Below, in pieces: positions 1 to 24,602 of a DNA stretch of 24,602 bases. The first letter of the stretch is position 1, and every line of letters starts with the position of its first letter. The notes under the pieces were generated by a model. The model saw nothing but the letters and a program-made list of their open reading frames with translations. It was not told where the DNA came from and did not search any database. This DNA is from Bdellovibrionota bacterium (lineage in GTDB: Bacteria > Bdellovibrionota_C > UBA2361 > JBGSMV01). A program made the position numbers and the translations under genes. The stretch lies in contig JBIKWF010000063.1 in NCBI GenBank assembly GCA_044356455.1, positions 1 to 24,602 on the forward strand. The letters run 5' to 3'.

Positions 1-68
1 CGAATGTTCAGGATAACTAGCAATTATGCTAAGGCACGGAACTGAGCAAAATCTCGATTCTACCTCCC

Positions 69-95
69 CTCCGCGGTCTCCGTGTCTCCGCGCTA
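69..95. repeat. Degenerate REP-like arm (CTCCGCGGT-CTCCGTGT-CTCCGCG), related to the 9-bp-period intergenic repeat family
   Basis: Three CTCCGYG units at 8-9 bp spacing, with the same architecture as the CTCTGTG and CTTCGCG units at 2892, 9157 and 22243. Confidence 0.45.
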
Positions 96-243
96 ATCCC
101 TTCTTAACCCCATCTACAGAATTTCCTCGAGCATTCAAGTAGGAAGAGAGCATTGCTCTCTCTGCGTTCGCTAAGGCGGAGTGCCCGAACTGCGAGGAGG
201 CTCCAAAACATGTGGCAGTAAAAATCTCCTAAGGGAGAGACTC

Positions 244-570
244 CTAGCGGAGATCTGCGTCGTTAAAGAAGGTTCCTAAGAACGAGCGCAATATGAACAG
301 GCCCACAGATAGCCCAATGAAAGATAGAGGAAGCATAAGAGAGCGCCTGTTGTTTACGGGCGCTGCAGTGCAATCGACATTTGGGGGCTGGCTGGCGCTT
401 TCCACAGTTTGAGCAGATGAGTCGGTAGAAATCTTTCTTTTTGAAGCAAGTGGTCTACGTCCAAAGGGAACGATCAACAGAAAAATTCCGATAAGCATAC
501 TTAGCAGCATGAGAAGCGCGCCGATAGTGCCCTCGGTGTATGTCAGAACTGCGTTCAGAAATTCATCCAT
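244..570 (-). CDS. Small two-TM membrane protein, VirB2/TrbC pilin-like
   Basis: GAGGAG RBS about 10 nt upstream of ATG. Hydrophobic segment 1 (LTYTEGTIGALLMLLSMLIGIFLLIV) and segment 2 (LSFIGLSVGLFILRSFLGTFFN) are separated by a polar linker of about 40 aa. Pilin similarity is from pattern recall, not a search. Confidence 0.55.
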   Translation of the reverse strand: MDEFLNAVLTYTEGTIGALLMLLSMLIGIFLLIVPFGRRPLASKRKISTDSSAQTVESASQPPNVDCTAAPVNNRRSLMLPLSFIGLSVGLFILRSFLGTFFNDADLR

Positions 571-1148
571 CGGGTCTTAACTCCTCTCCCACTCCTTTTC
601 TTTAACTTCACGGCACCGAACCTACCCGCACAATCAGAGCCCTTATAGGCTCGCGCACGGAGCTCTCATACTTCTTGCAGTTTAGGATGGCTCTGATGTC
701 AGAAACGATGCATCCTATTCAGTTCGCATGCTCACATGGCGCAGACCAGCTGCCGCACCACCTCGCTGCTACTCTGTCCAAGTCTCACGGCAAAGGCGAA
801 AATCGGGCAATAAATTTGAATCGATCAATATTGGAGTCGAAGCTCAGCATCTCTTTTACGTGATGGAATTTAAGCTAGAGAAAGATGGTCGCATCAAAAA
901 CCACGTTCTCGCGCACAGATACGTCGTCGGCCGCCATGGCGCGTATTCCGCGGTACAGCGCCTCGGGAATAGGAATGCTCGCCTTCATAGGTTTATTACA
1001 AGATTCTTTACCGTTACTGTAGGGAGTAAATATTACTGAAATGAGGCGCTATTTTTGAGTTCCTAGTCTTTATTTCCTCGAAAAGATTCGGTAAGACCGC
1101 TCCCCAAAGGAGGCATACCGCCCCTTACCTTTGGGAGCCTTCGAGTTT

Positions 1149-1955
1149 ATGGGTATTCTAGTACGGTTCAGACGTCCTGCTGCGCTCATTGCATGTGCAG
1201 CACTGTGTTTCTCTACTGCCATCATTTCGGAAAACGCCGCAGCCGAGTGTGTTCCTTCGGAAGATACCTGCGCTCCCAAGAAAAAGGTTGGTGAGTGGGA
1301 TAGCTCCGCACTCATTGGATTTAATCTTACTCAAGGCAACAGCGAGACCACGCTTCTTACCCTTGGACTTAAGGCCGCTCTCGACAAGGACGGAAATGTT
1401 ATCGATCTCGCCGCTGACTATGGGTATGGCGAAGACAAGGCACTTGATAGCGAGGAGAATGGAGACACCTCCCGTAACGACTTTCGAGCTGCTGCGCGTT
1501 ATGATCGAATTTTGGGAGAACGCTTTTACGTTGGTTTCGGCGCAAAGTTTCTCTATGACGAAATTGCGGATGTTGATTACCGTGTGAATATGGATCCCAA
1601 CGTGGGCTATTACCTTCTTAGGGACAATAGCTTTAAGTTGCGCCTCGAGGGCGGCCCAAGTTACGTATTTGAAAAAGTCGGAGGGGAAGAGGATGACTAC
1701 TTTGCACCTCGACTTGGAGACCGCTTCGAGTGGGCCATCACCTGCACTTCAAAGATTTACCAGCAGGCTGAAGTACTCTTCGATGCCTCAGATTCAGACA
1801 ACTATTTAGTCAATGCCGAAGTCGGCATCGAAGCTGCTATTGCAACGAACCTTGCTCTGGCATTTATCATCCGCGAAACCTTTGACAATCAGCCAGCAGC
1901 CGGACGTGAGAAGGACGATCTCGCGATAATTTCTTCTCTTAAAGTTTCGCTGTAA
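1149..1955 (+). CDS. DUF481 (YdiY-like) outer-membrane beta-barrel protein
   Basis: Signal peptide ending AAA; motifs GFNLTQGNSET, YDEIADVDYR, GYYL, LEGGPSY, DNQPAAGREKDD; alternating beta-strand C-terminus. ATG 1149 preferred over TTG 1131. Confidence 0.85.
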   Translation: MGILVRFRRPAALIACAALCFSTAIISENAAAECVPSEDTCAPKKKVGEWDSSALIGFNLTQGNSETTLLTLGLKAALDKDGNVIDLAADYGYGEDKALDSEENGDTSRNDFRAAARYDRILGERFYVGFGAKFLYDEIADVDYRVNMDPNVGYYLLRDNSFKLRLEGGPSYVFEKVGGEEDDYFAPRLGDRFEWAITCTSKIYQQAEVLFDASDSDNYLVNAEVGIEAAIATNLALAFIIRETFDNQPAAGREKDDLAIISSLKVSL

Positions 1956-1973
1956 AAGCTACGTGAGCAAGGG

Positions 1974-2058
1974 ATGGGCGCGGGGGAGAGGAGCGAAAGA
2001 GCACCAACAGTTGACACTAGAGATTCTCGACTGGAGAGCCTCTCTTCACCGCGCCCGT
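1974..2058. terminator. GC-rich long stem between convergent genes, possible bidirectional terminator
   Basis: ATGGGCGCGGGGGAGAG (from 1974) pairs imperfectly with CTCTCTTCACCGCGCCCGT (2040-2058); no clear U-tract. Confidence 0.35.
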
Positions 2059-2150
2059 GAGCAATAGTTAGTTTCCAGAACAGAAAATCGTGCTCTTCCG
2101 ATTGCTTCTTGAGCTGCCTCCTTTCTAGTGGATTCGCAGCTGGTGGGCTC

Positions 2151-2723
2151 TTACTTAGTGCTCACCAGCATGTCGACGAGATTGCCACCCCCTGTCATGG
2201 GGAGAATGATGGCAACAAGCGCGAGAGCTGCGGCCGCAATTCCGACGCTTGCAAGGCCGATCCAAAGACGGTCGCCTCTCAACGTCGGCTCCGGCTCCTC
2301 GGAACCAAGCACCGCTACGGGTGATGACGCGGGCTCCGGCATTTCGTCAAAGAGCCTGCCAGCAGTCACCTGCTCTCCCTCGACCGGGCCTCCGACTGTG
2401 TCGGAAAGGTCGAGGGGGGCGTCCTCCCCGACCCTAAATTCATCGCCGGGTCGAGAACCTTCGGAGTCATCATCCATCCCTCCCGTCGCTACGGGCGGCG
2501 GCGGTGCTGGAGGCTTGCCGTCTCCAGCCTGGAACAGCCGGGTTGGCGGAGCTTCGTCGGGATGATCGGCAAGCCGATATCCCTGTTCACCTATCGGCTC
2601 TTGTTCGGTTGACGGCGCAGGGCCGTCACGTGCCAGCTCTGGGCCAGCATCCTTTTCAGATTGTGCGTGTTGGTTACTCACGGGTAAAAACCTCCTTCTT
2701 GGTGGTGCGATGAGCGGGGACAC
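2151..2723 (-). CDS. Hypothetical membrane-anchored protein with acidic, Pro-rich disordered N-terminus and C-terminal TM helix
   Basis: 190-aa ORF rich in D/E/P, followed by LWIGLASVGIAAAALALVAIIL; start codon uncertain. Confidence 0.55.
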   Translation of the reverse strand: MSPLIAPPRRRFLPVSNQHAQSEKDAGPELARDGPAPSTEQEPIGEQGYRLADHPDEAPPTRLFQAGDGKPPAPPPPVATGGMDDDSEGSRPGDEFRVGEDAPLDLSDTVGGPVEGEQVTAGRLFDEMPEPASSPVAVLGSEEPEPTLRGDRLWIGLASVGIAAAALALVAIILPMTGGGNLVDMLVSTK

Positions 2724-2857
2724 CCCCGTTCAAAAGAGCCACCAAGCGCAAACCTTATGAGTTCGCTCCTCTACCCGCAGAAAATGGTATGAGCGGGAAG
2801 CATAGCGCTGGAATGGAATTCTTCCAAACGAAAAAATTTTTCGAGTGACGGGTTATC

Positions 2858-2994
2858 TGAGGGAGCTTTTAAAATAGCCTCCCCTCTACTACACCTCTGT
2901 ATACCGCTGAGCGCTCTGTGGTGAAATTTTCACGAAGAAATTCACCACAGAGGAATCAGAGCTACACAGAGGTGAATTTTTCAGAGGTCCTTTA
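2858..2994. mobile_element. MITE/REP-like palindromic element, copy A
   Basis: Arms CACCTCTGTATACCGCTGAGCGCTCTGTGGTGAAATTT (2892-2929) and AAATTCACCACAGAGGAATCAGAGCTACACAGAGGTG (2938-2974); right end TTTTTCAGAGGTCCTTTA closely matches the right end of copy C. Confidence 0.65.
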
Positions 2995-3000
2995 TAATTT

Positions 3001-3783
3001 TTACGCGGCTCGATTGGCATGCGCCACGCGGCTCGGAGCAAGAGAGGCCCGCTTTACTGCCTCGCGCAATTTGTATACGCCTTCGGCCGTCGAGCAATCA
3101 AAGGGAGAAAAGCGATCCAGTGAGGCGTCCCTTACTTGAGGTGCGATATCGCTCCACGGATAGCTGCCGGGGAGCATCGCGCTTGCGCGCGCGGCGGGAC
3201 CGAAAGTTGCCTCTCTAAGGCACTCAGCTATCTCGGCTACCAACGGGTTATTAGAGTGAGTGTTGTTGAGAAGTGTTCCTACTGCCATGCGAACACCAGC
3301 GGGCGTTCGGAATACCTCATTAAGAAACTCTGGATACTCGCTTTTATTTGGAACAATAAAGGCCAGTACCGCAGGTGAGGCTCCCGCACCTGGGGGGAAA
3401 ATTGAGAGAGAGAATAGAGTCGCATCTGACTTCGGCTCTCTCCCGAAGAGTGCTCGCACCTTATCGAAAAGCGACGTTGTCTGGGCAGGAACGGCGCTCC
3501 TTGCCACTGCAATTATTCCGAATGCCTGGGGCGATAGATCGAACTGGAGTTCAGGTGTGCGAATTGCATGCGACCGTTTGCCTCGGTGAAGAACCTTATC
3601 TCCAGACTGAAAAAACACCGCTACTGCATCTTCAAGCGCAAACTGAAGTAGTGGATTCTGAATTTGCATCGAAGGTGCCGAAACACCCACTCTTAGAGGA
3701 GCGACAGAAGCTTCACGAGAGACTGCTCCGCTTACAAGTCCCTGCGGGGACCTCACCTCTTGATTTGGAAATTGATACGACAT
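3001..3783 (-). CDS. Hypothetical protein
   Basis: 260-aa ATG-started ORF, longest in the region; no recognisable motif. Confidence 0.65.
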   Translation of the reverse strand: MSYQFPNQEVRSPQGLVSGAVSREASVAPLRVGVSAPSMQIQNPLLQFALEDAVAVFFQSGDKVLHRGKRSHAIRTPELQFDLSPQAFGIIAVARSAVPAQTTSLFDKVRALFGREPKSDATLFSLSIFPPGAGASPAVLAFIVPNKSEYPEFLNEVFRTPAGVRMAVGTLLNNTHSNNPLVAEIAECLREATFGPAARASAMLPGSYPWSDIAPQVRDASLDRFSPFDCSTAEGVYKLREAVKRASLAPSRVAHANRAA

Positions 3784-4146
3784 ACCGCCATGCGTGAAAT
3801 TTTTGCAAAGCCTTTTCCGAGTACAGAGCTCACATGCCTAGCTCTAATACCCAGACCAAAATTGAAGAGACCCCAACTAAAAAGGCCATTCAAGCGAACC
3901 CTCTTCAAAGATTCATGCCACCTGAAGAGACATCCAACCCGTATGCTTCTCTCCCCCTATCAGGGTTTTTCGTAGAAGTGCTTCCAAAAAACTCTTAAAT
4001 ACCTGATAAAATTTGGCCCCCATGGACTCTCGCGACAGCCTCTCTAAAGAGCTGAAAAGACTCACTTATATCGAGTCTCCTGAACCCTAAGCCTCGATGA
4101 GAAGTCAAGATTCAAGGCAGGCCTCTTGGCCTTATGGAGCGCTACC

Positions 4147-4239
4147 TAAGGGACCTCTGTCATGAATTTGTTGATGTAAATTTCACCGCAGAGGTACACA
4201 GAGGTGACGTAAGACTGGGGGTTGTTAAGAGGTTCCCTA
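4147..4239. mobile_element. MITE/REP-like element, copy B (single internal arm)
   Basis: Ends TAAGGGACCTCTG and TAAGAGGTTCCCTA form an imperfect inverted repeat; internal AAATTTCACCGCAGAGGTACACAGAGGTGA matches the right arm of copy A. Confidence 0.6.
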
Positions 4240-4278
4240 TGCTTGATGTTCCAGTGTGAGAACAGCTAGCACAGCTCA

Positions 4279-5070
4279 CTACTGCGCGATGGGGAGTTCC
4301 ATACTCCCCGTAGTAACCCCAAGAAACACCATAAGCTCGTCAATTATTCTGACGATCTCGCCTGGCCACGTGCGACTATCAGCACGCATGCTGGTGACAT
4401 CTTCAAACACCAGCGGACAAGAGTAAGGAGCCTGCGCTGCCGGATGGCTGACTTGGACCGAACGGGTAAGCATATCCCAGCGAAATTGTGCGACACCAAC
4501 TCCAGCGTCGCGAGCGGCGCGCGCAAAGTTAGCAGAGAGGTAATCAACTCCACCTGCAACAAGCGCCAAATGGGTCTCATGAGCCGCAAAAAATTTACGC
4601 GCTCCAAGGTATATGCGCGCACTTGAGATCATTAAACGGCGAAGCGTCTCGAGTTGCTCTTCTGAAGTTACCTCGGGATGGTCCACTCCAAAGCGCGCGA
4701 AAAAGGAGTGCCGCACGAGGGGAAACATAGGCTGCCCCTCAAAAAGGATCCGCTCAAAATTCTGATGGGTTATGCCAAGGGACCAACGCTTGGTTGCGTT
4801 AACTTCTTCGGGACTGATGAAGGTTGAAATTTCGTGAGTAGGCAGCCCTGCCCAGCGTGCCACAGAACGCTGCTCGTGAAGGCAAGAGAAACAACTGCGA
4901 ACACCCCTGCGCCATGCATTCTCTCCGTCTCTATCACAGAGGGAAAAGGCTCCGTTACAATTGAGGGCGGAGATGGCGTAATTCGACTGCCGCAAAAAAT
5001 TCGCAAGCAGCGCGAGCACTCCGGTTTCTTCACTCGCTAGGCCATAAGGACTAAATACTAACACGCTCAT
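4279..5070 (-). CDS. Hypothetical protein resembling the N-terminal Cys-containing half of capsule-biosynthesis (KpsS-like) proteins
   Basis: GGGGAG RBS; Rossmann-like start SVLVFSPY; C-x6-C (CNGAFSLC) and CxxC (CFSC); LALVAGG...ARAARDAGVGVAQF resembles a GT-B segment. Family call is inference. Confidence 0.55.
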   Translation of the reverse strand: MSVLVFSPYGLASEETGVLALLANFLRQSNYAISALNCNGAFSLCDRDGENAWRRGVRSCFSCLHEQRSVARWAGLPTHEISTFISPEEVNATKRWSLGITHQNFERILFEGQPMFPLVRHSFFARFGVDHPEVTSEEQLETLRRLMISSARIYLGARKFFAAHETHLALVAGGVDYLSANFARAARDAGVGVAQFRWDMLTRSVQVSHPAAQAPYSCPLVFEDVTSMRADSRTWPGEIVRIIDELMVFLGVTTGSMELPIAQ

Positions 5071-5139
5071 ATACTCCCCTTGTCGCAGACCATGCCCCGA
5101 TCTTATTTGCTGCGCGGCCAGTTACTCTCGCGCTACCGG

Positions 5140-6060
5140 TCACCCAAGTGACGTAACCGAAGACATCCGTCGCGTCAGCGCTTCTCGGTACACCATAAAG
5201 GAGGCAACTTCTGGAATGGACTCGCCTCGCGAGTCTCCGGAGTGCTGACCACTTGAAGTCGCTGATCCTTTGGTCTCGCTGTTCTTCCGGTGCACTTCGA
5301 CCACTAACGGCAGCGCACTACAGCGTCCGAAGGAAAGATCTTCCAAGGCTCCCGCCCGAAAAAACCCTTCATCGAGCTGAAGTTCTTGAGAAGCTCCTGG
5401 CGCAAGCTCAACTCGCGTGAGAGGCACATGCGTCGAGGGTTTCGGAAGTCCCGCGCTTACGGAATACACAGAAGCCGAACAAGGCTCAGAGCTTCCATTC
5501 ACGATCATCAAAGAAGGAACCTGCTGTCCGTCTCGGATTGCCAGGCCGGTGGTAGGAGCACGGCGCGGCAGTGAGGATCCAGAGGCAGATGAAGTAGAAT
5601 TCGCTTCTGAAGCCTGTTCGGGAGAAGCCGTCTTTTCGGCCTCCGAGCGTCCGAGTGTTCTTGCCCGAAGTTGCCGAATAGTCTCACTAACCTCAGCCCT
5701 CATGAGCTTCTTAGGTGCAAAACGTACTGGCAGCCCTTGAGACACAATCTCAACCACACAGCCCGAGCTCGTTACATCAAGCCGGGGTTGAGGAGTTGAG
5801 ATTTCGACTTCGAGTCCAAAAACTCCACTTACCTCGCCTTTGAGCGCCGGAAACGCGTCTTCAAGGCGCAGCCCATCAGGGTGGCCCAATCGACCACCTT
5901 CGAGAACAACGGAACTACGCATTCCCCCGGGGCCAAAGAGTGTCAGCGTACAGCTCGCGGCATAAGGAGCACTTGCGTTATCAGAGGAAGGGAAAAAGTG
6001 AAGAACACTTCGACTCATCGTTTGTGCAACGCAGAATCCTAACCACTTTATGGTCTGCAT
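5140..6060 (-). CDS. Hypothetical protein, probably beta-sandwich rich
   Basis: 306-aa ORF co-directional with neighbours; alternative start at ATG 6018 (MSRSVLHFFP); strand-like motifs LTLFGPGG and LMIVNGSSEP. Confidence 0.65.
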   Translation of the reverse strand: MQTIKWLGFCVAQTMSRSVLHFFPSSDNASAPYAASCTLTLFGPGGMRSSVVLEGGRLGHPDGLRLEDAFPALKGEVSGVFGLEVEISTPQPRLDVTSSGCVVEIVSQGLPVRFAPKKLMRAEVSETIRQLRARTLGRSEAEKTASPEQASEANSTSSASGSSLPRRAPTTGLAIRDGQQVPSLMIVNGSSEPCSASVYSVSAGLPKPSTHVPLTRVELAPGASQELQLDEGFFRAGALEDLSFGRCSALPLVVEVHRKNSETKGSATSSGQHSGDSRGESIPEVASFMVYREALTRRMSSVTSLG

Positions 6061-6185
6061 AAATGAATTCCAGCCAAACTCTAATTCGTAACGACTCTCG
6101 CGCGTTTAATTCCAATCCAGAGCAGAACCAGGCAGCTCAAAGCACTATACCACCAGAGCTTTCTCCAGCTCTGGCTACCGCGGCC

Positions 6186-7163
6186 TCAGGTCACCGCAAC
6201 ATAAAGACTGCCCTCTTTAGGCCCCTGAAGTCTTTCAATCATTTGAGCGTCAATTTCGTAGTCTCCGCGCACACCAAGGCGGAGATATGCCTGCACCTGA
6301 TCCTCTAGCTCTGCTGCAAGTACTTCACCAAACTCGTGAGTGACGCTCATCACTCGAACTCCCCTCGCCGGAATATTCCACACGGCCTCTGGCGAACGCT
6401 TACCGCAGAAAAGCCTTGCTCTCACGGTAGCCTCAATAGAAGAGCGATTAAGGAGCACCACCATAGGGAAGCGCTCTTTCGACAGCACGACGGGGAAAAA
6501 GGCGCGAGAAGTGCTGGTGAGCCTCGAAGCCGCACCAAGCACGCACGAAGCTTCGCGCGTTACTATCCTTGAAGTCGCGTGCCATCCCGCAGGCAGCTCA
6601 ACTGCCGCATGAGCGTGCTTAATCCCACTCTCAATTTTGCAGCCTCCCATAAAAGGCTCGAGCTCAATCGCGGCGGGACGATGGGGGGAAATAAAGAGTT
6701 TTACAGTGTTAAACTGAGCCCCATCCGGATCAAAAAGTTTTACGGTAAGGGGAATATCAGCGACGCCTGAAAGAGTGGCATCAGCCAAGTCTCGGTCAGA
6801 ACAGTAAAAAAAGAGTACGGTCTCAAAGAAGGGACCGGAAGAGACCCATAAGTGCGCTACGCTTGCAGTTTGAGTGCGGGAAGAAGTTCGGTCTCCTCGC
6901 GCGAAATCAGAATCAGACCCATTCGAATCGGCAAGCTCAACTGCCCCCGATGTTGCCAGAACTTCTGAGGAAGAAGTCACTGAGGATGAAGTCACTGAGG
7001 ATGAAGACACTGAGGGAGAGAACACTGCCGAGGCGACCTCCGAAGAGACACCCCTACCCGCCCCTACAATAGAAGCTTGCATCGAGTCACCATGAACCGA
7101 TAGACCCGACGAATTGAGAGAACTCACAACTGACTCGGAAACTGCCACCTCCAGAACCCCCAC
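6186..7163 (-). CDS. Hypothetical protein with Ser-rich N-terminus and beta-rich domain
   Basis: 325-aa ORF; motifs VKLFDPDG and VVLLNRSSIEA parallel those of 5140-6060; start uncertain. Confidence 0.65.
   Translation of the reverse strand: MGVLEVAVSESVVSSLNSSGLSVHGDSMQASIVGAGRGVSSEVASAVFSPSVSSSSVTSSSVTSSSEVLATSGAVELADSNGSDSDFARGDRTSSRTQTASVAHLWVSSGPFFETVLFFYCSDRDLADATLSGVADIPLTVKLFDPDGAQFNTVKLFISPHRPAAIELEPFMGGCKIESGIKHAHAAVELPAGWHATSRIVTREASCVLGAASRLTSTSRAFFPVVLSKERFPMVVLLNRSSIEATVRARLFCGKRSPEAVWNIPARGVRVMSVTHEFGEVLAAELEDQVQAYLRLGVRGDYEIDAQMIERLQGPKEGSLYVAVT
6965..7015. repeat. 15-bp tandem repeat, about 3.4 copies (CTGAGGATGAAGTCA), encoding SSVTS-like units
   Basis: Units start at 6965, 6980, 6995 and (partial) 7010. 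Confidence 0.85.
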
Positions 7164-7269
7164 AAAGAGACCTAGAAAGACTGAGCGACTCAGGTACGAG
7201 CCGATTCTTAGCAGATAACCGACGTTTAAATCTAGACCAAACGCCGTTCTTTATGCTGCCTGTCGCAAA

Positions 7270-7292
7270 TTAGTTTACGCCGGTTAAACTAA
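7270..7292. promoter_or_regulatory. Perfect 8-7-8 inverted repeat, candidate operator
   Basis: TTAGTTTA-CGCCGGT-TAAACTAA, upstream of the three-gene minus-strand cluster. Confidence 0.35.
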
Positions 7293-7503
7293 CATAGCGC
7301 AGGCCCCTTGGTCATCAAGATATCGCATCTCGGAAGGGGGCGGCGAGATATGAGTTTAGTGGTCCCCGCCCTCCCACTTTTCTTTAGGAGAGGAGGGAAA
7401 AGCCGGCAGAAAGAAGCTCCCTGCCAAGCCTCAACCAGGATAGCTGATTATAGGCACAGTCTTAAGGGAACCCTGACCGGCGGTGAGCCAAGGAAGGCGG
7501 GAC

Positions 7504-8298
7504 TTAATGTTTGGGTGCTCCACCATCAGCAGAGAACTGGGGAGGCGCTTGAAAAGTATCGCGAGCAGAGGCCCTAGGAGACTCCTCGTCGATAGACCGA
7601 ATCTGGGGCAAAAGCAGAGGATACGTAGATGTGCCAAGGTGTCTCACGGGGATCCGCTCTAGAGTTCCAGGAACCGAACCTCCTCTTAGCATGCGCGCAA
7701 TCTCGCGGGATTTGGACATCTCAACCGAGCCTGCCGAAAGCACCATTGAAGTGGTAGGGTCCACCAAGCGCGCATTGAGGTAAACGCGGACGGGGCTTAC
7801 CACATACGTTCCCACGACAATCCCGCCAAGCTCCCGCTCACGTCTTACGGTCGCAATATCTCGCGACAACGCGAATTCTCCACTCGGGTTAAGAAACTGC
7901 AAAGCATCTGAATGCCTCAGTTCAATCACGTCGTAGCCTTTCATGGTAAGCTCGCTCATCAGCTGCTCCGAAACCATGCGCCCGAAGGTAGAAGTCGTGT
8001 AGAGGTCGTCAACATTGACAAAGGTGGTAATTCCTATGGGCCCAGGATTTGAGCCGCGGTAGTACTCATCTATCTGGTCGGCAAGATAGGAGGTCTTAAA
8101 GCGACCTACGGAGCCATTGTCGTAATCCTTCATTTTGAAGGGCAGGTAGGCAGGCATGTCATCGTAACGCTTGCTGCAACCAGAAAAAGTGACTACCAAA
8201 AGGGCTAGCACAAATACATGGCATAGTACTTGATGAAGAGACCTCAGAGACCCGCGATCTCGTATTGCTTGAACGAAAAGGCCCATATGCTCCTTCAT
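7504..8298 (-). CDS. FlgO-family outer-membrane lipoprotein
   Basis: Lipobox FSGC; FlgO-type motifs ITTFVNVDDL..TSTFGRMVSEQL, GEFALSRD, IVVGTY, LNARLVD, VLSAG; AGGGAG RBS. Confidence 0.8.
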   Translation of the reverse strand: MKEHMGLFVQAIRDRGSLRSLHQVLCHVFVLALLVVTFSGCSKRYDDMPAYLPFKMKDYDNGSVGRFKTSYLADQIDEYYRGSNPGPIGITTFVNVDDLYTTSTFGRMVSEQLMSELTMKGYDVIELRHSDALQFLNPSGEFALSRDIATVRRERELGGIVVGTYVVSPVRVYLNARLVDPTTSMVLSAGSVEMSKSREIARMLRGGSVPGTLERIPVRHLGTSTYPLLLPQIRSIDEESPRASARDTFQAPPQFSADGGAPKH

Positions 8299-8391
8299 AG
8301 TAACTCCCTGTCGCCACGCTCGAATCTAGAACCAATGACGGCTACCCTGTGCGCCCATCAATCTCCGATTAAGGAGAGAAGCGTCAAAATA

Positions 8392-9087
8392 ATGACGCGC
8401 GATCTCTGCCTCTCTGTCAGCACTCTGACCAAAACGCTGGCGCTTTGTTTACTCGCAAGCGTTAACTTAGGCTGTAGCAATCTCCGCCCACCATCAGCGG
8501 CAACTGCTGCCTCGTATGAGATGGAATGCAAGAACCGTGCGTACATCCGCTTGGTGCTTGAAGACTACCTAAGCACCCGATTCCATTCCGGCGGGCCCGT
8601 GAGGCTTGCGATTTTACCCTCTTCCGTACCGGCAAATCTTTCCGCATTTAGAAACGATCACCAAAGTGTTGGCGACGATTTGGCCTGGCGACTACGCAAC
8701 TCACTTGTAGCGAAGGAAGCGGCCCCCATCATTGAGGTCCTGAATCGCTACGATTGGCCGGGCAAGAAAGATGAGTTCTTTGTAGGCAATCACCAGGCGC
8801 TAGCCACCGCTCGCGAGGCTGGCTACGACCTCGTTTTGGTAAGCTACTTGGAACCTCTGCACTCATTTGATGAAATGGTGCTTTTTTCGAAGCTGATGGA
8901 AACGGAATCCGGAATTACCATTTGGAATGGGCGCTCTTCTGTCTCAAGGGAGGAGTCGCTGCTCGACCGAACCAAAGAATGGCTCGAGCTACAAAAACGA
9001 GTCCCTGCCGCCAATCGCTTCGAACCCATGCTTGAGGAAGTGGTGGCATGCGCCGTCGATGGCATTACTTCTGATGAGCCAACCTAG
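8392..9087 (+). CDS. Lipoprotein with CsgG/TolB-N-like alpha/beta domain
   Basis: Signal ending NLGC; VRLAILP...ALATAREAGYDLVLV...KLMETESGITIW pattern. ATG 8392 chosen to avoid overlap with the divergent gene. Confidence 0.65.
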   Translation: MTRDLCLSVSTLTKTLALCLLASVNLGCSNLRPPSAATAASYEMECKNRAYIRLVLEDYLSTRFHSGGPVRLAILPSSVPANLSAFRNDHQSVGDDLAWRLRNSLVAKEAAPIIEVLNRYDWPGKKDEFFVGNHQALATAREAGYDLVLVSYLEPLHSFDEMVLFSKLMETESGITIWNGRSSVSREESLLDRTKEWLELQKRVPAANRFEPMLEEVVACAVDGITSDEPT

Positions 9088-9121
9088 TGTCGTGATTTAG
9101 AGGCTCTATGAAAAACCTAAA

Positions 9122-9184
9122 TAACGCGAAGGTCGCGAAGGAATTCGAATGGCTATCTTCGCGTCCTTCGCGTCCTTCGCGTTA
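9122..9184. repeat. REP-like palindrome of 9-bp units, copy D
   Basis: TAACGCGAAGGTCGCGAAGG...CTTCGCGTCCTTCGCGTCCTTCGCGTTA between convergent genes, preceded by the TIR-like TAGAGGCTCTATGAAAAACC (9098-9117); may also act as a terminator. Confidence 0.75.
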
Positions 9185-9226
9185 AAATTGCCTTACAATC
9201 TTCAACGGAATTTGCAACTCGCGGCA

Positions 9227-9739
9227 CTAGTACCTAAGAAGCGAAGCAATCTTATACTCGGGAAGCGCTTTACGACCGCCCAGAAATTCAAGCTCTATTA
9301 CAAATAATTGAGCCACGACTTCCGCGCCAAGCATTTCAACAAGCTTCGCAGCAGCCCGGGCAGTTCCACCAGTGGCGAGTACATCATCAACTATAACCAC
9401 GCGATCACCTCGGGCAAGAGCATCCTGATGGATGTCGAGCTGGCTTGTGCCATATTCAAGTGCATACTCAACCTTCATCCTTGCAGCAGGAAGCTTCCCC
9501 GGCTTGCGCACCGGCACAAAGGGAAGCTTGAGGCTCGTGGCAAGGGGCGCCCCAAATATGAAACCGCGGGATTCAACTCCTACGATTGCCGTAGGGTGAA
9601 CGGCGCTGGCTAGCTCAGATAATCTGAGGATCACTTCTCGAAAAGCTTCTGAACTCTTTAGGAGCGGGGTTATGTCGCGAAAGAGCACGCCTGGCTTGGG
9701 GAAGTCTGGGATATCACGGATGAACGTCTTTAGTTCCAT
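9227..9739 (-). CDS. apt: Adenine phosphoribosyltransferase
   Basis: IPDFPKPGVLFRDITPLL, ESRGF, RKPGKLP, LEYG, and the PRPP-binding motif VIVDDVLATGGT. Confidence 0.97.
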   Translation of the reverse strand: MELKTFIRDIPDFPKPGVLFRDITPLLKSSEAFREVILRLSELASAVHPTAIVGVESRGFIFGAPLATSLKLPFVPVRKPGKLPAARMKVEYALEYGTSQLDIHQDALARGDRVVIVDDVLATGGTARAAAKLVEMLGAEVVAQLFVIELEFLGGRKALPEYKIASLLRY

Positions 9740-9782
9740 GGGCACTCAATCAAAATTGGCTCTCACGTGAGGACCTATATCC

Positions 9783-9809
9783 TTCTATACCGCTATCATT
9801 CTATACCGC
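9783..9809. promoter_or_regulatory. 11-bp direct repeat TTCTATACCGC (x2) in the divergent apt/flippase intergenic region
   Basis: Copies at 9783-9793 and 9799-9809. Confidence 0.35.
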
Positions 9810-9917
9810 GGGGCACCTCCCCAGAGTAGCAGGTTTCTCGGGACCAGAGCCCTGGCGTTTAAGCTACCTCACTTCTTGGCCTTACCCTCGAGAACTGCTA
9901 GCGTTCCGACCTTGACC

Positions 9918-11030
9918 ATGGCTAGCTTCATTGTACAACATCTTGCCTCCTTGAGGCGCCCATTGCTTAAGGTCTTGCCTTGGGCCATCACCATTGCTGC
10001 CCTCTATTATACCTTCAAGGGAATTTCGATCTCAGTTCTCGTGGACCATCTCCACGAGGCCAAGCTTAATTTTGTTTTCGCAGCCTTGTTACTTACGAGC
10101 GCCTCCTACCTGCTCAGAGCGTATCGCTGGCAGAAGCTGTTTCCCGTGCACACGCTTTCCTATGCCAACGCTGCCCGAGTCCTGTTTCTTGGCTTTTTCA
10201 TGAACAACATCCTCCCCGCGCGAGCTGGAGAGTTCGTGCGGGCGCATATGGGAGCCCGTGTTTCAGGGGAAACGCGCACGTTGGTTCTGGCCACCATTGC
10301 AAGCGAAAGGCTCGTAGATGGACTGACCATCAGCTTTCTGTTTGTCCTATTCTCACTTGGAATGGGAGATGCCGACACCTCCCACAATATGCTTCTTGTC
10401 GCCTGGCTCTTTGCCGGAGCCGGGGCCAGTGTTGTCGCAGTCCTCTTACTTAGAGAGCAGCTCCTTAGTCTCGCCGGACGGCTCCACCGCCGCATTGACT
10501 CGCCCCGCTCTGAATACCTTATTGGACGGCTTGAGCTTTTTTTGCACGGGCTCTCTCCGCTTTGCTCCCTTCGAAAAGCGATTCCAATTGCACTTTGGTC
10601 ATTTACCATTTGGGGCGTTGAATTATTGGTGTATGGAGCCGTAACTCGCTCCTTTGGCGCAGATCTTACTTGGGCCCAATGTGTACTCTTTCTCGTCGCA
10701 GTAAATTTCAGCTCCCTAATCCCTGCTGCCCCGGGCGGAATCGGAGTAATTGAAGCGGTTGCCACCACCGTCCTTGTCTCGGTAGGAGTAGAGCGAGAAC
10801 ATGCCCTCACTATGGCAATCTGCCAGCACTTTATCCAATATCTTGTCGTGGGAATCCCAGGCGCCATTATCATGCTCAATTGGAAGAAAACGATTGAGCA
10901 AGCTCGCGCGATGGAAGGAAGAGACTCGGAAGGGGCCGATCTAGAATCGAATAGCAAGGCGCAGTCAAGCCATGCGTCTCAGCCGCCGACTGAAGCTGCC
11001 ACTCTTTCTGGAGGCGCCAGGCTCAGGTAG
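9918..11030 (+). CDS. Lysylphosphatidylglycerol-synthase TM domain (UPF0104) flippase-like membrane protein
   Basis: LRAYRW, GFFMNNILPARAGEFVR, ERLVD, PAAPGGIGVIE; multiple TM helices. Confidence 0.9.
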   Translation: MASFIVQHLASLRRPLLKVLPWAITIAALYYTFKGISISVLVDHLHEAKLNFVFAALLLTSASYLLRAYRWQKLFPVHTLSYANAARVLFLGFFMNNILPARAGEFVRAHMGARVSGETRTLVLATIASERLVDGLTISFLFVLFSLGMGDADTSHNMLLVAWLFAGAGASVVAVLLLREQLLSLAGRLHRRIDSPRSEYLIGRLELFLHGLSPLCSLRKAIPIALWSFTIWGVELLVYGAVTRSFGADLTWAQCVLFLVAVNFSSLIPAAPGGIGVIEAVATTVLVSVGVEREHALTMAICQHFIQYLVVGIPGAIIMLNWKKTIEQARAMEGRDSEGADLESNSKAQSSHASQPPTEAATLSGGARLR

Positions 11031-11074
11031 AGTAGCGCGAAGCTCACCAGCTGTGGCAACTTTTAGATCCCGTC

Positions 11075-11851
11075 ATGCAAGAGACGATAGAAATTTCGGT
11101 GATCATCCCTGCGTTTAATGAAGAACGTCGATTACCTCCTACCCTGCTAGACTACGTCGACTACCTGAATCTTAACTATAAGAGCTATGAAGTACTTGTA
11201 GTAGATGATGGCAGCTCTGACCATACCGCAGCGGTCACCCAAAAGTTCTCACGACTGCATCCGCGCGTCAGAATAATTAAACTTGAGCGCAATCGAGGCA
11301 AGGGCTGTGCGGTACGCACCGGAATGCTCGCAGCCGTGGGTATCAGACGACTCTTTGCCGACGCAGATGGCGCAACCCCCTGCGCCGAGCTCTCCCGGCT
11401 TGAAGCTGCGCTTTCGAGTGGTTCAGACATCGCCATAGGCTCGCGCGCCCTGAGTTCGGCCGACACCTCAATCTCTACCAAGTGGTATCGTAAGTATCTT
11501 GGGCGAGGATTTAACGCCTGTGTTAATGCGCTGATTCTCCCTGGTGTGGCAGATACTCAGTGCGGCTTTAAACTTTTCTCTGCGCAAGCGGCTGAAGCCA
11601 TCTTTTCTCGCCAAACAAGTGATGGCTTCAGCTTTGATGTCGAAATTCTGTACCTTGCGAGGCGGCTTGGCTTTGCCATTCGTGAAGTCCCGATAAATTG
11701 GATCAATATCCCGGGGTCAAAGGTCAACCTGGTGGCAGACTCCCTAAAAATGTTTCGCGATATTCTGCGATTTAGGGTTATTCACCGCGCTGTCACGCGA
11801 GTCGATCTCTCTCATCCCCACGCAAGTGATTCGAAGACCCAGTCCACGTAA
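11075..11851 (+). CDS. GT2 polyprenyl/dolichyl-phosphate glycosyltransferase (Alg5/DPM-like)
   Basis: SVIIPAFNEERRL, VVDDGSSD, NRGKG, FADADGAT, GSR, DTQCGFKLF, FDVEIL, GSKV. Confidence 0.93.
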   Translation: MQETIEISVIIPAFNEERRLPPTLLDYVDYLNLNYKSYEVLVVDDGSSDHTAAVTQKFSRLHPRVRIIKLERNRGKGCAVRTGMLAAVGIRRLFADADGATPCAELSRLEAALSSGSDIAIGSRALSSADTSISTKWYRKYLGRGFNACVNALILPGVADTQCGFKLFSAQAAEAIFSRQTSDGFSFDVEILYLARRLGFAIREVPINWINIPGSKVNLVADSLKMFRDILRFRVIHRAVTRVDLSHPHASDSKTQST

Positions 11852-11888
11852 GCGCGGGAAGGTTTGGGCCCCCCCAAAAAAAACATCC

Positions 11889-12030
11889 CTAAGGGGCTCA
11901 GCCAAGCCTATGCCGCGGCGCAGCGTTAGCGGAGCCGGGGACGCGAAGTACGCGGAGGAAAAACCGGACAGCAGAGAATCAACCTCTGGATATTTCGGAG
12001 GCTCCCTCAGTCACTTCCGTGCACTTCGAT
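11889..12030. repeat. Degenerate member of the intergenic repeat family
   Basis: ACGCGAAGTACGCGGAG (11941-11957) has an imperfect inverse CTTCCGTGCACTTCGAT (12014-12030); TIR-like CTAAGGGGCTC and TTTCGGAGGCTCCCT. Confidence 0.35.
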
Positions 12031-12284
12031 TTCACGCAAACTAGCGTCCATGTCCACAAAAACCGTCCTAGAACATCGTCACACACGAATTCCCGGGCGC
12101 TTTTACAAAGTTATTACATAGCTAGTACGTGCGCGTGACAACTCAGCCCCCCGTTCTGGCACAAAAGGGGGAGAACAATCGAGGCCTTCTTTCGAAGCCG
12201 CCTCGATGAATAGTTCTACTACACACGGAAAGGTCCGCGGACAGGAAATCACGGACGGGTTTGAGGTTTCAGGGAATGATTTGT

Positions 12285-12926
12285 ATGAAGCAGAAAAAAG
12301 TTACCGACACGCAGCTCGTAGAGAAAGTTCGCCAGGGTTCCATGGAGGCTTTCGAAGAGATCATCTCGCGCTACGAAAGTAAGGTCTACAACCTCGCCAT
12401 GAGATTCTGCCGCAATCAAGAAGATGCGGAAGAGGTTCTGCAGGACGTATTCTCAACCATCTACTCAAAGCTTGATGGCTTTCGTGGCCAATCTCAGTTT
12501 TCAAGTTGGATGTACCGCATCATCGTGAACGCAGCTTTCATGAAGCTACGCAAACGCAAACAGTCCCACACGATATCTCTCGAAGATCTTGCTCCTCAAG
12601 TTCGTCAAAGTTGCCTCGAGCAAGACAATCCCGTCCTGCATCGGTCCGACACCATCACCCAGAATAATGAGCTTCGAAAAACACTCGATGCCGCAATCGG
12701 CCGGCTGCCAAGTCAGTATCGTGCTGTTTTTATCTTGCGAGACGTCGACGGGCTTTCGAATCAGGAAGTAAGTGAGATTCTGGGGCTGTCTATTCCCGCC
12801 GTAAAATCGCGCCTCCATCGTTCGCGCCTCATGCTTAGGCGCAGACTCCAGCGCTACTATCTCGAATTCGCGGGTCGAAAAGAACTTCCCCCTGAGATAC
12901 GAGAGGAGGCGAATCAGTCGCTTTAA
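12285..12926 (+). CDS. ECF (group 4) sigma-70 factor
   Basis: Region 2 DAEEVLQDVF...FSSWMYRI; region 4 LPSQYRAVFILRDVDGLSNQEVSEILGLSIPAVKSRLHRSR; ATG 12285 follows AGGGA. Confidence 0.93.
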   Translation: MKQKKVTDTQLVEKVRQGSMEAFEEIISRYESKVYNLAMRFCRNQEDAEEVLQDVFSTIYSKLDGFRGQSQFSSWMYRIIVNAAFMKLRKRKQSHTISLEDLAPQVRQSCLEQDNPVLHRSDTITQNNELRKTLDAAIGRLPSQYRAVFILRDVDGLSNQEVSEILGLSIPAVKSRLHRSRLMLRRRLQRYYLEFAGRKELPPEIREEANQSL

Positions 12927-13063
12927 GTGTTACGTCTCGAAGGCGAGAAGTCAGAGAGACAGCTACTGCGAGATGTAAGGCCGTCCTCTGAATCTCATGT
13001 TTGATTTGTCGTTGTCTGCGGCTCACTCCAGCAGTCTCAGACCCTCACCACGGATACTCCCTC

Positions 13064-13552
13064 ATGTTCGGCAAGCTCTTTGGATTTGAAGTAGTAAAGG
13101 GTGAAACCGAGCACATTTCCTTCTCGGGAAAACGTGCGCGCCGACCTACCGTTCTCATTCGAGTGGGCCGCCTATCACTATCGAAAAAGGCATTTTTGCT
13201 CGGGGCTACCCTTGCAATTTGCCAGGTCTTAGATGGCTTGCTTACCTATACGGGCCTTTCCCTCCTCGGCGTGCACATGGAGGGCAACGCATTCATTCGA
13301 ACTCTCGTGATCGCCTATGGAGCCGCGCCCGCTCTCTTTTTAGTGAAACTTGTCGCAATACTTCTTGCGGCGCTCCTTATGTTTCAGGCACACCAGCGAC
13401 GCTGGGTACGCCCACTTATTGCAATGCTCATTCTGATTTACTTTGGCCTCGCAGTAGTCCCTTGGACGTATATCATTTCCGCTACTTCTGCCCGGATGAC
13501 TTCTGAGCAGATGGTGCCTGAGCAGTCGCCGGCTCCGGCTTCTCAAGATTAA
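13064..13552 (+). CDS. DUF5658-like small membrane protein
   Basis: LDGLLTY..L....EGN..I motif and 3-4 hydrophobic segments. Confidence 0.7.
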   Translation: MFGKLFGFEVVKGETEHISFSGKRARRPTVLIRVGRLSLSKKAFLLGATLAICQVLDGLLTYTGLSLLGVHMEGNAFIRTLVIAYGAAPALFLVKLVAILLAALLMFQAHQRRWVRPLIAMLILIYFGLAVVPWTYIISATSARMTSEQMVPEQSPAPASQD

Positions 13553-14243
13553 GAATACGCGCTTCACCGTGATACGCCTCGGTCTTCTTGGCGTCTACTC
13601 CGCGCAGTCGTTCAATTAACTCTGCCATGCGCTTTGCATCCGCCTTTACCGCATGAAGCGCTTTCTGGAAGCGCTCATCTGTTGAGGGCAGTCGCTCCAA
13701 CAAGTGGCAGTTGAGCATTATCGCTGAAAGTGGTTGACCCAATTGATGCGCCGCGGTCCCTGCTAACTGACTGACGACCACCTGACGTTCATGCTGCACC
13801 AGCTTTTCCTGCATTGCGACGAGCTCTTTATTTTTTTCCGCTAGTCGCACATTTAATTCACGCACACGAAGCAGCGCTTTGATGCGCGCCTGGAGTTCCT
13901 CCAAATGGAATGGTTTTGTGAGGTAATCATCGACCCCGCCTTCGAAAGCCGACACTTTATCGCGTACCGTTTCGTTAGCGGTAAGAATAAGCACGGGGAT
14001 AAGCGCGCCGCTCTCAGACTCTTTAATAGCTTTGCAAACCTCTGAGCCGGTAAGACCCGGCATGTTCATATCAAGTACCGCAAGGTCAGGATGTCTATCC
14101 GTAAACACCTGGAGCGCTTCCGTTCCATCTCTCGCCTCCATCACCTCAAACCCAAGCGCAGATACACCGATAGCCACAATCGCTCGGGCATCACTATCGT
14201 CATCAGCAACAAGGATGCGCGTTACAGGAAGGTCATTTGTCAT
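13482..14243 (-). CDS. Receiver domain fused to a coiled coil and HisKA (DHp) domain, with no ATPase domain
   Basis: ILVADDD, LDMNMP (phospho-Asp), LT, KPF; H-box AAHQLGQPLSAI; ORF ends before any N/G1/F/G2 box. Confidence 0.85.
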   Translation of the reverse strand: MTNDLPVTRILVADDDSDARAIVAIGVSALGFEVMEARDGTEALQVFTDRHPDLAVLDMNMPGLTGSEVCKAIKESESGALIPVLILTANETVRDKVSAFEGGVDDYLTKPFHLEELQARIKALLRVRELNVRLAEKNKELVAMQEKLVQHERQVVVSQLAGTAAHQLGQPLSAIMLNCHLLERLPSTDERFQKALHAVKADAKRMAELIERLRGVDAKKTEAYHGEARILNLEKPEPATAQAPSAQKSSGQK

Positions 14244-14477
14244 AGGTCCTCGATCCTACTTAGGAAATTGGCCTAGGCGAAAGGAAAATTATGCCTTCTG
14301 GCCTGATAATTTCATGTGCAGGCCGCATATTTACTTAGTGGTTTCAGGGCCTTAGGGAATGCTTGAAGCGTCAAGCTCTCCCCTCGGACCGTCGATACTA
14401 GAGGTAGGAATTTAGTGAGTTATCTCAGTGCATCGTAGCGCATGGATGTCGCTACTTTTTGGCTGGTCGCTACGCCT

Positions 14478-15347
14478 ATGGATTTTGCACAACAATTCAA
14501 ACGGGGTGGGCCGGCAAAGTTCACAGACGCGGAGCGCAAGAACGCCTCCATACTCGTCATTGAACCGGAAGCCTCTCTCAGAAATAGCCTCAGGCAGATG
14601 CTCATACGTCTTGGCTACGGCACCGTCAGTGACGCCAGCGATCACATCCAGGCTCTCAAAAAATTTGAAGAACGTCGCTTTACGCACATCATCTTCGAAG
14701 CAAAGAAAACTTCGATGCCCACGACGGAGTTCCTCACAAAAGTAATAGAATTAGATAGCGCAGTCATAACTATTCCCGCCTCCTGGGAACCTAACGTGGA
14801 TGATGTTTTTGGTCTCCTTATCATTGGAGCACGCGGCTTTATCGTAAAACCCTTCACCGAAGAGTCTGTCGATGAATCTATCATCATGGCATCAAAGGGA
14901 GAGCCAATTTCGGATGCTATTCTCTACGCCAAGGATAGAAATGAGGCGCTGGCTTCACTCATCATGACCCAGCTAGACAAGCTTGCAACCACGCTCCGGC
15001 AATCCCAGCACTTTGAAACTGCGCGTCGTGAAATTCCGCGTCGAACCGCGGGTCTTAGGCGAACCATGGATATTGGGAGAACCTTCGCACGCGGAGGACC
15101 AGAGAAGTTACTCGAGTCTTTGGTAGAGTTCTGTCTTGAGCGCAGTGACGGTCCAGCGACAAGACTTGGACGTTTACGAAAGAGGCTCGTGGGAAGAAAA
15201 CCTCTCCCTGCAAAAGCCGCAGCATCAGAGAATTCCGCGAGTGGAGAGCTTCCTACTGAGCCGCCCTCGGATACTACCGCTCAGCAGCCAGAGGAAGGTG
15301 AAACCACCCCCGCAGCACTCTCAGCCTCTACGGAAACGCCCCAATAG
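14478..15347 (+). CDS. Atypical (pseudo-)receiver domain protein with a helical C-terminal region
   Basis: ILVIEPE replaces the DD pocket; IIFEA has Glu at the phospho-Asp position; GARGFIVKPF is retained; P/E/T-rich tail. Confidence 0.75.
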   Translation: MDFAQQFKRGGPAKFTDAERKNASILVIEPEASLRNSLRQMLIRLGYGTVSDASDHIQALKKFEERRFTHIIFEAKKTSMPTTEFLTKVIELDSAVITIPASWEPNVDDVFGLLIIGARGFIVKPFTEESVDESIIMASKGEPISDAILYAKDRNEALASLIMTQLDKLATTLRQSQHFETARREIPRRTAGLRRTMDIGRTFARGGPEKLLESLVEFCLERSDGPATRLGRLRKRLVGRKPLPAKAAASENSASGELPTEPPSDTTAQQPEEGETTPAALSASTETPQ

Positions 15348-15405
15348 TACCCTACTACTTCGTCTCTCTGTTCAGTAACGCTCTGAGCTATGATAAACAT
15401 CTACC

Positions 15406-16068
15406 ATGTCCGTCTTTATAAAATTCTCGCGTCCTGGCTCTTCCGATAAAGTGGTGCGGGTCAAAGCGGCTCATAGCCGCTTTGGACTAGATGCATTTGG
15501 AATTCCATGTTTTGAGTCCCCCGTTACCGCCTGGGGTTCCCTGCTAGTGACAGGTTCTGAGGGCGTAGTAATCCCCGAGACTTCAGCACTAAAAATCGAG
15601 GGCCGGAACCTTCTCACGCGTGAAGCATTACGGCTGAAAGATGGAACGACCTGCTCAATCGGAGAGGTGACTCTTTCGTTCTTCTTTACTTCGCCTGCCG
15701 CAGAAGCCCTTTCAGAGACACCAGAAATTACCTCGGCATTGGACTCGAGTTATACTCTCGAAGAGCTTCCCTCTCTCACTTATACGCTGCCCTCTATTGG
15801 CCGAACCATTCCACTTTTCCCTGGCGCCTCCTATTCACTTGGCTCAGATATTTCATGCGCCCTGTATCTTCCGCTCGCAGGAGTTGCCCCACATCATGCA
15901 GTCATATCGGTAACTTCCTATGAGGTTACGATTTTATCTCAGGAGGGCTGCTTGGACTTAGTTCCCGCAGTCGGCGGTAGAATGGTTTCTGCTCTGCCAG
16001 TTACGGCGCGCCTTCTCCCTACAGGCATTCCACTCTCCTTTCGGGCTGGAGCAACCAGAGGAAACTAA
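15406..16068 (+). CDS. FHA-like domain protein (SctD/YscD-cytoplasmic-like), no TM helix
   Basis: YSLGSDISCALYLPLAGVAPHHAVISV; a first degenerate FHA-like half ending LKDGTTCSIGEVTLSF. Confidence 0.6.
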   Translation: MSVFIKFSRPGSSDKVVRVKAAHSRFGLDAFGIPCFESPVTAWGSLLVTGSEGVVIPETSALKIEGRNLLTREALRLKDGTTCSIGEVTLSFFFTSPAAEALSETPEITSALDSSYTLEELPSLTYTLPSIGRTIPLFPGASYSLGSDISCALYLPLAGVAPHHAVISVTSYEVTILSQEGCLDLVPAVGGRMVSALPVTARLLPTGIPLSFRAGATRGN

Positions 16069-16095
16069 GGATACGCTCTCTTTTCCCCTAGCTTT

Positions 16096-16425
16096 CTAGG
16101 CCTCTATCCGCAGCACCTTCCTAAGCTCATCCTGCAAGCCCGGATCTGTTTCAAGCATAAGGCGAAGAAATGATTCCATCTCGGCATCACCATGAAGCCG
16201 TTCTGAAACCTTGCTTGCTATCGCTGAGATGGCCGCCTCAACACTCTTAAAGCGCTGAGAGGACAACTGCTCAACTTCTTGTTGCCATACTTGAGCAACA
16301 AGTTTTGAGCGCTCGGCCTCACTGCGCGAAACGGATTCTTTCACTTGAGCATGGGCACCAAAACTTTTCGCGCTTTTGGGCTTCTTCGAAGGACTCTCTG
16401 TTGGTTTATGTTTCAGTTTGCTCAT
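16096..16425 (-). CDS. Hypothetical protein, last gene of the T3SS-like operon
   Basis: ATGA overlap with the TPR gene and a GAGG RBS; basic N-terminus, helical C-terminus. Confidence 0.7.
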   Translation of the reverse strand: MSKLKHKPTESPSKKPKSAKSFGAHAQVKESVSRSEAERSKLVAQVWQQEVEQLSSQRFKSVEAAISAIASKVSERLHGDAEMESFLRLMLETDPGLQDELRKVLRIEA

Positions 16426-16973
16426 TGGTTCCTCATCGACTCAAGGTTACTCATAATTACGGGGTGCGGCGCAAGAGCTGCTGCCTTTCTAAGTTCCTGC
16501 AAGGCCCTGGCTTCAGCTTTGCGGGAGCTCGCTTCATCAAAAAGCGCCGCTGCTATGTTATTCCTTATCCTTGGATTACTCGGATTTGAGCGAAGAGCCG
16601 CTTCGTAGAGCTTGAGCGCCTCTTTTCGCTTCCCGAGAAGGTCATAAAGCACCCCCAGGTTAGCGAGAGGCGTTCTATAGCTTGGATCGAGCTCAAGAGC
16701 CTTCAAAAAATAGCTCTCTGCCCTCACGTAGTTACCTTCTAGAAGTGCCACACAGCCCAAACCATCGAGGGCAGGCGCTGTGCCACCTATCTCGAAGGCG
16801 ACTTGGAACGAGGCTCGCGCTTCGTCAAACTGAGCCCTGCGCAGGTATCCTGTACCCTGTTCCACAAGTTTTTCAGCTTCGCTTTCCCTCCCTGCATCAG
16901 GCTGAGGAGGCGCGAAACAGGCCGAAAGGATGCCCGCTAGAAATGCTACCAGCAAAAATTTGAACGTTCTCAT
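16422..16973 (-). CDS. TPR-repeat lipoprotein (pilotin-like)
   Basis: Lipobox LSAC; TPR patterns LG..AL..G.Y..A...F.KALELDP, NLGVLY, NNIA; ATGA overlap with the export gate gene. Confidence 0.85.
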   Translation of the reverse strand: MRTFKFLLVAFLAGILSACFAPPQPDAGRESEAEKLVEQGTGYLRRAQFDEARASFQVAFEIGGTAPALDGLGCVALLEGNYVRAESYFLKALELDPSYRTPLANLGVLYDLLGKRKEALKLYEAALRSNPSNPRIRNNIAAALFDEASSRKAEARALQELRKAAALAPHPVIMSNLESMRNQ

Positions 16974-18826
16974 GCTGCAAGTTTCTCCATAAGACTGGTC
17001 TGAAGTTCTCGGTCGGAAATCTCAATTCGCTGAAGCACGCGCAGCGAGTACTCCTCAGCCACTTCTTCGTGGGCAATGACGGGCATGCGGTTACCTCGCA
17101 ACCTTAGACATTCCATAAGTAGCCTGCGCGCCCCCTTAGAAACGACAAGCACCGCCGCGCTGTTTTTGACCTCCCCAAGCGCTCGCTCGATAGCAAACAT
17201 AAGATCAAGATCCAGGGGCTGCCCTTCCCTCTCGGTGCGCACAAGGGCCACGTCAATGGGAGCGTCGAGCACAACCGCATCTATCACCCGCCCCTCCTTT
17301 GCATGGCGATGACTAATCAGTCGTCGAAGTGCAATGCGCACTTCCTCTAGAAGAGCCCGCTCTCCCGAAGCTTTTCCTCCATGCTCGGCGAGTGCTTGAA
17401 CAATCATATCGAAATTGCATATGGGCAGGTCTTCTCGAACTAACTGCCGAAGCACCTCAGTAAGCTGAGTAACGGTGACGAGAGTTGGAATAACCGCTGT
17501 GACAAGCTCAGGTGCCTCGCGCTCAAAGAAATCGAGCGCGCGCCTTGTCATGATGTCGTCAATTAAGTCCGCCGCCCGCTCCTGCACCAGGTCGCTTAGT
17601 GCACTAAAAATGAGATTAAGCGTGCTTGCCGCATCTCCCCCCACTTCCCCTTGTTTCATGGGTACGCCACGTAGTTTGATTGCGAATCCTTCTCCTTCCC
17701 TTACACTGGCAATTTCAGGCACGCCTAAGACCAAACCAGATTTGGCATGCATTTGCTTTCTAAATTCTTGCACACGCCCGAGTAGTTCACGGGACCCATG
17801 GAGCTGCTGGGAAGCCTTGGATCCAAGTTCAATGAGCAGAACCGGCGTTGAGCGCGGCTCGAATTTGAGAGTCTCAGTACTTTGAACGGGAGCCTCAGGG
17901 GCAGCTTTTCCAAGGGCGCCTAAGAACAAAACCATAGAAAGCGTGAAAAAGGGCAGCATGGGCATTCCAGGCACAAGTGAAAGAAGGAGCGCGAGTACTC
18001 CAATCATGATGCGCGCTTTGCGCACTTGGCCTAGCTGGCTAAGAAGCTCCTGTGCCAGGGTAGCGCCATCCCCCCTTGAAACTCGAGTTACCACCATACC
18101 GGCGGAGAGTGCGTTAAGTAGCGCCGGAATCTGTGACACGAGCCCATCACCGATCGTAAGCAGGGTATACTTTTGTACTGCCCTCCCTGGGTCGAGACCT
18201 TCCATGGTGATACCAACCAGAAGACCTCCCACAATGTTCACGGCAACCATGCAAATGCCGGCAATCGCATCGCCTTTGACGAACTTCATGGCTCCGTCTA
18301 ACGCACCGTAGAAACGCGATTCTGTCTGCATTTCATTTCTGCGGCGCCGTGCGGTTTCGAAATCAATCAATCCGGCCCTGACGTCCGCATCAATTGACAT
18401 TTGTTTTCCGGGTAGCGCATCAAGAGTAAAGCGAGCAGCTACTTCAGCAACTCGCTCCGCACCTTTGGCGATAACTATGAATTGAATCAGGGTGAGAATG
18501 AGGAATACGACCACCCCCACCACGAGATTCCCCCCAATCACCACATCACCAAAGGCGTGTACCACGTCCCCAGCATCACCAGCCCCCAATATTGCTCGGG
18601 TCGTGGCGACATTAAGTCCCAGGCGATAAATAGTAGCGATCAGAAGTAGCGAAGGAAGAGAAGACAGCTTTAGCGAATCGGAAACATAGAGCGCGCTCAC
18701 GAAAAGTATGAGCGCAAGCACAAGGTTCCCCACGAGGAGGAAATCAAGTACCCCTGGAGGCACAGGAAGCAACATGCTTCCAAGCACCACCAGGAGTCCA
18801 AAAGGAACAAGTAATTCCTTAAGCAT
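16970..18826 (-). CDS. sctV: Type III export gate protein, SctV/FlhA (FHIPEP) family
   Basis: KGAERVAEVAARFTLDALPGKQMSIDAD, FYGALDGAMKFVKGDAIAG, YTLLTIGDGLVSQIPALL; about 8 TM helices plus a shortened cytoplasmic domain. SctV versus FlhA assignment rests on gene context. Confidence 0.93.
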   Translation of the reverse strand: MLKELLVPFGLLVVLGSMLLPVPPGVLDFLLVGNLVLALILFVSALYVSDSLKLSSLPSLLLIATIYRLGLNVATTRAILGAGDAGDVVHAFGDVVIGGNLVVGVVVFLILTLIQFIVIAKGAERVAEVAARFTLDALPGKQMSIDADVRAGLIDFETARRRRNEMQTESRFYGALDGAMKFVKGDAIAGICMVAVNIVGGLLVGITMEGLDPGRAVQKYTLLTIGDGLVSQIPALLNALSAGMVVTRVSRGDGATLAQELLSQLGQVRKARIMIGVLALLLSLVPGMPMLPFFTLSMVLFLGALGKAAPEAPVQSTETLKFEPRSTPVLLIELGSKASQQLHGSRELLGRVQEFRKQMHAKSGLVLGVPEIASVREGEGFAIKLRGVPMKQGEVGGDAASTLNLIFSALSDLVQERAADLIDDIMTRRALDFFEREAPELVTAVIPTLVTVTQLTEVLRQLVREDLPICNFDMIVQALAEHGGKASGERALLEEVRIALRRLISHRHAKEGRVIDAVVLDAPIDVALVRTEREGQPLDLDLMFAIERALGEVKNSAAVLVVSKGARRLLMECLRLRGNRMPVIAHEEVAEEYSLRVLQRIEISDRELQTSLMEKLAA

Positions 18827-18863
18827 GAGCGCGAGTCTCCTCTACGTCGAATGGGGCCAGGTG

Positions 18864-19190
18864 TTATCCGACTCGAATGTTTCGAAGCGCGGTCATTTGG
18901 ATCTCATGCTTGGATTTCTCAATATTTGAGAAGAACGTCATGAGCTGGAGCTGCTTCTGTTGCTCGATTTGCTCCTGGATGAGACCCGCATAATCTCCGT
19001 TGAGGCCGGGAAATTGTGATGAGCCGCCGCCGGTAAGCGCTCCCGCAACTCGGCTCGCAATAGCGGTAGCCCCGTTCATCAGGGTGCTAAAAGTACTCCC
19101 GGTACGCGTAGTGGGCTCCGCCATAAAGCGGGCAGCACGACCAAAATTAAGATGGGCTCCGAGCGTCGAGAGATTGAGAGGAGAACTCAT
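18864..19190 (-). CDS. Small T3SS-associated protein, candidate needle/inner-rod (SctF/SctI-like) subunit
   Basis: GGAG RBS 6 nt upstream; C-terminal amphipathic helix QLMTFFSNIEKSKHEIQMTALRNIR resembles needle-subunit C-termini (SN..K..h.....I..N.R). Confidence 0.6.
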   Translation of the reverse strand: MSSPLNLSTLGAHLNFGRAARFMAEPTTRTGSTFSTLMNGATAIASRVAGALTGGGSSQFPGLNGDYAGLIQEQIEQQKQLQLMTFFSNIEKSKHEIQMTALRNIRVG

Positions 19191-20136
19191 ATGATACTCC
19201 AGTAAAGGTAGACTCCTCCTTATCGGAGCGGCTTGGCAAAAGTTGCGTCTCAGACGGAGAATTAAAGAGCTCCTCTATCCGGATACTTAGGCCCTGCTCC
19301 TCGATGCCAACGGCTACGGCAGCGATGGTCCGTCCACCCATGCGAAGATAACCCGAGGTGCCCTGCGGGAGGTCGCATTCCAGTGCGTGTCCTACACGAA
19401 TTCTTAAAAAGTCCTGCAAGGGAATCTCAAGCGTCCCCATCTCTAGCGTGAGGTTTACGTTAGTGTTCTCCGACATGTGCAACTCCTTTAATAGCAATTT
19501 GATTTTTGAAACAGATTTGGTCAAAAGCCCTTGTTCGGCCGAGGTATTCACTTGGAGCGCTGGCTCGGCGCGTGCAGTCCACTGCGTACTTTCATCGACG
19601 AGCATCAGGGAATTGCCCCAGGGAATCTTGCATTCAGATTTAAGCAACAGCGTGGGCAAGGTGGGCTCGAGTTCAAGCATCAAGCGAAGCGCCGTCACTG
19701 CACGAGCTTGCTGCGAAGCTACCTGCCCACCACCTTCAGCTGGGAGAGGGAGCAGTGGCGGCAAACCACATACGGCGAGAATTCCTCGCATCTGCGAATC
19801 TTCGCTCCAGAGCTGAAAAAGCGCCTCGTCACCTGGAGGAGCTATCTCCACGCCGAGCTGCAAGCGAAATCCGTCAGGCATTCCCTTGAGCGTCCCGGCA
19901 AGAAGATAGAGACTCCGCCTCGACATCTTTTCCCCATTTCTCTCGAAGCGTACTCCCCAAAGATCTCCCTCGGCGCCTCGCGAAACCCAGAGCCGCGGCG
20001 CCACCGTATCCGGGGAGGCTTGGCCACAGAAACGAGGAGTTACGTGCTCGAGTCCGAGTTGAGACAACAGCAGTGTTACGCGCGCTTCTAAGAGCACGAT
20101 ACTTTCGTCCACTTTTTGTTGGCGGAATTTCAACAC
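19147..20136 (-). CDS. SctQ/FliM-FliN-like sorting-platform protein (C-terminal SpoA domain)
   Basis: VNLTLEMGTLEIPLQDFLRIRVGHALECD...YLRMGGRTIA...GLSIRIEEL; GGAGGT RBS before the GTG start; N-terminal part unrecognisable. Confidence 0.7.
   Translation of the reverse strand: MLKFRQQKVDESIVLLEARVTLLLSQLGLEHVTPRFCGQASPDTVAPRLWVSRGAEGDLWGVRFERNGEKMSRRSLYLLAGTLKGMPDGFRLQLGVEIAPPGDEALFQLWSEDSQMRGILAVCGLPPLLPLPAEGGGQVASQQARAVTALRLMLELEPTLPTLLLKSECKIPWGNSLMLVDESTQWTARAEPALQVNTSAEQGLLTKSVSKIKLLLKELHMSENTNVNLTLEMGTLEIPLQDFLRIRVGHALECDLPQGTSGYLRMGGRTIAAVAVGIEEQGLSIRIEELFNSPSETQLLPSRSDKEESTFTGVSYEFSSQSLDARSPS
19220..19251 (-). promoter_or_regulatory. Internal sigma28-type promoter upstream of the needle-like gene
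   Basis: Minus strand GAGAC-GCAACTTT-TGCCAAGCCGC-TCCGATAA; N11 spacing as in the consensus TAAAGTTT-N11-GCCGATAA; 29 nt upstream of ATG 19190. Confidence 0.75.
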
Positions 20137-20333
20137 GAGAGAAGCACCTCCACGGCAATCTCACGCGCCCACGAAGGACGTAGGTTTTTTAAAAATGAAA
20201 GCAGTGCGCGGGTTGCAGTGCTCAAGCTCTCCTCACCCGCAGCACTGGCTGAGGCGCTTTGCAGGAAAATGCTCGCAGCATGGTACTCCTCCTGCGAAGA
20301 AGCATTCACATTAGAGAGGCTGGTGAGCTTCAT
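20130..20333 (-). CDS. Small hypothetical protein (67 aa) between the sctJ and sctQ-like genes
   Basis: GGAGGT RBS; overlaps both neighbours and fills the operon gap exactly. Confidence 0.55.
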   Translation of the reverse strand: MKLTSLSNVNASSQEEYHAASIFLQSASASAAGEESLSTATRALLSFLKNLRPSWAREIAVEVLLSC

Positions 20334-21237
20334 ATATGAAGACCTCCGCCTTTCGTTTTCGCCTGAGCAAATAAAGCGCGAGGCCTACGCCCGCAATCAC
20401 GAGGGATGCCGCCACTTGCAGCGCCATTCCGCGATGCTGCTCATACCACGCGACCTCACTCCTCGGCGTCACGGGGAGAATGCCGCTCTGAGATAGTTCA
20501 GGAGAAGCACTCGGCGCGAAAGGAGGCAGGGCCGCCGCCTGCCGGGGCTTTGGCTCAGATACCGAAACCATAATCGAGATATCCTTGAAGGGGATGCCAG
20601 ACGCACCTGCCACAATCGAAGCCACATCCGTCCTTGAAACTGCATCACTCGTAACTACGAGCAGGACACTGGCGCTGCCCGGTGAGCTATCCATTTTTTG
20701 GCCAAACAAAGGATCGACCATGGGCAAATTTAAGTGCACGCGGCTTTCAAGAACTGCGGGGACATTATTAAGCGTCTGCTCAAGCTCTCGCGCCAGCGCT
20801 CGCTCAAAGCGGAAACGCTGATCTTCACGACTGCTCATCAAAGAACTCTTTTCGAGAGGCGCCGCATCCTCATTTCTAAGAAGCCGCGCATCGCTCACCG
20901 CGCGCAAAGCCGGCACGGAAGAGGCGGAATCTACCGCAAGGGCCCATGAGCCATCAGCTTGTTTAACTTTTTCTGACTCGATTCCCACATCAGCCAAGCG
21001 CGTAATAAGGCGATTAGCTTCTGACTCGGAGAGATGATGTATTACTTGTTCTCGGCATCCAGTGAGCGTGAGAAGCGCGAGCAGCAGAGTACCCAGGACG
21101 GCATTCCGTAGACTTTGGCTACGCTGTCTTTGGCCACGCTGTCTTTGGCTACTCTTCGAGGAGCCGCTCCTTGAGCAGTTCAAGCGCTCGCGAATGCAAG
21201 CGAGATACCCACGATTTTGACATGCCACCATTCTCAT
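20311..21237 (-). CDS. sctJ: SctJ (YscJ/PrgK-family) inner-membrane ring lipoprotein
   Basis: Lipobox LTGC; HHLSESEAN; RALARELEQTL..VPAVLESRVHLNLP; SASVLL; IVAGASG; C-terminal TM followed by RRKRK; size matches SctJ rather than FliF. Start uncertain. Confidence 0.88.
   Translation of the reverse strand: MRMVACQNRGYLACIRERLNCSRSGSSKSSQRQRGQRQRSQSLRNAVLGTLLLALLTLTGCREQVIHHLSESEANRLITRLADVGIESEKVKQADGSWALAVDSASSVPALRAVSDARLLRNEDAAPLEKSSLMSSREDQRFRFERALARELEQTLNNVPAVLESRVHLNLPMVDPLFGQKMDSSPGSASVLLVVTSDAVSRTDVASIVAGASGIPFKDISIMVSVSEPKPRQAAALPPFAPSASPELSQSGILPVTPRSEVAWYEQHRGMALQVAASLVIAGVGLALYLLRRKRKAEVFIYEAHQPL
21113..21152. repeat. 15-bp tandem repeat, about 2.7 copies (CTTTGGCTACGCTGT), at the sigma/sctJ junction
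   Basis: Units start at 21113, 21128 and 21143; they encode SQRQR-GQRQR-SQ in the sctJ frame. Confidence 0.85.
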
Positions 21238-21970
21238 TAGCGATCTCCACGAAGGATTTCTCTTTCAGGTAATAGTCCTCGACTATTAATCGCTCTTTTT
21301 CTGGAAGAGTTGCTATCAAAGTGTGAATTTTTTCTTTTTCTTGAAATTTTTCTATTTCTTCCTCGGCTGAGGCATGACTTGAAGCCATCTCGAGGGTATC
21401 GCCTTCCGCGTCTCCCAAGCTTAGGCGAAACATAAGAGCCCCACGCGCGGCGAAATCGAGCACTTCGGCAAGTCGGGGCTGCGCCTGACCGCCCAGTGAA
21501 CCGTCCCCTGCACTGAGGAGCTCCGACTCGCGCACTTCCTGAACTGCTGACAATGCTCTTGCGCAGCGGTATGCCCTCCCAGAAAGTTGAGAATTCTGGC
21601 GAATGTAATCGATTACCGCGCCGCGAATGCGCAGATACGCGAAGGTCTTGAAATCCGCTTTGCTCGTGGGATCAAATCTCTCGGCAGCCTCCACCAACCC
21701 AAGATACCCGGCCCCGACAAACTCATCGTTTGATTCTGGGGGCAGTCCCATCGCTTGAATCATTTTCCCTACAAGCCCATGCACATAAGGCTGGTATCTC
21801 GTGACAAGTGCGTCGCGCTTCTCAAGTTTTGCGTCGGCACGCGAGGATGCAGAGATGGAACGCCCCTTTTTCGGTGGGACCTTTGAAGACGGATTACTCT
21901 TCTTACGAACGATTTTTTTGCGCAGAACCAACTTACGGGTGGTTGGTGGCCGCGTTACTTTCTTTGGCAT
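21149..21970 (-). CDS. FliA/WhiG (sigma28)-like RNA polymerase sigma factor
   Basis: Region 2 GYLGLVEAAERFDP...FKTFAYLRIRGAVIDYIR; region 4 LPEKERLIV..YY....SFVEIA...MSKSWVSRLHSRAL; K/R-rich N-terminal extension; reduced region 3. Confidence 0.9.
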   Translation of the reverse strand: MPKKVTRPPTTRKLVLRKKIVRKKSNPSSKVPPKKGRSISASSRADAKLEKRDALVTRYQPYVHGLVGKMIQAMGLPPESNDEFVGAGYLGLVEAAERFDPTSKADFKTFAYLRIRGAVIDYIRQNSQLSGRAYRCARALSAVQEVRESELLSAGDGSLGGQAQPRLAEVLDFAARGALMFRLSLGDAEGDTLEMASSHASAEEEIEKFQEKEKIHTLIATLPEKERLIVEDYYLKEKSFVEIANENGGMSKSWVSRLHSRALELLKERLLEE

Positions 21971-22035
21971 GCGCGTGACAAATTGAGTTACTCAGGTCCA
22001 ACGCTTCTTGGGGAGCTGCCCTAGAAGTCTCTCTA

Positions 22036-22067
22036 TTATCGGAACTTACGAGCAAAAGTTACGTCTC
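22036..22067 (-). promoter_or_regulatory. sigma28-type promoter upstream of the sigma gene and T3SS operon
   Basis: Minus strand GAGAC-GTAACTTT-TGCTCGTAAGT-TCCGATAA; matches the 19220-19251 copy at 23 of 24 positions outside an 8-nt variable spacer. Confidence 0.75.
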
Positions 22068-22218
22068 GTTTATGAGGTTCTTTGAAAGTCGCCGCAAGCG
22101 CCTGAAATCTACGCGTTATAGGAGTAGAGAATTCATGAATCTTACGAATAATTACAGGCATTTGACACTCCTGCCCGCTTCCATCTAAGTTAGCACCGGT
22201 ACCCTTTGGACCACCCCC

Positions 22219-22355
22219 TTAGGGAAACTCTGAAAAAGCCCACTCTGTGAACTCTGTGCCCTCTGTGGTTGATTTAAATTGTTGAATAACCACAGAGGGC
22301 ACAGAGAACACCGAGGGAAAGAAATAAAATATCTAGGTTTTTCAGAGGTTCCTTT
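22219..22355. mobile_element. MITE/REP-like palindromic element, copy C (best preserved)
   Basis: TIRs TAGGGAAACTCTGAAAAAGCC and GGTTTTTCAGAGGTTCCTTT; internal arms include a perfect 19-bp IR, CTCTGTGCCCTCTGTGGTT / AACCACAGAGGGCACAGAG. Confidence 0.75.
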
Positions 22356-22374
22356 GGTTTCTCTTAGGAGTTGT

Positions 22375-23625
22375 ATGTCTGCCCTTCCTTGCTCGAATGA
22401 GTTCAATGTTTCCCCTCTTACCCGTGCGCTGTTCTCTCAAGTTCAAGAAGCCGCACCCGACGCAATTCTCGGACTCAATCAGGCTTGCGCCAAGGATAAG
22501 AATCCTAAGCGCCAAAACCTCGGGCCAGGTGTCTATATGGACGGGGAAGGTCTTACGAAGCCTCTGACCTCTGTTCTCAAAGCCGAGGCGCTCCTTATCG
22601 CCAAAGAGAGAAAGGAAGGCTACCTGCCCATTGATGGGAACCCCATTTTTAATGGCATGGTACAAACCCTTGCCTTCGGCAAGGAGTCAACACTTCTTCG
22701 CGACGGCCTAGTCGCGACCGTGCAGTCTCCAGGCGGAACCGGCGCCGTGAGCCTCGCAGCCCACCTTCTGAAACGTATTGTCCCCTCCGCTCAGGCCCTA
22801 ATTTCTGATCCTACCTGGCCAAATCATCGGGGTATTTTCGCTGAGGTTGGTTTTCCTGTTCAGGCCTACCCCTACTACGACGCAAAAACGCGCTCCGTGC
22901 GTTTCGATGAGTTTGTGCAGTTTCTCAAAGCTCAGCCGCAGCATTCAATCGTGGTGCTCCACGCGAGTTGTCACAACCCCACGGGCTACGACTTCTCTTT
23001 CGAGCAGTGGAAAGAGCTGTGTAAGCTCTTTGCATCCTCGAGCCACATTCCAGTAATCGACTCCGCCTATCAGGGTTTTAAAGTGGGCCTCGAAGAGGAT
23101 GCTGCCCCCATTCGACTTTTTGCCGAAGCAGGGATTCCCTGTCTCGTAGCAACTTCTTTTTCAAAATCCTTTTCGCTGTATTCTCAGCGCATCGGAGCCC
23201 TTCATGTGGTCACGGCAAGCAAGCTCGAAACTGAGCGTGTCCTTAGCCAACTGAAACAGATTGTGCGAGCCATTTATTCAAATCCACCGGCCCAAGGAGC
23301 TCACCTCGTCGGCGCAGTTCTTAGTGACCCCGCTCTTCGTGCAGAGTGGGAGCAAGAACTAACTACGATGCGAGAACGCATCGCGCTCATGCGCACTGAG
23401 TTTGTGGCAGAAATGAAGAAGCGTGGTCACGATTTTAGTCACGTCGCAGACCAATATGGGATGTTCTCGTATACTGGGCTCACCGCTCCACAAGTAGAAG
23501 AGCTCATGAAGCGCTATAGCATTTACCTCATGAGCACAGGACGAGTTTCGATACCCGCCCTGAATAAGGGCAACATGAGTTATATCTGCGACGCGATTGC
23601 AGAGGTGGTCAGTTCCTGTCGCTGA
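22375..23625 (+). CDS. Class I PLP aminotransferase, AspC/TyrB family
   Basis: PDAILGL, GGTGA, SDPTWPNH, CHNPTG, DSAYQGF, SFSKSFSLYSQRIG (PLP Lys), YSNPP, GMFSYTGL; AGGAG RBS before ATG 22375. Confidence 0.95.
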   Translation: MSALPCSNEFNVSPLTRALFSQVQEAAPDAILGLNQACAKDKNPKRQNLGPGVYMDGEGLTKPLTSVLKAEALLIAKERKEGYLPIDGNPIFNGMVQTLAFGKESTLLRDGLVATVQSPGGTGAVSLAAHLLKRIVPSAQALISDPTWPNHRGIFAEVGFPVQAYPYYDAKTRSVRFDEFVQFLKAQPQHSIVVLHASCHNPTGYDFSFEQWKELCKLFASSSHIPVIDSAYQGFKVGLEEDAAPIRLFAEAGIPCLVATSFSKSFSLYSQRIGALHVVTASKLETERVLSQLKQIVRAIYSNPPAQGAHLVGAVLSDPALRAEWEQELTTMRERIALMRTEFVAEMKKRGHDFSHVADQYGMFSYTGLTAPQVEELMKRYSIYLMSTGRVSIPALNKGNMSYICDAIAEVVSSCR

Positions 23626-23677
23626 GAAGTAGAGCGACGCACCGCCACCTCAAGCTTTACGAAAGGGAATTTGGAGT

Positions 23678-24577
23678 ATGCCTACACCTATCGTAATCAT
23701 GAACACCGAGGGCTGGCCTGGGATTGATCACGCGGCTTCCCTGCTCAAAGCGGGTGCTCATGCACTCGATATCGTCGAGCAATCAATTCGCCTCACCGAA
23801 GAGAATCCGAATGTCCACACAGTGAGCATTGGATCTCCACCCAATGCGCTAGGGGTAATGCAGCTCGATGCGAGCTTCATGAATGGGAACACTCTTCAGG
23901 TAGGAGCGATTGGCGCTATCGAGAACTGCATCCACCCCATTTCGGTCGCGCGGCAAGTGATGGAGCGTCTTCCACACGTCATGCTTGTGGGAGAAGGAGC
24001 CCGTCTCTTTGCGAACGAATGCGGGTTCTCTAAAGACCACGTTCTTAACGAAACCACCACGCGCGACTACGAATCCTGGCGTGCAAAGCACTTCCAAGAG
24101 CCTCTCATTTCCATGTTCACCCGTGATACTGGTAAAGGTGCCCACGGGACAGTTATCTGCCTCGTGATTGATTCCCACGGCAACTTTGGTGGCGGGATAA
24201 GCACTTCGGGCTGGGACTATAAGTATCCTGGTCGCCTCGGAGACTCCCCGATTATTGGTGCCGGCCTCTATATTGATCAGCGTTATGGCGGAGCGGCGTG
24301 CACGCACTGCGGCGAGAACGCCATTCGAACCGCGCTCGCGCATAGTGTCGTCCTTTACATGAAAAAAGGTGCTCGCGTTGAAGAAGCGGTGCGCGAAGGA
24401 ATGGAAGACCTGAACTCCCTCAAAGAAGGGTATTTAGGACAAGTCTTTATTTACGCGTTCGACAAGGACGGTGTGCCCTTTGTCGCCCAGAAGATAAAGC
24501 GAGAGGATGACTGCGGATATCTTATCTTTCAAGAAGGGATGAGCGGGTACGAAAAAAGGAGAGTCGCGTCAGCCTAG
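23678..24577 (+). CDS. Asparaginase-2 family Ntn hydrolase (glycosylasparaginase / isoaspartyl peptidase)
   Basis: QLDASFMNG, HPISVARQVME, HVMLVGEGA, HG|TV autocleavage nucleophile, STSG..KYPGRLGDSPIIGAGLY; GGAG RBS. Confidence 0.93.
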   Translation: MPTPIVIMNTEGWPGIDHAASLLKAGAHALDIVEQSIRLTEENPNVHTVSIGSPPNALGVMQLDASFMNGNTLQVGAIGAIENCIHPISVARQVMERLPHVMLVGEGARLFANECGFSKDHVLNETTTRDYESWRAKHFQEPLISMFTRDTGKGAHGTVICLVIDSHGNFGGGISTSGWDYKYPGRLGDSPIIGAGLYIDQRYGGAACTHCGENAIRTALAHSVVLYMKKGARVEEAVREGMEDLNSLKEGYLGQVFIYAFDKDGVPFVAQKIKREDDCGYLIFQEGMSGYEKRRVASA

Positions 24578-24602
24578 TTCCCCCCGCGCGCGATCTTGAA
24601 TA

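What the first reader, a model, noticed from the sequence alone, without database searches (positions are those of the whole stretch)
16096..21970. Minimal T3SS-like operon with its own sigma28: a flagellum/injectisome hybrid architecture
Seen in sequence: eight co-directional, mostly overlapping genes (sigma28-like, sctJ, 67 aa, sctQ-like, 108-aa needle-like, sctV, TPR lipoprotein, 109 aa). Established: a lipidated short ring protein with a C-terminal TM is SctJ (injectisome), not FliF, while FliA is normally flagellar. Secretin-less, early-branching T3SSs are known from Myxococcales, and one is linked to contact-dependent prey killing. The window has no sctRSTU, sctN/L/O, secretin, full sctD, translocon or flagellar rod/hook genes. 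Inference: a divergent, split or reduced T3SS lineage, possibly for predation or host contact. The missing genes may lie elsewhere in the genome.
Basis: partly seen in the sequence, partly recalled or inferred. Interest (0 to 1): 0.88.

Follow-up and report, generated by a model that had tools for sequence, protein, structure and literature searches.

The report
Sigma-controlled secretin-less type III secretion system
These eight genes are the control and core piece of a protein-export machine related to the one soil predators use to burst prey, kept throughout an uncultured bacterial group, with its own transcription switch that in this genome also appears to turn on DNA-uptake genes.

Summary
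The eight genes are real and conserved in order across an uncultured Bdellovibrionota-related lineage. They are neither minimal nor a flagellar hybrid: sctI-RSTU and sctLN lie on other contigs, and the genome also has a separate flagellum and a second, Tad-embedded system. No third secretin exists in 41 of 41 relatives. The system is non-flagellar but branches outside the Myxococcus and injectisome clades (long branches). The sigma is not FliA: it forms its own clade with the sigma of the Archangium T3SS* locus. A promoter, GAAACTTT-N13-CGA(T/A)(A/T)A, precedes all three operons, the needle-like gene, and the five needle-like genes of Archangium, whose only sigma28 is this one, but 0 of 10 flagellins. 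The 109-aa protein is predicted to bind the sigma (0.85 versus control 0.03), a likely new anti-sigma. In this genome the motif also precedes comEC, dprA, comM, recA, pilins and a lysozyme-like gene; this DNA-uptake link was not seen in five other genomes. Verdict: new variant of the T3SS* kind, with a testable regulon.

The parts
22036..22064 (-). Promoter-like site for the operon's own sigma (ACGTAACTTT-N13-CGATAA), likely autoregulation
   Evidence: 22.2 bits with a matrix trained on relatives only; sites of 12 bits or more before the sigma gene in 23 of 33 relatives (training set)
21149..21970 (-). T3SS-dedicated sigma28-family factor (273 aa), region 4.2 reads SKSWVSRLH
   Evidence: Pfam/NCBIfam; groups with Archangium, Myxococcaceae and Bryobacteraceae T3SS sigmas at support 1.0, apart from 14 flagellar FliA
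21287..21315 (-). Weak possible internal promoter before sctJ; may only reflect the conserved coding motif TLPEKER
   Evidence: 14.7 bits; 5 of 33 relatives reach 12 bits
20311..21237 (-). SctJ inner-membrane ring lipoprotein, lipobox LTGC, one C-terminal TM; start codon uncertain
   Evidence: TIGR02544 E 8.7e-23; lipobox-like motif in 29 of 33 orthologues; TM at 270
20130..20333 (-). 67-aa conserved small protein in the SctK position; SctK role is inference from position only
   Evidence: profile finds 15 of 34 loci; no family hit
19147..20136 (-). SctQ-like C-ring protein (one C-terminal SPOA/FliN domain); fastest-evolving gene, shortened or lost in some families
   Evidence: PF01052 E 1.5e-8; 30 of 34 loci, lengths 104-403 aa
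19220..19248 (-). Second sigma site, inside the end of sctQ, directly before the needle-like gene
   Evidence: 23.3 bits; 26 of 34 relatives (training set)
18864..19190 (-). 108-aa SctF/needle-pilin-like protein: conserved C-terminal helix, low-confidence N-terminal half
   Evidence: hhalign 63%, E 7e-5 to an SctF alignment and no match to SctI; only PDB hit is a T3SS needle-complex chain, E 0.15; Atlas leads under 0.9 to needle/HrpE/HrpA clusters; helix 66-107; no PF09392 hit
16970..18826 (-). SctV export gate (618 aa, about 50 profile positions missing in the cytoplasmic domain)
   Evidence: PF00771 positions 2-406 and 454-655; non-flagellar side of the tree, 100%
16422..16973 (-). TPR lipoprotein (pilotin-like by family; role inferred)
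   Evidence: TPR families, best NCBIfam PilW below cut-off; lipobox-like motif in 22 of 32; profile hits the TPR lipoprotein beside Archangium sctV, E 4e-25
16096..16425 (-). 109-aa sigma-binding protein, probable anti-sigma; basic disordered N-terminus and four-helix domain
   Evidence: predicted complex with the sigma 0.85, best control 0.03; homologue directly before the sigma gene in Archangium and Myxococcaceae; 84 of 91 genomes of the order; model pLDDT 78

Best explanation
The window is the regulatory and core operon of a functional, secretin-less non-flagellar type III export machine that is split over three operons: (1) this one; (2) sctI - sctO/P-like - fliO - sctR - S - T - sctU(N) - histidine kinase - sctU(C) - FHA; (3) sctL - sctN. 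A dedicated sigma28 reads one promoter type in front of all three, in front of the needle-like gene, and in front of itself; the 109-aa protein binds and most likely inhibits it. Shown by sequence: parts list, conservation, promoter motif, sigma clade. Modelled: sigma binding. Inferred: the machine builds an SctJ/SctV/SctRSTU platform in the inner membrane, exports the rod and the needle-like subunit into a short filament, and then exports small proteins from the same regulon (a pesticin-type lysozyme, glycine-zipper and hydrophobic proteins) to damage the envelope of a contacted bacterium, as Myxococcus T3SS* does in prey lysis. Passage through the outer membrane would use a borrowed secretin or a secretin-free route with the TPR lipoprotein; this step is not shown. 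Release of the sigma by export or loss of the 109-aa protein (FlgM-like logic) is inferred.
For: All core parts present in G000 besides a full flagellar set and a second system. Operon 2 order in 11 of 11 loci, sctL-sctN in 26 of 26. Held-out G000 sites of 22-29 bits before sigma, needle-like gene, sctI and sctL, none before system 2, T2SS, pilM or flagellar genes tested; 78 sites of 19 bits or more genome-wide versus 0-1 in two shuffles; 94 of 117 sites outside long ORFs versus 262 of 1000 random positions; 0 of 10 flagellins. Same motif before 5 of 5 needle-like genes and the sigma operon of the Archangium long locus and in the Bryobacteraceae locus; Archangium has no flagellar FlhA and one sigma28-type gene. 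Sigma + 109-aa complex: 0.85, best of 3 controls 0.03; that mark was reached by 116 of 157 solved complexes and 2 of 215 mismatched pairs (own alignments, so roughly); runs agree in at least 81% of contacts, partner pLDDT at least 82; interface covers sigma residues 62-74, 108-116 (the -10 reading helix), 132-147 and 166-182. Lysozyme-like gene (PF16754, E 7e-5, below cut-off) carries a site in G000, G001 and G022. Kept in 1.5-1.9 Mb genomes and in genomes without flagella. T3SS* is needed for prey lysis in M. xanthus (PMC12075869, PMC10433427, passages).
Against: No cultured member, so no function is observed. No outer-membrane channel is identified. Needle assignment is weak (63% profile probability, no Pfam hit). 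Family f21 (G024, G035) keeps the operon without sctN and sctQ, odd for a high-flux secretion machine. Matches in the four training gene sets are circular. Non-flagellated members of the order keep a second FliA-like sigma, so within this lineage the reader of the motif rests on flagellin absence, autoregulation and the Archangium case. The complex score could reflect likeness to solved sigma/anti-sigma pairs and does not show inhibition. Trees reject sister status with the Myxococcaceae long system (AU p 0.001), so function cannot simply be carried over.
Confidence: 0.62

Rival explanations
1. Kill-for-DNA programme: the sigma is a competence-type master regulator, and the T3SS serves mainly to lyse neighbours (or prey) so that DNA can be taken up and recombined, as V. 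cholerae couples T6SS to competence.
For: In G000 the motif precedes comEC (19.9 bits), dprA (19.2), comM-like (26.6), recA (21.3), ssb (19.0), radC (15.1), a RecQ-like helicase (21.0), a type IV pilin (25.6), a pilin-like operon (27.8), an MshEN-domain protein (18.5) and a CpaE-like ATPase (28.0); chance per gene about 0.5%. Precedent: PMC8632748 (passages).
Against: A strict pattern found no site before dprA or comM in G090, G091, G094, G102, G010 (0 of 10), although that pattern would also miss the G000 dprA site and four of the five are other orders. No competence gene followed the motif in 57 of 80 metagenome loci examined, most of which look like chance matches. radA, pilM and gspC have no site; comEA and comF were not located.
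Confidence: 0.3
2. The machine acts inside the cell's own envelope: it exports to the periplasm only, as an assembly or contact sensor whose output is the sigma/anti-sigma switch and the kinase inserted in sctU, driving a life-stage programme rather than delivering toxins.
For: No secretin; ATPase and C-ring lost in f21 while sigma, anti-sigma, SctJ, SctV and needle-like gene stay; a 887-1183-aa gene sits between the sctU halves in 10 of 11 loci and is a GAF/histidine kinase in G000; FliA is a global attack-phase regulator in Bdellovibrio (PMC3627812, passages).
Against: Rod and needle-like subunits, a length-control-like protein and candidate lytic substrates are conserved or co-regulated; the Myxococcus counterpart is needed for prey lysis.
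Confidence: 0.2
3. Injectisome-like delivery into a eukaryotic host (protist) through a borrowed secretin.
For: Small genomes keep the system; glycine-zipper and hydrophobic small proteins in the regulon could be translocators.
Against: Outside the Chlamydia + injectisome clade (100% for that clade); no own secretin; the one identifiable candidate substrate is a peptidoglycan hydrolase type.
Confidence: 0.08
4. A decaying relic or a recent duplicate of the lineage's own flagellar genes.
For: Long branches; sctQ decays in several families; in family f28 the operon lies 22-32 kb from flhA.
Against: AU test rejects grouping with the lineage's flagella (p 2.7e-5); order and promoters conserved phylum-wide; dN/dS 0.08-0.37.
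Confidence: 0.02

Closest known systems
Myxococcaceae 'long' non-flagellar T3SS, T3SS* (mxan_2434-2464; examined here through the Archangium gephyra SDU49 locus, L216/L217)
   Same: No secretin; SctI, J, L, N, Q, R, S, T, U, V; FliO; free SctU C-terminal domain; FHA-TM protein and TPR lipoprotein; the same sigma28 clade next to sctJ, the same 109-aa family next to the sigma, the same needle-like family, the same promoter motif.
   Different: Split into three operons; sctU itself split at the autocleavage asparagine with a kinase gene between the halves; one needle-like gene instead of six; no LcrH-type chaperones in the three operons; not its sister in trees (AU p 0.001); host also has a flagellum in most genomes; no Tad secretin in the lineage.
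Myxococcaceae 'short' non-flagellar T3SS (Abby and Rocha 2012, PMC3459982)
   Same: Secretin-less, deep-branching, has a needle-like and an SctI gene before sctJ.
   Different: No sigma gene in the loci seen, single locus; sister status rejected (AU p 0.018).
Flagellar FliA-FlgM checkpoint
   Same: sigma28 family, same promoter geometry (8-mer, N11, 8-mer with CGATAA), small partner with a disordered N-terminus, separate promoter for the filament subunit.
   Different: Different -35 box (GAAACTTT against TAAAG-type, the latter from recall and PMC3627812), different region 4.2, separate clade; partner has no FlgM family hit and a folded four-helix domain that grips sigma 166-182.
Vibrio cholerae competence regulon with T6SS (PMC8632748)
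   Same: A contact weapon and DNA-uptake genes under one regulator (seen in G000).
   Different: Weapon is a T3SS, regulator is a sigma28; link not confirmed in other genomes.

Membership tests
Myxococcaceae T3SS* (long) | SctI, J, Q, R, S, T, U, V, L, N present | tested here: met
   spread over contigs C7, C127, C112 and tied by one promoter motif
Myxococcaceae T3SS* (long) | No dedicated secretin | tested here: met
   2 secretins in G000, in T2SS-like and pilM-Q-like contexts read from translations; at most 2 in 41 of 41 relatives
Myxococcaceae T3SS* (long) | One contiguous locus with conserved gene order | tested here: not met
   three operons in every relative examined
Myxococcaceae T3SS* (long) | Monophyly with the Myxo long clade | tested here: not met
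   AU p 0.001 (0.012 with the nearest deltaproteobacterial row), 30 rows, LG+G4; long branches may bias the test
Myxococcaceae T3SS* (long) | No needle subunit | tested here: inconclusive
   no PF09392 hit in G000 or Archangium, but both encode a family whose C-terminal helix aligns to SctF
Myxococcaceae T3SS* (long) | Works with a Kil/Tad pilus in prey lysis | not testable with these tools
   Tad genes present but without a Tad secretin; no phenotype
Canonical injectisome (Ysc, SPI-1, SPI-2, Hrp, Rhizobiales, Chlamydiales) | Own secretin SctC | tested here: not met
Canonical injectisome (Ysc, SPI-1, SPI-2, Hrp, Rhizobiales, Chlamydiales) | Core genes nest in the secretin-bearing clade | tested here: not met
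   outside the Chlamydia + injectisome clade (100%)
Canonical injectisome (Ysc, SPI-1, SPI-2, Hrp, Rhizobiales, Chlamydiales) | Tip and translocon proteins | not tested
   no translocon profile was searched; two hydrophobic regulon proteins gave only glycine-zipper or no hits
Flagellum | FlhA, FliF and FliA orthology | tested here: not met
   the genome's flagellar copies are on C110 and C16
FlgM-type anti-sigma28 | Binds a sigma28 | tested here: met
   model only: 0.85 versus 0.03
FlgM-type anti-sigma28 | FlgM sequence family or fold | tested here: inconclusive
   no FlgM hit in Pfam, NCBIfam or PDB sequences; fold searches gave no clear match, best Z 5.3
FlgM-type anti-sigma28 | Inhibits the sigma and is exported by the T3SS | not testable with these tools
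   needs biochemistry
Competence regulon | One promoter motif before comEC, dprA, comM, recA, ssb, radC and pilins | tested here: met
   G000 only
Competence regulon | Conserved across relatives | tested here: inconclusive
   0 of 10 dprA/comM genes in five genomes with a strict pattern that also misses the G000 dprA site

The most novel reading that the evidence does not exclude
The earliest-branching living non-flagellar T3SS lineage: a phylum-wide, needle-bearing, secretin-less machine that kept a flagellum-like sigma28/anti-sigma export checkpoint, and whose sigma runs one programme of contact lysis plus natural transformation. The same sigma, anti-sigma and promoter govern the supposedly needleless Myxococcus T3SS*, whose needle subunits and substrates can now be read off the genome.
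Probability: 0.25. Interest if true: 0.93.

Novelty: new variant of a known kind. Interest (0 to 1): 0.8.

Why it matters
What T3SS* secretes, how it crosses the outer membrane and how it is switched on are open questions in the papers read (PMC12075869, PMC10433427, PMC12428579). A dedicated sigma, a predicted anti-sigma and a promoter motif shared by three phyla give a direct way to list substrates and to test whether T3SS* is really needleless in a culturable myxobacterium. The finding extends secretin-less T3SS plus Tad genes beyond Cystobacterineae, to which PMC12428579 says the Kil/T3SS* pairing appears restricted, adds candidate deepest branches to the flagellum-to-injectisome transition, and gives a first functional handle on an uncultured phylum.

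Tried and rejected
Flagellar FliA as reader of the motif: rejected on 0 of 10 flagellins and the Archangium case; the test with non-flagellated relatives did not discriminate because they keep a second FliA-like gene. 108-aa protein as inner rod: rejected, SctI is the 131-aa gene on C127 (89%); fold search of its low-confidence model gave nothing. Fold and PDB searches for the 109-aa protein gave no clear match. The conserved ORF upstream of sctL is a membrane housekeeping neighbour, not a T3SS part. C95 sctRSTU as partner of the window: rejected, it is linked to the Tad-embedded sctV and sctJ2 (contiguous in L284). The bootstrap SctV tree did not finish; the quick tree is reported. Nitrospirales, Shigella and other long or redundant rows were dropped for run time: 67 of 162 SctV/FlhA sequences, 42 of 56 systems, 30 in the AU tests, and several AU groups were named after seeing trees. 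Metagenome motif scan: mostly chance matches; 57 of 80 listed loci were examined, one led to an sctI gene. No RNA holder was listed for the operon. Full gene order of the operon in the other orders stayed unread; only sigma and sctV positions are known. The five genes after the CpaE-like gene on C19 look like cpaB-tadA-tadB-tadC-tadG in the printed translations but have no family scan. Literature searches listed no paper on this system, this sigma or this motif; 'MXAN_2437' and 'SZUA-149' had 0 occurrences; Thiery et al. 2022 and Konovalova et al. 2010 were not seen and no supplements were opened, any of which may annotate the sigma.
Full report
Observation. The eight minus-strand ORFs are present as described and carry the expected family hits, all T3SS ones below curated cut-offs. 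The host genome G000 is 4.70 Mb in 216 contigs, 93% complete. The closest named records are Bdellovibrionota MAGs and 'bacterium isolate SZUA-149'; the phylum holds 124 genomes, all listed ones of one class. My identification with GTDB class UBA2361 is recalled, not returned by a call; PMC13200544 (passages) places that class among the basal Bdellovibrionota.

Three type III systems in one genome. G000 has three FHIPEP, three FliP/SctR and three FliF/SctJ genes and two T3SS-type ATPases besides F1. One set is a flagellum (C110, C16). System 1 is the window plus C127 (131-aa SctI, 355-aa SctO/P-like by position and shape only, FliO, SctR, S, T, SctU N-part, a GAF histidine kinase, SctU C-part, an FHA-TM protein) plus C112 (SctL, SctN). 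System 2 has sctV directly after cpaE-cpaB-tadA-tadB-tadC in 8 of 8 loci and sctJ2-sctQ2-sctRSTU, contiguous with it in G005. An earlier scan note (e1-1243889) describes system 2 in another genome in the same terms; I had found it independently.

Conservation. A clear orthologue of the window sctV is in 38 of 40 relatives, with fragments in the other two. Gene order holds in 34 loci. The 109-aa family is in 84 of 91 genomes of the order, the 7 misses being 55-87% complete, and weakly in 1 of 33 genomes of other orders. In those 33, all have FHIPEP genes and 26 have a sigma of this type 2.5-4.5 kb upstream of a non-flagellar sctV on the same strand; the other 7 have the genes on different or broken contigs (my count from coordinates). 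Operon 2 order holds in 11 of 11 loci (fliO found in only 1 of 11), sctL-sctN in 26 of 26. SctU is split so that the N-part ends at the residue matching the N of the NPTH cleavage site. dS is saturated in most pairs; where computable dN/dS is 0.08-0.37. No genome of 41 has more than two secretins. Family f21 lacks sctN, sctQ and flagellar genes but keeps the rest.

Phylogeny. SctV alone (67 rows, IQ-TREE quick, LG+C20 PMSF) puts the window's clade (100) on the non-flagellar side (100), in a basal polytomy outside the clade (96) of Myxo-long and injectisomes. Concatenated V, R, S, T, U, J (42 rows, 1609 columns) joins systems 1 and 2 (89) as sister to all other non-flagellar systems (96). AU tests on 30 rows reject system 1 with Myxo-long (p 0.001), with Myxo-short (0.018) and with the lineage's own flagella (2.7e-5). 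Both systems have long stems and uneven composition, so the basal position may be an artefact; the non-flagellar placement is firm.

Comparison with Myxococcaceae. The Archangium gephyra long locus reads: needle-like (184 aa), TPR, 136-aa homologue of the 109-aa protein, sigma28, sctI, sctJ, 527 aa, sctL, N, O, P, Q, fliO, R, S, T, U, free U-C, TPR, five 72-aa needle-like genes, TPRs, sctV, then convergent FHA-TM and TPR lipoprotein genes (O, P and fliO by position). I take it as the counterpart of mxan_2434-2464 from gene content; M. xanthus itself was not examined. So sigma-with-sctJ is shared, not a new hybrid. Abby and Rocha (PMC3459982, passages) and later papers (PMC12075869, PMC10433427, passages) describe these systems as lacking SctF. 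Here the 108-aa family, which includes the Archangium genes, aligns to the SctF C-terminal helix (63%, E 7e-5) and not to SctI; its only PDB hit is a 43-residue chain of a T3SS needle-chaperone entry (E 0.15; that the chain looks like a needle C-terminus is my recall). This is suggestive, not proof. FliO in Myxococcota non-flagellar T3SS is already reported (PMC12403147, passages).

The sigma and its promoter. The sigma groups with the Archangium, Myxococcaceae and Bryobacteraceae T3SS sigmas at support 1.0, apart from 14 FliA including those of the same order (29 rows, FastTree). A matrix trained on relatives' upstream regions gave AGGAAACTTT-N13-CGA(T/A)(A/T)A; sites of 12 bits or more precede sigma in 23 of 33, needle-like gene 26 of 34, sctI 8 of 11, sctL 19 of 26 (training sets), against 0-2 for eleven control gene sets and 5 of 33 for sctJ. 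In held-out G000 all four genes have sites (22.2, 23.3, 29.4, 29.0 bits), which ties the three operons together. Genome-wide there are 117 sites of 15 bits or more (8-16 in shuffles) and 78 of 19 or more (0-1); 31 of the 117 precede members of five repeated families (transposase-like, ORF6N and others), which inflates the count. None of 10 flagellin genes has it. The motif precedes all five short needle-like genes (10.5-12.7 bits, in a high-GC genome) and the sigma operon (16.7) in Archangium and several Bryobacteraceae T3SS genes; Archangium has 14 strict matches against 0 for the reversed control and a single sigma28-type gene. In the small genomes G010, G017 and G094 the strict pattern is not enriched over its control.

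The partner. The 109-aa protein has a confident four-helix domain with no clear structural relative. The complex model supports binding to the sigma: 0.85 against a best control of 0.03, a mark reached by 116 of 157 solved complexes and 2 of 215 mismatched pairs; contact agreement at least 81%, partner pLDDT at least 82. The interface includes the helix that reads the -10 box, so inhibition is the likely effect; neither inhibition nor export is shown.

The regulon in G000. Besides system 1 it holds comEC, dprA, a ComM-like ATPase, recA, ssb, radC, RecQ- and RadD-like helicases, an ERCC4 nuclease, a type IV pilin, a pilin-like operon, an MshEN protein, a CpaE-like ATPase heading a probable second Tad operon, an integron-type integrase, and small proteins with Ser/Pro/Gln-rich N-termini, among them a pesticin-type lysozyme and a glycine-zipper protein (ComM, RecQ, RadD, CpaE and integron labels combine the Pfam domain with recall). 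The lysozyme homologue keeps its site in G001 and G022. The competence link was not found before dprA or comM in five other genomes (0 of 10, strict pattern) and so may be local.

Mechanism and verdict. Most likely (0.62) a working contact-lysis exporter of the T3SS* kind under its own sigma/anti-sigma switch; rivals are a kill-for-DNA programme (compatible with the first), a periplasmic sensor, a eukaryote-directed injectisome and a relic. It works like T3SS* but fails two membership tests (single locus, monophyly), so I file it as a new variant. None of ten literature searches listed a description of the system, sigma clade or motif, but key papers and supplements were not seen. Interest 0.8.

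Noticed in passing
G000 C184:7003-22326 (L016, L017), C24:2681-8131 (L033), C95:2372-5363 (L019): Second secretin-less T3SS whose sctV sits inside a Tad operon with a kinase, phosphatase, FHA proteins and a pseudokinase; no own ATPase, no sigma site, truncated SctU.
   Followed up: partly
G000 C127:34989-39564 (L018): sctU split at the autocleavage site with a 1162-aa GAF histidine kinase between the halves; a gene of similar size is there in 10 of 11 relatives.
   Followed up: partly
L164, L168 (G024, G035): Family f21 keeps both export gates but has no T3SS ATPase, no sctQ in this operon and no flagellar FlhA or FliP.
   Followed up: partly
G000, e.g. C84:31133, C19:85202, C216:23407, C92:1790: Transposase-like genes, ORF6N genes and an integron-type integrase carry strong sites for this sigma, as if mobile elements time themselves to its programme.
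   Followed up: no
G000 C19:3480-11162: Probable second Tad operon with a 28-bit sigma site; only the first gene was scanned against Pfam.
   Followed up: partly
window 15406-16068 (+): FHA/YscD-like cytoplasmic protein convergent on the operon (TIGR02500 E 8e-6); homologue adjacent in 4 of 28 relative loci, with a sigma site in G017.
   Followed up: partly
window 7504-8298 (-): FlgO-domain protein (PF17680, E 3e-32) away from flagellar genes.
   Followed up: no
G000 C16:8210-10677 (L022): Flagellar fliF is followed directly by fliH with no fliG between; ten flagellin-like ORFs are scattered over ten contigs.
   Followed up: no
L152:13895-14515 (G017): A second, shorter copy of the T3SS-type sigma lies just downstream of the operon.
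   Followed up: no
L216:8215-16073 (Archangium gephyra): Five near-identical 72-aa needle-like genes, each with its own copy of the promoter, in a system described as needleless.
   Followed up: partly
G048, G050, G053, G059: Lujinxingiaceae, Sandaracinaceae and other lineages with one non-flagellar sctV each have a single high-scoring sigma of this type, so the clade may accompany all early-branching systems.
   Followed up: no

Follow-up and report, generated by a model that had tools for sequence, protein, structure and literature searches.

The locus and its repeated element

The window (i.e. the whole stretch of 24,602 nt that was analysed) carries on its minus strand an operon in which a sigma factor gene is followed by genes for type III secretion system (T3SS) components (Table 1).

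Table 1. Features of the operon in the order of its transcription.
Feature	Position	Strand	Remarks
Promoter-like site 1, upstream of sigma gene	22036..22067	-	-35 GTAACTTT, N11, -10 TCCGATAA; predicted +1 ~22028; 22.5 bits
Divergent FliA/WhiG-like group 3 sigma factor, 273 aa	21149..21970	-	Pfam Sigma70_r2 + r4
Third promoter-like site, weaker	21287..21318 (21318-21287)	-	within sigma CDS, upstream of sctJ; 15.2 bits
SctJ-like inner-membrane ring lipoprotein	20311..21237	-	PF01514; TIGR02544 E 7e-23, below cut-off; start codon uncertain
67-aa ORF between sctJ and sctQ	20130..20333	-	no Pfam family
SctQ-like C-ring protein, C-terminal FliMN_C/SpoA domain	19147..20136	-	PF01052 E 1.5e-8
Promoter-like site 2, internal, sctQ 3' end	19220..19251	-	-35 GCAACTTT, N11, -10 TCCGATAA; predicted +1 ~19212; 27.9 bits
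108-aa two-helix protein, candidate needle/pilin (SctF-like) subunit	18864..19190	-	
Short (618 aa) SctV/FlhA-family export gate	16970..18826	-	one of three FHIPEP genes in genome
TPR protein, lipoprotein-like signal (by eye)	16422..16973	-	conserved after short sctV
109-aa last ORF of operon	16096..16425	-	no convincing family

The two copies of the repeat run on the minus strand from 22067 to 22036 and from 19251 to 19220, exactly where the original prediction had placed a twice-repeated element with equal spacing, and share 24 of their 32 bases (one in the spacer, and 23 among the 24 called 'conserved'); a search of the window allowing up to 3 mismatches returned 2 matches, and 0 in 100 dinucleotide shuffles. 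Copy 2 falls inside the FliMN_C/sctQ-like ORF, in its 3' end, and stops 29 nt ahead of the ATG at 19190. The +1 of site 1 was predicted by applying the -15..-8 numbering given for GCCGATAA in the accessible part of PMC12784957. Orthologous sites share the core A[GC]G[AC]AACTTT-N11-NNCGA[TA][TA]A, with a -10 (CGATAA) that is almost invariant at its first three bases (C 55/56, G 56/56, A 56/56), no preference for a GC extended -10 (motif positions 25-26 carry 0.19 and 0.09 bits), and a -35 (G[AC]AACTTT) unlike the canonical sigma28 TAAAG / TCTAAAG. In the source genome the strict pattern gave 10 matches at spacer 11, the N11 geometry claimed at the outset, and 0-1 at each other spacer from 6 to 16. 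In orthologous loci the core was kept at both positions, whereas the upstream GAGAC was not: it occurs in 0/56 orthologous sites and in 2/92 sites of the source genome, namely the two window copies, which alone share GAGAC and TGC beyond the core. The repeat belongs to a promoter-like class, G[AC]AACTTT-N11-NNCGA[TA][TA]A, that is spread over the genome.

The weaker third site reaches at least 12 bits in 11/40 orthologues. In the 12 loci (window included) that encode ATLP[ED]KER at this position, the codons are GCA in 12/12, ACT in 11/12 and CGA in 12/12, while the operon's genes use ACT at 27% and CGA at 19%; such biased synonymous codons, in loci that are kin, point to a constraint at the DNA level.

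The gene downstream of site 2 (108 aa) is present in 39/40 operon loci and has 553 relatives at E<=0.001. Its modelled product has helices at residues 29-52 and 65-107 (pTM 0.38) and no Pfam or PDB match, and fold searches listed no needle, being uninformative as to fold. Profile comparison gave a weak match to the same lineage's SctI family (E 0.003, probability 10%) and a probability of 0.1% against AscF. Its language-model neighbours (at 0.84-0.87, a lead only) are needle/HrpA/HrpE clusters. A needle or filament role, as in the earlier description of a filament-like subunit, is only a lead given by these neighbours, while the Pfam, PDB, fold and AscF comparisons yielded nothing for it.

Distribution of the motif in the source genome and its relatives

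A matrix built from 56 sites of other genomes (threshold 18 bits), which replaced a first one biased by repeated elements, located 92 sites of at least 18 bits in the source genome, as compared to 12, 5, 14, 5 and 9 in five controls; these have 62 distinct flanks, and 11/92 lie deep inside long ORFs. In line with the prediction that a genome-wide scan would locate the missing T3SS genes, the motif heads the sctI-sctO/P-fliO-sctRSTU and sctL-sctN operons. The non-flagellar set (SctRSTU, SctV, SctN, SctJ, SctQ and SctL, all with equivalog scores below cut-off) stands apart from the flagellar one, with separate FlhA, FliI-like and FliP-like genes elsewhere in the source genome; of the two secretins found there neither was assigned, and no translocators were identified. 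The full-length sctV sits inside a Tad/FHA/kinase cluster that has no site (best 5.8 bits), which indicates that not all T3SS parts belong to the regulon, and a second Tad operon has the motif ahead of it.

Further genes preceded by the motif are the comEA-like gene, comF, recA, ssb, pilC, one for a pilin, and a minor-pilin-like operon. It also stands before numerous mobile or toxin-antitoxin genes and before a group of small proteins whose N-termini are S/T/P/Q/N-rich; recQ, recD2, ligases, ERCC4, an integrase and transposases are also among the motif-headed genes of the source genome or its relatives. A test for a natural-competence regulon found the common site at comEC, comM, dprA, comF, radC and pilin genes. 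The models TIGR00426 and PF12836 turned up no canonical ComEA. A divergent comEA-like candidate was recognised through a protein of the relative G033 (HHH_3 at E 0.005) that is matched in the source genome at E 1e-10; this candidate has a 25-bit site before it and is divided between contigs C27 and C82.

A related-locus search for the window gave no confirmed relative. Among the orthologous operon loci, the motif is found upstream of the sigma gene in 24/36 and ahead of the 108-aa gene in 32/39, with 0/40 before sctV and 0/240 in control windows. Moreover, in relatives it stands at the head of the sctI-like/sctI-sctRSTU operon in 25/30, before sctL(-sctN) in 11/14, and at the competence genes comM (23/30; 15/20 counted by family), dprA (17/30; 14/19), radC (12/20; 8/13) and comEC (10/28; 7/18), over a background of 11/707 and opposite-strand controls of 0-1. 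Sites were also collected, with no knowledge of the genes, from three genomes belonging to two further families. Of the 32 ORFs downstream of them, 9 had to do with competence/recombination, 1 was sctL, 11 were toxin-antitoxin or mobile genes, 5 were of other kinds and 6 had no family.

Outside the order, a site of at least 13 bits precedes the sigma gene in only 1/13 loci. In genomes of other orders whose sigma keeps W254 the pattern is enriched (73 vs 14 control hits; 13 genomes), and where W254 is lost it is not (7 vs 9; 4 genomes), a covariation resting on 4 genomes of 3 families, and kin are not independent; genomes with a differing sigma helix gave no alternative shared motif. In the relative G042 (82% complete), which has a flagellar FliA, the pattern occurs 11 times vs 0 in the control, and no operon sigma, 108-aa gene, short sctV or sctI-like gene turned up.

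Candidate reader of the motif

The operon sigma scores 100.2 bits with TIGR02479, under the cut-off of 189.6, which is nevertheless its best-scoring family over the full length, and its closest solved relatives are FliA and WhiG. The D-x-x-R of region 2.4 is kept (D121 in 39/39 and R124 in 38/39 orthologues), and the recognition helix reads SKSWVSR where P. aeruginosa FliA, in the alignment, has ESRVSQ (for KSWVSR of region 4.2, W and R are each kept in 38/39). In P. aeruginosa FliA, R97 contacts the extended -10 GC and Q228 contacts -36T (PMC12784957, accessible part); by our own residue numbering these align with G131 and R257 of the operon sigma, position 131 being G in 20/39 orthologues and R in 7. 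We infer that the operon sigma, with the CGA-reading residues kept, the contact to the GC extended -10 lost and the -35 helix changed, recognises G[AC]AACTTT-N11-NNCGA rather than the T[ACT]AAG promoters of the flagellum. In a scan of up to 400 nt upstream of the 17 sigma70-family ORFs (genome 93% complete), it alone has the motif (22.5 bits; next best 7.8), which together with the 24/36 orthologues lends weight to the autoregulation that had been proposed; the proposed internal promoter is likewise favoured by the counts before the 108-aa gene and in the controls. The original prediction, supported on these two points, left out the competence arm, the third site and the flagellum's own FliA, and read too much into GAGAC. 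We regard it as quite likely that the promoter formed by the motif is read by a second, re-tuned and autoregulated FliA paralogue driving a T3SS, pilus and natural-competence regulon.

Alternatively, an ECF sigma could read the motif, with the operon sigma as a target downstream of it. ECF promoters such as those of Bacillus SigW/SigM have the shape seen here (G[AC]AAC-N16-CGA[TA], AAC being followed by a T-tract), and the ECFs include known sigma factors of T3SSs, HrpL for example. The source genome holds several ECF-type sigma genes, and G042 retains the motif without a detected operon sigma. We nevertheless consider this reading unlikely, as the -10 is a full CGATAA, the enrichment is gone where the operon sigma's helix changes, and the other 16 sigma ORFs stay at or below 7.8 bits in the scan described above, although ECFs usually (with exceptions) autoregulate, according to the accessible part of PMC7826278.

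It is also conceivable that flagellar FliA reads both promoter classes (which share the CGA core) and that the operon sigma is one more of its targets. In Bdellovibrio, FliA regulates the attack phase globally, and FliA-like promoters account for 92/140 attack-phase starts (PMC3627812, accessible part). Relatives that yielded no flagellin still keep FliA, so such relatives do not tell against it as the reader; the FliA and motif of G042 fit as well. Flagellar targets, however, are without the motif (fliD 0/30 in relatives, flagellin-domain genes 0/24), and fliD carries the canonical form T[ACT]AAG-N15..17-CCGAT: an anchored search found CCGAT upstream in 11/30, 10 of these with T[ACT]AAG. A de novo search of flagellin and fliD upstream regions returned no two-box motif, and a genome-wide scan for canonical TAAAG stayed near background. 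The source genome's separate FliA keeps both canonical residues (the R97/Q228 equivalents) and has no site upstream of its gene, and we hold its reading of the motif to be quite improbable.

With the operon sigma as the reader, the regulon could still be a DNA-damage or stress programme to which the T3SS link is incidental, and the SOS-like motif genes (recA, ssb, recQ, recD2, ligases, ERCC4, integrase, transposases, toxin-antitoxin) would suit it; we judge it very unlikely, since lexA, uvrA, recN and dinB were not recognised by eye among the motif-associated ORFs listed. It is scarcely credible that the pair arose by chance or local duplication and plays no part in regulation, for although its GAGAC and TGC would allow a local copy event, both positions keep the core across the order, and it recurs before dozens of independent genes.

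A predicted programme of secretion and DNA uptake

On the reading preferred here, in which the FliA paralogue of the operon reads the motif, its own promoter would create positive feedback and hence a switch, and the internal promoter would raise a high-copy filament subunit. The switch would turn on injectisome assembly together with DNA-uptake and recombination genes, and the mobile and toxin-antitoxin genes carrying the same promoter would follow it. In this group of uncultured bacteria the operon sigma probably switches on, through one altered promoter, both an injection machine and the genes for the uptake of foreign DNA, suggesting that neighbours are attacked and their DNA harvested in a single programme. 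A wider proposal, which we hold with slightly less than even confidence, is that a duplicated flagellar sigma was rewired across a whole order of uncultured Bdellovibrionota-like bacteria as master switch of a 'kill with T3SS, take up DNA' state; this would entail a competence sigma of FliA origin in a diderm, an antibacterial injectisome coupled to transformation, and transposases, integrase and toxin-antitoxin genes timed alike.

Several known systems resemble parts of this arrangement. HrpL-type regulation, in which a sigma dedicated to the T3SS has one box before each T3SS operon, is similar in both respects, but HrpL is an ECF, whereas the operon sigma is FliA-like (group 3), would be autoregulated and also covers competence genes. 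FliA/sigma28 of E. coli and P. aeruginosa shares with it the 11-nt spacer, the CGA -10 core (the conserved part of the -10 in E. coli sigma28 promoters; bioRxiv 2020.01.02.893370, accessible part) and a dedicated promoter for a probable filament subunit; it differs in that the operon sigma is a second paralogue beside a normal FliA, with a -35 of G[AC]AACTTT instead of TCTAAAG, no preference for a GC extended -10, T3SS and competence targets instead of flagellar ones, and no FlgM-type partner identified; the 67-aa and 109-aa ORFs are candidates for an anti-sigma on the ground of their position alone. In Bdellovibrio bacteriovorus (probably of the same broad lineage), the accessible text of PMC3627812 describes a large non-flagellar attack-phase regulon behind a sigma28-type promoter, which is read there by FliA itself (TTAAG-N16-CCGATA), as opposed to a paralogue whose -35 differs and whose regulon is one of T3SS/competence genes. 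Vibrio cholerae combines a contact-dependent secretion weapon and DNA uptake in one programme (PMC6783263, in the part available); the weapon is a T6SS under TfoX/CRP activators, where we find T3SS and Tad genes and a candidate autoregulated sigma. Alternative sigmas act as late-competence master switches in streptococci (ComX/SigX) and Firmicutes (SigH), as the accessible portions of PMC12378983 and PMC3364868 state, in contrast to the diderm host, FliA-family origin and position inside a T3SS operon observed here. Tad and T3SS genes also come together in the Kil (Tad) and needle-less T3SS* of Myxococcus xanthus, a co-occurrence that appears restricted to Cystobacterineae (PMC12428579, accessible part), while the present system has a SctI-like rod and a needle candidate.

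In the literature listings searched, which take in few subscription papers, no title or abstract dealt with a FliA-type regulator of T3SS or competence, and nothing joined sigma 28, natural competence, comEC and type III secretion, or concerned M. xanthus MXAN_2437. If the proposed reading is true, a FliA paralogue would constitute a third route of competence control beside ComX/SigH and TfoX-type activators, the coupling of a weapon to DNA uptake would be widened from T6SS to T3SS, and there would be a hint of bacteria as the targets of an early-branching injectisome. A cell with two sigma28 paralogues, each with its own promoter class, would, moreover, represent a natural experiment in the divergence of sigma specificity. 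As a tool, the motif located scattered T3SS operons, a divergent ComEA candidate missed by family models, and candidate secreted proteins.

A conserved two-box element

The two 32-mers described in the original prediction as a repeated sigma28-like promoter were recovered at their positions (see the table), and the pattern matched twice in the window and not once in 100 shuffles. They belong to a minus-strand operon encoding a FliA/WhiG-like sigma factor (the operon sigma), sctJ, a 67-aa ORF, a sctQ-like gene, a 108-aa gene, a short sctV, a TPR protein and a 109-aa ORF, and carried by contig C7 of an assembly of 4.70 Mb (93% complete) for which the source labels of homologues and the Atlas taxa indicate Bdellovibrionota. 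A third, weaker copy lies within the sigma CDS, where synonymous codons are constrained. Near matches mostly keep the identical spacing (AACTTT and NCCGATAA are separated by 11 nt in 10 instances, each other spacer from 6 to 16 giving 0-1).

Within 40 orthologous operons of relatives from the same order (selected for sigma and short sctV on one contig), sites with a matrix score of at least 12 bits preceded the sigma gene in 24/36 loci (4 were omitted, the sigma ORF being unlabelled or its upstream DNA too short), the 108-aa gene in 32/39, sctJ in 11/40 and sctV in 0/40, as compared to 0/240 control windows; the expected conservation of the repeat was thereby borne out. The 56 sites preceding the sigma and 108-aa genes yielded the consensus A[GC]G[AC]AACTTT-N11-NNCGA[TA][TA]A, and as none of them starts with GAGAC, the conserved upstream GAGAC formerly proposed has to be abandoned. 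The motif is a genome-wide class: a matrix trained on foreign sites retrieved 92 sites of at least 18 bits in this genome (5-14 in five controls), which form 62 flank clusters and of which 11 are found deep inside long ORFs, while most of the 61 genomes contain the strict pattern more often than its reversed control (52 vs 7 here). We consider that the two-box element is very probably a promoter.

Coordinates of features in the window and in other contigs and loci
Feature	Location	Strand	Remark
32-mer upstream of sigma gene	window 22067-22036	minus	
32-mer upstream of 108-aa gene	window 19251-19220	minus	
Three tandem CCAAAGACAGCG-like units	window 21107-21147		directly 3' of sigma stop codon, in sctJ N-terminal frame
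Short sctV	window 16970-18826	minus	aligned end to end with PRK05910
FHA/YscD-cytoplasmic-like ORF	window 15406-16068	plus	convergent with operon's end; weak Pfam match
FlhA gene	C184		
Full-length sctV	C110		within Tad/FHA/kinase/PP2C cluster
Non-ECF-looking sigma70-family genes	C41:11014, C117:39876, C10:21432		one with FliA-like EARASQ helix
Motif-led 76-aa protein gene	L399:692-919 (relative G044)		GDP loop; C-terminus resembling 108-aa family

Secretion, pilus and competence genes

The element is common to T3SS, pilus and competence genes. The original prediction had anticipated a regulon that includes the missing T3SS genes, and the genome scan with the motif matrix indeed placed sites at the head of sctL-sctN and of an operon composed of a gene for an SctI-like rod (AscI and HrpB2 being its language-model neighbours at 0.92-0.93), a 355-aa gene labelled SctO/SctP-like by eye, fliO and sctRSTU, all distinct from the flagellar set; the competence arm had been overlooked. 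Sites were kept before the SctI-like-headed operon in 25/30 loci and before sctL-sctN in 11/14. Among eight motif-led ORFs chosen by eye as candidate substrates (one of them pesticin-lysozyme-like), seven rank in the 90th percentile or higher for the S/T/P/Q/N content of their N-termini, a composition that is suggestive only. No site was found at the Tad/FHA/kinase cluster that contains the full-length sctV; a second Tad operon does have one at its head. Three FHIPEP genes (FlhA, full-length SctV and short SctV) occur in most genomes of the order, PRK05910 being what we take to be a chlamydial FlhA-like model; in Chlamydia, flhA adjoins the sigma28 gene. Another FHA/YscD-like gene is situated 3' of the sctRSTU operon.

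The 108-aa gene, a candidate needle subunit gene, is conserved and single-copy in this genome, and its strong own promoter would suit a high-copy subunit. Its product is predicted to form two helices, has needle, HrpA and HrpE clusters as language-model neighbours (below 0.9, leads only), matches the SctI family of the lineage weakly and did not match AscF or AscI. Diverged tandem paralogues occur 3' of the gene in other orders (L288, L289, L291, L297, L304, L306). The 76-aa protein of G044 is possibly another needle-like subunit; no homologue was found in this genome.

In this genome, sites were also present upstream of dprA, comEC, comM, radC, ssb, recQ, an ERCC4 nuclease gene, a pilin gene and a minor-pilin-like operon (the latter named by eye), and, at a looser threshold, of recA, comF, pilC, recD2 and a ligase. 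In this genome and its relatives, sites of at least 13 bits preceded comM in 23/30 loci, dprA in 17/30, radC in 12/20 and comEC in 10/28 (two loci with too short upstream DNA were dropped), or by family 15/20, 14/19, 8/13 and 7/18, respectively (opposite strands 0-1; random ORFs 11/707). At many additional comEC loci the corresponding position carries a weakened G[AC]AACAAA variant, and since a 12-nt spacer is apparently used at some competence sites of G009, G026, G013, G006, G025 and G004, N11-only counts understate the conservation.

In a gene-selection-free check, 40 stretches surrounding listed matches to the pattern in the relatives G033, G044 and G035 (chosen by eye, mainly for distinct flanks) gave 32 downstream ORFs of at least 50 aa: 9 competence or recombination, 1 sctL, 11 toxin-antitoxin or mobile, 5 other and 6 without family. 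They include a ComEA candidate (a small membrane-anchored HhH protein) whose homologue in this genome, 3' of a 25-bit site, went undetected by family models and is split across two contigs sharing 126 identical bases. Roughly 35 of the 92 sites (clusters 0-2) lie within repeated elements upstream of Y1-type transposases and PDDEXK_3 genes, and separate sites precede at least 6 ORF6N-like genes, an integrase and several toxin-antitoxin modules; such kinds of gene also follow sites in G033, G035 and G044.

The sigma factor that probably reads the element

The element is set apart from flagellar promoters: it was absent upstream of flagellin-domain genes (0/24) and fliD loci (0/30), the latter showing CCGAT in 11/30 cases (10 of the 11 also with T[ACT]AAG). 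The genome encodes a separate flagellar FliA behind flhF-flhG and more than 20 flagellin-domain genes, the 24 loci being mostly open frames of 430-640 aa dispersed over the genome. G042 has 12 flagellin-domain matches; G024, G035 and G044 yielded no flagellin and possess a canonical FliA that passes the TIGR02479 cut-off.

An ECF sigma factor would fit the geometry of the motif, which resembles that of ECF promoters, but fails the autoregulation test in this genome, where the window's sigma alone of 17 sigma70-family ORFs is preceded by the motif. The operon sigma is the probable reader. According to the accessible text on the P. aeruginosa structure (PMC12784957), recognition of the extended -10 GC falls to R97, and that of the -35 to Q228 and S224. 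These residues align with G131, R257 and S253 of the operon sigma, where G131 and R257 fit a motif without GC preference and with a changed -35; FliA of this genome retains R and Q. In other orders the sigma-sctJ arrangement is found in 17/18 loci and the pattern is enriched where W254 is kept (73 vs 14) and not where it is lost (7 vs 9). Three results speak against the operon sigma as reader: G131 is present in just 20/39 orthologues, few loci beyond the order have the autoregulatory site (1/13), and G042 (82% complete) has the pattern and no operon was found in it; sigma searches can miss, as in G063, where one search found the gene and another did not.

By activating its own promoter, the operon sigma would create positive feedback, and its regulon could adopt a switch-like state. 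Each part of the proposed system has a precedent. HrpL is one for a T3SS sigma factor. In the available portions of the respective reports, FliA is a global regulator in Bdellovibrio (PMC3627812), ComX exemplifies a competence sigma factor (PMC12378983), Kil and T3SS* occur together in Myxococcus (PMC12428579), and in Chlamydia the control exerted by sigma28 extends to two genes only (PMC10597470). A literature search of incomplete coverage returned no FliA paralogue controlling T3SS or competence. We tentatively propose that contact killing might feed DNA uptake, by likeness to T6SS killing in V. cholerae (PMC6783263, available portion).

Two operon-type sigma copies each were observed in G013, G030, G041, G048, G053 and G058. 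A repeat of about 85 copies in the non-coding DNA of this genome contains GGTAGGGCG...GTCCC upstream of GCCGA and is probably a REP-like element.
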